Shown here: in pieces, positions 1-64,000 of the stretch
Layout: each line of letters starts with the position of its first letter
Numbering within the stretch: position 1 is the stretch's first letter
Source: an uncultured archaeon
Lineage (GTDB): Archaea; Thermoproteota; Nitrososphaeria_A; Caldarchaeales; Wolframiiraptoraceae
Direction of reading: 5' to 3'
NCBI GenBank assembly: GCA_938083505.1
Contig: CALKCF010000007.1
Span: 96,001 to 160,000 of the forward strand
DNA: 64,000 bases
Translations under genes and position numbers: made by a program
The notes under the pieces: model-generated
Databases searched by the model: none
Seen by the model: the letters and a program-made list of their open reading frames with translations, nothing else
What the model was told of the DNA's origin: nothing

Positions 1-85
1 ACTCTGCGCAATGGGCACACTTTGTGCACGTCTCAAGCTGCAACATAATAAATGGTGACACTTCTTTGAGAATCTCTAACCTCAT
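1..85 (-). CDS. Partial (runs off the window) Fe-S protein, HdrD/DsrK-like
   Basis: Manual translation from ATG at 85: MRLEILKEVSPFIMLQLETCTKCAHCAE, with a CxxCxxC ferredoxin motif. ATGA overlap with the stop of the upstream cytochrome b gene. Not in the ORF track. Confidence 0.7.
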   Translation of the reverse strand, partial: MRLEILKEVSPFIMLQLETCTKCAHCAE

Positions 86-849
86 CTTTTCACACTCCTA
101 TAAATTCTACTATGCCTAATGCTATAAAGGATAACGGTAAATGATGATGCTATAATATGGAACAACTTACTGAATGGTATGTACATTATCAGAATCTGGG
201 CCGCAATCCCGTGCACGGCAAGCCAAACTAATGATGGTGTTTCCTTAAGTTGCATCACTATGCCTGGTGATATTATAAGCATAAAGGGCTCATGAATATA
301 AGGAGATATGCGCATCATGTTTCCAGCGAGAAATATTGTTATTAAAATGACAAGTGAAAAATAATCGTCAAAACCAGATATGCTTCTCACAGATCTATCA
401 ATTATTCTCCTCACTAATAGTAGACTAAAACCTCCGAGCAAGACCCAGCCAAGATAGAACGGTAGATCTCTTACCAAAAATTGCTCGGGTGCTAACCATG
501 CAAACCATGATGCTGACCAAACTCCAACGGGCCTCAGATGTCCAAACAGTATCAAAAATAACGAGATATGCGCTGAAAAAGACACGAGCCAGAGCGCAAA
601 GGATTTGATCTTAGGTTTTATGAAACGACCTTGAAACAATAGCAAATATACAAACTCTCCTATTATAAGTCCTATTGATCTAGCAGAAATTGGGGTTTTG
701 GAATGTGTCTCCGTTCTTGTGTAATGGTATGTTGAGAACCACGTGTACAGCTTTAAAGATATTCCGAATAAAAATACTGCATAAGTAACCCAAGGTAGTG
801 TTCCAAAGGTAAACCCCATCAGCGATGTTAAAGTAGCGTCCAAACCCAC
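82..849 (-). CDS. NarI/HdrE/DsrM-family membrane cytochrome b subunit
   Basis: 5-6 hydrophobic segments; heme-ligand His pairs SAHISLFLILFGH and VHG...YIPFSKLFH; RRIIDRSVRSIS..DDY motif typical of the family. Confidence 0.8.
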   Translation of the reverse strand: MGLDATLTSLMGFTFGTLPWVTYAVFLFGISLKLYTWFSTYHYTRTETHSKTPISARSIGLIIGEFVYLLLFQGRFIKPKIKSFALWLVSFSAHISLFLILFGHLRPVGVWSASWFAWLAPEQFLVRDLPFYLGWVLLGGFSLLLVRRIIDRSVRSISGFDDYFSLVILITIFLAGNMMRISPYIHEPFMLIISPGIVMQLKETPSLVWLAVHGIAAQILIMYIPFSKLFHIIASSFTVILYSIRHSRIYRSVKR

Positions 850-1011
850 CCACCTATTATTCGTATAGTCGACCTAACTTAACTCTAGTACACATATATT
901 CTAAACAGAGCAATATAATAGTTTTTTGCTTGTATGGACTAGATACATTTGCGTTTATGTCAAGATGAAGGTTAAGTGCGTTATCTATGAATAATGATCA
1001 AGTGTTAAAAA

Positions 1012-1482
1012 TTAAAGCCCGCATTCTTTTTCAATGATCTTAACACATTTTGGTACAGCAGCTTTCACACTCTCGCTTAACCCCTCTTGGTAGCAGCCCG
1101 GTTTTTGAATAGTTATCCCAAAAATCACTACTTCGTCCGGAAAAGATTCTCTATCAATAGCTTTAACGAGCTCGAGAGATGTTGCGAGGTCCATATCGTG
1201 AAAACCGATGAATCTTTTAGGTGTTGCTTTTAAGTCTTCAAGTGTCAATCTTAGGATTTTTCCAGGGGCAGTATCTTCTTCAACTAAAGCGTCTATAATT
1301 ATTGCTTTCTTATAACCAAGCATAGACTCTGCCACAGTTAAACCTCCAACGCATAGTTCTATGATGTCAACAAAGTCACCTAACCACCTCTTTAACTCGG
1401 ATGCGACAATTAAGCCTACGGCATCATCGCCAAGTATCGGATTACCAAGTCCTATTATGACTATCTCTCGCCTTCCCTTCAA
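1012..1482 (-). CDS. [NiFe]-hydrogenase maturation protease
   Basis: GLGNPILGDDAVG, IIIDA and FHD motifs; directly downstream of the large subunit gene. Confidence 0.92.
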   Translation of the reverse strand: MKGRREIVIIGLGNPILGDDAVGLIVASELKRWLGDFVDIIELCVGGLTVAESMLGYKKAIIIDALVEEDTAPGKILRLTLEDLKATPKRFIGFHDMDLATSLELVKAIDRESFPDEVVIFGITIQKPGCYQEGLSESVKAAVPKCVKIIEKECGL

Positions 1483-2939
1483 GGACGCTTTATCTCAGCT
1501 ACGAGCCTTCCATTCGTATCATATATGCGTACATCAAGTGGTATTTGACCTGGCAATGCGTGCGTTCCACAAGCCAAACATGGATCGTAGGCTCTAAATG
1601 CCATCTCTATCATGTTAAGTAAACCGTCGCTTATCTTACCGTAACTTATGAGCTGTTGTGCAGCCTTCTTCACAGACATACATATACCTGCGTTGTTGTG
1701 GGTCGTTGCAACTATTAGGTTAACGTTGGTTAATATGCCGTCTTGGTCGGTCTTGTAATGGTGTATAAGCGTACCCCTTGGTGCCTCAACGACACCGACC
1801 CCCTCGCTTGGGGTGTCTGTTAGAGGAACCCTGAAGTCCTTTCCGGTTATGTCAGGGTCTCTGCTTAACTCAAGCACCCTTTCAGCGGCATTAAGTATCT
1901 CTATAACCCTCGCCCAATGGTATCCAAGCGTCGCATGAGCTGGCTTACCCAGGGTTTCTTTGAAGTTTTCGTAGGCTTCTTGTGCAAGTGGTGTTGCAAA
2001 TCCATCAGCTACATTAAGTCTACCAAGAGGTCCTACTCTATACACACCGGACGCTTCGCCGTCAACTATTCCTTTCCAACCCAAATTCTTTAAGTATGGG
2101 AACTTAAGATAGGTCCATGGTTCTACATGCTCGCCTATATAATTGAGATAGTCTTTTGGATGGAATTCTGCGTAGATTCTTCCCTTAGGATCTACAATCC
2201 TGATCTTTCCGTCATAATAGTTTACTAGACCCTTTCCGTCAACCAAGCCCATATAGTAGGTCGCATGCTTATACACGTCGCCCATAATTAGGTCAAGGTA
2301 CTTCTGGTTCTTAAGAACGGCATCCTCGAGTATCTTTAGTGTAAATTGGCCGAATTCCACGAGTTTTTTCGCTCCTTCTTCTATTTCTTTTCTGTCATCT
2401 TCTGTCAAAAGTTTAGAGACACCACCCGGAACGGCGCAATTCGGTATTATTGCCCTACCGGCAAGTTTTTCCAAAAGCCTCGTGGCAATCATCCTGGCAT
2501 TTATTACCTTCTTTCCAGTCTCTAGACCAATCTTTCCAATAAGACCAAGAATGTTCCTTTCAGCCCTGGGTGCATCAGGTCCAACAACGAAGTCCGGTGC
2601 AGAAAGTGTATAGAATACTGCTGAGTGGTCATGTATGTAAAATATATTGTAGGCCATTTCCCGTATCTTCTTAGCGGTCTCTGGCAAATTAGCACCGTAA
2701 ACAGCATCCACTGCCTTCGCTGATGCCATATGGTGTGCCCACGGGCAGACACCGCAGATCCTTGGTGTTATTATTGGCATCTCTTCCACGGGCCTTCCTA
2801 TGCAGAACCTTTCGAAGCCTCTGAACTCGACTACTTGGTAATAGGCATCCTTAACATTGCCGACCTCGTCCAAAAATATTGAAATCTTTCCGTGCCCTTC
2901 AAGCCTAGTTATAGGTTGAATCGTTACAACCTTCTTCAT
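1479..2939 (-). CDS. mvhA: F420-non-reducing [NiFe]-hydrogenase large subunit (group 3c)
   Basis: TRLEGHG, L1 RICGVCPWAH, EAPRG, L2 DPCLACGTH followed by a cleavable C-terminal extension. Confidence 0.93.
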   Translation of the reverse strand: MKKVVTIQPITRLEGHGKISIFLDEVGNVKDAYYQVVEFRGFERFCIGRPVEEMPIITPRICGVCPWAHHMASAKAVDAVYGANLPETAKKIREMAYNIFYIHDHSAVFYTLSAPDFVVGPDAPRAERNILGLIGKIGLETGKKVINARMIATRLLEKLAGRAIIPNCAVPGGVSKLLTEDDRKEIEEGAKKLVEFGQFTLKILEDAVLKNQKYLDLIMGDVYKHATYYMGLVDGKGLVNYYDGKIRIVDPKGRIYAEFHPKDYLNYIGEHVEPWTYLKFPYLKNLGWKGIVDGEASGVYRVGPLGRLNVADGFATPLAQEAYENFKETLGKPAHATLGYHWARVIEILNAAERVLELSRDPDITGKDFRVPLTDTPSEGVGVVEAPRGTLIHHYKTDQDGILTNVNLIVATTHNNAGICMSVKKAAQQLISYGKISDGLLNMIEMAFRAYDPCLACGTHALPGQIPLDVRIYDTNGRLVAEIKRP

Positions 2940-3913
2940 TCTCTAACACCCCATACCCTGCGCAGTATTGATCTTGGTAAACTATATCTGTAAAAGATTC
3001 CTAACGGGTCCTTTATCTGTAATATGATTTTTCTGATCTCTTCATCACTCATGCCTGTTTCAACCTCTAGCCCTATCACAGAAGACAGGGCGGATAACAT
3101 CCTAGCACCTTGGTCTTGGGACTCTGGTGTCGGTCCCATGCAACCCCTACAAGGAACGTTCACTGTTAGACATACGGCATCACAACCACCTCTAGTCGCA
3201 GGACCCATACAGATTATACCCTGCTCAAGGAGGCATTTCTCTGGATCTGGGATGGACTGGTGATAACGCTTTATTTCTGTTATCCTTTTCTCCTCACGGA
3301 TATGTTTACACTCATCACAGACAGACTTCATCGAACCGAACACTGTCCCTTTTGGTGGGAGCTTTCCAGAAAGTGCAGCAGTTAATACTTCATCCACCAA
3401 CTTAAGGGGTGGTGGGCAACCTGGTAGGTAATAATCTACATCAACCACTTGATTAAGCGACTTAACGGTCTCAAGAAGTTCCGGTATCGTTAGCTCTTCA
3501 CCATCAAGCCTTGTCAGCTTACAGGGTACCGTTCCCTGCTGATTAATGGTGCTTAAACTCTTTACGTATGCTTTTTGAAGAAGACCATCTTTTGAGGCGA
3601 AATTTGCAAGTCCGGGTATACCACCAAAACAAGCACAAGCTCCAAACGCTATGAGGTTTTTTGCCTTTCTCCTTGCAAGTTTGGCCATCTCTTTCGTCTC
3701 GTCATTGTTCACGGCTCCCTCAAAGAGTACAATGTCTATAGAGCCATCTGGTAACCTCTCTAAGTCCTCTAACTTTAGGTCAACAGCAGTTGGCCAATAA
3801 GCTACCTCCACAGACATTAAGACTTCGATAATTTTCTCACCCAAGTCTAAGAGCGAATAATCACAACCAGCACAGTTTGCCCCAGGTATTATGGCCAGCT
3901 TTGGCTTGTTCAA
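2936..3913 (-). CDS. mvhG: F420-non-reducing hydrogenase small subunit
   Basis: CAGCD, GACACFGG, PGCPP, CDEC, CLLEQGIICMGPATRGGC, CRGC motifs. Confidence 0.92.
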   Translation of the reverse strand: MNKPKLAIIPGANCAGCDYSLLDLGEKIIEVLMSVEVAYWPTAVDLKLEDLERLPDGSIDIVLFEGAVNNDETKEMAKLARRKAKNLIAFGACACFGGIPGLANFASKDGLLQKAYVKSLSTINQQGTVPCKLTRLDGEELTIPELLETVKSLNQVVDVDYYLPGCPPPLKLVDEVLTAALSGKLPPKGTVFGSMKSVCDECKHIREEKRITEIKRYHQSIPDPEKCLLEQGIICMGPATRGGCDAVCLTVNVPCRGCMGPTPESQDQGARMLSALSSVIGLEVETGMSDEEIRKIILQIKDPLGIFYRYSLPRSILRRVWGVRE

Positions 3914-4350
3914 ACTACTTCTACCTCCTCCTTTAGTTTTTCTGCAATACGGTTTGGCCCTAACTTCTTTATCTGCTCGACAAATTCTTTCGCAATGTTA
4001 GCAAACCTTTCTCCTTCTGGTGCGGAAATCCATTCTAGCCTCACCCTACCTTTCTCAATACCAAATTGTTCAAGCAACTTATCCAGCAACAACATCCTTT
4101 TTCTGGTTTTATAATTTCCGGATATGTAATGACAATCGCCGGGGTGACAACCAGTCACGAGGACGCCGTCAGCACCGTTCGCGAGAGCCTCTAGTATATA
4201 TACTGGATTAATCCTACCGGAGCACATCACCCTTATTACTTTGAGGTTGTGGGGATACTGTACCCGACTTGTTCCGGCTAAGTCAATTCCAGCATAAGAA
4301 CACCAGTTACATGCAAAAACCACTATATTTGGTTCAAAATTCTCTACCAT
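3910..4350 (-). CDS. mvhD: [2Fe-2S] hydrogenase subunit D
   Basis: FACNWCSY, RVMCSGR, GCHPGDCHY. Start moved to ATG 4350 because the track's GTG at 4359 lies within the GAGGTGA ribosome-binding site. Confidence 0.93.
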   Translation of the reverse strand: MVENFEPNIVVFACNWCSYAGIDLAGTSRVQYPHNLKVIRVMCSGRINPVYILEALANGADGVLVTGCHPGDCHYISGNYKTRKRMLLLDKLLEQFGIEKGRVRLEWISAPEGERFANIAKEFVEQIKKLGPNRIAEKLKEEVEVV

Positions 4351-4355
4351 TTTAA

Positions 4356-6335
4356 TCACCTCGTAAGTGCCCTTACCATCGCTAAAATCTGATCATCACT
4401 GAACCCGAGCTGTTGGGCGGCTCCGGATGGACATGCGGCCGCACATACTCCACAACCTTTGCACTTGCTTATATCAACACTTGCAACTTGCTTTCCATCC
4501 TCTTTCTTAACCAAAGATATAGCATCGAAAGCACACAAGGGTTGACATATGCCACAACCGCTGCACAAGTCTTCATTAATCGAGGCCACGTAAGGTACGG
4601 TTTCTACATAACCCTTTGACATCAGCGCTATGGCTGAAGACGCTGCAGCACCTGCCTGAGCCACAGTATCGGGTATGTCCTTTGGTCCTTGCACCGCACC
4701 GGCTAGGAATACTCCATCAACAGATGTCTCTGTAGGTCTAAGCTTTGGATGCAACTCTAACGCAAAACCATCTGGACCTATCGAACATTTTAGCAGTTTA
4801 GCCAATTCTTTGAATGTCGTGTGGGGGACTACACCAGTCTCAAGGACAACTAGGTCTGGCCTGAGTGTTACGACCCTATTTGTGTTTGCATCGAATACAT
4901 CAAAATAGAGGCTTCCATCAGCGTCTTGCAGTATCTCCATCGGGCTACCTCTTATAAACTTAACATTTTCATAATTCCTAATTCTTTCGTAGAACTCTTC
5001 GTAACCTTTCCCGAAGGTCCTAATGTCCCTATAACATATGTAGACTTCCGCATCCGGTATGTAACTTACTATATAGTAAGCATGTTTTATTCCTGCTACA
5101 CATCCAAACCTGCAACAGTATCTAAGGTGTTTTTCATCCCTTGAACCAACACAAAGAATTATCGCAACCTTCTTCGGCTCCTTTCCATCACTTGGTCTTA
5201 CTATGTGACCTTTCGTTGGTCCTGAAGCCGAGACTAACCTTTCTAATTCTAATCCAGTAATCACGTCTTTATACTTACGGTAACCATATTCCGGCATGGT
5301 CTTTGCGACATCGTATAAACTATAGCCGGTGGCTAAAATTATCACACCAACTTCCAGTTCCACTTCTTCTGGTTTCTGGTTAAAATCTATAGCTTTAGTG
5401 GGACAGAACCTCTCGCAGGCTCTACACGTCCCCTTCTGGAAATACATACAGTGTTCAGGGTCAATTACAGGAATAAGCGGTACGGCCTGTGGAAATTCAA
5501 AGTATATTGCCTTTCTTTTCCCAAGCCCCAACTCGAACTCGCTCGGTGCAGTCCATGGACATTTTGTGACACATACGCCACAACCAGTGCATTTTGTCGC
5601 ATCCACGTATCTTGGTTTCTTCAATAATTTAACCTTAAAGTTCCCAACAGAACCACTGATGTCCACAACATCTGTATAGGTGCGAAGTATGATGTTTGGG
5701 TGTCTGCTTACTTCCACCATCAAAGGTGTTAGTATACATTGGGAGCAGTCGAGCGTTGGAAAAGTCTTATCCAATCTTGCCATGTTCCCTCCTATGCTAG
5801 GTCTCGTCTCGACCAGGTGAACTTGGAAACCAGCATTTGCTATGTCAAGTGAGGCCCTAATACCGGCTATTCCACCGCCTATAACAAGTGCTTTTGGTAT
5901 TACCTTTACTTTCTCCACATTCAGCGGTTTTAAAAGCCTAGCTTTGGCGATTGCTGCATTAACTAGTTTAATGGCCTTATCTGTTGCTGCATCTTTTTCC
6001 TTTTCGTGAACCCAAGAACAGTGTTCCCTTATATTAGCCATCTCAAAAAGGTAGGGATTAAGACCGCCCTCTTCAACAGCTTTTTGGAAAGTTGGTTCAT
6101 GCATTCTTGGTGAGCAAGCAGCTACGACGACCCTGTTGAGGTGGCGCTGTTTTATGTCTTCGATTATCATATTCTGACCTGGCTGAGAGCACATGAATTG
6201 ATACTCCTTTGCAACCACGACGTTCGGCACTTTTGATACCTCTTCAATAACTTTATTTATGTCAACTACAGATGCTATGTTTAGACCACAGTGGCATACA
6301 TAAACACCTATCCTGATTTCTTCACTTTCAACCAT
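4356..6335 (-). CDS. hdrA: Heterodisulfide reductase subunit A (FAD, Fe-S)
   Basis: GVYVCHCG, AACSPRMHE, NIREHCSWVH, GGGIAG, DKTFPTLDCSQC, CVGSRD, GPKDIPDT and two ferredoxin domains. Confidence 0.95.
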   Translation of the reverse strand: MVESEEIRIGVYVCHCGLNIASVVDINKVIEEVSKVPNVVVAKEYQFMCSQPGQNMIIEDIKQRHLNRVVVAACSPRMHEPTFQKAVEEGGLNPYLFEMANIREHCSWVHEKEKDAATDKAIKLVNAAIAKARLLKPLNVEKVKVIPKALVIGGGIAGIRASLDIANAGFQVHLVETRPSIGGNMARLDKTFPTLDCSQCILTPLMVEVSRHPNIILRTYTDVVDISGSVGNFKVKLLKKPRYVDATKCTGCGVCVTKCPWTAPSEFELGLGKRKAIYFEFPQAVPLIPVIDPEHCMYFQKGTCRACERFCPTKAIDFNQKPEEVELEVGVIILATGYSLYDVAKTMPEYGYRKYKDVITGLELERLVSASGPTKGHIVRPSDGKEPKKVAIILCVGSRDEKHLRYCCRFGCVAGIKHAYYIVSYIPDAEVYICYRDIRTFGKGYEEFYERIRNYENVKFIRGSPMEILQDADGSLYFDVFDANTNRVVTLRPDLVVLETGVVPHTTFKELAKLLKCSIGPDGFALELHPKLRPTETSVDGVFLAGAVQGPKDIPDTVAQAGAAASSAIALMSKGYVETVPYVASINEDLCSGCGICQPLCAFDAISLVKKEDGKQVASVDISKCKGCGVCAAACPSGAAQQLGFSDDQILAMVRALTR

Positions 6336-7210
6336 TAGACCTTCACCTCCTCGAGTAAAACTTCAACCGGACTCATGTTTAGATTTATTCCTAGTTCCTT
6401 TTTATCTAAACCTAAAGCAAGACCTAATAATTGCGTATAGTAAAGTGCCGGAATCGAAATACTCTGGTCACCGGTTATCGTCTTAGCAGCATCTTGCTTT
6501 CCATCAAACATATCTATACAATATGGACATAGACTGGTTATTGCTCTTGAGCCCACAGCCAATGTCCTTTTTATCCTCGTTGCCACAACTCTTATTGCCG
6601 CCTCCGGCGAGTAGGGAAGAATAGCTGCTCCGCAACATTCATATTTTTCAGGATAATCTCTTGCCTTAAGACCTATGGCCTCTATTAATCTATCTAATTT
6701 TAGCGGACCGTTTCTTGTCTCTGGCCTCGGGAACTCTGTCGGTCTAACCAGATGACAGCCGGGATGAGAGGAAACCGGCATTTCCGGCAACTTTCTCTTT
6801 ATCGCGGATGCTATCTTCTCGACGCCTATCCTATCATGTAAAACTTCTACCGGATGATAAACTGTTGCTCTGCCTGTGTACTCTAATCCCTCATCTTTAA
6901 GAAGCTCGTTCACAGCACTCATAAGAGGCGGATTCAACTTTAGCATGTATATCGTTTCCGTTAAGTTTAAATGACAACCGTTACATGGTGCAATAATATC
7001 TAAACCTTGCGACTCAGCCAACGCCATAATCCTTGCACAAGCATAATACGGATAAAACTTACTTATGCCCTTCATTGGAACTCCACAACAGTTCATATCT
7101 TTAGGATACTCTAATTCTACACCTAACAATGGTAACGTAGCCCTTAGAGACAACTCGTAACCATACTGCTTCGTTGCGGTAGTACAACCTAAATAAAGCA
7201 AAAATTTCAT
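6335..7210 (-). CDS. hdrB: Heterodisulfide reductase subunit B (two CCG domains)
   Basis: YLGC...CCG...PCNGC and HPGCH...CCG...LCPYC; 1-nt overlaps with both neighbours. Confidence 0.92.
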   Translation of the reverse strand: MKFLLYLGCTTATKQYGYELSLRATLPLLGVELEYPKDMNCCGVPMKGISKFYPYYACARIMALAESQGLDIIAPCNGCHLNLTETIYMLKLNPPLMSAVNELLKDEGLEYTGRATVYHPVEVLHDRIGVEKIASAIKRKLPEMPVSSHPGCHLVRPTEFPRPETRNGPLKLDRLIEAIGLKARDYPEKYECCGAAILPYSPEAAIRVVATRIKRTLAVGSRAITSLCPYCIDMFDGKQDAAKTITGDQSISIPALYYTQLLGLALGLDKKELGINLNMSPVEVLLEEVKV

Positions 7211-7731
7211 TAAACAATCCCCTTTAGCTTTTCAAAACCTACTAATAAGACGTGTTGCTTGAATTTCTCAATATCTTTCGGTTTTGGCATCTCAGGTAAG
7301 CCCAGCTCTGTCCTAGAAACTTCTTCAAAATCCTTAGACATTATATACATGGGTTTCTGAATGTGGCCGAGCTCTAGTATGGATTTTGCCATTTCTACAA
7401 AGGATTTTGGAGGCGCTCTTCCCCTTACGATAGCCTCATTCCTGAGTGCCATTACTACTTCAAACGGTGAGAGTCTTTGAGGGCAATATTCCGCACACTT
7501 TAAGCATGCCGAGCATGCCCATATCACGTCACTATTTATAAGCTCGTCAGAGTAGCCTGCCTTCACCAAGGCTACTATCTCGTGAGGTCTATACTTGTCA
7601 ACGACCTTTGCAGCCGTGCATCCGCTGGAACACTTCATGCATTGATAGCATAATTGTGGCCTAAGCTCCTTTACTGTATCTTCCAAGGAGAATTTGAACG
7701 TAAGAATCAGCCTCCTACTCAAAATAAACAT
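7210..7731 (-). CDS. hdrC: Heterodisulfide reductase subunit C
   Basis: CYQCMKCSSGC and IWACSACLKCAEYCPQ two [4Fe-4S] motifs; start uncertain. Confidence 0.9.
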   Translation of the reverse strand: MFILSRRLILTFKFSLEDTVKELRPQLCYQCMKCSSGCTAAKVVDKYRPHEIVALVKAGYSDELINSDVIWACSACLKCAEYCPQRLSPFEVVMALRNEAIVRGRAPPKSFVEMAKSILELGHIQKPMYIMSKDFEEVSRTELGLPEMPKPKDIEKFKQHVLLVGFEKLKGIV

Positions 7732-7889
7732 AACTTCTTAAATTTAAATTTCAAGTATATTTATAATAAGCTTTATTAAAAAACTAATAATGTAAATACT
7801 TTAATTATCAAAAAAAGCTCTGGTCTGGTATTGATTAACATCGTTAGGTAGGTATATATTTATTAGATTGATGTTGAAGATGGGTGTAG

Positions 7890-10184
7890 TTGATGAAAAA
7901 TATTAGAGCAGAAATCAGGGTTTCGGGCATAGTCCAAGGAGTAGGCTTTAGACCGTTCGTTTATAGAATCGCTGTTAATAGGGGGCTTAAAGGATTCGTC
8001 CAGAACCTAAAGGACGCGTCGGTTAGGATAATCGTAGAAGGACCTGAATCAGACATAAAGTCATTCTTAGAAGCTCTGGTTAAGGAGAAACCACCTTTAG
8101 CTCGTATAACCAAGAGTGACGTGAGCTACTTAGAGTCAAATAATGAGTTCGTGGAGTTTAAGATACTAGAGAGCTCAAAGCAAAGTTTAGTCGCAGGCTC
8201 TGTGATACCGGCAGATGTGGCAATATGCGACGATTGTGTTAGAGAGCTCCTAGATCCTGTTGATAGACGATTCGGCTACTTCTTTATAACATGTACAAAT
8301 TGTGGACCAAGATTCACTATAATATTGGACACACCATACGACAGGCAAAATACATCCATGAGAGATTTTCCGATGTGTGAAGTGTGTATTTCTGAATATG
8401 AGGATCCCTTAAACAGGAGGTTTCATGCACAAACGATTGCGTGTTCCAAATGCGGTCCAAAAGTTTATCTAACAACCAATGATGGGGAGTTAGTTACATG
8501 TAAAGAACCGATAAAGGAAGCCGCTAAGCTTATTGACGAAGGATACATAGTAGCAATAAAGGGGAACGGTGGCTTTCATGTGGCAACAGCAACGACAATC
8601 TCAGAGCCCATAATAAGGCTTAGGAAGGCTAAGCATAGACGACAGAAACCTTTTGCAATAATGGCTAAAGATTTGAAGACCATAAGATCTTTTGCTATTG
8701 TTAGTGAGCAAGAGGAAGAACTGCTCACGTCCCTAGCGCGCCCTATCGTTTTATTACGCAAAAGCGAGGACTACTATCTATCTAAAGAGATAGCACCAGG
8801 TCTCCATAACATAGGCGTAATGCTACCATATACAGGCTTGCATCTTCTATTGCTACTTAATAGTAAGGAGCCAGCGTACGTGATGACAAGCGCAAACCCG
8901 TCAGGTGAGCCGATAGTTATACAAAATCAAGAAGCCTATGTAAGAATCAAAAGGGACGTTGACTACATGCTCCTTCATGATCGGGAAATTGTTAACAGAT
9001 GCGATGATTCCGTTGTAAGGGTTGTTGACGGCTCTATAAGCTTTATACGCCGTTCAAGGGGTTATGCGCCAGAACCAATTATTTTATCATATGAATATAA
9101 CAAAAATATCTTTGCTTTAGGAGGTGAACTTAACGTTACTGCTTGTATCCTTATGGGCGATAAGGCGTTCTTAACGCAACATATTGGTGACATAGAATGT
9201 GTAGAAACTTATGAGTTTTTGAAGTCGGCAATTCACCACCTTGCTAAGCTTACCAGAGCGCAGCCAGAAGTGATAGCTCACGATCTACATCCAAGTTTTC
9301 ATACAACCAGACTCGCAGAGGAACTAGCTGAAAAGTTTAAGATACCAGCGTTACCTGTCCAGCATCACCACGCGCACGTTGCCTCAGTAATGGCAGAATA
9401 CGGATTAGAAGAAGTTATAGGAATAGCGTGCGACGGGTTCGGTTATGGTAGCGATGGCTTAGCGTGGGGTGGTGAAGTTCTTTTATGCGATGATAACGGT
9501 TATCGTCGTATGGGACATCTGGAGAATCATCCAATGCCAGGTGGTGATCTTGCGACAAAGTATCCAATAAGGATGGCCGCGGGAATACTATTTGGGTCAA
9601 ATTTATGTGAGGAATGGTTATTTTTGAATGCTGATAAACTTCCAAGAGGAAGATACGAAGCAGAATTAATATTAAAACAGCTCAAGAATGGAAAAAATAT
9701 AAAGACTTCGAGCGTTGGTAGGATTTTGGATAGTGTTGCAGCCATATTAGGTATATGTTACGAGAGAACCTACGAAGGTGAACCTCCCATGAAGCTCGAG
9801 TCCGCAGCAATAGGTGGCTCGGACATCTTGAGGCTTAAACCAGAAATAAAAGGCAGGGTCTTGAACACAAAATGCTTGGTAGAATCAATTGCGGAAATAG
9901 CGATAAAAGGATTGGATCCAAAGAAGGTAAGAGACCTTGCTTTCTCAGCCCAGAATTATCTGGCAGTAGGCTTAGCTGAGCTTGCATTGGAAATAGCAAT
10001 CAGTGAAGGTGTGAAGAACATTGCTTTCACGGGTGGTGTGGCATACAACGAACAAATAATGGCGACGGTACGGCGAATTGTTGAGGTTAGAGGTTTTAGG
10101 TTCTATACAAATACGAGGGCTCCACCCGGTGATGGTGGGCTCTCGCTCGGTCAAGCAGCAATCGCAGCTAAATTGAGCAATTAG
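7890..10184 (+). CDS. hypF: Carbamoyltransferase HypF
   Basis: GIVQGVGFRPFVY acylphosphatase domain, Zn fingers (CTNCGPR), YrdC-like domain, QHHHAH, GDGGLSLGQ. Confidence 0.96.
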   Translation: MMKNIRAEIRVSGIVQGVGFRPFVYRIAVNRGLKGFVQNLKDASVRIIVEGPESDIKSFLEALVKEKPPLARITKSDVSYLESNNEFVEFKILESSKQSLVAGSVIPADVAICDDCVRELLDPVDRRFGYFFITCTNCGPRFTIILDTPYDRQNTSMRDFPMCEVCISEYEDPLNRRFHAQTIACSKCGPKVYLTTNDGELVTCKEPIKEAAKLIDEGYIVAIKGNGGFHVATATTISEPIIRLRKAKHRRQKPFAIMAKDLKTIRSFAIVSEQEEELLTSLARPIVLLRKSEDYYLSKEIAPGLHNIGVMLPYTGLHLLLLLNSKEPAYVMTSANPSGEPIVIQNQEAYVRIKRDVDYMLLHDREIVNRCDDSVVRVVDGSISFIRRSRGYAPEPIILSYEYNKNIFALGGELNVTACILMGDKAFLTQHIGDIECVETYEFLKSAIHHLAKLTRAQPEVIAHDLHPSFHTTRLAEELAEKFKIPALPVQHHHAHVASVMAEYGLEEVIGIACDGFGYGSDGLAWGGEVLLCDDNGYRRMGHLENHPMPGGDLATKYPIRMAAGILFGSNLCEEWLFLNADKLPRGRYEAELILKQLKNGKNIKTSSVGRILDSVAAILGICYERTYEGEPPMKLESAAIGGSDILRLKPEIKGRVLNTKCLVESIAEIAIKGLDPKKVRDLAFSAQNYLAVGLAELALEIAISEGVKNIAFTGGVAYNEQIMATVRRIVEVRGFRFYTNTRAPPGDGGLSLGQAAIAAKLSN

Positions 10185-10323
10185 TGCTATAATTTTTTAA
10201 TGTTAGGTTATTTTATAGACTCTAGATAATAAATAGCGTTATAAACGTTATAGAGTATCTCGAAGGGTTATTCAATAACTGAGAAGCAGATATAAGGCAC
10301 CGCTGATTTAAATCTATGAACAT

Positions 10324-11121
10324 ATGGTCTGGTCTGAAAAGACGGACAACACTATAACCGTCAGTGAAAGAGTTAAAAAGGCCATGCAAAACCTAGGTCT
10401 TACTGATTACGAGGTTAGGGCATATCTTCCACTTATCCAAATAGGTCCATTGACCGCTAGCGAGTTGAGCAGCATAGCTGAAATACCTTATTCAAAGATT
10501 TATGAGGTATTAGGAAGCCTGGAGGAGAAAGGATGGATCGAGGTAGAGGGCGGAAGGCCTGCAAGATATCACGCAAAATCTCCAATTACAGCTGTCGAGA
10601 CTATGAAATTAAAGCTTGAGGAAAAAATCCAACAAAATAGCAATATAATAATATCCGAACTTATGCCAATATTTGAGAATAGGTGGGCCAAGGAAAAGCC
10701 AGACATCTGGATATTAAGAGGGGAGCAGAATATTTTAGCTAAGCTGAAAGAGCTTATCACTAATTGCGAGCGGGAACTTTTATTGGCAACACCAACTCTT
10801 TCTAAAGAGCTTTTACATATGTTGTTACCGTTTTTTATAACAATCAAGGGGAAGAATGGTAGAGTACAAATAATGCTCACGTCAGATATTGAACAACAAA
10901 CGTTGAAGAAGTTAGCCGAAGTTGCAGAAGTCAGGGTCAGAGAACATATGTTTGGCTGCGGTGCGATTCGTGATTTGAAGGAGGTTATGATAATGTTTGT
11001 AGCAGAAAACGGAAAGAGACCAGCTATAGCTATATGGTCAGAGCATGCGAGTTTAGCAAAGTTTGCCAGGGACTACTTTGACTACCTTTGGAACAGCGCA
11101 TATCCTATAAAAAAAGTTTAA
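10324..11121 (+). CDS. TrmB-family transcriptional regulator
   Basis: LGLTDYEVRAY...IPYSKIYEVLGSLEEKGWI wHTH plus a C-terminal effector domain ending FDYLWNSA. Confidence 0.9.
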   Translation: MVWSEKTDNTITVSERVKKAMQNLGLTDYEVRAYLPLIQIGPLTASELSSIAEIPYSKIYEVLGSLEEKGWIEVEGGRPARYHAKSPITAVETMKLKLEEKIQQNSNIIISELMPIFENRWAKEKPDIWILRGEQNILAKLKELITNCERELLLATPTLSKELLHMLLPFFITIKGKNGRVQIMLTSDIEQQTLKKLAEVAEVRVREHMFGCGAIRDLKEVMIMFVAENGKRPAIAIWSEHASLAKFARDYFDYLWNSAYPIKKV

Positions 11122-11148
11122 AGTCACCATTAAATAAATTCGAATCGT

Positions 11149-13959
11149 ATGCGGACCACATACCACCCAAATAGAAAGTCACTCTCAAGAAGATGGGCAA
11201 TTAGGATAATGGCGGCGATAATAATCTTATTAATGTTTTTTATAATCGGCAGTCAGACAGTCAACATATTCCTAAATTTCATAGAGTTCGGCGAACTTTT
11301 CATAAGACCCTTTTACTATGCGTTGATTGGTGGTCTAACACTTTCGGCAATAGCTTTTTTTAGAGTCGATTTTAAGAATAGAAGGTCGCTCATTTTTTGG
11401 TTCCTCAAGTTATTCGTAACTGTTGTTAGAAGTCCTGGTATAATCCATATTGATCTAATGGATTTTTCAAACTTTAAGATGAGTGTGCGTAATTTTGTAG
11501 TTTGGCAGATAACGAAAACAATATTGGGAATGGTATTTTTCACAAACACACTCTTCGGTATGTCAGTGTTATCTATGCTGAATGGGTGGGACCCAGGGTT
11601 GGGTGAGATTTGGAGGATATTCCTCTTACCGTTCATCACACCACCCATTAACGAGTCTTTCGCCCAAACTATGGTAATGCCGACACTTCCAGCATTGTTG
11701 CTTATCGTACCCCTAATACTCAACGCGCTAGGGGTTAGGATTGTCGTTTTAGTAGGCCTCACACAGTTAATTAAGAGCATTACTACGTCATTCATAAAGT
11801 ATTTAGAGGAAGGTAAACTCATAATACCTATTGCTACAATAGAAGCGTTAATAGCTGTTGGACTCTTTTGGACTGCTTTTAATTCGTTCTTTACGACGTA
11901 CATAGATTATAACACGAAAGTAACCCTCATAGCAACGATAACTGTTGCGACGTTATTTGCGGTTTACGCATATATTGACTCTCGTAAATTAAGCAGTCTG
12001 GGAAACATTTATGTGAGAATCGGTGCTATAGTACTTGTCGCCTTACTAGCGGGCTCTATTATCGCCATACAAAATAGCATAGCGGATGCGAGAAAAGTAG
12101 AGTGGTTGGGCCCTTATGTCGTCCAAGAAATATCTGTAAATCGCTATTTTGCAGAACTTGATAAGATTAAGGAATTACCGTATAATTTTTCTATAAAAGA
12201 GGTACGTCAAGAAGTAATACCTCTGTATGTTGAAAAAAATAAAAACCTATTATCAAAGATTAGGTTATGGGATTGGGATGCGGCATTCACAAAGCTTAAG
12301 CCGGAGATAGGCCTTATACCATATGTTGATTTTGAAGATTCTGACATAATAAGGTTCAACGGTACACTTTACTGGAGCGCATCTATGAAACCTATACTAC
12401 CAGCGTTCGTGAGACCTGAAGATCGTTGGTTCAACGAACACATGGTTTATACACATGTACCAAACGGTTTCCTTTTACTGAATGCACATAACGGAACAAT
12501 TGAAGATTCTAGCAAATTTTTTAAACAGCGTAGAGTCTATTACGGGGAAGGTGGGTTACTTTCAACTACATGGTCAGCTTATGTGGTTGGTGAAGAAGTA
12601 AGTAAAGAGGTTGGCGGAAACTTCTATTCAGGAAAAGGCGGTGTAGATACTCATCCACCGTTGAGCTGGTTATTTGATGTAACGTTCATGTTATCATATC
12701 CCGACAAAATAGTTCACATAATGAGGTACAAAGACGTATATGATCGAATGAAACTTCTATTCCCTTACTTCTCGTATGAGTGGGAGAATCAACGAATTGA
12801 TATGTTTCCAGTAACGGATGGTGAAAGGACCTATTGGTTAATGCCACTCATCTTTAGGATAGCTGCTGAGAATGTGCCATGGAGTAAGGGCGCGTTCTTT
12901 ACACGCTTTGTTGGTTACTCGTTGATAGATGTCTACGATGGGACAGTACAACTTATAGTAATAGGTGATGATTTCTTCAGCGAGCTGTTCAAAAACCTTT
13001 ATGCCGAATATGTTAGCGCAGAAATACCTGTTTGGTTATATAAACAAACCAGGTATCCTGTTGAGTTATTTGAATGGAGGATTGGTATGTACAACAAGTA
13101 TCATGTCAGGAATCCTGCTACATTTATAGGTGCAAGGGAGTTTTTCGAAATCCCTGAAGGGGTCGAAACGTACTTCGTATACGCACAACCGCCTGGTTTC
13201 GAGGACATCGAGTTCATTGGCATACTTTCTTTACAACTTAAAGGCGCTTTAGGAAGGAATCTCGCAGGTTATGCTATTGTAAGAAATGACTATCCCCATC
13301 TTGGTGAAGTAATCGTCTATAAAGTCCCCTTAGAGTCCGCAGTTAAGCTTTTAGGTCCAACGGCAGCACTTGAAGCCTTAAAAAGGGACCCGGTCTTTAA
13401 GCAGATGGAGACCCTGCTTAGAAATCCAAGGATAGGTGACGTTATATTATACCAAATCGGTGAATACCCAGTTTACTTTATTCCAGTATATACGGCACCG
13501 GCAGAGGGTGTCGTAACAACGATTGGTACTGTAGCAGTTGTAGGTGCCACTTTTACCGGTGAATACTACGTGGGCCTTGGATCTACGCCTGAGAGCGCAT
13601 TCAGGACGTTCATTTCAAAGTTGGCAGGGTTAGAGACGTTACCTCCTGAGATTACGGGGAGAGAACAAAGAATTTCCGACGTTAAGGAGTTTATTTCGAC
13701 ACTATTCGAGCACGCAAACGTCACAGTGAGGAGGCCCGAAAAGATAAACGCACATTTGGTTTTCCTCGAAGGTAAGGTAAGTGTAAAGTCGCTCGAAGAT
13801 TATAAAAAAGTGGAAGAGCTAGTTCAGATGTTTATAAAAAGATGGGTAGAAAAGAGGGTTTTAGAGTGGTTAGAGGATAATGTTATTAACTACGGTGTTA
13901 TTATAATAGAAAATGGGATAATAGAATTGCATTATGTATCCGTCGTTTTAGAAGAGTAG
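11149..13959 (+). CDS. UPF0182-family integral membrane protein
   Basis: About 8 N-terminal TM segments; IRLWD, HMVYTH, RVYYGE, IDVYDG, RYPVELF, IPVY motifs. Confidence 0.85.
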   Translation: MRTTYHPNRKSLSRRWAIRIMAAIIILLMFFIIGSQTVNIFLNFIEFGELFIRPFYYALIGGLTLSAIAFFRVDFKNRRSLIFWFLKLFVTVVRSPGIIHIDLMDFSNFKMSVRNFVVWQITKTILGMVFFTNTLFGMSVLSMLNGWDPGLGEIWRIFLLPFITPPINESFAQTMVMPTLPALLLIVPLILNALGVRIVVLVGLTQLIKSITTSFIKYLEEGKLIIPIATIEALIAVGLFWTAFNSFFTTYIDYNTKVTLIATITVATLFAVYAYIDSRKLSSLGNIYVRIGAIVLVALLAGSIIAIQNSIADARKVEWLGPYVVQEISVNRYFAELDKIKELPYNFSIKEVRQEVIPLYVEKNKNLLSKIRLWDWDAAFTKLKPEIGLIPYVDFEDSDIIRFNGTLYWSASMKPILPAFVRPEDRWFNEHMVYTHVPNGFLLLNAHNGTIEDSSKFFKQRRVYYGEGGLLSTTWSAYVVGEEVSKEVGGNFYSGKGGVDTHPPLSWLFDVTFMLSYPDKIVHIMRYKDVYDRMKLLFPYFSYEWENQRIDMFPVTDGERTYWLMPLIFRIAAENVPWSKGAFFTRFVGYSLIDVYDGTVQLIVIGDDFFSELFKNLYAEYVSAEIPVWLYKQTRYPVELFEWRIGMYNKYHVRNPATFIGAREFFEIPEGVETYFVYAQPPGFEDIEFIGILSLQLKGALGRNLAGYAIVRNDYPHLGEVIVYKVPLESAVKLLGPTAALEALKRDPVFKQMETLLRNPRIGDVILYQIGEYPVYFIPVYTAPAEGVVTTIGTVAVVGATFTGEYYVGLGSTPESAFRTFISKLAGLETLPPEITGREQRISDVKEFISTLFEHANVTVRRPEKINAHLVFLEGKVSVKSLEDYKKVEELVQMFIKRWVEKRVLEWLEDNVINYGVIIIENGIIELHYVSVVLEE

Positions 13960-13971
13960 TCGGTGTAAAGT

Positions 13972-14394
13972 ATGCAGACCAGCAAGAATCACAAAGTTCA
14001 GGAGTTTAGGCCCTTGATGGTAGTGCTTTTGACAGTGCTTATGATTGTAGTTATCGTATTTGCCCTTAGAATGCATAGAGGGTTTATAGGAATAGTATTG
14101 ACATTACTTGTAATATTTATACTATTTTACTGGATAAAAGAGATTCGTAAGATGCTCAAAAAATCAGGACTGAAAGATTTTATATACGAAGTATTAGATG
14201 AGGGAAATTACGTAAGCATAATTGCACAAGTTCCAGGCCCTGAAGACGATGTAAAGGTATTGATGTTAGGTAAGCGTGTAATCATAAAAGGTGGGGACGG
14301 TTTTAGAAAGACTGTAACTTTGCCCTATAATGTGGAGCTGGTAAATAAAACATACAAAAATGGGATTTTAACAATAAAAATGCAAAAATTGTAG
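13972..14394 (+). CDS. Hsp20/alpha-crystallin-domain protein with two N-terminal TM helices
   Basis: IIAQVPG...FRKTVTLP...TYKNGILTIKM signature after two hydrophobic helices. Confidence 0.75.
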   Translation: MQTSKNHKVQEFRPLMVVLLTVLMIVVIVFALRMHRGFIGIVLTLLVIFILFYWIKEIRKMLKKSGLKDFIYEVLDEGNYVSIIAQVPGPEDDVKVLMLGKRVIIKGGDGFRKTVTLPYNVELVNKTYKNGILTIKMQKL

Positions 14395-14416
14395 GATTTT
14401 TAACATTTGATTTTTG

Positions 14417-16042
14417 CTAAAGTTCGCTCTTCTTCTCCTCTTCGCTCTTCTTCTCTGTAAACTTCTTCCTTGAAGCAGCGACAACGTCATCGATACGCAA
14501 TATCATCGCAGCTGCCTCTAAAGATGACTTCAACGCATTCTCTTTGACTCTTAGCGGCTCTAGGACGCCCAGCTTTAACATATCTTCGACCTTACCGTTG
14601 AAGAGGTTAATGCCATAACTCTTGCCATTATTCTCATGGGCATGTCGTAACGAGGCCATTATCTCAACAGGCTCAAGACCTGCATTCTCCGCAAGGGTTC
14701 TCGGTACGACTTCTATGGCATCGGCGAAAGCAAGGAAGGCCAACTGTTCCTTGCCCGTTAGCTTACCCATCTCTTTTCGTATAGCCTTAGCTATTTCTAT
14801 TTCTGTTGCACCACCACCCGGTACTATTTTGTTGTTTTCAACAAGGTTGATGACGTTCATGATAGCATCGTTTAAAGCCCTCTCGGCCTCATCCATCTGT
14901 CTCTCCAGACCTGCGCGAATCATTATGGAAACCGCACCAGGATTCTCGCATTTTTCAACGAACACTAGTCTATCCTCGCCTATTTTCCTCTCCTCTACCA
15001 GCCCAGCACTTCCTAAATCTTTCTCAATGAGACTTTCGATGTTTGTGACGATTCTCCCTCCTGTAGCTTTTGCCAACTTTTCCATGTCGGACCTCTTAAC
15101 GCGTCTTACGGCGAGTATGCCGGCCTTCGCTAAGAAGAACTGGGCGGCATCATCTATACCCTTCTGACATACCACGACGTTTGCACCGACAGAAACTATC
15201 TTATCAACCATTTCTTTGAGTATGTTTGTCTCTTCGTCCAAGAACGCCTTTATCTTAGATGGATCTCTGATCCTGATTTCGGCGCTGAATTCTGTCTTTT
15301 CTATCTCAAGCGGCGTGTCAAGTAGCGCTATCTTAGCATTCTCTACTCTCTTTGGCATTGCGGGATGGACAACCTCTTTATCAATTACAATGCCTCTTAC
15401 AAGCTCGGACTCCATGAGACTCTTACCAACTTTCTTCACGATTTGTATGTCGTCTTTATCAGCTACCAATTTGCCATCTCTTTCCTTTACGACCGAAAGT
15501 ACAGCCTCTATCGCTAAGTCAGCTATATGGTCCAATGCATATCCTAGCGATTTGCTACCAAGCGCAGTCTTTACAACGTTCTTGATCGTATTCTTGTCTT
15601 TCAGGTCTACGGTTAACGTTATATCTTGGAGAGTCTTATATGCAATGTCCAGTGCCTTTCTATAACCACTAATTATGGTGCTTGGGTGGATTTTCTGCTC
15701 CATGAGTTCCTCGGCCTTTTTAAGAAGCTCACCCGCCAAGATGACTGCTGTAGTTGTACCATCACCAACCGTTTCATCTTGCGCTTTAGCGACCTCTACC
15801 ATCATCTTAGCAGCAGGGTGCTCGACGTCTATCTTCTTGAGAATAGTTGCACCGTCATTCGTGACAACGACGTCGCCTAGACTATCTACTAACATTTTAT
15901 CCATTCCTTTCGGCCCAAGCGTACTCTTGACCATTTCCGCGACTATCTTGGCTGCCAAGATATTGTTATGCTGGGCCGGTCTACCTCTTGTCCTTTGAGT
16001 CCCTTCTTTTAATATTAAGATAGGCTGCTTTACCATAGACAT
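14417..16042 (-). CDS. ths: Thermosome (group II chaperonin) subunit
   Basis: [34 protein letters not shown] 16042 is preceded by a GAGGTGA RBS. Confidence 0.96.
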
Positions 16043-16200
16043 GTTTAATATCACCTCTCAGCAGTTTTCGAGAAATTCACTGTATCAAGCAAAATATTAA
16101 GGTTTAGTCATAATTGTGTCATATTCGGACGATTTCGCTTTTTTAATTTTTTAATATGAGGAAATGCTTAATTTGTGGAGGTTTATAAAATATTTTTGCC

Positions 16201-16275
16201 GCTCCGGTAGTATAGTCCGGTTAAGTATACGGGCCTCTCGAGCCCGGGACCCGGGTTCAAATCCCGGCCGGAGCA
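16201..16275 (+). tRNA. tRNA-Glu (CTC)
   Basis: Acceptor GCTCCGG/CCGGAGC, anticodon arm CGGGC-CTCTCGA-GCCCG, T-loop GGTTCAAATCC; no intron, CCA not encoded. Confidence 0.96.
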
Positions 16276-16399
16276 TCATTCAACGCTTAACTAATTCGGG
16301 TCTGATACAGAAAAGAGTAGCATTGCGTTTGAATGTTTATACGTTAGGTATTACATCTAAACTTTGCCCCAATGAAGAGTCCAAAAGCTCACACGGAGC

Positions 16400-17170
16400 T
16401 TATGAAGAACCATAGGGTCGCTGAGGGGTAACTTCCTTCTTCTGTTCAAACAACGCCTCCAAACCGGAGCCGACCTTCACCTTTATACGCTCAAGCTCAT
16501 ACTTTATCTCCGGTAACTTTTCGATAAAATTTCCCAAAAGATCAATAGGCACAATCGCCACGCCACTCTCGATCTGTTTGTTTGAATCGTAAAGTGTCAA
16601 TATTGCTGGGATTATCTCGACTGTCATTTCACCTTTTCCGAGGATGCTTGATAAATATTCTGCAAACACATGAGCCCTATCTATCTGGTTCTTTATTATA
16701 AATAACAATCTTTTTCCACTTAAAACAGCATTCCATCTTTTACAGTCAAGGAGCAAGACTATAGAACTCTTTGTGGCCAGAACATCTATCTCATACCTCT
16801 TTTTTAACAACCGCAGCCTTAGGTTTGTCAGAACGTTAAATCCACATTCGCTCAGAACCTTTGCAGAAAGCGCCTCGAAATCCTTCCAAGATATGTGTCT
16901 GGCGAGAATTTCAGCAGGGGCACCATTCCTAATGCATTTCAAAACTACTGATAACCTTTCATCGCCGGTAACTTCGATATTATTCGTATTGAAGCTTTTG
17001 CCGAGCACTCTTGAGACGATTTCGAACGCAACGTCCTTTGAGACTATGCTACGCTCAGTCAACATATCTATTGTTGTCCCACTACCGTGTGACGTAAGCT
17101 TAAGCAGATTTTCAACAACCCTAGTAACTATTTCAGGTTTAAGGTTTAGGTCAGATAAAGAGTTCTTCAT
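16400..17170 (-). CDS. PD-(D/E)xK nuclease-domain protein (Mrr/NERD-like)
   Basis: WKDFE...EIDVLA...LLDCKRW catalytic pattern; overlaps the cofE end by 20 nt. Confidence 0.72.
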   Translation of the reverse strand: MKNSLSDLNLKPEIVTRVVENLLKLTSHGSGTTIDMLTERSIVSKDVAFEIVSRVLGKSFNTNNIEVTGDERLSVVLKCIRNGAPAEILARHISWKDFEALSAKVLSECGFNVLTNLRLRLLKKRYEIDVLATKSSIVLLLDCKRWNAVLSGKRLLFIIKNQIDRAHVFAEYLSSILGKGEMTVEIIPAILTLYDSNKQIESGVAIVPIDLLGNFIEKLPEIKYELERIKVKVGSGLEALFEQKKEVTPQRPYGSS

Positions 17171-17909
17171 GTTTTTCCCTTAATATGACAGATGCGGGTA
17201 CATCATCTCTTATGTACTTATAACCTCTAATTATAGCCACAGGTATACCTTCAGCAGCCTGTCCTATCACGAGTTCGGCGGCACTACATAGCTCGTCTGC
17301 GACGCATGTAATCTTTGACCGCAACATCCTCCCAAAAAGATCCACTTCACCCCTTCTATCCCACAGTGGTTGTATGCCACTACACCCTATTGCCACATTA
17401 ATCAAGCCTCTACGGAAAGGCCTACCTTGAGTATCTGATATAATAACGGCAACTCGCGAGCCTGTAAGCCTTTCTATATCTTCTCTTATCTTTTTAGCTG
17501 ACAAATCAGGGTCATCTGGTAGCGTGACGACACTGTTATCCTCGGATACATTAGACACGTCCACGCCGGCGTTAGCACAAATAATCCCGTGTTTTGTCCT
17601 AGATATTATTATTCCGTTGTATATCCTTAATATGCTTTTTGATTCCCTCAGTATAACCTCAACATGTCTGGGATCCTTTCCAACCTCTTCAGCTATACGC
17701 TTTGCTAACTCGGATGGTTCAACTTCCTCAAGATTTATTATTTTTCCTTCAGCTCTAGCCACGGCAACATGTGTAATAATAATTATATCACCGTCCTTTA
17801 TACCAACGCCCATTTTTTTAGCATTCTCAACTATTATGCTAGCTAGGTCGTCGCCAGGTCTAATAATTGGCATACCTCTTATACCTATGACCTCTATTTT
17901 GTAACTCAA
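17151..17909 (-). CDS. cofE: Coenzyme F420-0:L-glutamate ligase
   Basis: IRPGDDL, ANAGVDVSN, LPDDPD.SA, SDTQGRPFRRG, ADELCSAA. Confidence 0.92.
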   Translation of the reverse strand: MSYKIEVIGIRGMPIIRPGDDLASIIVENAKKMGVGIKDGDIIIITHVAVARAEGKIINLEEVEPSELAKRIAEEVGKDPRHVEVILRESKSILRIYNGIIISRTKHGIICANAGVDVSNVSEDNSVVTLPDDPDLSAKKIREDIERLTGSRVAVIISDTQGRPFRRGLINVAIGCSGIQPLWDRRGEVDLFGRMLRSKITCVADELCSAAELVIGQAAEGIPVAIIRGYKYIRDDVPASVILREKHEELFI

Positions 17910-17953
17910 ACCTGTCTATTGGATTTCATCGGTAAAATATATAAGTGAACGTG

Positions 17954-18253
17954 TTATGCGCCGAACTTCTCCAGTCTTTTCTTAGCCCTAATAGTAACAT
18001 CAGCTCCAAACTTTATCTCTGGCTCGCCCGTCTCAGCTGTCTTCCGCTTAACGAATAAGCCACATCTTCCATCAGAGAGCAGCTTGACCTGTACACAACT
18101 TGCATATGGACAGCGGTGACCTGTGCAAATTCCGCCTACCCAATCACATAATGGAGGGTTTTGTTTATAGTTCAGGACCTTTTTGATACATCTAAAAAAC
18201 CTACAAAGAGGATTGCATACCGGAGTTGGTTCCCTACTAGAGGTTTGACTCAA
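17954..18253 (-). CDS. Small Cys-rich hypothetical protein (putative metal binding)
   Basis: Eight Cys in CNPLCRFFRC...CDWVGGICTGHRCPYASC...GRC; fills the intergenic space; GGGGT upstream of the TTG start. Confidence 0.65.
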   Translation of the reverse strand: MSQTSSREPTPVCNPLCRFFRCIKKVLNYKQNPPLCDWVGGICTGHRCPYASCVQVKLLSDGRCGLFVKRKTAETGEPEIKFGADVTIRAKKRLEKFGA

Positions 18254-18390
18254 CCTTTACCCCCTACCTGTCGGCACAGCCAACGACAATTCTCAAATTT
18301 TAATATAAATAAATTAATGTTAACATATTAATATTTTGGACTCTTTTTTACACAGGAGTAGCGTACTAGTCTTATATAGGGGTTACATTA

Positions 18391-19776
18391 GTGACATTAA
18401 ACACGAGTGCTGATAACTCAGGTCGATGGTTACTTGAGACACCTCCTGAGATATTAGGTGCTGCGCTAAAAGCCGTGTTACAAGCACATAGTAGACATAG
18501 AAACACAAAACGTTCGCTTAAATCATGCCTCTATGAGGTTATAAGCGAAAAAAAGTACCCTATAAAATCCGTGGAAATTGCAAGAAGGTTAATCTGGGAG
18601 CACGGTACAAAGAGGAACCTTTTGGCAAAAATGGTCAACAAAGTATTAAAAGATGAGCCGATTTTGCCCGATCGTAGGATTCTTCTTGAACTTTTTGCTA
18701 ATCAAGTGCTCGTAAAAAGTTGTAGTAGACTCGAGGCCACAAAATTTGCCCAGGCAGCAAGGATTGCTTTTGGAAAAGACTGGATGATGCCATTAGAACC
18801 ATTACTCGGTAGAATATATGCTTTAAAGCTTAAGAATAAGATAATAGAAAGCAAAGATGAGCTAGAATACTTAAGCCTTCTATATGGACATCCTAAATGG
18901 TTCGTTGAATATCTTTTTAACATTTTGGGTAAAGCCGAGGCTATTGAGCTAATGCATGCTAGTAATGAAAATCCGCCGACCTATTTTGTTCTCAACACAT
19001 TGAAGGCAACCGAGGACGAAATATTAAAGACACTCGAAAGCGATGGGGTGAAGTTTGAAAGGGATAAGAGGGCACCATTGCTTTATAAGATAATTTCATC
19101 TAAAGCAATAAAGAGTTTAACAGCATACAAACTTGGGCTTATAGCGGTTCAAGATTTTTCAAGTGTATTCTCCATAATTTCTGCTCAACCAAAGAGCGGT
19201 ATGAGGCTTTTAGATATATGCGCAGCTCCTGGCATAAAAACCTCATTATTTGCAATCTATACACAAAACAAAGCTAGAATTCTTTCGGTTGATATATCAC
19301 CACATAGGTTGAAGACCTATATTTCATACACGCGGCATTTAGGTGTTGAGAATGCTGATGCGATTCTTTGTGATGCTACTATGGATTTACCGACACATCT
19401 GAGTGCCGACATCGTGCTACTCGATCCTCCATGCAGCTCTACTGGTCTGTTTTGGCGTGAGCCATCTTATAGGTGGGTTGTCAGACCAGCAACTATAAGG
19501 AAATTTTCAACATTACAGAAAAAAATGCTGAAGAATGCTGTAAAATATGTAAAGAGTTGCGGCCTACTCGTATACTGTACTTGCAGCATCACTATCGAAG
19601 AAAATGAGGGTTTAATTAAGGACTTTTTAACATCAAACCCTGACTTTCAACTTGAAGAAATTCCAATAAAATCAGGTTCACCGGGGCTCTTGGGACTAGA
19701 GAAGTGTAGAAGGTTCTATCCACATCGCGATATGTGCAACGGTTTCTTTGTAGCTCTCCTCAGAAAAGTAAGTTGA
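18391..19776 (+). CDS. RsmB/NOP2-family RNA m5C methyltransferase with N-terminal extension
   Basis: DICAAPGIKT, LLDPPCS, YCTCSI..EENE, FFVALL. Confidence 0.9.
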   Translation: MTLNTSADNSGRWLLETPPEILGAALKAVLQAHSRHRNTKRSLKSCLYEVISEKKYPIKSVEIARRLIWEHGTKRNLLAKMVNKVLKDEPILPDRRILLELFANQVLVKSCSRLEATKFAQAARIAFGKDWMMPLEPLLGRIYALKLKNKIIESKDELEYLSLLYGHPKWFVEYLFNILGKAEAIELMHASNENPPTYFVLNTLKATEDEILKTLESDGVKFERDKRAPLLYKIISSKAIKSLTAYKLGLIAVQDFSSVFSIISAQPKSGMRLLDICAAPGIKTSLFAIYTQNKARILSVDISPHRLKTYISYTRHLGVENADAILCDATMDLPTHLSADIVLLDPPCSSTGLFWREPSYRWVVRPATIRKFSTLQKKMLKNAVKYVKSCGLLVYCTCSITIEENEGLIKDFLTSNPDFQLEEIPIKSGSPGLLGLEKCRRFYPHRDMCNGFFVALLRKVS

Positions 19777-19906
19777 TTACATACGTTATCTACGATGCTC
19801 AAGCCTGTTAGATTATTATGAGCATTTCGTCTACCTATCACAGTTAAATCTAAACTTACGCATAGTTTATAATGCCCTTCTCTAACAAACCGGTTTAGAT
19901 AACGGG

Positions 19907-20791
19907 GTGAAATTTACCATGAGTAGACCACTCATAACTAACATTTATAGTAGAGAAGAGTCGAATGTCATCGCCTTTGGTGTAATTTTAGGAAGAAAAG
20001 CTGCAGAATCTGTTAACGCGATAAGGGATGCTAGCTGGTTTATAGAAACATTTGATATAATATCTAAAAGAAATCTTCTCAATAAGGCAAAGGTTTACGA
20101 TATTGGTGACATAAAGCTAACATCTTATGATGATTTGGAGAATGTTACAAAGATAACATCTTCAATATTGTCTGAAGGTAAGCTTACGTTGATGCTAGGC
20201 GGCGGTCATCTTGCAACATATTATGTACTCAAGGCTATGCCAAAGGATGTGATCCTAATAGTTTTTGATGCGCATTGTGACCTACGAGAGAGCTACATAG
20301 ACGAGAAGATTATCGATCTTGACTACATTAATGAAAGTGTAATTGTAGATAAAAGGTTGAATGATGCAACGTGGCTTAGATGGGCTTCAGAGGAAACGTT
20401 GTTTAAAAAAGCTACGATTTTGGGTGTGAGGTCAGGCGATGAGGAACAATTGGTTTATGCAAAGAAAAAGGGCATACTTCTGATCACTTCTGAGAAATTG
20501 TTATCACAAAATGGATTAAATGCTGCTACTAAAACTCTCTCAACATTGACGAGGGGTAAGAAAGTATACTTATCTTTGGACATAGACACATTCGATCCCT
20601 CAATAGCGCCTGCTGTTGATCATCCTGAACCTTCCGGTATAGGTTTTAGAGAATTCGTAAAACTCCTTAGGAGCATAAAGGGAAGAATAATCGGTTGTGA
20701 TGTGGTATGTCTTCGTAAGATCCCGAATAATGAGGTAACAGAGTTTCTAGCTGCAAGGGCTATATTCGAAATATTATATTACGCTACATAA
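19907..20791 (+). CDS. Arginase/agmatinase-family ureohydrolase, atypical
   Basis: GGGH, FDAHCD, SLDIDTFDP metal motifs; other conserved positions are altered (see findings). Confidence 0.82.
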   Translation: MKFTMSRPLITNIYSREESNVIAFGVILGRKAAESVNAIRDASWFIETFDIISKRNLLNKAKVYDIGDIKLTSYDDLENVTKITSSILSEGKLTLMLGGGHLATYYVLKAMPKDVILIVFDAHCDLRESYIDEKIIDLDYINESVIVDKRLNDATWLRWASEETLFKKATILGVRSGDEEQLVYAKKKGILLITSEKLLSQNGLNAATKTLSTLTRGKKVYLSLDIDTFDPSIAPAVDHPEPSGIGFREFVKLLRSIKGRIIGCDVVCLRKIPNNEVTEFLAARAIFEILYYAT

Positions 20792-20834
20792 TGAAACTTT
20801 TCACGTATAAAGACGAATCCAAAAAGGTGACGGC

Positions 20835-23102
20835 ATGAACAAAAGGCTTCTAGCTATAGTTCTAGTCAGCTTGGCGATACGATTGGCTGTTGCACCATTT
20901 TTCGGTCATCCTATAGACATGTTTACCTGGCTTAAAGCGGGAGAGATGACAGCACAGCATGGTATAAACGTATATCAGGTTGAAGAGATACCGGACTATC
21001 CTTGGGGCTTTTACGCCTATCCCCCAATCTGGTTATACTGGATTTCGTTATCCTCACTGTTTTACGAATTTACACAAAATCTGAACATGTTTGTGTTTTT
21101 TGTGAAACTACCTATAATAACCTCCGATATACTCATCGGCCTCATTCTTTACAGATTTGTTATGTTGCTTAAGGATGATAAACATTTAGCCACAAAAATT
21201 TCAGCTTTGTGGTTCCTAAACCCACTCCCAATTTTTATTTCATCGGTGTGGGGTATGTTCGATTCCTTTGCAGCCTTATTTGGTTTAGCGTCATTATATC
21301 ATATGTTTAAAGTAAGGTATAAGTTAAGCGCATTGTTATTAGGCATCGGTACAAGTGTGAAAATTTTCCCAGGATTGCTTATCTTGCCAATGTTGTTCTA
21401 TATCAAAAGGACTCAGAATAATGTTTTTAAGAGAAGAATGTTGGAATACGTCCTATATGCAGCCATAATGCCGATTATATCTTCAATTCCTTTCCTTTAT
21501 GATCCAGCTTCTTATTTTAGTAAGCTTCTTTTCCATTTCAGTAACACAGGCCAATTCACCTATTGGATTGTGATTTCTGGGTTTATAGGTCCCACAAGTT
21601 TAGGGTACATAAGCGTGGCAATTTTCATCGGAATCCTCGTATTGCTCTTTGTTAAAATTTTGACCCGTGAAGTATACCCAAGCGAAATATTAATTAAAGG
21701 TTCAACGTTAACGTTATTAGCATTTCTTGCTACATCGACGAAGGTAAATGTCCAGTACATAATTTGGGTTCTACCGTTTTTGCTGATTTACGTTTTGTAC
21801 TTTAACATAAAAGATTATAAATTAAACCTGCTTATGTTGAACATTGCTACGTATGCTTTTCTTATTGGGAGTATAGGACTGTGCAACGGATACGACTTAG
21901 CCTATATTGGAAACCTTACAACTTTAGATTTTAAAGAAATCAACGTATATGGTGCCATAATATTTGTGGCAGGAATTTTCGGTTCTAGTAGGATAGTAGC
22001 CCTTGTTTTTGACCTATTAAAACTTCAAAGGATTAACTTATGCATAACAACAAAATGGACACTCATAACAATTGTAATACTTTTTTTGGTCATCATGGCA
22101 ACGTTTCCGACACCTGTTGGTATTAGTACCCCGGCCTTACCAATAAGGGTCGGCGTAGTCGAAAGTCCAGACTCAGCTTTTGTTTTGAAAGAAGGTTATG
22201 GTGTTGATGGGTTCTTAAACAGATATAATATAACACATATCGTTATACCGTTTGGCATAGATTTCGTTAACACATATAGAGGCTACAATGAACGTGTACG
22301 TATAGCAGAGTACTTTAAGTTCAGGATATCTTCTTTCAGCTGGTCTATGCATGACTTAAAGTGTCTGGTGAACGAACTAAAGAAGGGGGGCGTTTCTGTC
22401 ATGCTAGGTGTGTATCTTGAACCAGAAAAGTTAAGTATGCGCTATGGTGTACATGGTTATAGGTCTACTTGGTTAAAAGAGCTTCATGAAGAGGTACTGA
22501 ATGAATTTGAAAAAATAGAGTTCCAGAGAAGATTAAAACAAGATGGTATGTATGTGTTTTTTGAGCAAACGTATGCAGAGTACTTTACGTCAAAAGTGTT
22601 AATGATCATTGAGGACCTTAACTTTGATGGTGTATATTTGTTATACAATTTTAGAGACAATGATAAAACACAGATGGAAAGTATCCTATTTCTTTTGGAT
22701 GCACTTTCACCTGCTCTTAGAACACATTCAAAACAAGTAATGTTAGGAGATTTGAATGTTAGAATAGAGCCACAATATGTGGAGACTCTTGCTAAGAATG
22801 TTGACTATTTTACGATTAGAACATCTTCATGGTTAGACATACTTTACCCTGACAACTTTAATAATGTCACGTTTAACAATTATAAAGAACGTTTACCCGA
22901 ACTACTGTCCTCTATACCAGAGGATGTAAAACATAAGGTGCTTTTTAGTATTAACGCCATAGATATCGCAGATGGTTGGATGACTCCAGCAATAGCGCTT
23001 CAAGAAGATATAGATGCTTCATCAAAGTTTAAAATGAACGGGTATGTGATATATCACACAAACAAGTACTTACCATATAGAATAACTCCTTCAACTAAGT
23101 AA
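20835..23102 (+). CDS. GT-C-fold membrane glycosyltransferase fused to a soluble glycoside-hydrolase-like domain
   Basis: GHPIDM, YAYPP, KLPII.SD, LNP.PIFISSVWGMFDS, QYIIWVLPF in about 11 TM segments; a C-terminal soluble domain of about 320 aa contains LNFDGVYL. Confidence 0.7.
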   Translation: MNKRLLAIVLVSLAIRLAVAPFFGHPIDMFTWLKAGEMTAQHGINVYQVEEIPDYPWGFYAYPPIWLYWISLSSLFYEFTQNLNMFVFFVKLPIITSDILIGLILYRFVMLLKDDKHLATKISALWFLNPLPIFISSVWGMFDSFAALFGLASLYHMFKVRYKLSALLLGIGTSVKIFPGLLILPMLFYIKRTQNNVFKRRMLEYVLYAAIMPIISSIPFLYDPASYFSKLLFHFSNTGQFTYWIVISGFIGPTSLGYISVAIFIGILVLLFVKILTREVYPSEILIKGSTLTLLAFLATSTKVNVQYIIWVLPFLLIYVLYFNIKDYKLNLLMLNIATYAFLIGSIGLCNGYDLAYIGNLTTLDFKEINVYGAIIFVAGIFGSSRIVALVFDLLKLQRINLCITTKWTLITIVILFLVIMATFPTPVGISTPALPIRVGVVESPDSAFVLKEGYGVDGFLNRYNITHIVIPFGIDFVNTYRGYNERVRIAEYFKFRISSFSWSMHDLKCLVNELKKGGVSVMLGVYLEPEKLSMRYGVHGYRSTWLKELHEEVLNEFEKIEFQRRLKQDGMYVFFEQTYAEYFTSKVLMIIEDLNFDGVYLLYNFRDNDKTQMESILFLLDALSPALRTHSKQVMLGDLNVRIEPQYVETLAKNVDYFTIRTSSWLDILYPDNFNNVTFNNYKERLPELLSSIPEDVKHKVLFSINAIDIADGWMTPAIALQEDIDASSKFKMNGYVIYHTNKYLPYRITPSTK

Positions 23103-23118
23103 AGAATGTTCAAACTTA

Positions 23119-23583
23119 TTACTGCTGTAGCCTCCTCCACTTAGGCACATGGGGATATATCTTTCCGTCTACCGAAACCCGTCCGCATCCTAAACACAGA
23201 TCCTTATAAAACGCAACAACATACCTTGCCGTGATAAACTTCTCAAGTTGTAGTGGTGCTCCCTCCATCCAGAGCTTACTCTGCTCTTTAGTTAGTTCTA
23301 TTCGGTTCTTCTTAATTCTGTTACAGAGAAGCTGTGAACCTTCAATCGAAAGCACAACGTCATTCCCCTTAACTTTTGCTACATATAAACCCAATGAATG
23401 TACACCTTGCATTTTTTCCGCGACCCTTATCGTATCATTCGTCGTCAGTCTAATTTTACCTTCACCAACTTGAATCAAAACTTTATCTGAAAAATCTTCA
23501 GCATCATAACACCTCTTGAGCATTGCTTGGAAGGCTGACTTTTTTGAAGAGTTTAACAAAACTATTTTTTCATCAACTATCAC
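23119..23583 (-). CDS. RsmF C-terminal/NIP7-like RNA-binding (PUA-like) protein
   Basis: SLGLYVAK...LSIEGSQLL...IEL....LWMEG...LGCG...PKWRR; overlaps the m5C MTase gene. Confidence 0.7.
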   Translation of the reverse strand: MIVDEKIVLLNSSKKSAFQAMLKRCYDAEDFSDKVLIQVGEGKIRLTTNDTIRVAEKMQGVHSLGLYVAKVKGNDVVLSIEGSQLLCNRIKKNRIELTKEQSKLWMEGAPLQLEKFITARYVVAFYKDLCLGCGRVSVDGKIYPHVPKWRRLQQ

Positions 23584-24514
23584 CTTCTTTTACTATCTTT
23601 GCTATAAAGAACCCCTCAGCTTCATGTTCATATGGATAAACTCTTACACATCGTTCGAGCTCAGGGTTGTACTTATTGTGTTGCCATTCCAGAAGTCCTT
23701 TGTTTATTTTTAACCCCTCAAGTCGTATGTTCTCTAAGCGCGCATTAGGTTTATTTGCAAGAAGACGATCTATGACCCATTCGTTCTCCTGCGGGCTGAG
23801 CGTGCATGTGGCGTAGATCATTATGCCACCAACCTTCAAACATTCAAAGCCAGAGATAGCTAGGCTGAGCTGAAGTTTAGACAATCGCTCGGAAGTCCGA
23901 AAGCTCCATTTTTTTGCAGCACTCCAATCTTTGCTTACTATACCGAGTGATGTACACGGCGCGTCAACAAGAACTTTGTCAAAAAATCCTTTGGCCCATA
24001 ATGGAAATTTCCTACCATCGACCTGCGTGATAATACAGTTTATAACCCCGCACCTTTGAACATTAGAAGAGAGCGCCCTTATCCTCTTAATGTTCACATC
24101 ATTTGCGACTATTACACCCTCTCCTTGTAAAGCTTGTGCTATCTGTGTAGTTTTGCTACCTGGAGCGGCACAAAGGTCTAGAACGAGTTCACCAGGTTTA
24201 GGTGATAGTACCTCAACCGGAGCCATGGATACTGCGCCTTGAATGTATATTAGACCAAGCATATGCTCGAGCGTGTTTGAGACATTAACGTCGTTTACGA
24301 CCCAATACCCATATCTTGCCCAAGGTATCTTTTTAAGCTCTATACTCCTTTCTCTTAGCATGCTTAGCACATACTCCTCTCTGGCCTTTAATGTGTTGAT
24401 TCTAATGGATTGTCGTATCGGTTTTTGATAACTTTCTAGCAAACTTTTAACATCTATATCCGGTATGCTGTACAAAAGGTTTCTGAGGTCCTCACTTATA
24501 TTAATGGTGCTCAA
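23573..24514 (-). CDS. NOL1/NOP2/RsmF-family RNA m5C methyltransferase
   Basis: RINTLK, DLCAAPGSKTTQ, LVDAPCTS, YATCTL..QENE. Confidence 0.93.
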   Translation of the reverse strand: MSTINISEDLRNLLYSIPDIDVKSLLESYQKPIRQSIRINTLKAREEYVLSMLRERSIELKKIPWARYGYWVVNDVNVSNTLEHMLGLIYIQGAVSMAPVEVLSPKPGELVLDLCAAPGSKTTQIAQALQGEGVIVANDVNIKRIRALSSNVQRCGVINCIITQVDGRKFPLWAKGFFDKVLVDAPCTSLGIVSKDWSAAKKWSFRTSERLSKLQLSLAISGFECLKVGGIMIYATCTLSPQENEWVIDRLLANKPNARLENIRLEGLKINKGLLEWQHNKYNPELERCVRVYPYEHEAEGFFIAKIVKEGDS

Positions 24515-24538
24515 TGTTCATCACACGAGTTATTGCAC

Positions 24539-25162
24539 CTACTTGAATACTTCTCCAGTTTTGTCGGCCCATATTACGAGATCAAGGACCTCTGGCCTCA
24601 TATTCAAATCCTTAGCAAATTCTATAAACTTCTTTTCAAGTTTCAGGTACGTTCTTTTTGTTAAAATTTTTGGAACTTCTTCTACAATCCCAGCCTCTTT
24701 CATACCTCTCAGTATGTGTCTATCCAAAACAGACAATCCTTCATAACCAATGTTCCTCAAAAAATGGCTCGCCTCTTTATAACCCAAGCCCTTTATGTTT
24801 TTAACGAGCCACTCTCTTGCCTTAAAACCATCTGGAGGTAAATTCCTTAACGACTTCAAATAATTCCTTGCAGCAATTATATATTTAGCCTTTGACCTGG
24901 GAAATCGAACACCAGTCTTCCTTAATACGGATGTTATACTATCTTCGTCACCATAAAGTAGTAATGATTCTTTCTTTAGGATTGATATTGCCGCGTCTGC
25001 AGCCCTCGCTCTAGTCTGAGGAGTACACAGACAAAAACAAAGCTCCGCAAATATTTCCTCATCGCTTTTTTGTAAAACATCTTTAAATTCCCTAAGCCTG
25101 TCCTCTATCTCTTCACGCCTCTCTTCGTAAATCTTCAAATACCTGCTAGCAGCATCATTCAT
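24539..25162 (-). CDS. ogg: 8-oxoguanine DNA glycosylase/AP lyase (Ogg2 type)
   Basis: FAELCFCLCT, RF...KAKYI, HhH KGLGYKEASHFLRNIG, LDRHI, C-terminal GEVFK. Start moved to ATG 25162, just after the herA stop. Confidence 0.92.
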   Translation of the reverse strand: MNDAASRYLKIYEERREEIEDRLREFKDVLQKSDEEIFAELCFCLCTPQTRARAADAAISILKKESLLLYGDEDSITSVLRKTGVRFPRSKAKYIIAARNYLKSLRNLPPDGFKAREWLVKNIKGLGYKEASHFLRNIGYEGLSVLDRHILRGMKEAGIVEEVPKILTKRTYLKLEKKFIEFAKDLNMRPEVLDLVIWADKTGEVFK

Positions 25163-25163
25163 G

Positions 25164-26648
25164 CTATTTGTTTTTCTCAACTCTTGGTATATGTAGTTGT
25201 TTATCGGAAAGTTCGAAAAATAGCCTAGTTTTGCCCATCGTCTCCACATCGACTTCCCTAACCTTGACAACGACTGGTATGTCCCTGACCAAATATCCTA
25301 TAAGTAAGCAGTAACGCGGAGGTAGGGATGCTGCCATTATCTTCACACTTTCAGAATCTATGCGTGAAGTTTTTGCTATCGCTTCTAAATCAGCTTCGTT
25401 AGTGAAGTTAAAAAGAATTATGTTATCCGCCTGTCTGTATATTGTTTCAGGGATAGAATCGGGCTGATTCGTCACAAAGATTGGTGATAAACCTAAATGT
25501 CTCATTCTTGTCACTATGTCATCCCAGTACGTGTCCCTTAAATAAAGATGTGCCTCTTCAGCCACAAGGAATATTGGGGGCAACTTCTTTGCTTGCAATA
25601 ATTCAGTAAGTTTACTAACTAAATATTCGACAACCATCCTTCTCGTCGGAGGTAGCAGGTCTCTTAGGTTAACTACGAGCATTTTACCGTCAATACATTT
25701 GATAATTTTCTCAAAAGACGTTACGCAATCCTCATCATCTGTAATAATGCCTGTAGCCTCTATTGCCATAAGCCTACTCATCAATGCCTCTTTTACGGAC
25801 TCATGTAGCTGTGTCTTTTGAATAACATCTATTAAATCTCTAAGGGTAACCTTACCCTTATTCCTTTTCAGAACGTTCCATATCCTAAAGAATTCCCGAC
25901 TACTACTTGATGGTGTATCGTAGACGTGAATTAGTATATCCATAAAGGTCCTAAGGCCAACATCCTCCGTCCTAACTTTGAAGTTCTTACCAGGCTCCAG
26001 CACTTCATGCCGAAGGGCTATATTGCTCTGACTTCCATCAACCTTTCTCTTCAGATTTACGTATTCTCCGTTAATATCAAGCACTATAACCAAGGCCCCA
26101 TACTCAACCAATGTAGTTGATATTAGCTTCGTTATGTGAGATTTTCCGGTTTCTTTCTTCCCAGTTATTATGGTCAATCTACCATCGAAGGATTCTGCAT
26201 CAACCCAAAAGTCTTCCCCTCCTACTGTTCCAATGTGTACTTTTCGCTTACCCAGTAACTTCATTACGTTCCTTAATAAGTCGGCTTTCGCGACGGAGAT
26301 GTTTGACCTAAATCTTGAAGGGAGCCATGAACTATTATTCGCAATTCTATCTCCATCTACAATGCACCTTATCTTACACCTTATCATTCTCGCTTCCTTT
26401 ATCATAATTGTCAGCGAGCCTGTATCAAATGGGTCGAAGATGTTTTCATGATTCACGATTTCTAGCGAAACTTCGCGTAACATGTCTTCTAGTATGCCAG
26501 GAATATCTGCATAGTTTACATCTATCACTTGAGCAAGTATAAACTTATCTCCTTCGCTTAGTAAAAGATACTGACCTTTTTCCACCAGAATTTCTTGAGG
26601 AAATGCCAATACATCCAACGTGTCTTTTTGCTTAGAAAAAATCTTCAT
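25164..26648 (-). CDS. herA: HerA-family ATPase (HAS barrel + DUF87)
   Basis: Walker A GKKETGKS, LDINGEY, Walker B VAEEAH, R-finger region TRMRHLG, TNQP. Confidence 0.85.
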   Translation of the reverse strand: MKIFSKQKDTLDVLAFPQEILVEKGQYLLLSEGDKFILAQVIDVNYADIPGILEDMLREVSLEIVNHENIFDPFDTGSLTIMIKEARMIRCKIRCIVDGDRIANNSSWLPSRFRSNISVAKADLLRNVMKLLGKRKVHIGTVGGEDFWVDAESFDGRLTIITGKKETGKSHITKLISTTLVEYGALVIVLDINGEYVNLKRKVDGSQSNIALRHEVLEPGKNFKVRTEDVGLRTFMDILIHVYDTPSSSSREFFRIWNVLKRNKGKVTLRDLIDVIQKTQLHESVKEALMSRLMAIEATGIITDDEDCVTSFEKIIKCIDGKMLVVNLRDLLPPTRRMVVEYLVSKLTELLQAKKLPPIFLVAEEAHLYLRDTYWDDIVTRMRHLGLSPIFVTNQPDSIPETIYRQADNIILFNFTNEADLEAIAKTSRIDSESVKIMAASLPPRYCLLIGYLVRDIPVVVKVREVDVETMGKTRLFFELSDKQLHIPRVEKNK

Positions 26649-26650
26649 AT

Positions 26651-27691
26651 CTAATGCCCGTCTAACGGATTGAAAAGGCTACTCCTTACATCGCCCATGT
26701 TAAAAGAATCTATATTGAGCTTCTGCTTTAACAATTTCTGCAAAACTAACACGTCTACCTTATTAAATGTGCAATAATTGTGAGCTAACAATAGCGTCTC
26801 CGGATATCCGTATATTATAGCATCGCTGCTGAGAAGATTATCAATTATGCACAAGGCATCATCCATTTCCCTTTCACTTACATCAAGCCTATAAGGAAAG
26901 AAAGTCCTAGATAGATGTGATACTAATATCCTGCCGAATTTATGAATTTTAAGAGAAGAACATACAGCATCGCTTACATCAATAACGCACGGGGGGTCTA
27001 TATTCGGCACTAGTGATGTTATCCTAGTTCCCAGATAGGACAAGTATGTCGATTTCGAGAAAGCAAGCACAACGTTGCCGTTTCGTTCAGCCTCATTAAG
27101 CGCCTCACGAATTAATTGTAAGGAGTTGTCAGCTGGTCCAGCAGTTAACGAACCATCAAACAGTAGTATCGAGTCGGAAAACGCTGATGCTAAAGAACGC
27201 TGAAGCCATTTTTCAAGTAAGCTGCCTATGCTTCTATGTATCGTCTCAAAGCTTTCATTGAACGGCTGACCCTCGACGAGCTCTGACATAAAGGTGAACA
27301 AAGGCAGGTTATCTTCAAAAGATACGAAAAAGATGATGGGGCCAATTATCCATGACTCGATGCTTCCGGATCTTTTTCTCCTTACTACAGAACCCCTTAA
27401 AGCAGCGAAGTAACCAAAAGGCCCCTCAGACAGCTTTATAACCGAAGTATCACATGCGATCACGTCGCACATCCTACCGGAAGGTCTCACTTTGTAAGCC
27501 TTAAGTGGCGGTATCTTGTCAAACTCTACTATGACATCATGGCCAATATGATGGTAAAACCCATCAATACTAATGGTTAGTAAGGTCTTTCTTAGGTTTT
27601 CTATAGAACCCATCCCCATTTTAGAAAATGCTTTAAATACCTCTAAGAAGTTCTCAACAATGGGGGTCTCAATGTTTATGAATATGTTCAT
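26651..27691 (-). CDS. nurA: NurA-family nuclease
   Basis: IACDTS, LLFDGSL, FSKST, GYPETLLLAH. ATG 27691 is preceded by an AAGGAG RBS. Confidence 0.82.
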   Translation of the reverse strand: MNIFINIETPIVENFLEVFKAFSKMGMGSIENLRKTLLTISIDGFYHHIGHDVIVEFDKIPPLKAYKVRPSGRMCDVIACDTSVIKLSEGPFGYFAALRGSVVRRKRSGSIESWIIGPIIFFVSFEDNLPLFTFMSELVEGQPFNESFETIHRSIGSLLEKWLQRSLASAFSDSILLFDGSLTAGPADNSLQLIREALNEAERNGNVVLAFSKSTYLSYLGTRITSLVPNIDPPCVIDVSDAVCSSLKIHKFGRILVSHLSRTFFPYRLDVSEREMDDALCIIDNLLSSDAIIYGYPETLLLAHNYCTFNKVDVLVLQKLLKQKLNIDSFNMGDVRSSLFNPLDGH

Positions 27692-27727
27692 CCGCTCCTT
27701 CAATACTAACACTACAAATCTATGTGC

Positions 27728-27744
27728 TTATAAATTTTGCGCAA
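27728..27744. promoter_or_regulatory. Candidate bidirectional TATA box plus 8-bp palindrome between nurA and the wHTH gene
   Basis: TTATAAA at 27728-27734, about 27 nt before ATG 27761; TTGCGCAA at 27737-27744. Confidence 0.4.
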
Positions 27745-27760
27745 TTTGGGTAATTTGCTC

Positions 27761-28192
27761 ATGTCACAAGAAAGGATAAAGGTTAAGATAACCATAGGAA
27801 AGGCGAACGTGGAGATAGAAGCACCTCCCGATTTGCTAGAGAGATCTATAAAGGAGGTTATGGCTGCCCTCGGTGTCTCAAATACGTTAGAACCTGAGCC
27901 TGAATCCCAAAGGCGCACAAGGTCAGCCGAGACGTCCACCTGCAGGGGGTTGGTGGAAAGTATACTTAAAGAAGGGTGGTTCTCCACGCCGAGACAGTTG
28001 TCGGAGGTTGTGGCAGAGTTGGCCAGAAGAGGACACCATTACGATCCCACCGCTGTAGCCCACGTTTTATTGGATATGGTAAGGGAGGGTGGCCTAGTTA
28101 GAACAGGCCGTCCCAGAAGGTATTTGTATTCAGAACGGCCCGTATCAGCGGCTAAAGTGGAAACCGAAGAAAGCGAACCCAGAAGCGAGTAG
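27761..28192 (+). CDS. Hypothetical protein: N-terminal beta-hairpin/helix domain + C-terminal winged helix
   Basis: IKVKITIGKANVEIEA; EGWFSTPRQLSEVVAEL...LLDMVREGGLVR..RRYLY. Confidence 0.7.
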   Translation: MSQERIKVKITIGKANVEIEAPPDLLERSIKEVMAALGVSNTLEPEPESQRRTRSAETSTCRGLVESILKEGWFSTPRQLSEVVAELARRGHHYDPTAVAHVLLDMVREGGLVRTGRPRRYLYSERPVSAAKVETEESEPRSE

Positions 28193-28684
28193 TTATGCTT
28201 TTTCGACTTTGCCTTCCACAAACTCCTTAATGCCTAACATTGTTATAACATAGTCCCCTCTATCTAAGCGTCTGATGTAGCCCTTCCGCAAAAGCAGGCT
28301 TAGCTTTCCCGATATAGTCTTCTCAGGCTTAGCTATACTTTTCGCAAGCTCAGAAGCATTTATGGAGGGCGACTCCGTCAGACCTAGTCCATGTTCGAGA
28401 TACCTCTTTGTGCATAAAAGCATTATCGCCTCTGAAACCGATAAAGTGTTTAGAGGTTTAAGTAAAAAGAAACCTTCTGCCTGATTATAAGCTAGGTACT
28501 CTTTCAATTTTTCGATTAAATCTTGAATACCTACAGAGTAGCTTATCTTACTTGCAAGCGAGTACGAGGGCATTACCTTCTCCATAAAGAATATTATGCT
28601 TTTGTAGACATCCTCAGGTTTTCCCTCAAAATCTGCCCGGACATCTTTATACTGTATTGAGACCTTCATAAAATCTTCGCCCAT
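28193..28684 (-). CDS. Hypothetical winged-helix protein
   Basis: MKVSIQYKDVRADFEG; NASELAKSIAKPEKTISGKLSLLLRKGYI...GDYVI. Confidence 0.75.
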   Translation of the reverse strand: MGEDFMKVSIQYKDVRADFEGKPEDVYKSIIFFMEKVMPSYSLASKISYSVGIQDLIEKLKEYLAYNQAEGFFLLKPLNTLSVSEAIMLLCTKRYLEHGLGLTESPSINASELAKSIAKPEKTISGKLSLLLRKGYIRRLDRGDYVITMLGIKEFVEGKVEKA

Positions 28685-28686
28685 GA

Positions 28687-29157
28687 TCAGACCTCCTCTA
28701 CCAGCATGTTGATGGCGGATGTATTAAAAATATACCTTCCACTGTTAACCTTTATGACAAGACCAGACTTTCTCATATCGCTTAGCCTAGCTCTCGTAAC
28801 CCTTTCCTCTAAACCCGTGGCTGCCGAAATCTCCTTAGGAGAAAGCGCGTCATTTTCCAGAAGCCCAAGCACCCTACCCACGTATGCGGCCGCAAGACAT
28901 AGGAGTATTTTTTTCTTTGCGTCCGCCCGGGTTGAGACGATTATCCTACCATTTGTTATCTGAACATTTCCCGAAAGCAATAAGGCGATGTGGGAAACGT
29001 CGGCAGTTCCCATAAATTTCTTTAATATGGATAGAGACGGATAAAGCTCTGAAAGATACTTGTTAACGCTCATCCATACCTCTTCATAATTTCCGTCAAA
29101 CTCGACGGAAATGTCGTCATGTTGTATTCTTATCTTAAGACCTTTCGCATTTTGCAA
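28687..29157 (-). CDS. Hypothetical winged-helix protein, paralog of the downstream gene
   Basis: LKIRIQHDDISVEFDG; SPKEISAATGLEERVTRARLSDMRKSGLV...GRYIF. Confidence 0.75.
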   Translation of the reverse strand: MQNAKGLKIRIQHDDISVEFDGNYEEVWMSVNKYLSELYPSLSILKKFMGTADVSHIALLLSGNVQITNGRIIVSTRADAKKKILLCLAAAYVGRVLGLLENDALSPKEISAATGLEERVTRARLSDMRKSGLVIKVNSGRYIFNTSAINMLVEEV

Positions 29158-29224
29158 AGTCTTTAACCAATATATGAATTAAGAAATACATACATTAAAA
29201 TTTATCGTTGTTAAATAGTTTTTA

Positions 29225-31141
29225 TTAAAGAGTGTCGGATTTGAGTTCCTGAATCGCCTTTAATAGCATGCTGTTTATGAGTGCGCCATTAACCCTGCCC
29301 CTGTAATCTTTCATAAGCTTACCCATCAGCTTAGCCACGGCTTTCCTTTCGTCATTAAGAATCTCTTGTTTATGTTCTTTAACGAGTGTCTTAATCTTAT
29401 CCTCCACCTCTGAAGTCGGAGGAGACCAAAGACGGAGCTCCTCTATAATTTGCTCAACATTTTGTCCTTTTTGGGCTACGGCCGTTAAGACATCCCTAAC
29501 AGCTTCCTTCGCGACCTTACCACATGACACGAGTTCAAAGAATCTCATCATGTGCGCTTTGGTTATCTTCTCAATATTAATTCCATCCCTCCTTAAACTT
29601 CTGAGCAGTTCCGTCAACGTAGAGGCCACAAGAGTGGGGGGTGCTCCGGTTTTTGAGACGATGTCCTCGAAATCTTCAACCACCTCACTGTCTATAAGGT
29701 CATTTGCAAGCTGCTTGCTAAGCCCATACCTCTCTACGAGTTGTTGAGCCGTCGTGTCCAAAGTGGGTGGAAGCCTTGCTTTTAGAGACTCAATATAATC
29801 TTGTGAAATTACAATTGGTGGTATGTCAGTCTCTGGATACATCCTTGCTGAGCCCGGCCTCGGCCTCATATAAACGGTTGTCCCATCAGGTCTTGCTGCC
29901 CTAGTTTCTTCAGGCACACCGTCCAAGGCTTCCACAGCTCTTTCTTTAATAACATTTATTGCATCTAATGCTTTGCCTTCTTCAGCTGCCACTATGACCA
30001 CAGCATCGGATTCTCCAGCATGCGTTACATCTCTGAGAACCTTGACTTCCTCAACTGTTATTCCATAATTAGGGAGCTCATCCGTATGGAATATACCTTC
30101 TACTTCGCTCCATACCTTTACCCTTCCTGCAATCTCTGCACCGAGTCTTATACCGGGCGAGGGGTGTAGAGCCAACAATCCAGCAAATCCCTTTAATACT
30201 ATTGCGTATACAACGCCGCCCGCCTCGATCTGTCTTTTGATTACCCTGCTGGAAGTTTTAGAAAATATGGAGGTAACATCAACTGGTTTTGCGCCCCAGA
30301 TATCTTCTTTTTTAACACCACGCTTCAACAATTCCTCTTTTATCCACAAAAGATGCATCTGCCGCTTAACTTCGTTTTCCACAACCTTCTGGATGAGCTC
30401 AAGTTCTTGGACACCTTTTATCTCAACTGGTGCTCCACCTCGGATTGATATATTCAAATCTTGTCTGACGGTCCCTATACCTCTCTTAACTTTACCCGTT
30501 GCCCTTAATATCCTCCCTATGGCATAAGCTACTTCTATGGCCTCTTCAGGTGATTCAATGACGGGTTCTGTCGAAACTTCTATCAATGGTATGCCGAGTC
30601 TTGATAGGTCGTAATGAACCTCGTCCTTTCTAACCTCTATTATCCTAGCGGCATCTTCCTCGAGCGTTATTGCTTGTATGGGTATTATTTTGTTCTTTAT
30701 CTTTATTTGTCCTCCTATTGCGACTACACACGTGCGCTGGAACCCTGTCGTGTTAGAACCGTCTATGACTATCTTACGCATTACATGCACCTCATCAACC
30801 GGTTTAGAGTCAAGTAAAAGAGCAACTGTAAGGGCCACTTCAAGAGCCTCAGGATTTAAGTTATGCGGAGGTTCCTCGTCCATCTCGACCAGGCAAACAT
30901 TTTTGAGATCTGCATGGTAGATTATCGTCTTTCTTTTTCTTGATTCAAACATTGCAGCTGCGTCTACCATACCCAATTCGCTTTGAACTTCTCTCAGCCT
31001 TCTCATGAAAGTTATGCTTTCTGCACCTTCAACAGCCTCCGTAGGACAGTCGCAAAACAACTTCTTTTTTGTGTTTAGTTGCCTATGTATCTCCAGACCG
31101 ACTTTTAACCCTACTTTCGAGTAATCCTCCATATTCACCAC
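29225..31141 (-). CDS. gatE: Glu-tRNA(Gln) amidotransferase subunit E
   Basis: GLKVGLEIHRQL, MRKIVIDGSNTTGFQRT, RPRPGSARMYPETD. Confidence 0.96.
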   Translation of the reverse strand: MVNMEDYSKVGLKVGLEIHRQLNTKKKLFCDCPTEAVEGAESITFMRRLREVQSELGMVDAAAMFESRKRKTIIYHADLKNVCLVEMDEEPPHNLNPEALEVALTVALLLDSKPVDEVHVMRKIVIDGSNTTGFQRTCVVAIGGQIKIKNKIIPIQAITLEEDAARIIEVRKDEVHYDLSRLGIPLIEVSTEPVIESPEEAIEVAYAIGRILRATGKVKRGIGTVRQDLNISIRGGAPVEIKGVQELELIQKVVENEVKRQMHLLWIKEELLKRGVKKEDIWGAKPVDVTSIFSKTSSRVIKRQIEAGGVVYAIVLKGFAGLLALHPSPGIRLGAEIAGRVKVWSEVEGIFHTDELPNYGITVEEVKVLRDVTHAGESDAVVIVAAEEGKALDAINVIKERAVEALDGVPEETRAARPDGTTVYMRPRPGSARMYPETDIPPIVISQDYIESLKARLPPTLDTTAQQLVERYGLSKQLANDLIDSEVVEDFEDIVSKTGAPPTLVASTLTELLRSLRRDGINIEKITKAHMMRFFELVSCGKVAKEAVRDVLTAVAQKGQNVEQIIEELRLWSPPTSEVEDKIKTLVKEHKQEILNDERKAVAKLMGKLMKDYRGRVNGALINSMLLKAIQELKSDTL

Positions 31142-32475
31142 GAGCCAGTATTGGGCAAACTTCTCGAATAAATCTCTCCGGCGATATTCGTCAGCATAAG
31201 TTTTTTAACTTCATCCAATTCGGCACCGTCAGCAAGGTTGCCGAATGTCCACATAAGCTTAACGAGTGCAACCTCGGATAGCATGTCATCAAGCGGAACC
31301 ACACCTGCTTTTTGTAAATCCCTGCCACTATCATATACATTCATATTGACCCTTCCGAACTTACACTGAGATGTCATACCTATGAATATGCCATCCTTCG
31401 TTAGCTCCCTTATAACTGGTACCCAATCTGAGGAAACATGCCCTAATCCTGTCCCCTCTATTATGAAACCCTTTGTTCCCTTCTCGGCTAGAATTGTTAG
31501 TATGTCGGGTTTCATGGATGGGAAGAACTTAATGAGAAATGCTCTCTCATCAAACTTTGGTTTATAGATATACTCACTAGACCCCCTTGGGTTTAGATCG
31601 TTAGCCACTATCTTAAGCTCACCATGCTGATAGTAAGCAATTGGTTGCGAATTTACTGAACGGAAGGCATCCCTGCTACTTGTATGTAGCTTGATGACCC
31701 TAGTACCCCTATGTATGGCTATAACGTCGTCGGAGTGCCATTTATGCATAGCAACAACAACTTCACCGAAAGGCGCTCTGGCTGCTGTTGCGACAGCTGC
31801 AATTAAGTTAGTAGCAGCATCGCTTGAAGGTCTGTCCGAAGACCTTTGCGCACCAACAAGAACGATTGGAATAGGTGGCCTCTGGAGTGCGAAGCTAAGT
31901 GCCGCAGCCGTATATCCCATAGTATCTGTGCCATGCGTTAAGACCACACCATCTATGCTTTTACGAATAAAGCGGTCTATAGCTTCGGCCATTCCGATCC
32001 AATGTTGAATGCGAACGTTCTCACTAAACACGTTATATAGCGCCTCGGTGTTTATATTCGCGATTTCTACAAGTTCGGGAATTATTGCTAGAAGATCGTT
32101 CGCGTCTAAAGCGGGCCTAACTGCTCCAGTCCTATATTCTACTCTGCTGGCTATAGTTCCGCCTGTACTGATTATGACAACATTTGGAAGGTCACTTACA
32201 GTTTGTGGTTTAGGCAGTCGCACGAACGTCGGCTTTACTCCAGCAGAAATTTTAGATATAGTGGTACTCTCTGTCACCCTTATGCCTATGTTATAGCCAT
32301 TAGGCAGTTTTAGCGTTATGTGTTTTGGGTCTGCCAGCTCGTATCTAACCATCAGTATACCTCTATATCTTCTGCCGTTTGATACTACCTCGACTTCATC
32401 TCCGACACTTACGTTTTCCCGCTCTAGAAGTTCCTTTATAATGCCTGAGTATCCATGCAACTCTGATGCATTCAT
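31135..32475 (-). CDS. gatD: Glu-tRNA(Gln) amidotransferase subunit D
   Basis: KLPNGYNIG, TGGTIASRV, HGTDTM, GAQRSSDRPSSD. Confidence 0.96.
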   Translation of the reverse strand: MNASELHGYSGIIKELLERENVSVGDEVEVVSNGRRYRGILMVRYELADPKHITLKLPNGYNIGIRVTESTTISKISAGVKPTFVRLPKPQTVSDLPNVVIISTGGTIASRVEYRTGAVRPALDANDLLAIIPELVEIANINTEALYNVFSENVRIQHWIGMAEAIDRFIRKSIDGVVLTHGTDTMGYTAAALSFALQRPPIPIVLVGAQRSSDRPSSDAATNLIAAVATAARAPFGEVVVAMHKWHSDDVIAIHRGTRVIKLHTSSRDAFRSVNSQPIAYYQHGELKIVANDLNPRGSSEYIYKPKFDERAFLIKFFPSMKPDILTILAEKGTKGFIIEGTGLGHVSSDWVPVIRELTKDGIFIGMTSQCKFGRVNMNVYDSGRDLQKAGVVPLDDMLSEVALVKLMWTFGNLADGAELDEVKKLMLTNIAGEIYSRSLPNTGSW

Positions 32476-32562
32476 GCAGTCCGACTTACGCTTTATTTAC
32501 ACGATATATTAACTTATTGTGTTACGAAAGTTTTTATAAGAATTGTTACAGGTATTCTCGAA

Positions 32563-33753
32563 ATGTGTACGAAGAGAACGTCCAGTAAAGCTCATAAGAT
32601 AACCCAAGAAGGTGCCTTTGCAGTTCTTGCAAAAGCAAAGGAGGTTGAAGCAAAGGGGAAGAATGTGATACATATGGAGATTGGCGAACCGGATTTTGAC
32701 ACACCAGAGAATATAAAGAGGGCGGCCATCGATGCTCTGTTAAAGGGTGCAACACACTATACACCGACGCCTGGTATGCCAGAACTCAGAAAGGCTATTG
32801 CAGAGAAAGTCTCCGCCGATTTAGATGTTAACGTTGATTGGAAGAATGTGCTTGTAACCCTTGGATGTAAAGAGGCAATATTCGCATCCATAATGTCGGT
32901 CGTGGATAATGGTGATGAAGTAATATATCCAAATCCAGGGTATCCTGCATACGAATCAATCACAGCATATGCAGGTGGAAAACCCGTGCCGTTAAGGTTG
33001 AACGAAAATAACGAATTTAGAATGACGCCTGAAGAGGTTAATGAACTAATGACCGACAGAACAAAGGCAATAATTATTAATTCACCCCATAACCCATGCG
33101 GCTCAGTTCTGAGGAAAGAGGATGTAAAAGGTATTGTGGAGATTGCGGAAGATAGGAACGCATTTGTGATATCTGACGAAATATATTATCCTATCTTATT
33201 TGATGGGCTGAAGCACTACTCACCGTTACCGTTTGCAAAAAAGGACAACGTAATATTAGTGGATGGTTTTTCTAAAAGGTACGCAATGACCGGTTGGAGG
33301 CTTGGGTATGCAGTAGTTCCCTCAGACCTCGTTGAGCCTATGACTAAACTATTGAATAACATGACCTCATGTCCTAGCCAATTCGTTCAGTATGCAGGTA
33401 TAGAGGCGCTTAAGGGACCCCAAGATTCCGTAAAGCGAATGGTGAAGGCATACGAAGGACGGAGGAACGTGGTGATTGAAGAGTTAAAGAAGATAGATAA
33501 CATCACATACCTAAGACCTCAGGGTGCGTTTTACGCGTTCGTTAACGTTCAAAGGATTTTATCACGCGTCGATATGAACTCCGAACAACTCGTCACTAGG
33601 TTGATCGAAGATTATGGTGTGGCTGTCCTTCATGGCTCGTCCATGGGCTCATATGGTGAAGGTTTTATAAGGATTAGCTTTGCAAATTCTGTCGAAAACC
33701 TAATCGAAGGTATATCTAGACTTGAAAGAGCGTTTAACGAGATGCTAAGATAG
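32563..33753 (+). CDS. Class I/II PLP-dependent aminotransferase (aspartate aminotransferase-like)
   Basis: IGEPDF, NSPHNPCG, SDEIY, GFSKRYAMTGWRLG. Confidence 0.93.
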   Translation: MCTKRTSSKAHKITQEGAFAVLAKAKEVEAKGKNVIHMEIGEPDFDTPENIKRAAIDALLKGATHYTPTPGMPELRKAIAEKVSADLDVNVDWKNVLVTLGCKEAIFASIMSVVDNGDEVIYPNPGYPAYESITAYAGGKPVPLRLNENNEFRMTPEEVNELMTDRTKAIIINSPHNPCGSVLRKEDVKGIVEIAEDRNAFVISDEIYYPILFDGLKHYSPLPFAKKDNVILVDGFSKRYAMTGWRLGYAVVPSDLVEPMTKLLNNMTSCPSQFVQYAGIEALKGPQDSVKRMVKAYEGRRNVVIEELKKIDNITYLRPQGAFYAFVNVQRILSRVDMNSEQLVTRLIEDYGVAVLHGSSMGSYGEGFIRISFANSVENLIEGISRLERAFNEMLR

Positions 33754-34434
33754 TAGCCTAGCCTCAAATACTACGGCCGTCCAGCAAGGCCTCATGTACT
33801 TATCGTACACTATGCTGGCGTTCGGTAGTTTAGCTATGTAGGTCTCCAAATTTTTCAAAAGTTTGCTGAAAGTAACGATTATGTATCCCATGCATTTATA
33901 ACTCATGCCTAACTGGACGAACGTCTTAGTCGTTATGTCTATGCCGACTATTGATATTGTCGGAATTATGAGTCTGCCACCCGGTCTCAGGTGTTCCTTC
34001 GCACCTTTTAAAACAGTGTTCAAAACCATCCTACCATCTGGCCCTCCATATGTCTCGGGTTTCAATGGTTTTGGCGACGGAGTCATGGGTGGATTTGAAA
34101 TTATTACGTCAAAGTATTCGTCTTCTACAGGCTCGTAAAGATTTCCTTGTCTAACATCGATATTATATGCGGCGTTCAGCTCTGCGTTAGCTTTTGCCAT
34201 CGCTACAGCATCGGGTGAAATATCCGTAGCCACACAACTTCTAGCACCAAGCTTAGATGCTACTATCGCCAAAAAGCCGCTACCAGTGCCTAAGTCTAAA
34301 ACATGCTCATCACCTTTTAAGGTGATACAGCTCGCAATCAACTTCGAGACGGCTAATGGTCGGTAAACCCTTTTGTCATCGTAAAGCTTAATCGTCAGGT
34401 TGCCGACCTTTACCGTCATTAGTCTCCTGTACAT
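33745..34434 (-). CDS. HemK/PrmC-like class I SAM methyltransferase
   Basis: VLDLGTGSG, ISNPP, YGGPDG, LRPGG. Confidence 0.85.
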   Translation of the reverse strand: MYRRLMTVKVGNLTIKLYDDKRVYRPLAVSKLIASCITLKGDEHVLDLGTGSGFLAIVASKLGARSCVATDISPDAVAMAKANAELNAAYNIDVRQGNLYEPVEDEYFDVIISNPPMTPSPKPLKPETYGGPDGRMVLNTVLKGAKEHLRPGGRLIIPTISIVGIDITTKTFVQLGMSYKCMGYIIVTFSKLLKNLETYIAKLPNASIVYDKYMRPCWTAVVFEARLLS

Positions 34435-34550
34435 GGCCGAGCTAACTATGGTTTGGTATCACGATTACCCTTCTATATGTTGTACGGATTTATAGTTAAG
34501 CTTTAAGGATGACTAAAAACACGGTAGAATATGAGAAGAGAAGACAGGCA

Positions 34551-34557
34551 TATAAAT
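34551..34557 (+). promoter_or_regulatory. TATA box of tRNA-Ala
   Basis: TATAAAT 25-31 nt upstream of the tRNA, preceded by purine-rich sequence. Confidence 0.5.
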
Positions 34558-34581
34558 AAGATGTACTTGAAGTTTTATACA

Positions 34582-34655
34582 GGGCCGGTAGCTCAGTCTG
34601 GAAGAGCACTCGGTTTGCACCCGAGAGGTCCGGGGTTCAAATCCCCGCCGGTCCA
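34582..34655 (+). tRNA. tRNA-Ala (TGC)
   Basis: GGGCCGG/CCGGTCC acceptor with G3:U70, anticodon arm CTCGG-TTTGCAC-CCGAG, T-loop GGTTCAAATCC; followed by an oligo-T tract. Confidence 0.96.
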
Positions 34656-34781
34656 TTTTTTAAGTGAATCCTTTAACTGAATGAAGGTTAAAAGAACGGA
34701 AAGAGAAATCCCATTACAAATAGATGTAGTGGGCGGATAGACATCTTCTTACATTGCAGAAAAATTCCGAATCCATTCCTC

Positions 34782-36803
34782 CTATGCTGCAAAACGTGAA
34801 CTTTTTCTCTTAATGTAGTGTGCAAGCATGGCCATCATTACGGCAGCCGAAAGCGCATCGTAAATAAGGTCGATATAGTTGTTTGAGTATTTAATTTCAA
34901 TATCAACATCGTCTTTAACACTCTTCATTTCGAATAAGATAAAGTTAGGACCTACGACTCTCGATGATAACTTCTTGCCGTTAGCGTATGCTACCCATCT
35001 ATTATCGTAGTTCGTCTTGAAGAGTAAACTGTATTCACCATCAAGGTTGTATGCCCTTATCTTTATCAGGTTGTCATTTTCTATGGTATATTGAAAAGTT
35101 ACACTTTCATCACAGTTATCAACTAACTCCAAGTAAGACCGAAGGTCTTCGAGGTCGAAAAGGTTGTCTATGATGGGGATCTGACCCCCTGTTCTGACGA
35201 GTTGTAGGGGTTCAGGACAACTTAATGGAACCTCGTATATCCTGACGCCGTCAACTTCCTTCACCAACCTCAGAACTCCCTCAAACTTTTCGGGATAAAG
35301 ATAATCTTTGTAAGGAAGCGAGGCCCAGGGCATGTCGACCACCACGTATCTTATGTTATAGGCTTTTAACCAAAGAAGGATTAACGAGGAGTTTCGATTT
35401 GTGTTGATAAAGTAACTTAAATGCGACCAAAGCAGATTGAAACTTCCAGAAAGATCATACCCGCCCCTCAGTTGAGGGACATCGGTGAAAACGTTTATCC
35501 AGAACGCTATGGAACCCGTTGCGTATACCCTCGGGCCGAACCTGTTATCGAATAGTACATCAAGCTCTTCAGCAACCCGTCTCTCAATAGAGTGCTCGAG
35601 GTCACCAGACCTCAAGACGGTCCAACAGTTTGTCAGACCATTTAAGAAGCTAACCAGCACTACTACCGAAAGTAGGATGGCTATTATGATCGTCGATCTT
35701 CTCTTCAACTTCACGAATGTAGTCACCAGAGAAGAGCTTACTAATCCGCAAAGGAAGGCATCAAACTCAGACCCATATCTAACGGCTTGTGGGAGGAGCC
35801 CTATGCTAGCGAACCTGTTTGATAAGGTCACCATAAGAAAAAACAACGTGAGCAATAAAGATGTTGCTATAAAGGGCTTATTTTTGGAATGAACATACTT
35901 TGAAGCCGCATAAGAAGCTGCAAGGATCACTATGACTGTAATGATGAGTGGAAGGGTCAGCGGAGCACCCTCCATCGTCATCTGAGCATATATTATAGCA
36001 GCCTGTATGTACTCTGGGTCGTATGCAAAGATTCCAAGACCTATGGCCAGCAAGTACGCTAAGATGAGCCTCTTAATAGCACCCCAACCCTCTAGCACGG
36101 CTATACCGATAATTATCACCGCAAGTGAGACAGCCGCTATTAGGTTGGTTAGGTTGACAAAACATATCGCGAAGGGTAAAAAGATACCATAAATCTTCTT
36201 TCTTTTAACGGTATAATGGTAGAATAAGGCGGACGTTAGGAGTGCCAGTGCTAAGCCGAGTATATGTGGTGTTTCACCGTAAAGAGCAGTAACAGTCACA
36301 TAATCTGGGTAAGGCGGAAAATTCGGGAACTCGTATATCGTCCTATGGGCTGAAGGTAACGTTACATAGAATAAACTCGTTAGAAATGCAGCGACATGCG
36401 AGACGGATAATCTCCAGGCGAATACGTAAAGGGCTAGCGGTAGAAATATAAGTGAGAACGCGGCAACTCTTCTGTAAGCTTCCTCAACACCTACGTTAAG
36501 TACAAAGGAAAACGCGTTGATTATGTAGAGAAAGCCGGGAGAGTAGGACAGCTTGAAGGGATAGCCGCCGTACCATAGGGGTTGCCATCCTGTAATCGGA
36601 AAGTTATCGCGCAAAAACTTCGACTGTGTTATGTACGCCCCTTCTATGGACGCAAAGTTCCATGTATATTTTCCGAAGAACAATGGATGAGCTTGGAGTA
36701 AAGCAAGGATCACGATCGAGATTATGAAGAGTATTGGAACGTATCGTTTCCAGTCAGACATGTTAAAATGTACTGAATGCTTGACCAAAAAGTTTTTGAT
36801 CAA
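34782..36803 (-). CDS. Polytopic membrane protein, PTPS-related/YfhO-like (probable GT-C fold)
   Basis: WQPLWYGGYPF..YSP motif, more than 10 TM segments, C-terminal NYDNRWVAYANG and a terminal TM helix. Confidence 0.65.
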   Translation of the reverse strand: MIKNFLVKHSVHFNMSDWKRYVPILFIISIVILALLQAHPLFFGKYTWNFASIEGAYITQSKFLRDNFPITGWQPLWYGGYPFKLSYSPGFLYIINAFSFVLNVGVEEAYRRVAAFSLIFLPLALYVFAWRLSVSHVAAFLTSLFYVTLPSAHRTIYEFPNFPPYPDYVTVTALYGETPHILGLALALLTSALFYHYTVKRKKIYGIFLPFAICFVNLTNLIAAVSLAVIIIGIAVLEGWGAIKRLILAYLLAIGLGIFAYDPEYIQAAIIYAQMTMEGAPLTLPLIITVIVILAASYAASKYVHSKNKPFIATSLLLTLFFLMVTLSNRFASIGLLPQAVRYGSEFDAFLCGLVSSSLVTTFVKLKRRSTIIIAILLSVVVLVSFLNGLTNCWTVLRSGDLEHSIERRVAEELDVLFDNRFGPRVYATGSIAFWINVFTDVPQLRGGYDLSGSFNLLWSHLSYFINTNRNSSLILLWLKAYNIRYVVVDMPWASLPYKDYLYPEKFEGVLRLVKEVDGVRIYEVPLSCPEPLQLVRTGGQIPIIDNLFDLEDLRSYLELVDNCDESVTFQYTIENDNLIKIRAYNLDGEYSLLFKTNYDNRWVAYANGKKLSSRVVGPNFILFEMKSVKDDVDIEIKYSNNYIDLIYDALSAAVMMAMLAHYIKRKSSRFAA

Positions 36804-36811
36804 GAGAATGC

Positions 36812-37546
36812 TTAGCGGTACAAACTACGCAAAGAGCTTATGAGCGATGGCACGTCTTGCTTAAGCGATAGAACGAACGGTAGGGCTTCTTGCTCTGCTA
36901 GTATTATAGCTAACTCGTCTACGTCCTCAGGTTTCTTAGGTCCGTGGATCACAATCATCCTGGGCTTTATCGGATATATCTTCACAGCGATTATTGGTGA
37001 GCGACCTCTACTGACACCGACGAAGACCAACACCCTCATGGAATTCGTACCGAATAGTTTCAGAAAATCCGTCGCGTCCATGAACTTTATGGCATTCAGG
37101 CTGTCCACGACAGTATATCCGTATACTGGCTGGTTCTGCCCTTCCTTGCCAGCCAGAATTATGCCCTCCACGGCTTCTACAACATCTTTTACGGACTTTG
37201 TCCCAGGAAACTCTGCTATGTCTAAGATTACGTTGCTGAGGTCTTTCGTCGTTGTCGTGAACTTCTTTATATGAACCCCGCCCTTTTTAGAATCTATCTC
37301 TATCAATGCGATGACGAATTTTCTAAGGAAGATAGTTCCTGGTGATTTTCTTCTATTTTTTTCGTAGTCGTTTAAAACCGATGGCGCTATGCCCATATGC
37401 TTGGCCAGCTCGCTCTGGTTAAGCTCGAACAGAAGTCTCCATTTCTTCATCACTTCACCGGGAGTTTTAGAGAGTATGATCTCGCCAGCTATCCTATTCA
37501 TTAGGGCCTCTTCTGACGCTCCATACGGGCCAGCTGGGCTATCCAT
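36812..37546 (-). CDS. Archaeal HTH transcriptional regulator (COG1709-like)
   Basis: RIAGEIILS..PG..MKKWR..F...QSELA, RRKSPG, GYTVVDS, GRSPIIA. Confidence 0.85.
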   Translation of the reverse strand: MDSPAGPYGASEEALMNRIAGEIILSKTPGEVMKKWRLLFELNQSELAKHMGIAPSVLNDYEKNRRKSPGTIFLRKFVIALIEIDSKKGGVHIKKFTTTTKDLSNVILDIAEFPGTKSVKDVVEAVEGIILAGKEGQNQPVYGYTVVDSLNAIKFMDATDFLKLFGTNSMRVLVFVGVSRGRSPIIAVKIYPIKPRMIVIHGPKKPEDVDELAIILAEQEALPFVLSLKQDVPSLISSLRSLYR

Positions 37547-37613
37547 TGTCCTGCTATTATGGGTTTTGACCTAAATATATTAATATTCTAGTGCTGAAGT
37601 TAACGCAATTAGG

Positions 37614-38351
37614 ATGCAAAAGAAGAAAAGTGCACATATGAATAGGGTTAAACCACCCGTCGCGATAGAAGTCTCGGATATTTTAAACCTAGCTAGGCTG
37701 GCCATGAGTAGGGTCGACGTCCAACCATTATTTTGGTACTTCAAGTGGAAAAACCGGCCGATACTTGGTTACCTTTCGTCCATACCGTATTGGTACGGAA
37801 ATCTACCGATATTTGCGTATACAAAATTCGACGGTGAATTGAAAAGTTACATAGCATATATGAGTGTCGAGAAAGAGGAGGTTTTGCTGACCAATAGTAA
37901 TGACGACAATCGATACATTTACGGTGCGATTATTGAAACAGAGGACAAGCCTCCGTTTATAACAGAGGCGCTTTCCGGACGTAACATGTTGAAAGAGAAA
38001 CCAATACTCATAAAGGCGGGAAACATAAACTCTTTAATCAGGATGCTGATCATACTGTCGGACACGAATTCTTCACCGCCTCTATGGTACTTTGAATTCA
38101 AGGGCAAGCACGTGATAGGTCTTATGGCTCCGTTCTTTGACTATTATGACGCTAACGCCCTACCGGTTTTCTTCTACGTAGAAAGTGACGCAAAGCCTCC
38201 TGCATCATTCATAAGGTACATCTCGCTCAAAAGCGGAGAAGAAATATCTTACGTACCATGCATAAGCGATATGAAGTACTTCTACGGCAGGATAGTGAAC
38301 GTTAAGTCTATGCCATTCTTTACCAGCCTGGGTTTAGGACACCGTAAGTAA
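37614..38351 (+). CDS. Hypothetical protein made of two tandem homologous domains
   Basis: The halves align: PLFWYFKWKNRPILG...LPIFAY vs PPLWYFEFKGKHVIG...LPVFFY. Confidence 0.75.
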   Translation: MQKKKSAHMNRVKPPVAIEVSDILNLARLAMSRVDVQPLFWYFKWKNRPILGYLSSIPYWYGNLPIFAYTKFDGELKSYIAYMSVEKEEVLLTNSNDDNRYIYGAIIETEDKPPFITEALSGRNMLKEKPILIKAGNINSLIRMLIILSDTNSSPPLWYFEFKGKHVIGLMAPFFDYYDANALPVFFYVESDAKPPASFIRYISLKSGEEISYVPCISDMKYFYGRIVNVKSMPFFTSLGLGHRK

Positions 38352-38427
38352 TTTTATTAATCCTCTTGAATTCTGCTTGTTTCGAATGTTGTAGAAGTTT
38401 TTAGGCATTAACTACAAGATTTTCTTT

Positions 38428-38453
38428 TTTAAAGATAAAGTTTAAAGATAAAG
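38428..38453 (+). repeat. Perfect tandem 13-bp direct repeat (TTTAAAGATAAAG x2)
   Basis: Read directly at 38428-38440 and 38441-38453, upstream of the thermosome gene. Confidence 0.85.
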
Positions 38454-38553
38454 CTCGGACAAAACCTGATAAATGTTGGAATTTTAGCCCAATACGGCGT
38501 TAAAATTTATTAGATGGTTAAGTTAGCCGTTGTTTCTGGAGTGTGAGTATTGT

Positions 38554-40215
38554 ATGGCCTCAGCTGAAGTAGGTGTAGCACAACCAGTTATAATTCTAAA
38601 AGAAGGGACACAAAGGTCTAGGGGTAGGGATGCACAATCCTCAAACATCATGGTTGCAAAAATTATAGCGGAGAGTATGAGGTCGTCGCTTGGACCAAGA
38701 GGAATGGATAAGATGTTAGTTGACAGTTTTGGAGACGTTGTTATAACGAACGACGGTGCCACAATACTCAAGGAGATGGATGTTGAACACCCTGTGGCTA
38801 AAATGCTCGTCGAGGTAGCTAAGGCACAGGACTCTGAGGTTGGTGACGGGACAACTACGGCCGTTGTCTTGGCAGGAGAGCTCCTTGCCAAAGCTGAAGA
38901 ATTGATCGAGAAAGAGGTACATCCAACTGTAATAATCGAGGGGTACCGTAAAGCGGCCATAAAGTCCCTTGAAGTACTCGATGAGATAAGCTACCCGGTA
39001 AGTCCAGACGATAGGGAGACACTAATTAAGGTCGCTAAGACCTCGATAGCAAGCAAGCTCGTATCCGAGGAGGCAGACTACCTATCGAACTTAGCAGTAG
39101 ATGCTGTGCTGAAGGTTGCCGAGAAAGTTGACGGAAAATGGCATGTCGACTTAGATGACATACTACTCGTTAAGAAGAGCGGCCAATCATTACGCGACAC
39201 GAAGCTCGTCGAAGGCATCGTTTTAGATAAAGAAGTAGTTCATCCAGATATGCCGAAAATCGTCAGGAACGCAAAGATAGCAATACTCGACGCACCCCTG
39301 GAAATTGAGAAGACAGAATTCGACGCAAAGCTCCACATTGAAACTCCGGAACAGATGAGGGCTTTCATGAAGCAAGAAGAGGATATGCTGAGGGAGATGG
39401 TTAACAAGATTATATCGGTCGGCGCAAATGTCGTCATCTGTCAAAAGGGTATTGATGACCTAGCGCAGTACTTCCTCGCAAAGGCAGGTATCTTAGCGGT
39501 GCGCAGGGTTAAGAAGTCCGACATGGACAAACTCGCTAAGGCCACAAACGGTAGAGTTATCTCGAGAATCGACGACTTAACACCTGAAGATTTAGGAAAG
39601 GCAGTCCTTGTTGAAGAAAGACGCGTAGGTGAAGATAAGATGGTCTTCATTGAAGGATGTGAGAACCCGAAAGCTATAAGCATACTTATTAGGGGAGGCA
39701 CACAGAGGATAGTTGACGAGGCTGAGCGCTCACTAAAGGATGCGATAAACGTTGTCAAAGATGTTATAGTTGAGGGTAAGGTGGTAGCTGGCGGTGGTGC
39801 TCCTGAAGTAGAGCTGGCTATGAAGCTCCGCGATTATGCAAATACCTTAGCTGGCAAGGAGCAACTAGCCGTGAACAAGTTTGCCGAGGCGTTAGAGATA
39901 GTGCCGTCACAACTCGCCGAGAATGCGGGCATGGACCCGATAGAGACAATAGTTAACCTAACGAGTGAACACAAGAAGGGCATTAAGTGGGCAGGTGTTG
40001 ACGTGTTTAACGCTAAGATAGCGGACATGTTTAAGCAAAACGTCATAGAGCCGTTGCTAGTGAAGAAGCAGACGATAAAGTCAGCAGTCGAGGCTGCTTC
40101 GATGATTCTTAAGATAGACGATATAATTGCTGCATCGAGATTAGAAGAAAAGACTCCAAAGACTGGAAAGGAAGAAGGAAAAGTTGGAGAAGGAGAAGAA
40201 GGATCTTTCGAGTGA
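38554..40215 (+). CDS. ths: Thermosome (group II chaperonin) subunit
   Basis: [31 protein letters not shown]; ATG 38554 preferred over the TTG in the track. Confidence 0.96.
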
Positions 40216-40447
40216 ATATAAAGGACTAACAAAGTATGAGAAAACAAGGATAATCGGTGGAAGGGCACTTCAACTTTCGCTCGGTGCCTTCCCACTTGTT
40301 GAGACGAAGCCTGGTGATACCGTAATAGACATCGCCAAACGAGAACTTGAAGCGGGCGTCTTGCCGATCATAATCAGACGGAAAAGGCCTGACGGCTCTT
40401 ACGTTGATATTCATCTCCAAGAGCTTCTTGAAGAACAAACTGTTTAA
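40184..40447 (+). CDS. rpoK: RNA polymerase subunit K (Rpo6)
   Basis: [21 protein letters not shown]...[16 protein letters not shown]. Confidence 0.93.
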
Positions 40448-40571
40448 TTTTTTTATTTTTAAAATTATTAGTACATATTACTCGAATGTTTTTAACATCA
40501 ACCCTTATAAGAAAACAAATAGCTTCTCCCTATCATTATACGCATAACATCTAACGGGTGACGTCGAAAGT

Positions 40572-41669
40572 ATGTACAGGGCGGGAATAAGAGAGCTTGA
40601 AGCATCCTACAAAAAGCTCTCGTCTTGGTATTACAAAATCGCAAGGTCAAACACCTTGAGCATTACAAGGGCTTTTATAGATAATCATAGCCCATCTAAG
40701 TTTGTGCGGATTTTGGCCAGCCCTTTATGTTTTGATCTTTTAACAGTCGCTACTGGGTTGGATGAGCTAGATAGTGGATCTACCACGATCCTTGGTGCTA
40801 TACTAAAAGACGTACTCACTCCTGCTGATGGTGTAGTTATACTGGGTGGGAAGAATCTTGCTAGATTCGACGTTTCTAGCGAGCTCGATACTATCGCCGT
40901 CGAGCTTGGCCTTACGAGTGTAGATGTTGAATACCTGAAGTACTGTAGCCGAATGGTGGCAAAGGTGGATGAAGCAGCCATACAAGATGGTTTTCACTTA
41001 TACCATCACATGATGGCAGTATCTTATGATGGTTTTTGGGCCGTCATTCAACAGGGAATTAACCCAATAACTTGCAAGGCCAGAAGGTACCACTGGTTTT
41101 CCGGCAAACTCAAAAGCTTTGTGGAAGAGCCACATGAGGGCATAGTCAGCCAAGAAAAGTCGAAGCTTGTGCTAGATATGACCGCGAAAGAGAGCGAGGA
41201 AGCAAGGCGCGCATCAATCGAGCTCATAGTGTACGATTTCAAAAAATTAAAGCATGTATACAATGCCGCCCAAAAAAGGACGCAAACAAACCTTTCCTTA
41301 TGGTTTGATTCGCCCAAGGTCGAGACCTTCGTTGAATTACCGCTCAGGATAAACTGGAAGCTGCTCAAAAGCATCAGCTCAAATCCACCCTCAAACTATG
41401 AGGGTCTATTGGCAATAAGAGGTATAGGACCGGAAACCGTAAGGTTCCTCGCATTCGGATGCAGATGGTTGTACGGCATACTACCGAGCATGAACGACCC
41501 TGCCGTAATCTTGGACGAGTGCGCCACTTACGTTCCGAGCAAAGAAGAGGAGAAGATAGTTTTTGATATGATTTTAGCAATAGAATCATCTAACATTCTT
41601 GCCGATTTGAAAAATCGAATACTCCATAAAGTAAATGTATGGTTGATTCAAAGGGGACTCAATACCTAA
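40572..41669 (+). CDS. DUF763-family protein
   Basis: [30 protein letters not shown]...ARRYHW, HhH-like IRGIGP. Confidence 0.85.
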
Positions 41670-42750
41670 CCTTGCTTATGCCCCCTATGAATTCTTCGAC
41701 CATATTCCTCGCGACTTCGTCTGGGTAATGGACTGGTGGTGACTTCATGAAGTATGCTGACGGACCTATTAATACACCAGATATGCCCCTATCCATTGCT
41801 ATCTTTACGCAACGTATTGCGTCTATGGCAACACCGGCTGAGTTAGGCGAGTCCCATACCTCAAGCTTCAGCTCTATGTTAAGGGGCGCATTACCGAAAG
41901 CTTTTCCCTCTATTCTGATGTAGGCCCACTTCCTATCTAAAAGCCACGGGACGTAATCGCTAGGTCCGATATGAACATTCTGCTCGCCTATGTCGTAAGG
42001 TATGAGCGACGTGACGGCTTGTGTTTTGGAGATCTTCTTGGAAGTTAGCCTCTCCCTCTCAAGCATGTTTAAGAAATCTGTGTTCCCGCCTACATTCAGT
42101 TGCATTATCCTCTCGACCTTCACGCCCCTGTCAACGAGTAGCTTCACGAGAACTCTGTTTACAATAGTAGCGCCAACCTGAGATTTAATATCGTCACCAA
42201 TAATAGGTACGCCCCTCTTCTCGAATATCTTCTGCCAACGTGGTTCTCTAGCTATGAAAACCGGTATGCCGTTGACAAAACCACAGCCTGCCGCAAGCAC
42301 CTGTTCGACGTACCACTTGGTAGCGAACTCGCTTCCTACCGGTAGGAAGTTTATTACAACGTCGACCTTGTTGCTTTTCAGAACATCAGCAACGTCAACC
42401 GTAGGTGATGGGTGCTTTTCGATTATCTCAGATAGATACTTCCCTAAACCATCATGCGTCATGCCCCTCAGCACCTCAACACCAAGCCTCGGAACTTCTG
42501 TGAACTTTAGGGTATTATTCGGCGGCGTGAATATCGCCTCAGAGAGGTCCTTCCCTACTTTGTTCTTGTCTATATCAAAGGCCGCCGCAAACTCTATGTC
42601 GGAAACATGATAATTTCCAAGCCTTACGTGCATAAGACCGGGTACGAACTCATCATCGTCCGCGTTTTTATAGAACTCGACACCTTGTACAAGCGCTGAT
42701 GCGCAATTACCTACGCCAATTATGCCTACTCTAATCTTGCCCATACCCAC
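41659..42750 (-). CDS. ino1: myo-inositol-1-phosphate synthase
   Basis: [47 protein letters not shown]. Confidence 0.95.
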
Positions 42751-42783
42751 TTCCTAGTATTTTAGGATCATAAACTACTATTA

Positions 42784-43116
42784 TTAATCTTTTCTCTCAC
42801 CAAAAAGTTGAAACTGGAGGTTATCTAGGAATTCTTTAGCTTTCTCGAGAAGCTCCTCGCCCTTACTCGTTATCCTGTAATACCTCCTAGGTGGTCCTGA
42901 TTCGCTCGGAACGGTTTTGGATACCGCTATGAGTCCCTCTTTTTGTAGCGTGTAAATCACAACGTAGCACGTAACCTTCCCTGGCTTAAACCCAAATCTC
43001 TTCTCTATCATCCTCTCGACCTCATAGCCGTAAAGAGGCCCTTCCTTCAGCAGGCTGAGTACGTAAAGCCAAAGGTTCTCCTTCGTCAGCTTTCGAACGA
43101 GACGCCGGAATGCCAT
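42784..43116 (-). CDS. PadR-family transcriptional regulator
   Basis: VLSLLKEGPLYGYEV...GPPRRYYRITSKG. Confidence 0.9.
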   Translation of the reverse strand: MAFRRLVRKLTKENLWLYVLSLLKEGPLYGYEVERMIEKRFGFKPGKVTCYVVIYTLQKEGLIAVSKTVPSESGPPRRYYRITSKGEELLEKAKEFLDNLQFQLFGERKD

Positions 43117-43210
43117 GGTTAAGCCGTATGATGTGATAACCCTTCAGATAAGAACGTTTTGTCGAACATGTTAATATCAAACCATCGTCTCGCTTAGTTA
43201 TGATGCAACT

Positions 43211-43993
43211 TTGTTAGATATCAGCAATTTGAAGGCTGTAATTCTAGACCTAGACGGTTGTGTGTACATAGGTGAAAGACCGGTTGAGGGCGCGGCTAAC
43301 ACAATCGAGGAGCTGAGACGTATGGGCTACCGTATACTCTTTCTGACCAATAATTCGACGCTATCAACAGCAGGTTACATTAACAAACTTAACAGGATGG
43401 GCATACGAATCAAAGATGAGGAAATACTAACCTCAGGTGTGGCAACCGCGAAGTACATCTACGAAGTTTATGGCCCTTCTAGGATACTCGCTGTGACGGA
43501 GAAAGGCTTTATCGAAGAGGCGAGACGAATGAATCATATCGTGGTGCCTTTTGAGAACTTTCAAGAAGCAGATATAGTCGTTGCTGGATTGGATCGTGAA
43601 TTCAATTACCAAAAGTTAAGGGCGGCTGCTAAAACGATAATGTCCGGTGCGAAGTTTATTGCTACGAACGAGGATAGAACGCTTCCGACGGAAACGGGTT
43701 TAGACCCCGGTGCGGGCTCAATCGTGGCAGCAATCAAAGTCGCAACTGGTGTCGAGCCAATAGTTATAGGAAAACCCTCCAAAATTATAGTAAACATGGC
43801 GCTCGAAATGCTAAACGTTAAGAACTATGAGGCGATACTTGTCGGCGATAAAATGGAAACAGACATCAAAGCAGCAGCATCCACAGGCATGCTTAGCGTC
43901 CTTATCTCAAACTTAGAGCCCGTTGGAGATCCAAGACCAGACTTTGTGATCAGCAGCATAACTTTATTACCAAGGCTCCTATCACGAAGATAG
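43211..43993 (+). CDS. HAD-IIA (NagD-like) phosphatase
   Basis: DLDGC, LTNNS, ATNED, GKPS, VGDKMETDI. Confidence 0.92.
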   Translation: MLDISNLKAVILDLDGCVYIGERPVEGAANTIEELRRMGYRILFLTNNSTLSTAGYINKLNRMGIRIKDEEILTSGVATAKYIYEVYGPSRILAVTEKGFIEEARRMNHIVVPFENFQEADIVVAGLDREFNYQKLRAAAKTIMSGAKFIATNEDRTLPTETGLDPGAGSIVAAIKVATGVEPIVIGKPSKIIVNMALEMLNVKNYEAILVGDKMETDIKAAASTGMLSVLISNLEPVGDPRPDFVISSITLLPRLLSRR

Positions 43994-44452
43994 GGTGCTG
44001 AAGATATACACGTTAGGACTTTCCTTTAAAGTTCGCAGGACAACCCTAGTCTCAGTTGATATCACGCCCTCCATTTTTCCTATCTCATCAAGTATTTTTG
44101 CAAGGGCCTCCCTGTCCTTTACTTTCAGCTTGAGCAAACAATAATAATCTCCAGTCACATCATGAACCTCCTGCACCTCGGGAAAAGAGACCAGTACCTC
44201 TAGTACCTTGTCATATAAGTGCGGTTGCGCCTTTACCGCAATAAAAGCTGTCATCGTTTTCCCCATCTTATTTTCGTCAATTATAGCTTGAAACTTTTTG
44301 ATGTAACCCTGCTTGATTAGCTTCTTTATTCTGCTGTAGACCGCAGCTTCGCTTATACCAAGCCTCCTAGCTATCTCGGAATAAGAAGCTCTACCGTTTT
44401 CTTGGAGTATGTTAAGAATCATTATGTCTTTTTCGTCCAATCCAGCTTTCAT
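43982..44452 (-). CDS. Lrp/AsnC-family regulator
   Basis: LDEKD..IL..LQENGRASYSEIA; VTGDY RAM domain. Confidence 0.93.
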   Translation of the reverse strand: MKAGLDEKDIMILNILQENGRASYSEIARRLGISEAAVYSRIKKLIKQGYIKKFQAIIDENKMGKTMTAFIAVKAQPHLYDKVLEVLVSFPEVQEVHDVTGDYYCLLKLKVKDREALAKILDEIGKMEGVISTETRVVLRTLKESPNVYIFSTLSS

Positions 44453-44521
44453 AATCGTCCATAATACGTGTTTTAGGAATATTAAGATTATGTTTATAAA
44501 TAGTCAACTGCGCCTAAAGAA

Positions 44522-45487
44522 TTGACGGTTATGCCAACTACGGTCGCTTTAGTTAAGGGTCCTGAGATTCTGAAGTACAGCTTTCCGGCATCGCACCCGA
44601 TGAATTATCGCAGAATTGAGAACTTCTACAAAAAGGTAGAAGCCTTATCCAAAGAAATGTTGGATGCATTGGTGATTGTTACGCCCAAAATGGCGACTAC
44701 AGAGGAGATAGCGCTATTTCATGACACCAATTATATAGAATTTGTGAAGAAAAAGTCCCTAGAGGGCAGGGGTTATCTAGACTCTGGTGATACACCAGCC
44801 TTTCCTGGAATCTTTGAAGCGGCCTGTTACGTAGTAGGCTCGACGCTTGAGCTCTGTAGAGTTATTCTTTCAGGAAGTATAAAGAGGGGGTTCAATCCTA
44901 TGGGCGGCCTCCACCACGCCAGGAGGTCATCGGCTTCGGGCTTTTGCGTCTTTAATGACCCCGCAGTGGCCATAACTTACTTACTTAACGTGGCAAACCT
45001 CGAGGTCGTAGCGTACGTAGACATAGACGCTCACCACGGAGACGGTGTTTGTTATGAGTTCTACGACGATAAAAGGGTTGTGTTTGCAGACATACACCAA
45101 GATGGTAGGACACTCTATCCTGGCACCGGTTTTAGGCATGAAAGGGGATTGGGCGAGGCTGAAGGCTTAAAGCTGAACATACCTTTGCCACCAGGCTCAG
45201 GCGACGAGGAGTTTGAGGCCGCTATGTATGAAGTAAAGGATTTCCTCATGGCACACGATTTCGATTTTATACTCTTCCAATGTGGGGCTGACGGTATAAT
45301 GGGAGACCCGATCACCGATTTGAACTATACAGCGGCTTCACATAGGCTCGCTGCGGAGATTCTATGCGATGTTGCAAACAAGAAATGTGGTGGTAGGATA
45401 CTCGCCATGGGTGGCGGCGGCTACAACCCAGAAAATACGGCAGAGGCTTGGACTAACGTCGTGAAAGTTTTCATCGAAAGGACTTAG
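44522..45487 (+). CDS. Histone-deacetylase/AcuC-family Zn deacetylase
   Basis: GGLHHA, SGFCVFND, DIDAHHGDG, GAD..GDP, GGGGY. Confidence 0.93.
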   Translation: MTVMPTTVALVKGPEILKYSFPASHPMNYRRIENFYKKVEALSKEMLDALVIVTPKMATTEEIALFHDTNYIEFVKKKSLEGRGYLDSGDTPAFPGIFEAACYVVGSTLELCRVILSGSIKRGFNPMGGLHHARRSSASGFCVFNDPAVAITYLLNVANLEVVAYVDIDAHHGDGVCYEFYDDKRVVFADIHQDGRTLYPGTGFRHERGLGEAEGLKLNIPLPPGSGDEEFEAAMYEVKDFLMAHDFDFILFQCGADGIMGDPITDLNYTAASHRLAAEILCDVANKKCGGRILAMGGGGYNPENTAEAWTNVVKVFIERT

Positions 45488-46122
45488 CACGACATGAATT
45501 TCATGACCTGCCTAGATATCAGCTTGGAGAGTCTTACGGGTTCTGGTAAGCGGCCATGTAGCGTGAACTTATCCAACAACCTCTTACCGACGTTCAGCTC
45601 AACACCTAAGCATCTGATGAACACTGTGTATCCGGTCCTGAGTCTTACTGCATGCCTTGCACCATTCCTCTCGTAAACTTCAACCCGGGCCTGCCAGTCA
45701 TTAGGAAAATTTTTTATGAAGTATTCTCTTATACCTTCGGACTCTTCGTAAGTAATGCATACCAATGGCAAACCAATTGTCTCATACACGACGTTAAGGT
45801 CTACTACATTGTACCAGCTTATCACACAACCGCTCAGAATTATGGCGTTTATGTCCGTCCTATCAAGCCTCCTATACAGCGAGATGATTGCCTCAGTTGC
45901 ATCCATGCCGCCCACACTGCATTTAGCTATCGCCAGACCATCCACTATGAAGTCGCTCCTCATTACAACCCCTGCCAATATCGAGTTTTTATTGAGCATC
46001 TTATCAAAACTCTCGGCTATTCCGAGGACACGGATTGCTGGCTTATCCAGCCTTAACTTCAGGTGGCTACCCCTCCTGCCAGTAGACCTCGCCGGGCTCC
46101 AGGACAGCACCATCCGGAACAT
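45484..46122 (-). CDS. DUF99-family (endonuclease V-like) protein
   Basis: RVLGIAESF, GVVMR, VGGMDAT, ISWYNVVD, PEPVRL; start uncertain. Confidence 0.82.
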   Translation of the reverse strand: MFRMVLSWSPARSTGRRGSHLKLRLDKPAIRVLGIAESFDKMLNKNSILAGVVMRSDFIVDGLAIAKCSVGGMDATEAIISLYRRLDRTDINAIILSGCVISWYNVVDLNVVYETIGLPLVCITYEESEGIREYFIKNFPNDWQARVEVYERNGARHAVRLRTGYTVFIRCLGVELNVGKRLLDKFTLHGRLPEPVRLSKLISRQVMKFMSC

Positions 46123-47239
46123 TGCTATACGGTGATATGACCGCGCCGAATTCCCTCTTGCTTGTATCTATCAGTCTGCCTGCAACCATAACCTTTACCG
46201 TCTCCTGGCCGACCGCCTTATACCGCGTAGTGCATCCGACACCGAGCGTAGCACCCTCGCCGACGACCGAGTAGAATATTACGGACCCCTCGCCAATTTT
46301 TACGTTCTCTAAGATGAGCGAATTACCTAACGTAGCACCATCCCCAACCGACGTACCCTCTAACACGACAGTGTATGGTAAGATCGAGGAACCTTTGCCC
46401 AATTTTACGTTCTCGCCCAAGAAGCATGGACCGAAGAGTCTAGCACCGTTTTCTGTTTCGACGTGTGTGCCCGGACGCAAGAGTTTTCCGCTCTTGGGCG
46501 AATAGTTATGTTTAGACGATAAGTAGTCTAGGAATGTGATGTTGGCGTCCAATAAATCCCATGCCCTTCCAATATCGAACCATAAATTTTTGTTCATCTT
46601 TAGCACACATATTTTATGTCCGTCCTTGACAAGTAGGTTCAGTACGTCTGTCAGCTCGTATTCGCCCCTCGCTGACGGTTTAATCCTAGAAAAATACTTG
46701 ACGGATTCTGATGGAAGTATGTATGCTCCAGCGTTCACGTAAGCCTCGTGGAAACCTTCTGCAGGCTTTTCCATTATGTGTTCCAGCATTCCATTTCTCT
46801 CTTCCAGAACACCAAAGTTGCTCGCATCTTTGACCCTAACGGCCAGTATGACACCATCGCAGGCACCTTCATTGAAAGAGGAAAGCATTTTCCCCACGAC
46901 ATCCTCTGTTATGGTTATGTCACCGTAGACGAGAAGGAAAGCATCCTCACCTTCGAGAAAATCCTTACATACATAAAGCGCATGGGCCGTGCCTAGTAAC
47001 TCTCTCTGCTGAATATACGTTATCTCCATCGAAAGCCTTTCTCGGTCGACCGCGCGCCTGATCAATTCATCCATGTAAGCGACAGTTATGCCAACGTCCC
47101 TTATTCTATTGCTGACTAGGGTCTCAAGCACCCTAATCAACACGGGTTTATCGACGAGCGGCAAAAGGTGCTTAGCCTTGAAACTCGTGAGGGGTTTTAG
47201 TCTTTTGCCTAGGCCTGCGGCGAAAACTACGGCCTTCAA
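46067..47239 (-). CDS. Sugar-phosphate nucleotidyltransferase with hexapeptide-repeat domain (GlmU/RmlA-like)
   Basis: AAGLGKRLKPLT, LGTAHA, YGD, EKP, SARGEYELTD, hexapeptide repeats. Confidence 0.88.
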   Translation of the reverse strand: MKAVVFAAGLGKRLKPLTSFKAKHLLPLVDKPVLIRVLETLVSNRIRDVGITVAYMDELIRRAVDRERLSMEITYIQQRELLGTAHALYVCKDFLEGEDAFLLVYGDITITEDVVGKMLSSFNEGACDGVILAVRVKDASNFGVLEERNGMLEHIMEKPAEGFHEAYVNAGAYILPSESVKYFSRIKPSARGEYELTDVLNLLVKDGHKICVLKMNKNLWFDIGRAWDLLDANITFLDYLSSKHNYSPKSGKLLRPGTHVETENGARLFGPCFLGENVKLGKGSSILPYTVVLEGTSVGDGATLGNSLILENVKIGEGSVIFYSVVGEGATLGVGCTTRYKAVGQETVKVMVAGRLIDTSKREFGAVISPYSNVPDGAVLEPGEVYWQEG

Positions 47240-47302
47240 CGATCTCTACCAAACCTACATCACTTTAAAAGATATTAAGCTTTAGTCTGAACTTTTGCTG
47301 GT

Positions 47303-48340
47303 ATGGGCATAACTTTCGTGGGCATTGGCCTAGGTCCAAGACGCCATATCACGGAGGCAGCAATTGAAAGCATCAAAGCAGCAGACATGGTGTTCCTCGA
47401 CACTTACACGGGAACGCTTCCTAATGAAACTGTAGAATTTCTTCGCACGATAAGCAGGCATTTAATACTAGCTGACCGCTACCTGCTGGAGGACGGTGTC
47501 GGTTTTGTGCTAACCGAGGCCACCAAGAAAGACGTGGTTATAGCGGTTCAAGGTGACCCGTTTATAGCCACAACACATATATCAATAATGCTTGAGGCGC
47601 ATAAGCGTGGAATTGCTTGTAAGGTGATTAGCGGCATATCTTCATATTCAGTAGCGGCAAGCCTGTCCGGCCTCCAAGCTTACAAATTTGGCAGGGCTGT
47701 TACGTTACCAATTGAAGGAAATATCGAGCATGTAAAATCTGTATACAAAAGCATCTCGGAGAACATGTCCAGAGGTTTGCACACGCTTGTCTTCCTCGAC
47801 ACTAAGGATGGTGGTTTGACGATACCTGTTGCCCTCGGCCGCTTAAGAGAGTTGGAGAGCACACTCAGAAAGGGCTTGGTAGCAGACGACAGACTTGTCA
47901 TAGCCCTTGCAAGGCTAGGATACGAGGACGGGCTCATAAGGGCTGGAAGGGTTGCAGAGTTGGTTACCGCGAGTTTCCCGGAACCTCCGCACATGCTGAT
48001 ATTCCCTGGAAAGTTGCATTTTTTAGAGCGTGAGGCGCTTATAAGACTTCTTGGCGCTCCTCGTGAATGTGTAGAGGCCTATGAGCCGGTAGGGTACGAG
48101 GTTGATAAGGTGAGGCGCTACATAGATGCCTGTGAGAGGGTTTTATCCAAGTTGGGCAGCTCGGCGAAGGAGACGAAGATCAATGAGGTACTGAGTATTG
48201 CCAAAAGCTACCTAGACGATTCGAAATTTTTCCTGAAGTCAGGGGACCTTTTTGATTCGTTAGCCGCGATCTCGTATTGCGAGGGGCTGCTTGATACTCT
48301 GAGGATTATGGGCTACGTTGAGTTTGATTGGAAGCCATAG
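47303..48340 (+). CDS. dph5: Diphthine synthase with C-terminal DUF357 domain
   Basis: GDPFIATTH, SGLQAYKFGRAVT, LHTLVFLD; C-terminal SYLDDSKFF..GD...SYCEGLLD. Confidence 0.9.
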   Translation: MGITFVGIGLGPRRHITEAAIESIKAADMVFLDTYTGTLPNETVEFLRTISRHLILADRYLLEDGVGFVLTEATKKDVVIAVQGDPFIATTHISIMLEAHKRGIACKVISGISSYSVAASLSGLQAYKFGRAVTLPIEGNIEHVKSVYKSISENMSRGLHTLVFLDTKDGGLTIPVALGRLRELESTLRKGLVADDRLVIALARLGYEDGLIRAGRVAELVTASFPEPPHMLIFPGKLHFLEREALIRLLGAPRECVEAYEPVGYEVDKVRRYIDACERVLSKLGSSAKETKINEVLSIAKSYLDDSKFFLKSGDLFDSLAAISYCEGLLDTLRIMGYVEFDWKP

Positions 48341-50106
48341 TTCTTCGCTCTTTTATAGTTTGTTGGCCTAAGTGCTCCGGCCAAAGCCTCTGATATGTGT
48401 TTTATGTTGGCCGCGCACGACCTATATAACTCTTCGTAGACCTTCAGGGCTTGCTCTAGGCACTCATTATATGTCTTAGCACCTCTGCTGAGCATCTCCA
48501 TGAAATCCTCTACGAATTTTCTCGTATCTGGTGTAACGAGTCTCTCGTCCACGCTGGACAAGGCCTCAATAAGCCTCATACCCAGTTCTGTCGGATAAAA
48601 ACTTCTGCCTCTCTTCACGACATAGCCCCTTTCCACCACTATCTTAGGATACTCAGCGCGTGTGGCATCGGTTCCTATGCCGTTCTTTTCCATGAGCTCC
48701 AATAGTGCAGACTCCGTGAGCCTTGGCGGAGGCCTGGTTTTCTCTTCCTTCAGCTCCGACTTAATGACCCCTAAGGTATCACCAGGTGACAGTTTAGGTA
48801 TGGGCGTGTCCTTTGGCATAAAGTACTCGAATATTGTGAAGAACCCTTTCCGGGCGATGACCGTGCCCGACGCCCTTACGATAGCATTTCCTACGCTTAT
48901 CTCCGCTGAGCTTCCCATCAGCCTGGCGTTGTCGAATAATACATTCGCGGCAAACCTCCTCGCTATGTATTCCCAGACAGTTCGCTTAAGCGAACTGTCT
49001 TTGGTGTAAGGCTTTATAGGATATATCGGAGGATGGGCACCATCGTCCTTTCTTCCGTTAAGCGGTTCAATTCGCATCTTGTCCAAGTCTCCAAGTAGCC
49101 TGGATAGGTCGGAGCGGGCCAAAGCCTCGATGGGCTCTCTGAAGTTAAAGTCGTGCCTAAACCTATTAGTCTCGGTCCTCGGGTACGAGCAGTAACCCTC
49201 GGCGTAAAGCTCCTCTGCTATGGAGAGCAACATGTCTGCTGAGATGCCCGTTATCTTCGTCAAATCTTTGAGGAGTGTGTCGGTATCAAGAGGCAATGGT
49301 CTTTGAATCGTCTTTTCCTCTTCGTCGTAGGATAGGACGCTCCCGTTCTTCTGCCCCTCAACGCTTTTCCAAATAACCTTGGCCTTTTCGGCATCTTTCA
49401 TATTTTCGCTCTTGGCCTCAAACTCCTCGCCGTCCCATGTCCTGAACCTTATCCGAATGTACCAGAACGGCTTCGCTATAAAGGAAATTATTTCCCTCTC
49501 CCGCTTAACGATGAAGCCCAGAGTAGGTGATTGGCAGGAGCCCCACGATATGAGTCTGACATTTTGGCGCTTTCTCGTCTCTTTTGTAAGCAGCCTCGTG
49601 AAGGCCGCACCCGTCACGAGGTCGAAGTGTTGTCTGAACATAGCCTTCATGACCCAGTTCATCCTTAAGGAGTCCTCGAGGCTGTTCCATGCCCTCCAAA
49701 GCTCGCTTGGATTCGTCGAGTTAAACCTCATCCGCTTATATGGTGCCTGGTTTCCCCTATTGGTCCTATAGATCGAAAGTATCTCGTAACCGATCAACTC
49801 ACCTTCTGGATCATTATCGGTCGCTATGATGAGCGTTTCGGTTTTTTTGAAAACCTTTTCAAGCTTTTTGTAAGACCTTTCGTCGGAGACGATGTTTCTA
49901 AATTCTCTGACTGAAAATAACTTGGATGGGTCTATGTTGTTCCATTCATAACCTTCAGGAAAGTCCGCATTCAGCACATGCCCTCTAACAGAAGTGATGT
50001 AAGCGTTTACGCCTTTATCCTTCAGAGCCCTCGCTATGCTTCTTGCAACGCTAGGTTTTTCCGCCACTATTATGTATGAATACCCCTCGTCTTCACCCAC
50101 ATGCAT
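48313..50106 (-). CDS. topA: Type IA DNA topoisomerase (compact, TopoIII-like)
   Basis: AEKPSVA, ATDNDPEGE, catalytic SYPRTET, AHPPIYP, GIGTDATR. Confidence 0.92.
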   Translation of the reverse strand: MHVGEDEGYSYIIVAEKPSVARSIARALKDKGVNAYITSVRGHVLNADFPEGYEWNNIDPSKLFSVREFRNIVSDERSYKKLEKVFKKTETLIIATDNDPEGELIGYEILSIYRTNRGNQAPYKRMRFNSTNPSELWRAWNSLEDSLRMNWVMKAMFRQHFDLVTGAAFTRLLTKETRKRQNVRLISWGSCQSPTLGFIVKREREIISFIAKPFWYIRIRFRTWDGEEFEAKSENMKDAEKAKVIWKSVEGQKNGSVLSYDEEEKTIQRPLPLDTDTLLKDLTKITGISADMLLSIAEELYAEGYCSYPRTETNRFRHDFNFREPIEALARSDLSRLLGDLDKMRIEPLNGRKDDGAHPPIYPIKPYTKDSSLKRTVWEYIARRFAANVLFDNARLMGSSAEISVGNAIVRASGTVIARKGFFTIFEYFMPKDTPIPKLSPGDTLGVIKSELKEEKTRPPPRLTESALLELMEKNGIGTDATRAEYPKIVVERGYVVKRGRSFYPTELGMRLIEALSSVDERLVTPDTRKFVEDFMEMLSRGAKTYNECLEQALKVYEELYRSCAANIKHISEALAGALRPTNYKRAKNYGFQSNST

Positions 50107-50206
50107 CCAGCCTTATTGGAATGAATGCATGGAACTTTACTTTATTACGTTTATGCATATTAGGGTTTAAACAAGAAATAAATAACCGTAAATTTGCAAT
50201 AACTTC

Positions 50207-50572
50207 ATGAATGGAAGAAACGAGTCGTGCTATAATTGGGTGCACATCCCAGAGGATAGACTAAAATCTAACATAAGTAGGAAGGCAATACACGGGGAAA
50301 ATATTACAATCGGCATGTTCTTCCTCAAGAAGGGGGCAAAAGTCGAATCGCACAAGCACGTTAACGAGCAGATGAGCTGTGTCCTGTCTGGAGCCGTAAA
50401 GTTCATCATGGTTGATGGAAAGGAGTACGTGGTATCACAAGGTATGGTAATGCATATTCCACCCAATGTTGAGCATGCGGCCATAGCATTAGAAGACTCT
50501 GTTGTTATGGACGTCTTCAGTCCTCCAAGAGAAGATTGGAAAAAAGGTGCTGATCAGTATCTAAGAAAATAA
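50207..50572 (+). CDS. Cupin-domain protein
   Basis: HKHVNEQ...SG, IPPNVEH, DVFSPPRED. Confidence 0.88.
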   Translation: MNGRNESCYNWVHIPEDRLKSNISRKAIHGENITIGMFFLKKGAKVESHKHVNEQMSCVLSGAVKFIMVDGKEYVVSQGMVMHIPPNVEHAAIALEDSVVMDVFSPPREDWKKGADQYLRK

Positions 50573-50620
50573 ATAGAACGTTTAAAAATGACACCTATTC
50601 TTTCTACAAGATAATAGGCG

Positions 50621-51103
50621 ATGTCGTTGAGGGCGGATGCTGCTAGGAAGAAAACAGTCATAGCCTCTGGTGCCTTCGATATCTTGCATCCAGGCCACAT
50701 AAAGTTTTTGGAAGAGGCTAAGCGTGTAGGTGGTAAAAATTCCACGCTCATAGTAATCGTTGCTAGGGATAAGACTGTGAAAGAGAATAAGGGAAGGGAT
50801 ACCGTCTTCAGCGAGGATGCTAGGCTCCATATGGTTCAAGCCCTGAAGCCCGTGGATAAGGCGGTCTTGGGATATCGGCCTTTTTCTTTCGAGAAAGTGG
50901 TCAAAAAGTACAGGCCGAATATCGTGGTCTTTGGCTACGACCAGGTATGGCTTATGGAAAAGTTCAAGAAACTATGTCGGAGAAAGAAGTTGAACATCAA
51001 TATTAAGGTGTTGAAGAAGTATGACCTCGGAAACATTAACAGCAGCTCGGAGGTAATAAAGAAAATCAAGAAGCTTCGGACGTTTAAAAGAAGAGCAGGA
51101 TAA
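50621..51103 (+). CDS. ribL: FAD synthetase (cytidylyltransferase-like)
   Basis: GAFDILHPGH, VIVARD, GYDQ, SSS. Confidence 0.8.
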   Translation: MSLRADAARKKTVIASGAFDILHPGHIKFLEEAKRVGGKNSTLIVIVARDKTVKENKGRDTVFSEDARLHMVQALKPVDKAVLGYRPFSFEKVVKKYRPNIVVFGYDQVWLMEKFKKLCRRKKLNINIKVLKKYDLGNINSSSEVIKKIKKLRTFKRRAG

Positions 51104-51272
51104 TACCTGCGATAATCAGCAACGTTATCATGAAAAGCATTAATCCGCTTGTAAGCGAAAACACGAAAGAAGGTGTTGTGAGCCAATAGAGGAAAAGAGA
51201 GCCGAAGGCAAGTATAATCGCTCCTAGAATCTTTGTCCATATTCTAACCAAATACGACTTTATAGTGCTCAT
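51084..51272 (-). CDS. Small two-TM membrane protein
   Basis: 62 aa with two hydrophobic helices; AT-rich TATA-like sequence upstream. Confidence 0.5.
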   Translation of the reverse strand: MSTIKSYLVRIWTKILGAIILAFGSLFLYWLTTPSFVFSLTSGLMLFMITLLIIAGIILLFF

Positions 51273-51454
51273 GCTTTCTCTTCAATCTTCTTGATACCGA
51301 GAATTATATTTATGTTACGCAGAGTTGTGCGATGTGCAGGTAAGATGTTTCAGGGTTTGATAAACGGATAATCTCGATGTGATATTCTTCGTCAAGTTTT
51401 CAAGAAGGGCTAAATAGTTCGCTGAAAGGAGTGAACTTCGAAGGTAGATAATGA

Positions 51455-52087
51455 ATGAAAATAACAGGAATAACAAGAAAAAGGGATGATGAGGAAAAGT
51501 TGGTAGGAGTGGCCAATATGAGCTTTGCTAGAGATAGGTTAATGGATGTCATTACGCAACTAAAGATTCAAGCGGAAAAACTGAACAGGACGTCCCAGAG
51601 ACTCGCAGCAAGGGGCAAGGAGTTATTTGAGATGTGTGTAAGGGCGGAACAGGAGAGGGACAAGGGCAGGGCGACGATATACGCCAACGAAATAGCTCAA
51701 CTCAGGAAGATATCCCGTACAATTTTGAAGAGTCAGCTTTCCCTAGAGAAAGTAATCCTAAGGTTGGAGACCGTGAAGGAATTCGGAGACGTCATGAACG
51801 TCCTCGGCCCGGCAACGAGTATAATAAGGCAAGTGCAGTCAGAGATCTCTGGATTAGTCCCAGAGGTTGCCTATAACCTAAGGCAAGTTGACGAGATGCT
51901 CGAGGGCATAATCGTTGAGGCTGGAAGCGTAACCGGCGCATCTGTCCAAGTTATGGTGAGCGACAGTGAGGCACAGAGGATACTCGAGGAGGCTGCTGAA
52001 ATAGCTGCCCAGCGTATGAAGAGCACATTCCCTGACTTACCAGAAGGTTACAGGCACCTAGAAACATCGACCGAGCCGAAGCAGTAG
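51455..52087 (+). CDS. cdvB: ESCRT-III/Snf7 (CdvB paralog)
   Basis: RATIYANEIAQLRK, LEKVILRLETV..FGD, EAQRILEEA, MIM2-like FPDLP. Confidence 0.9.
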   Translation: MKITGITRKRDDEEKLVGVANMSFARDRLMDVITQLKIQAEKLNRTSQRLAARGKELFEMCVRAEQERDKGRATIYANEIAQLRKISRTILKSQLSLEKVILRLETVKEFGDVMNVLGPATSIIRQVQSEISGLVPEVAYNLRQVDEMLEGIIVEAGSVTGASVQVMVSDSEAQRILEEAAEIAAQRMKSTFPDLPEGYRHLETSTEPKQ

Positions 52088-52184
52088 TCAAACGTCAGTA
52101 TACCAATAGCTTCAGCGACCTAAAAAACCAAGGACGAAACGTGACCTACCAAAAAATGAGGGGTGTTAATGCTGATGTGCCTGC

Positions 52185-53777
52185 TTAGAATTGCGTTTTC
52201 GACGGCAACCTCCTTAAGACTCCGAGCTCGTAAACGTAACCATCGACTATAGCATTTAAACTTGCTTCCAGTATATTTTTTGATACATGCGTCGTTGTCC
52301 AAGTATTACCTTCAGATGCGAATTCAACGAAGACTCTTACGGATGCTGCTGTACCATCTTCGCTGTCTACAACGCTTACCTTGTAGTTGACAAGCCTCGT
52401 ACCCCTTAAATCCGGGAACCTGCTTGATAGAGCCTCCCTAAGAGCTATGTCCAATGCGTGAACCGGGCCAACACCTTCTCCCATTGCTACGACACTACTT
52501 CCGCCCATGTCTATTGACACGATTGCTTTAGATACGGGCCTATTACCAGATTTGAAAGTCTCGACCCACCAGAAAGTTACTTTAAAGCACGTTGGGTCGA
52601 TTCCTAAGGACTTTAACATTAGGAGCTTTACAGTAGCGTCAGCAGACTCAAGATGATACCCCTCAGCCTCCAGCCTCTTTATTTCCTCTAGGCACTTTGT
52701 CGTATCCTGTTTAGATAACTCTAGTCCGAGCTCCTTTGCTATGTTCACGAGCGCGGACCTTCCTGAGAGCTCTGATACGGACATCGTTCTGCTGTTTCCG
52801 ACAAGGTCCGGATCTACGTGCTCGTAAGTACTTGGATTTTTCAGCACAGCATCTACATGTACCCCGGCCTTATGTGCGAATGCATTTCTTCCAGTATAAG
52901 GTTGTCCCAAAATTTCTGGCATACCCGTAACTTCGTAAATATATCTTGAGGTCTTTGTCAGCATCTTTAAACCATCCTTATTCTTAAGAACACTGTACCC
53001 CATCTTCAGTTTTAGGTTTGGTATTATTTGACATAGGTCGGCATTCCCACATCTTTCTCCAAGCCCGTTTATGGTTCCTTGCACGTGTCGAACACCAGAT
53101 TCCACAGCAGTCAACGTGTTAGCAACAGCAAGACCTGAATCGTTATGTGCATGTATCCCCAGCTGACAACAGTCGATGTGATTCTTGACATAGGATGTTA
53201 TACTTTTTATCTCGCTAAATAGAGAGCCGCCATTAGTGTCACAAAGTACAATAGCCCTGGACTTCGAAGCGCATGCGGCCTTCACAACTTCCATGGCATA
53301 ATCTTTATCGTCTTTAAATCCGTCGTAAAAATGCTCTGCATCGAATATAACGTCCAAACCATGCTCCCTAAGGTAGTCTATAGTCTCGGTAATCAGCTGT
53401 ATGTTCTCCTCTGGTGTGCACTTAAGAACTTCTCTAACGTGTAGGGTCCAACTTTTCCCGAATATAACAGCGTACTCTACATCTGAGTTCAGTATAGCAT
53501 TCAAAGATTGGTCCTCACTTACCCTTACGTCCTTTCGTTTTGTGCTACCGAACGCGGCCATCTTGCTATTCTTTAAGGATATTTCTTTAAAGGTTTTGAA
53601 GAACTCTTCGTCCTTTGGGTTTGAGCCTGGCCATCCTACTTCAATTATGTCTATACCGAGTTCATCCAGCACCCTTACTATGTTAAGCTTATCTTGGAGG
53701 GTAAAGGTGATGCCCCTTGTCTGCGCTCCGTCTCTGAGCGTAGTATCGAGAATTTCAACGTAATCGAAGCCGTTCAC
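52185..53777 (-). CDS. cimA: Citramalate synthase
   Basis: DTTLRDGAQ, GWPGSNPKD, FDAEHFYDG, HAHNDSG, AHKAGVH, LeuA regulatory domain. Confidence 0.9.
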   Translation of the reverse strand: MNGFDYVEILDTTLRDGAQTRGITFTLQDKLNIVRVLDELGIDIIEVGWPGSNPKDEEFFKTFKEISLKNSKMAAFGSTKRKDVRVSEDQSLNAILNSDVEYAVIFGKSWTLHVREVLKCTPEENIQLITETIDYLREHGLDVIFDAEHFYDGFKDDKDYAMEVVKAACASKSRAIVLCDTNGGSLFSEIKSITSYVKNHIDCCQLGIHAHNDSGLAVANTLTAVESGVRHVQGTINGLGERCGNADLCQIIPNLKLKMGYSVLKNKDGLKMLTKTSRYIYEVTGMPEILGQPYTGRNAFAHKAGVHVDAVLKNPSTYEHVDPDLVGNSRTMSVSELSGRSALVNIAKELGLELSKQDTTKCLEEIKRLEAEGYHLESADATVKLLMLKSLGIDPTCFKVTFWWVETFKSGNRPVSKAIVSIDMGGSSVVAMGEGVGPVHALDIALREALSSRFPDLRGTRLVNYKVSVVDSEDGTAASVRVFVEFASEGNTWTTTHVSKNILEASLNAIVDGYVYELGVLRRLPSKTQF

Positions 53778-53876
53778 CTCGAACTTTTTGGCACTATAAA
53801 TGATGAACTTGTATAAAAATATTTTAGATAAAGTGTAGCGAAAGATGCGGTATGTAGAGTTAAGGTTGTTGTAGCA

Positions 53877-54274
53877 TTACTTTCTTTTAGGCTGAACAAG
53901 CTCGTATATGACGCCGTAAATGTGTTTTGGTTCTACGAACGCTATCAACATGTGCAGCACTTCGCTTATCGACTCCTCATCTGTGAAAGACATTCCAAGC
54001 TTCCTCAACCTATCGACCTCCTCTTTTATGTTACTAACTTCTACGCCGATATGATGCAAACCCTCATCTTTTTCCTCAAGCAATCTGTAAAGCTGAGAGT
54101 TGGGAGGGGTTGGCTGTAAAAGTTCGAGAATCGTGTCATCGAACTTTATCCACACGAGCTTCAGTTTCCTTTTTCATCAATTACGTATTCGCCGACTATT
54201 AACACTCTTAAGAAAGTTTCTTTCACAGTATCGGCATTTTTTACAACTACGCTAACATGATGCAACCTTGCCAT
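53877..54274 (-). pseudogene. Frameshifted VOC-family (methylmalonyl-CoA epimerase-like) gene
   Basis: 5' part MARLHHVSVVVKN... (54274-54161) stops at TGA; the 3' part (ILELLQP, EGLHHIGVEV, GVIYELVQ) is one base out of frame across an A5 run at 54170-54174. Confidence 0.75.
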
Positions 54275-54378
54275 GCCATGCCGTTTGTTGAGAACAAATA
54301 TTAAGGGTCATGCTGTCGCAGGCTCCTAAGCGCCTCCTAATAAGGTCACCATGTATAAAAGAGCTCAAGGCAGAGGCG

Positions 54379-55233
54379 CTAATAGCGGCGCGAGAATGCT
54401 TTGCTTAACGCTTCGTAGTCCTCTAAGCTCATCGACCAACCTACAGACCCCGCATTTTCTTTAACGTGCTCGATTTTCACAGCTTTAGGTATCGCTATAA
54501 CGCTTGGCCTCCTTACAACCCAATTAAGTGCCACCTGAGAGTACGTCTTTTTATATTTCTCAGCTAAGCTCTGCAACGCATCTGCCTCGTGCCTATCCAA
54601 GTGTTTCCTAGGTTCCGAGAGTTTACCGCGTGAAAGCGGACTGTACGCAATCACAGTTATTTTTTCTTTTTCGCAGAAAGGTAGTAGGTCACGTTCTATG
54701 CTTCTATCTAGTAAGCTGTACTCGACTTGGTTCGATACTATCTCTTCGCTGGCGAGCGCCACCATGGCCTCCTCTAGCTCGCTTACTGAAAAGTTGCTGA
54801 CACCTATGAACCTCACAAGGCCTTCCTTAACTAGCCTCTCCATTGCCCTCATCGTTTCCCTGATGGGTATTCTCGGGTTTGGCCAGTGAATCTGGTAGAG
54901 ATCTATGGTCTTAACGTTAAGCCTGCTAAGGCTGGCCTTCGCAGACTTTATCACGGAATCGTAGGACAGGTGCTCCGGAGATACCTTCGTCGCGATGAAG
55001 AGCTCTGTCTTTGAGTCCGCTATGGCTCTGCCCACAACCTCCTCAGAGTGTCCAGCTCCATAAGCCTCGGCCGTATCGATAAGCGTCATACCCAATTCTA
55101 TTCCAAGCTTAAGGGCCGCTATGGCTTCCGCATCTCTGCTATCGTCCCTGCTGTAGAATCCGCCTATGCCCCAAGTCCCCTGACCCAAGGCTGGAACCTT
55201 ACAACCGGCCCTACCTAACTCCCTATACTCCAC
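54379..55233 (-). CDS. Aldo/keto reductase
   Basis: GQGTWG, IDTAEAYG, IATKV, DLYQIHWP, IGVSNF, AYSPL, IPKA. Confidence 0.94.
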   Translation of the reverse strand: MEYRELGRAGCKVPALGQGTWGIGGFYSRDDSRDAEAIAALKLGIELGMTLIDTAEAYGAGHSEEVVGRAIADSKTELFIATKVSPEHLSYDSVIKSAKASLSRLNVKTIDLYQIHWPNPRIPIRETMRAMERLVKEGLVRFIGVSNFSVSELEEAMVALASEEIVSNQVEYSLLDRSIERDLLPFCEKEKITVIAYSPLSRGKLSEPRKHLDRHEADALQSLAEKYKKTYSQVALNWVVRRPSVIAIPKAVKIEHVKENAGSVGWSMSLEDYEALSKAFSRRY

Positions 55234-55271
55234 GCCGATATTCTGTACACGGTAGGATTTTAGATTTCTGA

Positions 55272-55316
55272 ATTAGTTCAGAGCCGAGGAAAAATTTTCT
55301 GACATGCTGAACTAAT
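55272..55316. repeat. Perfect 10-bp inverted repeat ATTAGTTCAG-N25-CTGAACTAAT
   Basis: Read directly at 55272-55281 and 55307-55316, between rpl10 and the AKR gene. Confidence 0.75.
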
Positions 55317-55359
55317 CGGTTGGCATGCGGTACCCATGGCACTATAGGCACATCATCCC

Positions 55360-56223
55360 TTACTGGACCTTAGCAGCGGATTGCAACAAAAGGGCCTCCG
55401 CATAAGCTTTCTTGAGAAGGTACGGCAGCGTCTCTTTTGTTACGTACGAGGCCTCTATGGCAACGGCAAGCGCCTTCATATAAGCCAACGCTATAACCTG
55501 CGCCGAGGTCTCCTTGGTTACGTAACTGATGTTCACGGCAAAGTTGAACGCGTTCTTTACTGCCGCCTCAATCTCTCGTCTAGTCTTATCCAAGTCTATG
55601 AGTAGCTCATCGCCCGAGTAAATTCTGCCTCCCTCGTAAGCCGCCTCGATCATTACTCCCTTCAGTACGGCCTTTATGTCCAGTTTCATGAGAAGGCTAG
55701 CCAATGCTGGTGATATCACGTCACCCTTCTTCGCTACGAGCGTATCTTTAGCTATCCAGATGCTGCCACCGTCTATCCTCGTCGGTATCTTCATCTTACC
55801 TAACTCGCTCAATATAGGGCCTGGTGGTATGCCCGTGTTGCACTCTGGAATTATAACATCAACATCAGCTTTTTCGCCTGCCTTTGCATGCATGAGCACC
55901 CTGTTCTTCTGTAGTATGAGCGCGAGCTTGAATGCTGATACGTCACTGAATATCAGGCCGATGGGGTTGAGCTTATCCTCCACGAGACTCTTTAGTTGAG
56001 TTATGCCGGCCTTTTCGGCTGCCTTAATAAAGAGCGTTTTTTTAGTCACCTTAAACACAGTATTTTGTCTAAGCTTCGCTCTCAACTCATGCAAGACATT
56101 TGCCCTCACGCCCGTAAGCCCGAACACGGCGATCACTGGGTACTTTTTTATGCAGTCTACAAGTTCGGCTAGTTCACGTTCTTTCCAAGCCCTGCCAGCT
56201 CTTTTCTTTAGAACCAACGCCAA
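55360..56223 (-). CDS. rpl10: 50S ribosomal protein uL10 (P0)
   Basis: KVTKKTL, AKAG, NTGIPPGP, IPTRIDGGSI; lies in the L11-L1-L10 cluster. Confidence 0.93.
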   Translation of the reverse strand: MALVLKKRAGRAWKERELAELVDCIKKYPVIAVFGLTGVRANVLHELRAKLRQNTVFKVTKKTLFIKAAEKAGITQLKSLVEDKLNPIGLIFSDVSAFKLALILQKNRVLMHAKAGEKADVDVIIPECNTGIPPGPILSELGKMKIPTRIDGGSIWIAKDTLVAKKGDVISPALASLLMKLDIKAVLKGVMIEAAYEGGRIYSGDELLIDLDKTRREIEAAVKNAFNFAVNISYVTKETSAQVIALAYMKALAVAIEASYVTKETLPYLLKKAYAEALLLQSAAKVQ

Positions 56224-56269
56224 CTTAGTTCACCGACCTTTAACACATCGAGCTTAATATATCCCTCGC

Positions 56270-56944
56270 TTACTTTTCCTCGATTTCAACCTTTACCGGC
56301 TTGCCCATGGTTTTTTTGACGTATATAGACGCTATGTTCTTGAACCTCTTCTCTAACTTTTCCACGATTCTGTTGATCACTGTCTCCGCATTTTCAGCCA
56401 GCGCCTTAGAATCCATGTCTTCCGTTCCGATAATGCAGCCGAGTTTCGGACCCTTTCGCAACCTAAGGGTCACACTTCTTGAATACTTTTCTACGAACTT
56501 ATCGAGTTCCGTGCCTGGGGGTATGGGCACCGGCGCTTTACCCTTCGCACCTAGTACTGCACCGAGTGCTTTCGCCGCTATGCTCATCATAGAAGGTTCG
56601 ACGAGGAAGTAATCGTAGCTCCTTGCGAGCTTCTTTGCCATCCTCTTGTTACCTACTAAAGCCTCAAGGTCTTCCTTTCCTAAGACCTTGTCCACTGTCG
56701 ATATCTTTTCTGCCTTGAGCGCCATATCGCCGGATGCTATCACGCATATCTTCCTCTTCTTTTTTCCGAGGGCGTGTGGGAGCTCGATGGTTTCCGTAAA
56801 CCTATTCTCTGGTTTTGTTAGGTCTACATCTTTTACATTCATCGTGAGCTCAATCGATTGAAGAAACTTCCTAGTAGGTGACTTCTTTGCAGCTTCTATG
56901 GCATCCAATAGCTTAGACGATAGTGTTCTTAACAAACTAACCAC
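56270..56944 (-). CDS. rpl1: 50S ribosomal protein uL1
   Basis: RKFLQSIEL, IELPH, IGTEDM, YVKKTMGKPV. Confidence 0.95.
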   Translation of the reverse strand: MVSLLRTLSSKLLDAIEAAKKSPTRKFLQSIELTMNVKDVDLTKPENRFTETIELPHALGKKKRKICVIASGDMALKAEKISTVDKVLGKEDLEALVGNKRMAKKLARSYDYFLVEPSMMSIAAKALGAVLGAKGKAPVPIPPGTELDKFVEKYSRSVTLRLRKGPKLGCIIGTEDMDSKALAENAETVINRIVEKLEKRFKNIASIYVKKTMGKPVKVEIEEK

Positions 56945-57419
56945 CTAGCATGCTATCATATATGCCCGAATCTACCTCTTTAAGTACCTGCTTAGGTTCT
57001 TTACCATCAACCTTTATTCCTATACTCACACACGTACCAATGACTTGCTTCAGTGCAGCTTTTAAGGTCTTGGCTCGTAGGTCTGGCACCTTTATCTTTG
57101 CTATCTTAATGGCAGCGTCCATTGATAGGTTGCCAACGTATTCCTTACCAGGGTTGCCCGAGCCCTTCTTAACTGCCGCCTCTTTTACTATCAAGGCCGC
57201 AACCGTTGGTGTTCCTACCTTAACCGAAAACTCTTTTGTATCTGTGTCAACACTTATCTCGACTGGGACGCGCATTCCCATAAATTCTGCCGTGACTTCG
57301 TTTATCTTTTCCACGATCATGGGCACGTTTAACCCGAGCGGTCCTAAAGAAGAACCTATGGGCGGTCCTGCCGTAGCTTTACCTCCTTCTATGATGAATT
57401 TGAACCGCTTCTCAGGCAT
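56937..57419 (-). CDS. rpl11: 50S ribosomal protein uL11
   Basis: GGKATAGPPIGSSLGPLG, GMRVPV, GTCVSIG. Confidence 0.96.
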   Translation of the reverse strand: MPEKRFKFIIEGGKATAGPPIGSSLGPLGLNVPMIVEKINEVTAEFMGMRVPVEISVDTDTKEFSVKVGTPTVAALIVKEAAVKKGSGNPGKEYVGNLSMDAAIKIAKIKVPDLRAKTLKAALKQVIGTCVSIGIKVDGKEPKQVLKEVDSGIYDSMLGG

Positions 57420-57421
57420 CC

Positions 57422-57892
57422 TTAACTCGCACCCCCTTTCCGAGAAGAGAGAATTTTTATCTGGTCAACCGATATTGATATCGGTAAGGGGAACGCCGCT
57501 TCAGACAACTCAACAGTAACCTCCCTCTTGGTCCTATCTACTCTTATGACTTTACCAGTTATCCCCTTCAACGGACCAGCAATTATCTCGACAGAATCCC
57601 CTTCTGAGAGAATATCTATTATAAGTTTCTCGACTAAGTGGTTAGATATTTCCTTTATATCTATCGGCATTGCAGGTCTACTCTTTATGTGTCTGATTCC
57701 TTGTATGAGAGCATTTATAACTTCCTTACTTTTCGCCTCAACAAAGATGTAACCTTTAACGTCTGGGAGTGTTAGGATAGAAGCTACTTCTGCGTTCTCG
57801 CCTCTTACCCTACTCTCCAGTATCTTGGCTACGTTCCTCTCTTGCCCCGCTGTCGTCTTTATCGCGAATAGTTTATACTTCTCCACACTCAA
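57422..57892 (-). CDS. spt5: Transcription elongation factor Spt5/NusG
   Basis: KTTAGQE, KGYIFVEA, KOW GDSVEIIAGPLKG. Confidence 0.95.
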   Translation of the reverse strand: MSVEKYKLFAIKTTAGQERNVAKILESRVRGENAEVASILTLPDVKGYIFVEAKSKEVINALIQGIRHIKSRPAMPIDIKEISNHLVEKLIIDILSEGDSVEIIAGPLKGITGKVIRVDRTKREVTVELSEAAFPLPISISVDQIKILSSRKGGAS

Positions 57893-57996
57893 ACCTTAGC
57901 ATCCCCAAGCCTCAACGATTATCAGGCCTTTAACTACCCCCTTTAACCAAACCGTCCTTAAATATCTATTTTTTGCCTGCTCAACATCCTTTAATG

Positions 57997-58167
57997 TTAA
58001 ATCGTCTGGAGAGCTAGGGCTACAAATCTTACTATAAAAGCGATCGCACCTAACACAATTATGCCCAGAAACGTGATTTTTAAAGCTATCATAAACTCGG
58101 TCCTACTAGGCTTCTTCGCCACCTTCATGAGTGTCTTTACGGATTTAAAGAACTCGATAAGCTTCAT
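57997..58167 (-). CDS. secE: Protein translocase subunit SecE/Sec61-gamma
   Basis: Manual translation (not in track): MKLIEFFKSVKTLMKVAKKPSRTEFMIALKITFLGIIVLGAIAFIVRFVALALQTI; KKP..EF motif plus TM helix; canonical position before spt5. Confidence 0.92.
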   Translation of the reverse strand: MKLIEFFKSVKTLMKVAKKPSRTEFMIALKITFLGIIVLGAIAFIVRFVALALQTI

Positions 58168-58721
58168 GTTTTTTCGCTAAACTTTTCTTTCGTGTATGAT
58201 ATATCTTTTTTCTTAAAGGATTTTCCCGCCTCATAAAGATAGAGTTTATGTAACCTTCCATCCTCTGTGGAGACCTTGCTCGCCACGATTAAAGGTTGCC
58301 ATTCTAGAACCGGAAAGTCATGGGTGATGAGTTTCGTCCCAGGTTTAGTATAGAACTCGAGTCTTGGTTTTAGAATTTTCAAAGCGTCAGGGGTCAGATA
58401 CAACGTTATAACATCCGCCGAGCTGACGTCAAACTTGAATAGATCCCCCCTTATTATTCTGAAGTTTTTGATACCTTTTTCTAGCAGCTTATTATAGGCA
58501 TAGCTCGCCAGATTAGGGTTGGACTCCACACCTATAACGGAACACCCATAGTTACTGGCCGCCTCTACCAATATTCTCCCATCTCCACAGCCTAGGTCGA
58601 CGAGTAGTTGCCCTTCTCTCGGCTCTACAAGATCTAGCATCAGCTTGACCGTGTCAATCGGTGACGGATAGAAGGGTATCTTCGGAGAATAGTGCTTTCT
58701 TAAAATGTATGGATACGACAT
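58164..58721 (-). CDS. Class I SAM methyltransferase (aKMT/FAM173-like protein-lysine MTase)
   Basis: PFYPSP..V..ML, DLGCGDGRI, DVITLYL, THDF. Confidence 0.8.
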   Translation of the reverse strand: MSYPYILRKHYSPKIPFYPSPIDTVKLMLDLVEPREGQLLVDLGCGDGRILVEAASNYGCSVIGVESNPNLASYAYNKLLEKGIKNFRIIRGDLFKFDVSSADVITLYLTPDALKILKPRLEFYTKPGTKLITHDFPVLEWQPLIVASKVSTEDGRLHKLYLYEAGKSFKKKDISYTKEKFSEKT

Positions 58722-58753
58722 AACCCGCGTATAGTTAAACAGAGGGGCTTGGA

Positions 58754-59686
58754 TTAAAATTTTCTTCCATCCTGAAGTAAGTACAATAGTAAAGCAGCCT
58801 CGGTATGCAGCCTGTTAGCAGCCTGTTGCCAAACCATGGATTTCTTGCCATCGATCACGGATGCCTCCACTTCTTCTTCCCTATGCGCTGGTAAACAATG
58901 CATGAATATCGCGTCAGGTTTTGCTAAGGACATCAACTTCTCTGTTACCTTGTATCTCGGATAAAAAACCTTCAACCTCTTCTCCCTTTCTTCCTCCTGA
59001 CCCATGGAAACAAAAACGTCTGTGTAGACAACGTCGGCATCCCTTACAGCCTCTTCTGGATTTTCTGTCAACTCTATTGAACTCCCAGACATCCTCATCC
59101 ACTCCTTCGCTTGTGTTATCACGTTTTTTGGTGGCTGATATTCCTTAGGTGATGCCACCGAAATTCTGGCACCAAGTAGTGAACATGCTTGGATGAGAGA
59201 ATTACAAACATTGTTTCCGTCACCGATGTAGGCAACTTTTACCCCTTGGATGCTACCCTTTAGCTCCTTGATCGTCATCATATCAGCAAGTCCTTGGCAA
59301 GGATGAAATCTATCACTTAAGGCGTTGATTATCGGTACCGAGCTGTATCTTGCCATCTCAGAAAGCGTCTCATGCTTACAGACTCTTGCAACGATGGCGT
59401 CCACGTAAGCCGACAGCGCGTGTGCGGTATCACTCAACGGCTCTCCTCTGCTCACTTGCATCTCGCTAACACTGAGCGGAACGCTTTCACCACCAAGCCT
59501 TGCTATCGCTACTTGAAAGGATACTCTGGTTCTAGTAGACGGTTTTTCGAAAATCAAAGCTACGGACTTGCCGGATAGTGGTTTATTATCGGGATATCCT
59601 TTCTTCTTAAAATTTATAGCCATGTCTATTATGCGTAGTATTTCTTCTGCGGTATATCCTTCAAAATCTAAGAAGTGTCTAACCAT
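58754..59686 (-). CDS. argF: Ornithine carbamoyltransferase
   Basis: FEKPSTRTR, HPCQ, GDGNN, TDVFVSMG, HCLPA. Confidence 0.96.
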   Translation of the reverse strand: MVRHFLDFEGYTAEEILRIIDMAINFKKKGYPDNKPLSGKSVALIFEKPSTRTRVSFQVAIARLGGESVPLSVSEMQVSRGEPLSDTAHALSAYVDAIVARVCKHETLSEMARYSSVPIINALSDRFHPCQGLADMMTIKELKGSIQGVKVAYIGDGNNVCNSLIQACSLLGARISVASPKEYQPPKNVITQAKEWMRMSGSSIELTENPEEAVRDADVVYTDVFVSMGQEEEREKRLKVFYPRYKVTEKLMSLAKPDAIFMHCLPAHREEEVEASVIDGKKSMVWQQAANRLHTEAALLLYLLQDGRKF

Positions 59687-59823
59687 GTCAAAACCGTATT
59701 ACAAATAAATATTTAAGCGTACTAACTTGTGAAGCAATGGTAACCTTTATCTTAACTATCACCTATAACGTGACGTAGTCTAGGGGGGCGGTTTTCATAT
59801 TCTTTGACGAAGAAGGAGAGGCG

Positions 59824-61632
59824 TTGGATAAAATACTGGAAGCGTTAGCCTCACCTATAAGGATTGAGATGCTGAAACAACTCTCTAAACATGATATGAA
59901 CTACACGGAATTGATACGCTCAGTGGGCATGAATCCTCAGAAAGATGCAGGAAAGTTCTCTTACCACTTGAAGAAGCTTCTCAGCTCTAAGCTCATAAGA
60001 ATTAATGAGAAGACGAAACTTTATGAGCTTTCTCATAGCGGTAGGGCAATGCTTGATGTAATTGAACAGGCAATAAGGAAGCTAGCAGGCTCGGACTTAC
60101 TGATTGTCAGACGTAGCGAGTGCTCGATAGAACCCTTTGATAAGAATAAGATAGTGAACGCTTTGGTCAAGGAAGCTGGCATGCCAGCAAAACTTGCCCA
60201 TAAAGTCGCATCCATCGTGGAAGAAAAGCTTCTTGACCTTAAAATAGAGTACCTATCCGCACCCTTGATTAGGGAAATTGTAAACTCCATTTTGATAGAC
60301 CAAGGGTTAGAAAAGTACAGACATAAGCTTACAAGGGTTGGCATGCCCATTTATGATGTCGCTCAGACGATCAAGAACGCTTCAAAGCAAGGTGGAACCA
60401 CCGCTATCATGAAGTCTGCGGCAAATTCGGTTTTGAAGGAGTACGTGCTACTTAACGTGCTGCCAAGAAACGTAGCTGACGCTTATCTCTCCGGAATGGT
60501 AGACATTTGCTTTCTGGAATCATGGGTTACGTCAATTTATGGTAAGGCATACGATATACGTACACTAAATGATGCTGAGGGCGCAGATATGCGCGAGGCA
60601 CTCATAATGAATTTCATGAGAGATGTGTTTGCTGTTGAAAAAGAATTTCTTCTTTACAATCTTAACGACGTTATGGCGAACAAAAAATTATTAAAACAAC
60701 TTGTATCGGCACTCGTAAAAACTTCATCCCTAAGTATGTTTGAGGACCCTAAGTTTGTGCTTAACGTTGTCGAGAACTCGGAATGTGTAGAAGATTTTAT
60801 AGAGAGTTTTGACAAGTATCAAAAGGATAACATCTCAATTGTATTAAGTAAAGATTTGATTGAGAGAATGTCCACACGTTACATTTCCAAAGAGGGGCTC
60901 GAATTAATATTCTCAAGATGTCCCAAATCAGAGATTTTAACGAGCGATGGATACAAAATCTCCATTAAGGATGCAGAAAATACCGAAAGCTTTCTATGTG
61001 GTGTGGCCGTGTTGAATATGCCAAGGTTGGCACTGCAGTCTGCGGGCAACGAGGAAGAATTTATGGAGTCCGTGAGAAGAACTATGCAGTTTATTATAAC
61101 AGCCTTTATAAAGAAGATGAACCTGACAGACGTGCTTTATGGGGACGTAAACATAAAACACCAATTTATAGTATCACCATGCGGCATGTTCGAGGCGATA
61201 AAATGCTTAACGGGAAAATATCCGACCAACGAATCTTCCGATATTTTGTTAAATGTGTTGAGGGAAATGGTTAAGCTGACGTTGAAGAGCTCTAAAAAGA
61301 ACTTCCAAACAGGGGTCGCTAATGTCTGTCCCCCACAATCCTCTAAGAGGATGACCAAGTCTGATATAGAGAGGTTTGGCTTCAAAACGATATCGAGCCT
61401 ATCCTTCCATGCAATGACATCTAACTTTGCCTATTCGACAACCATCGTGCCCCATGACGCGAAAATGCCGCAGGAAGATAGGCTACAGCTTGAGGTAAAA
61501 GTCGCCAACGTTTTGAACGGTGGTTATATGGTAATGCTGTCTAAACCTTCGAAGGACAAGGAAGCACAAGAAACCATCAACATTATCAAGAGGTACTTAG
61601 AAGCCGGCTGCGATTCCCTAAAATTCATTTAG
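59824..61632 (+). CDS. ArsR-like wHTH + ATP-cone + degenerate class III ribonucleotide reductase (NrdD-like) fusion
   Basis: ALASPIRIEML...YHLKKL wHTH; VRRS...EPFDKNKI...L.APLIREIVN ATP cone; NrdD remnants LTRVGMPIYDV, LNMPRLA, LNGG; no glycyl-radical loop. Confidence 0.8.
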   Translation: MDKILEALASPIRIEMLKQLSKHDMNYTELIRSVGMNPQKDAGKFSYHLKKLLSSKLIRINEKTKLYELSHSGRAMLDVIEQAIRKLAGSDLLIVRRSECSIEPFDKNKIVNALVKEAGMPAKLAHKVASIVEEKLLDLKIEYLSAPLIREIVNSILIDQGLEKYRHKLTRVGMPIYDVAQTIKNASKQGGTTAIMKSAANSVLKEYVLLNVLPRNVADAYLSGMVDICFLESWVTSIYGKAYDIRTLNDAEGADMREALIMNFMRDVFAVEKEFLLYNLNDVMANKKLLKQLVSALVKTSSLSMFEDPKFVLNVVENSECVEDFIESFDKYQKDNISIVLSKDLIERMSTRYISKEGLELIFSRCPKSEILTSDGYKISIKDAENTESFLCGVAVLNMPRLALQSAGNEEEFMESVRRTMQFIITAFIKKMNLTDVLYGDVNIKHQFIVSPCGMFEAIKCLTGKYPTNESSDILLNVLREMVKLTLKSSKKNFQTGVANVCPPQSSKRMTKSDIERFGFKTISSLSFHAMTSNFAYSTTIVPHDAKMPQEDRLQLEVKVANVLNGGYMVMLSKPSKDKEAQETINIIKRYLEAGCDSLKFI

Positions 61633-61999
61633 ACTTTAGCAAAAGAATTGCCTTTGCTAAATCTCCGCCTACTTCTATGAGTGTCCTCTTTGCCTCCTCC
61701 TCAGACACACCTGCCTGGAGCGCCACGATGGCTATGTCGTCTGGCGACGGTTCGTAGACTGGAGCTTTTTCTTCACTTACTGTAACTTTCTGCTCAGAAA
61801 CCTCGCCACCTATGATCTGATAGACCTTTTCTCCACCAACTTGTAAAATCACGACGGTGGGCTCTTTTATTACTATGTCCCTATCCGGCAGACGAAGCAC
61901 AACCTCCTTAGCAACGTTTTGCTCTGTAACATCAAGACCCAAACTACTAAGTAGCTTTGATTGTATCCTTCTAAGTTCGCGCGAGCTCAACTTTCTCAT
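61625..61999 (-). CDS. nac: Nascent polypeptide-associated complex protein
   Basis: EVVL..PD..IVI..P.V...VYQI.G NAC domain and UBA domain ..QAGVSEEEA...GDLAKAIL. Confidence 0.9.
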   Translation of the reverse strand: MRKLSSRELRRIQSKLLSSLGLDVTEQNVAKEVVLRLPDRDIVIKEPTVVILQVGGEKVYQIIGGEVSEQKVTVSEEKAPVYEPSPDDIAIVALQAGVSEEEAKRTLIEVGGDLAKAILLLKSK

Positions 62000-62466
62000 A
62001 GGGCTTCACTCCTAAACTTTCTAACCTTCACGGCTAAGCCCCGTCTAAATTTACCCATTTCACAACCGCTAATCACGGCCTTACCCACGGCTAGTAGTTC
62101 GCCTTTATCGTTTTCTATGATAACTTCGTCGCCTGGCAGAATCTTTGGGTCAGCCTTAAGAACATGCTTAGAAAATAAGGACTTACCCTCGGCGATGAAT
62201 TTGGTAGCATCATCTGATGCTATGACCTTAAACCTACCATACGGTAGCAATTCCCTCAATCTCATAGCACCTTCAACTGTCAATGCTATCAAGCCGTCAT
62301 TGCACCTAATAGTCGCCAGAAGCTTGCCGTTCAAGTATACTCTCCTGGGTTTACCTGTACGTTTTGATACCTCGATAACGACGTTGTCCGGGAAAAGGTG
62401 TTCGCCTACATCCATTCCGAATTGGTAATTCGAAATCGCCCTGATCACGTCCAACAACTCAGCCAC
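61996..62466 (-). CDS. PUA-domain RNA-binding protein (archaeosine TGT C-terminal-like)
   Basis: YQFG, SKRTGKPRRVY, GKSLFSKHV..AD..I.PGDEV, AVKVR. Confidence 0.85.
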   Translation of the reverse strand: MAELLDVIRAISNYQFGMDVGEHLFPDNVVIEVSKRTGKPRRVYLNGKLLATIRCNDGLIALTVEGAMRLRELLPYGRFKVIASDDATKFIAEGKSLFSKHVLKADPKILPGDEVIIENDKGELLAVGKAVISGCEMGKFRRGLAVKVRKFRSEAL

Positions 62467-63712
62467 CCTCTATCCTGAACGATTTAACCAGACTGAGCCT
62501 CTTCAACTTTTCGGCTAAGTAGTTAGGCGTCTCAACTTTTAACTCTATGAGTCCACCTTCATATTTCAATTCTAAAACATTTGACTTTTCGCATATCTCA
62601 GATAAGACTTTTACAGAACTTTCATCGCTTCCGTCTAACTTGGCTGTTGCTATTACGTAATTTCCCATCATCGAGGCTATATTTTGCTCTAGGAGGTCTA
62701 TGTTAGTACGGTACAAGGCCGATATCATCACATATGGTAGGGCCAGACCGAGCTTCTCAACTTTTTTTTCGGCATCGCCTACGAGGTCTATCTTGTTTAA
62801 TATGACAAGCATCGGTATGGAGTGCGCTCCTATCAAGCCTAAAGTTTCTAGCGAATAGGTGAGCTTCTCCTTAATAACTTCTATAGGTTCTGAAAAATCT
62901 GCGACCAAAAGTATTAGATCCGAGAATAGTATCTCGCTCAACGTGGAATGAAATGCATCGATAAGCATTGACGGTAGGTTTTTGATGAATCCTACGGTAT
63001 CGGATAGGAACGCACTTTTACCTCTTATCTTGACAAGCCTTATCGTCGTGGATAATGTTGTGAAGAGCCTGTTATCAACTGGCACGTTTTCTGATGTCAG
63101 CGCGTTGAAGAGCGTCGATTTGCCAGCATTAGTGTAACCAACAAGCGATATTGTTGGAATTCCGTACTTTTCTCTTCTAAGCCTGAACAATTCGCGCCTT
63201 TTCTTTATGCTGGCCAGCTTTTTAGTTAACGTATGTATTCTCTTGTTGATCTCGTTATAATAAACGTCAGCTTCATAAGCACCAAGTCCGTGGAAACCTG
63301 GCTGTTCGCCCATTTTCGCAAGCCTAACTTTTTCCCTAGCTCTCGAGAGTTCGTATTTTAGCTCCGCTAACTTAATTTGCAACTTAGCTTCTTTTGAGGA
63401 AGCGTGCAGGGAAAATATTTCCAGTATTAGTTGGGTTCTTGACATAACAGGGACACCAAGGGCTTTTGCCAGGTTATATTCTTGTACGGTCTTTACGTCA
63501 TTTTCAAAAATCACCTTTTCTACGTTTAATCTTTTGACGACGTCCTTTAACTCTGCTAGCTTTCCAGGCCCAATATTATACTTTGGGTGCGGGTAGCGAC
63601 GCTGCGCGAGCTCATATACTACCTCGTAGCCTGCAGTTACACATAACTCCCTAAGCTCGTTTAAGTTCGGCTTCTCACCAGGCCGTATACAATGAACTAT
63701 TGCTACCCTCAA
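62459..63712 (-). CDS. hflX: GTPase HflX
   Basis: GYTNAGKST, LFTTL, DTVGFI, NKID. Confidence 0.95.
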   Translation of the reverse strand: MRVAIVHCIRPGEKPNLNELRELCVTAGYEVVYELAQRRYPHPKYNIGPGKLAELKDVVKRLNVEKVIFENDVKTVQEYNLAKALGVPVMSRTQLILEIFSLHASSKEAKLQIKLAELKYELSRAREKVRLAKMGEQPGFHGLGAYEADVYYNEINKRIHTLTKKLASIKKRRELFRLRREKYGIPTISLVGYTNAGKSTLFNALTSENVPVDNRLFTTLSTTIRLVKIRGKSAFLSDTVGFIKNLPSMLIDAFHSTLSEILFSDLILLVADFSEPIEVIKEKLTYSLETLGLIGAHSIPMLVILNKIDLVGDAEKKVEKLGLALPYVMISALYRTNIDLLEQNIASMMGNYVIATAKLDGSDESSVKVLSEICEKSNVLELKYEGGLIELKVETPNYLAEKLKRLSLVKSFRIEGG

Positions 63713-63744
63713 AGGCTTATATATAGTACTTTTTATGATTTATA

Positions 63745-63999
63745 TCAACCTTCCTTCTTTTCGGCTTCGAGCTTCTTCATAATATCGCCCAACGTATACC
63801 CACCAAGTTGTGGTTTGCTGAGAAATGGCTTATACTGATAATCCTCCACCTCACTCACCTCTTCTATTATCTGTATTTTCAAAAACTTCTCGAGCTTCTT
63901 AGCAAGCTCGATGGGGGGTTTGACTTCTCCCTGTTCGATTTTCTTAATGAGCGTTACTTTCTCGTTTAATTGCGTAGCAAGCTCCTCTTGTGACAAACC
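63745..63999 (-). CDS. mbf1: Multiprotein bridging factor aMBF1 (partial; 5' end outside the window)
   Basis: GLSQEELA..LNEK..LIKKIE.G..KP HTH and TLGD motif; upstream of hflX. Confidence 0.88.
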   Translation of the reverse strand, partial: GLSQEELATQLNEKVTLIKKIEQGEVKPPIELAKKLEKFLKIQIIEEVSEVEDYQYKPFLSKPQLGGYTLGDIMKKLEAEKKEG

Positions 64000-64000
64000 C

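Follow-up and report, generated by a model that had tools for sequence, protein, structure and literature searches.

The gene described here occupies positions 59824 to 61632 on the forward strand of the window, that is, of the whole 64,000-nucleotide stretch of archaeal DNA that was analysed. It encodes a protein of 602 amino acids in which a winged helix-turn-helix (wHTH) is followed by an ATP-cone and by a barrel resembling NrdD, the class III ribonucleotide reductase (RNR), that appears to be catalytically dead. Translation starts at a TTG, the first ATG, GTG or TTG past the upstream stop, with a GGAG at 59815-59818 on its 5' side, and ends at a stop codon at 61630-61632. In agreement with the preliminary description of this DNA, the 602-codon frame has no internal stop, and the sequence strings quoted there (LTRVGMPIYDV, AYLSGMVDI, SDGYK, LNMPRLA, SKRMTKSDIERFG and LNGG) were all recovered in the translation. 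The convergent gene for nascent polypeptide-associated complex (NAC; 61625-61999, reverse strand) overlaps the stop by 8 nt, as had also been claimed, and this synteny is kept across the order. On the other side lies the divergent argF, encoding ornithine carbamoyltransferase (58754-59686, reverse strand; NF001986, 424 bits against a cut-off of 306). The two genes share an intergenic region of 137 bp (59687-59823) with several blocks conserved within the genus: ATATTTAA (59709-59716), a probable TATA element of argF on the reverse strand; TAACCTTTATCTTAAC (59742-59757), probably the TATA element of the gene under study; GGGGGGCGG (59783-59791); CATATT (59796-59801); and the GGAG mentioned above.

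The wHTH covers residues 1-88 (59824-60087, forward strand) and matches the DUF7347 winged helix PF24038 above its gathering score (residues 4-80, 38.4 bits against 27.6), with a recognition helix around DAGKFSYHLKKL (residues 41-52). The preliminary description called it ArsR-like; the winged helix is indeed present, but the likeness to ArsR is remote. The family profile matches the ArsR/SmtB proteins NolR, NmtR and HlyU in the PDB at an E-value of about 2e-4, while HTH_5 (PF01022; 19.1 against 22 bits) and the ArsR/SmtB model NF033788 (29.8 against 55 bits) both stay below their cut-offs, and by these matches the domain is to be placed in a family of its own, DUF7347. Across 150 family members no variation occurs at G43, H48, Y67 and G73, and hardly any at F45 and Y47. 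From Bathyarchaeia to Caldarchaeales the recognition helix hardly varies, which suggests a specific, conserved nucleic-acid target.

The ATP-cone that had been placed at about residues 92-165 was confirmed by a match to PF03477 above the cut-off (residues 95-165, 34.8 against 25.8 bits); we delimit the domain as residues 92-170 (60097-60333, forward strand). A VRRS variant replaces the usual V-x-K-R-D-G and is also found in true archaeal NrdD. In the 150 members, V95, I110, E117 and R150 are invariant and R96, E103, F105 and K/R109 almost invariant; where the phosphate site would have its second basic residue, 81 of them carry Thr, so that the choice of ligand could differ from ATP/dATP. The nearest true enzyme seen, a Bathyarchaeia NrdD (L079:8771-11002), shares both the cone and the linker that follows (VRRS ... 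PLIRE.VN ... YR..LTRVG.P.YD), with 33% identity over 177 amino acids (E 2e-22). Judged from sequence, the family is a paralogue of the true archaeal NrdD lineage carrying this same unusual cone, and descends from that lineage.

The remainder of the protein (residues 171-602; 60334-61629, forward strand) is an NrdD-like alpha/beta barrel. It passes the gathering score of the Pfam NRDD family (PF13597; residues 309-593 on profile positions 203-495 of 562, 55.8 against 26.2 bits) and falls far below the cut-off of the NrdD equivalog TIGR02487 (60.2 bits against 326). The family profile matches NrdDs in the PDB with an E-value of 3.5e-35 (9d3x), and an AlphaFold (AF2) model of the entire protein (pLDDT 91.6) has class III RNRs as its best structural matches in Foldseek (E 6e-19, TM 0.52-0.57). 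Pfam and profile alignment thus support the domain order first proposed, a dead, shortened NrdD body behind a wHTH and an ATP-cone, and profile alignment together with the AF2 model indicates that the fold has been kept while the catalytic Cys and the Gly loop have been lost.

The losses extend to each part of the NrdD chemistry. The finger-loop motif M(G/C)CR of class III RNRs carries the thiyl-radical Cys (PMC9669993). Here the finger-loop region forms a beta-hairpin (residues 370-380) in the AF2 model, and its tip, G376-Y377-K378 (60949-60957, forward strand), aligns through the family profile to the C-C-R of Thermotoga maritima NrdD; the thiyl Cys is accordingly replaced by Tyr377, as had been suspected from the SDGYK found where GCR is expected. 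A further Cys on strand beta-A, conserved in 92.6% of class III RNRs (PMC9669993), is Gly240 when aligned to the T. maritima and Bathyarchaeia enzymes. In the remnant of the NrdD AHxxG-IHIHD segment (60493-60513, forward strand) G224 is retained, whereas HxHD, the triphosphate-binding motif of NrdD (PMC11226230), has become V-D-I-C, and the NxN flap, another NrdD feature (PMC11226230), reads N-A-S. The C-terminus lies at the last barrel strand, just short of the point where the CxxC...CxxC ribbon of relatives and true NrdDs begins, so that both the Cys4 Zn ribbon and the glycyl-radical motif (R-V/I-x-G-Y) are missing; the claim that the protein stops before CxxC and RxxGY therefore holds. What NrdD and this protein still have in common, besides the fold and a predicted similar dimer interface, are the NxPR motif (LNMPRLA, 61012-61032, forward strand, with N398 invariant in the family) and the R..D..FG, Y(S/T) and GG motifs, N398, R509, D514, Y537 and G566-G567 staying conserved in the family. 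None of the residues on which glycyl-radical ribonucleotide reduction depends is left in the barrel, and a wHTH has been added at the N-terminus.

This condition is shared by a large archaeal family with matches in more than 590 species-level genomes. The preliminary description had left room for orthologues that keep GCR and RxxGY; in the sample, 149 of 150 members are devoid of the glycyl motif R[VIT]xG[YF], the thiyl-Cys column holds another residue in 140 (Cys in 10), and no wHTH-bearing member retains both. At the beta-A position the eight commonest residues, which together account for 137 of the 150 members, do not include Cys, and the columns of HxHD, NxN and the two cysteines are degenerate throughout the family. 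Conservation is highest in the cone, followed by the wHTH, residues 171-250 and the other parts of the barrel. Within the order, the gene is present as a single copy in 40 of 41 genomes, and dN/dS is 0.093 for the whole gene, 0.019 for the cone (the lowest), 0.043 for the wHTH and 0.09-0.18 for the barrel, compared with 0.037 for nrdJ, values that are rough because dS (1.3-1.5) is near saturation. All parts of the gene are under purifying selection, and the earlier argument against simple decay is borne out.

The source genome, which is 98.5% complete, has one working RNR, a class II NrdJ. Its ATP-cones are two only, that of NrdJ and that of the protein described here, and the bacterial repressor NrdR (TIGR00244) gave no match in it. 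A genome-wide search gave no match above the cut-off of an NrdG activase model (TIGR02495, 58.9 against 131 bits; TIGR02491, 32.1 against 126), the matches below the cut-offs being generic radical SAM proteins; the earlier remark that no nrdG lies near the gene can thus be widened to the genome. We also considered a split gene complemented by a separate glycyl-loop protein, a case foreseen in the preliminary description together with NrdG; a search of the genome returned weak CxxC matches only, none of them over the RVTGY part, and this idea was rejected.

The linker and first core helices (residues 170-211; 60331-60456, forward strand), in which R171, G173, P175 and D178 are nearly invariant in the family, form the centre of a predicted symmetric homodimer interface, at the region corresponding to that by which NrdD dimerises. 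For residues 170-602 the homodimer model scored 0.66 and the best of three controls 0.00; 20 out of 30 proteins whose solved structures are one-chain pairs reach the mark used, as does 1 out of 23 whose solved structures are single chains, and since NrdD dimers have already been solved, a passing score may reflect likeness only. The runs share at least 96% of contacts at a pLDDT of at least 84. Once the N-terminal helices are set aside, conservation at the predicted interface does not exceed that of the remaining barrel. The suggestion that the RNR scaffold serves oligomerisation is compatible with this predicted NrdD-type homodimer.

We propose that the protein is a putative dimeric, non-catalytic, DNA-binding regulator that senses adenine nucleotides, a reading to which we assign a probability of roughly 55%. 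Most likely the gene encodes an undescribed nucleotide-sensing regulator that is mislabelled as an enzyme in databases; our literature search, which reached few subscription journals, found no description of a wHTH, ATP-cone and dead NrdD in one protein. Two copies would pair via the old NrdD dimer helices (about residues 170-211), such that two winged helices face the DNA; the cone would work as it does in NrdR and in RNRs, and the barrel would act as scaffold and lever and offer no second ligand pocket. We considered whether the old active site might provide a further nucleotide sensor and set this aside: dNTP sensing through it, as the preliminary description had envisaged for the RNR scaffold, is unlikely, given that HxHD, NxN and the two cysteines have degenerated throughout the family.

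The closest known counterpart is NrdR (TIGR00244), a bacterial RNR-specific repressor consisting of a Zn ribbon and an ATP-cone (PMC9110341). Like NrdR, the archaeal protein joins a DNA-binding domain to an ATP-cone recognised by PF03477, and by analogy the same logic might be expected, with ATP/dATP-dependent changes of oligomer controlling DNA binding. Unlike NrdR, it has a winged helix and no Zn ribbon, a dead NrdD barrel of 430 amino acids comes after the cone, and the cone itself descends from archaeal NrdD. A looser analogy is offered by NrtR, a Nudix-related transcriptional regulator which, as described in PMC2330246, binds DNA, reuses a domain of an enzyme family as effector domain, acts in nucleotide-related metabolism and is commonly annotated as the enzyme; fold and lineage are unrelated, NrtR is bacterial and its Nudix-like domain is N-terminal, and the parallel is one of analogy only.

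Which genes such a regulator would control is suggested mainly by synteny: in this genome the best candidates are the gene's own promoter and argF, which is divergently transcribed, and in other lineages the best candidate is pyrBI; nrdJ is conceivable, with no support from this genome. Carbamoyltransferase genes (argF, pyrB) are conserved neighbours of the family far more often than RNR genes are. Operator searches gave little guidance. Alignment of the upstream regions of the gene itself, nrdJ and pyrB from seven genomes within the genus returned promoter-like blocks, none of them common to the three, and enumeration of exact inverted repeats in these regions (half-sites 4-6 and spacers 0-16 long, with counts taken by genus, 7-9 genera) reached maxima of 2-3 genera, equal to shuffled controls. 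In Gibbs sampling at a width of 14, with a single sequence for each genus, the information content was 14.5 upstream of nrdJ (null 12.8-15.1), with sites that were mostly ribosome-binding sites; 16.1 upstream of the gene itself (null maximum 15.7); and 15.7 upstream of pyrB (null maximum 14.9), where the sites were T-rich. All three results are unconvincing. When Bathyarchaeia pyrB-pyrI intergenic regions and the upstream regions of family genes were inspected by eye, BRE/TATA-like blocks only were seen.

One alternative, which we consider unlikely, is that the protein is a functional analogue of NrdR, the dATP-bound form sitting on the nrdJ promoter (and its own) and repressing the class II RNR. 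In its favour are the lack of NrdR in the genome, the restriction of ATP-cones to this protein and NrdJ, and the family's origin as a paralogue of archaeal NrdD; true NrdD moreover adjoins a family member in 6 of 50 sampled Bathyarchaeia loci, with a glutaredoxin gene between them in four. Within the genus, the nrdJ leader also contains a conserved 28-nt block just 5' of the start codon; this block, however, includes the ribosome-binding site GGAGGT and may reflect merely close kinship. Adjacency to an RNR gene is much rarer than adjacency to pyrB (39 of 50), and nrdJ is unlinked, lying on contig C1 whereas the gene described here is on C7. No motif common to the gene's own and the nrdJ promoters rose above shuffled controls, and upstream of nrdJ in nine genera our methods, which are weak, found no shared or dyad motif of the kind of the paired NrdR boxes above such controls; the upstream searches likewise gave no NrdR-box-like operator. 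Of the independent archaeal NrdR analogue put forward in the preliminary description, the separate origin thus stands, given a wHTH instead of a Zn ribbon and a cone from archaeal NrdD, whereas a tie to RNR regulation does not emerge, and the check it had advised for motifs shared with the real RNR, here NrdJ, found none above shuffled controls.

The neighbourhoods could instead point to regulation at the carbamoyl-phosphate branch point, with the protein responding to purine nucleotide status and governing pyrBI and/or argF rather than RNR, although we regard this as improbable too. Of 50 Bathyarchaeia loci, 39 have a convergent pyrB immediately downstream of the family gene, with pyrI beside it, and a true argF is divergent across a short shared intergenic region both here and in Caldarchaeum (78 bp there, as opposed to 137 bp here). 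Against this, convergent genes have no promoter in common, the Bathyarchaeia loci are related by kinship and do not represent independent cases, pyrBI of the source genome lies elsewhere (C4:48245), and the motif searches gave no shared motif. Most Wolframiiraptoraceae genera have an Spt5 or IF-2B-family gene as upstream neighbour in place of argF, and as this neighbour is not metabolic, synteny there is uninformative on targets.

Less probable still is a role outside transcription, as a DNA-bound or protein-level modulator (e.g. by tethering or allosteric control of NrdJ or replication proteins) or as a nucleoid-associated protein present in amounts that follow ATP. It would suit the neighbours conserved in the order, which belong to information processing (Spt5-L11-L1-L10 on one side, NAC-PUA-HflX on the other), and the searches that found no operator; yet the near-invariant recognition helix suggests a specific nucleic-acid target, and there is no sign of any protein partner. 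That the protein is still an enzyme, whether an anaerobic RNR, some other glycyl-radical enzyme or one that transforms nucleotides, is scarcely credible despite its public annotation, the passed NRDD score and the residues conserved around the barrel, given a TIGR02487 score of 60 bits, the loss of thiyl Cys, beta-A Cys, HxHD, Zn ribbon and glycyl loop, catalytic columns that vary freely in the family, and a genome with neither NrdG nor a separate glycyl-loop protein.

Returning to the nucleotide-sensing regulator that we favour, a broader and decidedly tentative conjecture is that, in TACK and related archaea, the family constitutes the master regulator of nucleotide supply that has so far been missing. 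The RNR-derived cone would read the ATP/dATP ratio, the use of carbamoyl phosphate (pyrBI, argF) would be co-ordinated with dNTP synthesis (nrdD, nrdJ), and the dead barrel would pass the signal of the cone to the DNA-binding heads via the old dimer interface.

To our knowledge, the control of DNA-precursor genes in archaea is largely unknown. The family represents a third, widespread class of ATP-cone proteins, in which a whole RNR catalytic subunit has turned into a pseudoenzyme fused to a DNA-binding domain. If our reading is correct, it would offer a testable entry into archaeal nucleotide homeostasis and a clear example of an enzyme converted to a regulator. As the preliminary description anticipated, orthologues that are 77-81% identical carry the name 'anaerobic ribonucleoside-triphosphate reductase' in public records, a label that can mislead the inference of metabolism and oxygen lifestyle for uncultured archaea such as this hot-spring relative of Ca. 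Terraquivivens.

The gene under study occupies window positions 59824-61632 on the forward strand as an unbroken frame of 602 codons, opening at a TTG that is the earliest possible start codon past the upstream stop and that has a GGAG 6-9 nt on its 5' side. The conserved residues S10, P11 and R13 precede the next ATG (Met16), which requires the true start to lie close to 59824. The TTG is not kept across the genus, the position reading CTG in genome G004 and CTT in genome G003 (loci L019, L021), the latter having a TTG four codons downstream; start codon identity is uncertain in some relatives. Matches above the Pfam gathering score define a DUF7347 winged helix (wHTH; residues 4-80), an ATP-cone (residues 95-165) and an NRDD family region (residues 309-593) that covers just profile positions 203-495 of 562, while ArsR-type models match the first 60-85 residues under their cut-offs. 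The peptides that the preliminary description had quoted as remnants of NrdD, the anaerobic ribonucleotide reductase (RNR) of class III, are all found in the translation.

Judged by its sequence, the 602-AA protein is an NrdD homologue that lacks every feature by which catalytic members are recognized, and its score with the NCBIfam NrdD equivalog model is 60 bits, where the cut-off is 326. A profile of 45 family members matched solved NrdD structures (E 3.5e-35 to 4e-22), and its alignment to T. maritima NrdD sets the finger-loop C-C-R on G376-Y377-K378, thus placing a tyrosine where the thiyl-radical cysteine is expected; Gly240 aligns with the conserved beta-A cysteine. V-D-I-C stands in place of the HxHD motif, by which NrdD holds the triphosphate of its substrate, and N-A-S in place of the NxN flap, which closes over that substrate (PMC11226230). 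The protein stops at the last barrel strand, immediately ahead of the point where the CxxC...CxxC ribbon of its relatives starts, and an 8-nt overlap with the convergent NAC gene at the stop leaves the reading frame no continuation. Alignment and C-terminal end thus bear out the originally proposed loss of the catalytic cysteine, the Zn-binding CxxC and the glycine loop, and the absence of a nearby nrdG activase gene extends genome-wide: in the 1.15 Mb, 98.5% complete genome, NrdG gave no match over cut-off, and neither a free-standing glycyl-loop fragment, a second NRDD match nor the bacterial RNR repressor NrdR was found. As its working reductase this genome encodes, on contig C1, a B12-dependent NrdJ of class II that carries an ATP-cone itself.

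That the gene is not simply decaying, as was suggested from its intact frame, is supported by fold, distribution and selection. In the AlphaFold2 model, built with a 150-sequence alignment (mean pLDDT 91.6, pTM 0.79), the wHTH is followed by a cone of four helices and by a barrel in which the finger-loop position still forms a beta-hairpin. The top-ranking Foldseek matches to this model (E 6e-19 to 5e-12, TM about 0.5-0.6) are without exception class III RNRs, followed by class I and II RNRs at about 1e-8. Of 41 genomes sampled from the order, 40 have the gene, usually in one copy. Among seven genomes from the genus, dN/dS comes to 0.093 overall (wHTH 0.043, cone 0.019, barrel 0.09-0.18), compared with 0.037 for nrdJ, 0.051 for pyrB and 0.057 for argF, ratios that are rough given a near-saturated dS of 1.3-1.5 but clear in direction.

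Sequence searches place the protein in a family of about 140 clusters at 50% identity (E < 1e-30); the matches listed include relatives from over 590 species-representative genomes and span Nitrososphaeria/Caldarchaeales, Bathyarchaeia and Nezhaarchaeales. The nearest named records among those matches, at 80% and 72%, come from Ca. Terraquivivens yellowstonensis and Ca. T. tikiterensis respectively, thermophilic Caldarchaeales of the family Wolframiiraptoraceae. Short forms (535-650 AA) are without the Zn ribbon, and long forms (700-770 AA) keep it having lost the glycine. In the 150-member alignment R[VIT]xG[YF] is missing from 149 sequences, 10 sequences have Cys in the thiyl column and the rest L, Y, F, S, I, V or T, and no member retains both. 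Invariant positions are G43, H48, Y67 and G73 in the wHTH, V95, I110, E117 and R150 in the cone, and G224 and N398 in the barrel; column information falls from the cone (2.95) through the wHTH (2.34) and residues 171-250 (2.15) to the remaining barrel (1.2-1.4).

True NrdDs among the search results are without a wHTH and match from the cone onward only. A true NrdD from Bathyarchaeia (locus L079; TIGR02487, 516 bits), has a QCCA finger loop, the beta-A Cys, the ribbon and RVTGY, and shares with the dead protein an unusual cone and linker (VRRS, PLIRE.VN, YR..LTRVG.P.YD; 33% identity over 177 AA, E 2e-22). A quick maximum-likelihood tree, rooted by our choice on five true NrdDs and including the wHTH columns, gathers every dead form into a single clade (SH-aLRT 99); nested inside it, the short forms without a ribbon group together as one clade (99), closest to ribbon-bearing forms of 620-706 AA. 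We infer that an archaeal nrdD was likely duplicated, gained the wHTH and lost its chemistry, the whole C-terminal radical domain being lost later in the lineage of this gene. The relative P0254 (627 AA), which branches basally in the dead clade, consists of cone and barrel without a wHTH and reads SRSIAFYG, with the radical glycine replaced, where true NrdDs read SRVTGYYQ; it may represent an intermediate stage, with chemistry lost ahead of the gain of the DNA-binding domain.

With architecture, catalytic losses and selection demonstrated, a mode of action can be proposed in which two winged helices would bind DNA, the cones would read ATP versus dATP as in RNRs and NrdR, the signal would alter the assembly or geometry of the DNA-binding heads, and the barrel would serve as scaffold. 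The core cone positions R96, E103, K/R109 and I110, which we equate with the ligand residues of ATP-cones in RNR structures, are retained. The degeneracy of the substrate motifs speaks against the former active site serving as a second ligand site. Modelling supports a symmetric homodimer of residues 170-602, with a score of 0.66 against 0.00 for the best of three controls; of proteins solved as one-chain pairs, 20 of 30 attain that mark, and of those solved as single chains, 1 of 23 does. The runs agreed in at least 96% of contacts with pLDDT of at least 84, and the predicted interface is centred on helices 170-211, the dimerization region of NrdD; because NrdD dimers are already solved, this result may reflect likeness rather than binding. 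Full-text literature searches found no paper on the wHTH/ATP-cone/dead-NrdD architecture; recent RNR papers still limit the ATP-cone to RNRs and NrdR, and use the MGCR or MCCR finger loop to sort class III enzymes, with no mention of dead forms.

The preliminary description had proposed an NrdR analogue acting on RNR genes. The putative working outline is indeed similar to that of NrdR, although the protein has neither its Zn ribbon nor a TIGR00244 match and so is not an NrdR. The proposed target fares less well: nrdJ lies on another contig, and motif searches of regions upstream of the gene itself, nrdJ and pyrB found no operator, so that the RNR-specific version rests on analogy and a minority of loci. 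Throughout the order, the gene's neighbours are a divergent Spt5-L11-L1-L10 cluster on one side and a convergent NAC-PUA-HflX group on the other. In this genus, Caldarchaeum and a few others a true ornithine carbamoyltransferase gene (in the window NF001986, 424 bits vs cut-off 306) is directly upstream and divergent, across 137 bp in the window and 78 bp in Caldarchaeum. Among 50 Bathyarchaeia loci with sufficient flank, which are kin and not countable as independent events, 39 have a convergent pyrB as the next gene downstream, accompanied by an adjacent pyrI, and six have a true nrdD adjoining the family gene, four of them with an intervening glutaredoxin gene. The pyrBI genes of the window's own genome are on a separate contig, C4. 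Synteny favours carbamoyltransferase genes over RNR genes as candidate targets.

Many Bathyarchaeia (e.g. loci L109, L112, L114, L115, L117 and L120) also carry an opposite-strand tRNA gene immediately upstream of the family gene, giving a conserved order of tRNA, dead NrdD, pyrB and pyrI. Between the Spt5 cluster and argF, a 185-AA ORF conserved in the genus (58164-58721, reverse strand) matches the archaeal protein-lysine N-methyltransferase model NF041081 with 89.9 bits, under the cut-off of 200.

Directly upstream of nrdJ (locus L048, contig C1, about 23600-23653), the 28-nt block AAGGTCTAACAAAGTGTAGTTGGAGGTC is near-invariant in seven genus genomes; it lies between a TATA-like GGTTTTTATT and the start codon, includes the ribosome-binding site, and could have a regulatory function or be no more than a conserved leader. 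The genus-conserved block GGATTTATCCTAAACGACAA, some 130 nt upstream of pyrB (locus L161, contig C4), contains the near-palindrome GGATTTATCC and could serve either as a binding site or as promoter of the divergent gene.

A further ATP-cone protein, missed by the dead-NrdD query, occurs in some relatives (G005:C24, G006:C1, G009:C29, G017:C57) as open frames of 711-728 AA that match NrdJ only in the ATP-cone (35-49% identity); the window's own genome yielded no equivalent. In six other relatives (G018, G022, G023, G026, G029 and G034) the nrdJ matches are broken into two or three pieces within single open frames of 1268-1736 AA, a pattern that suggests inteins in their class II RNR; the nrdJ of the window's genome is uninterrupted, at 883 AA.
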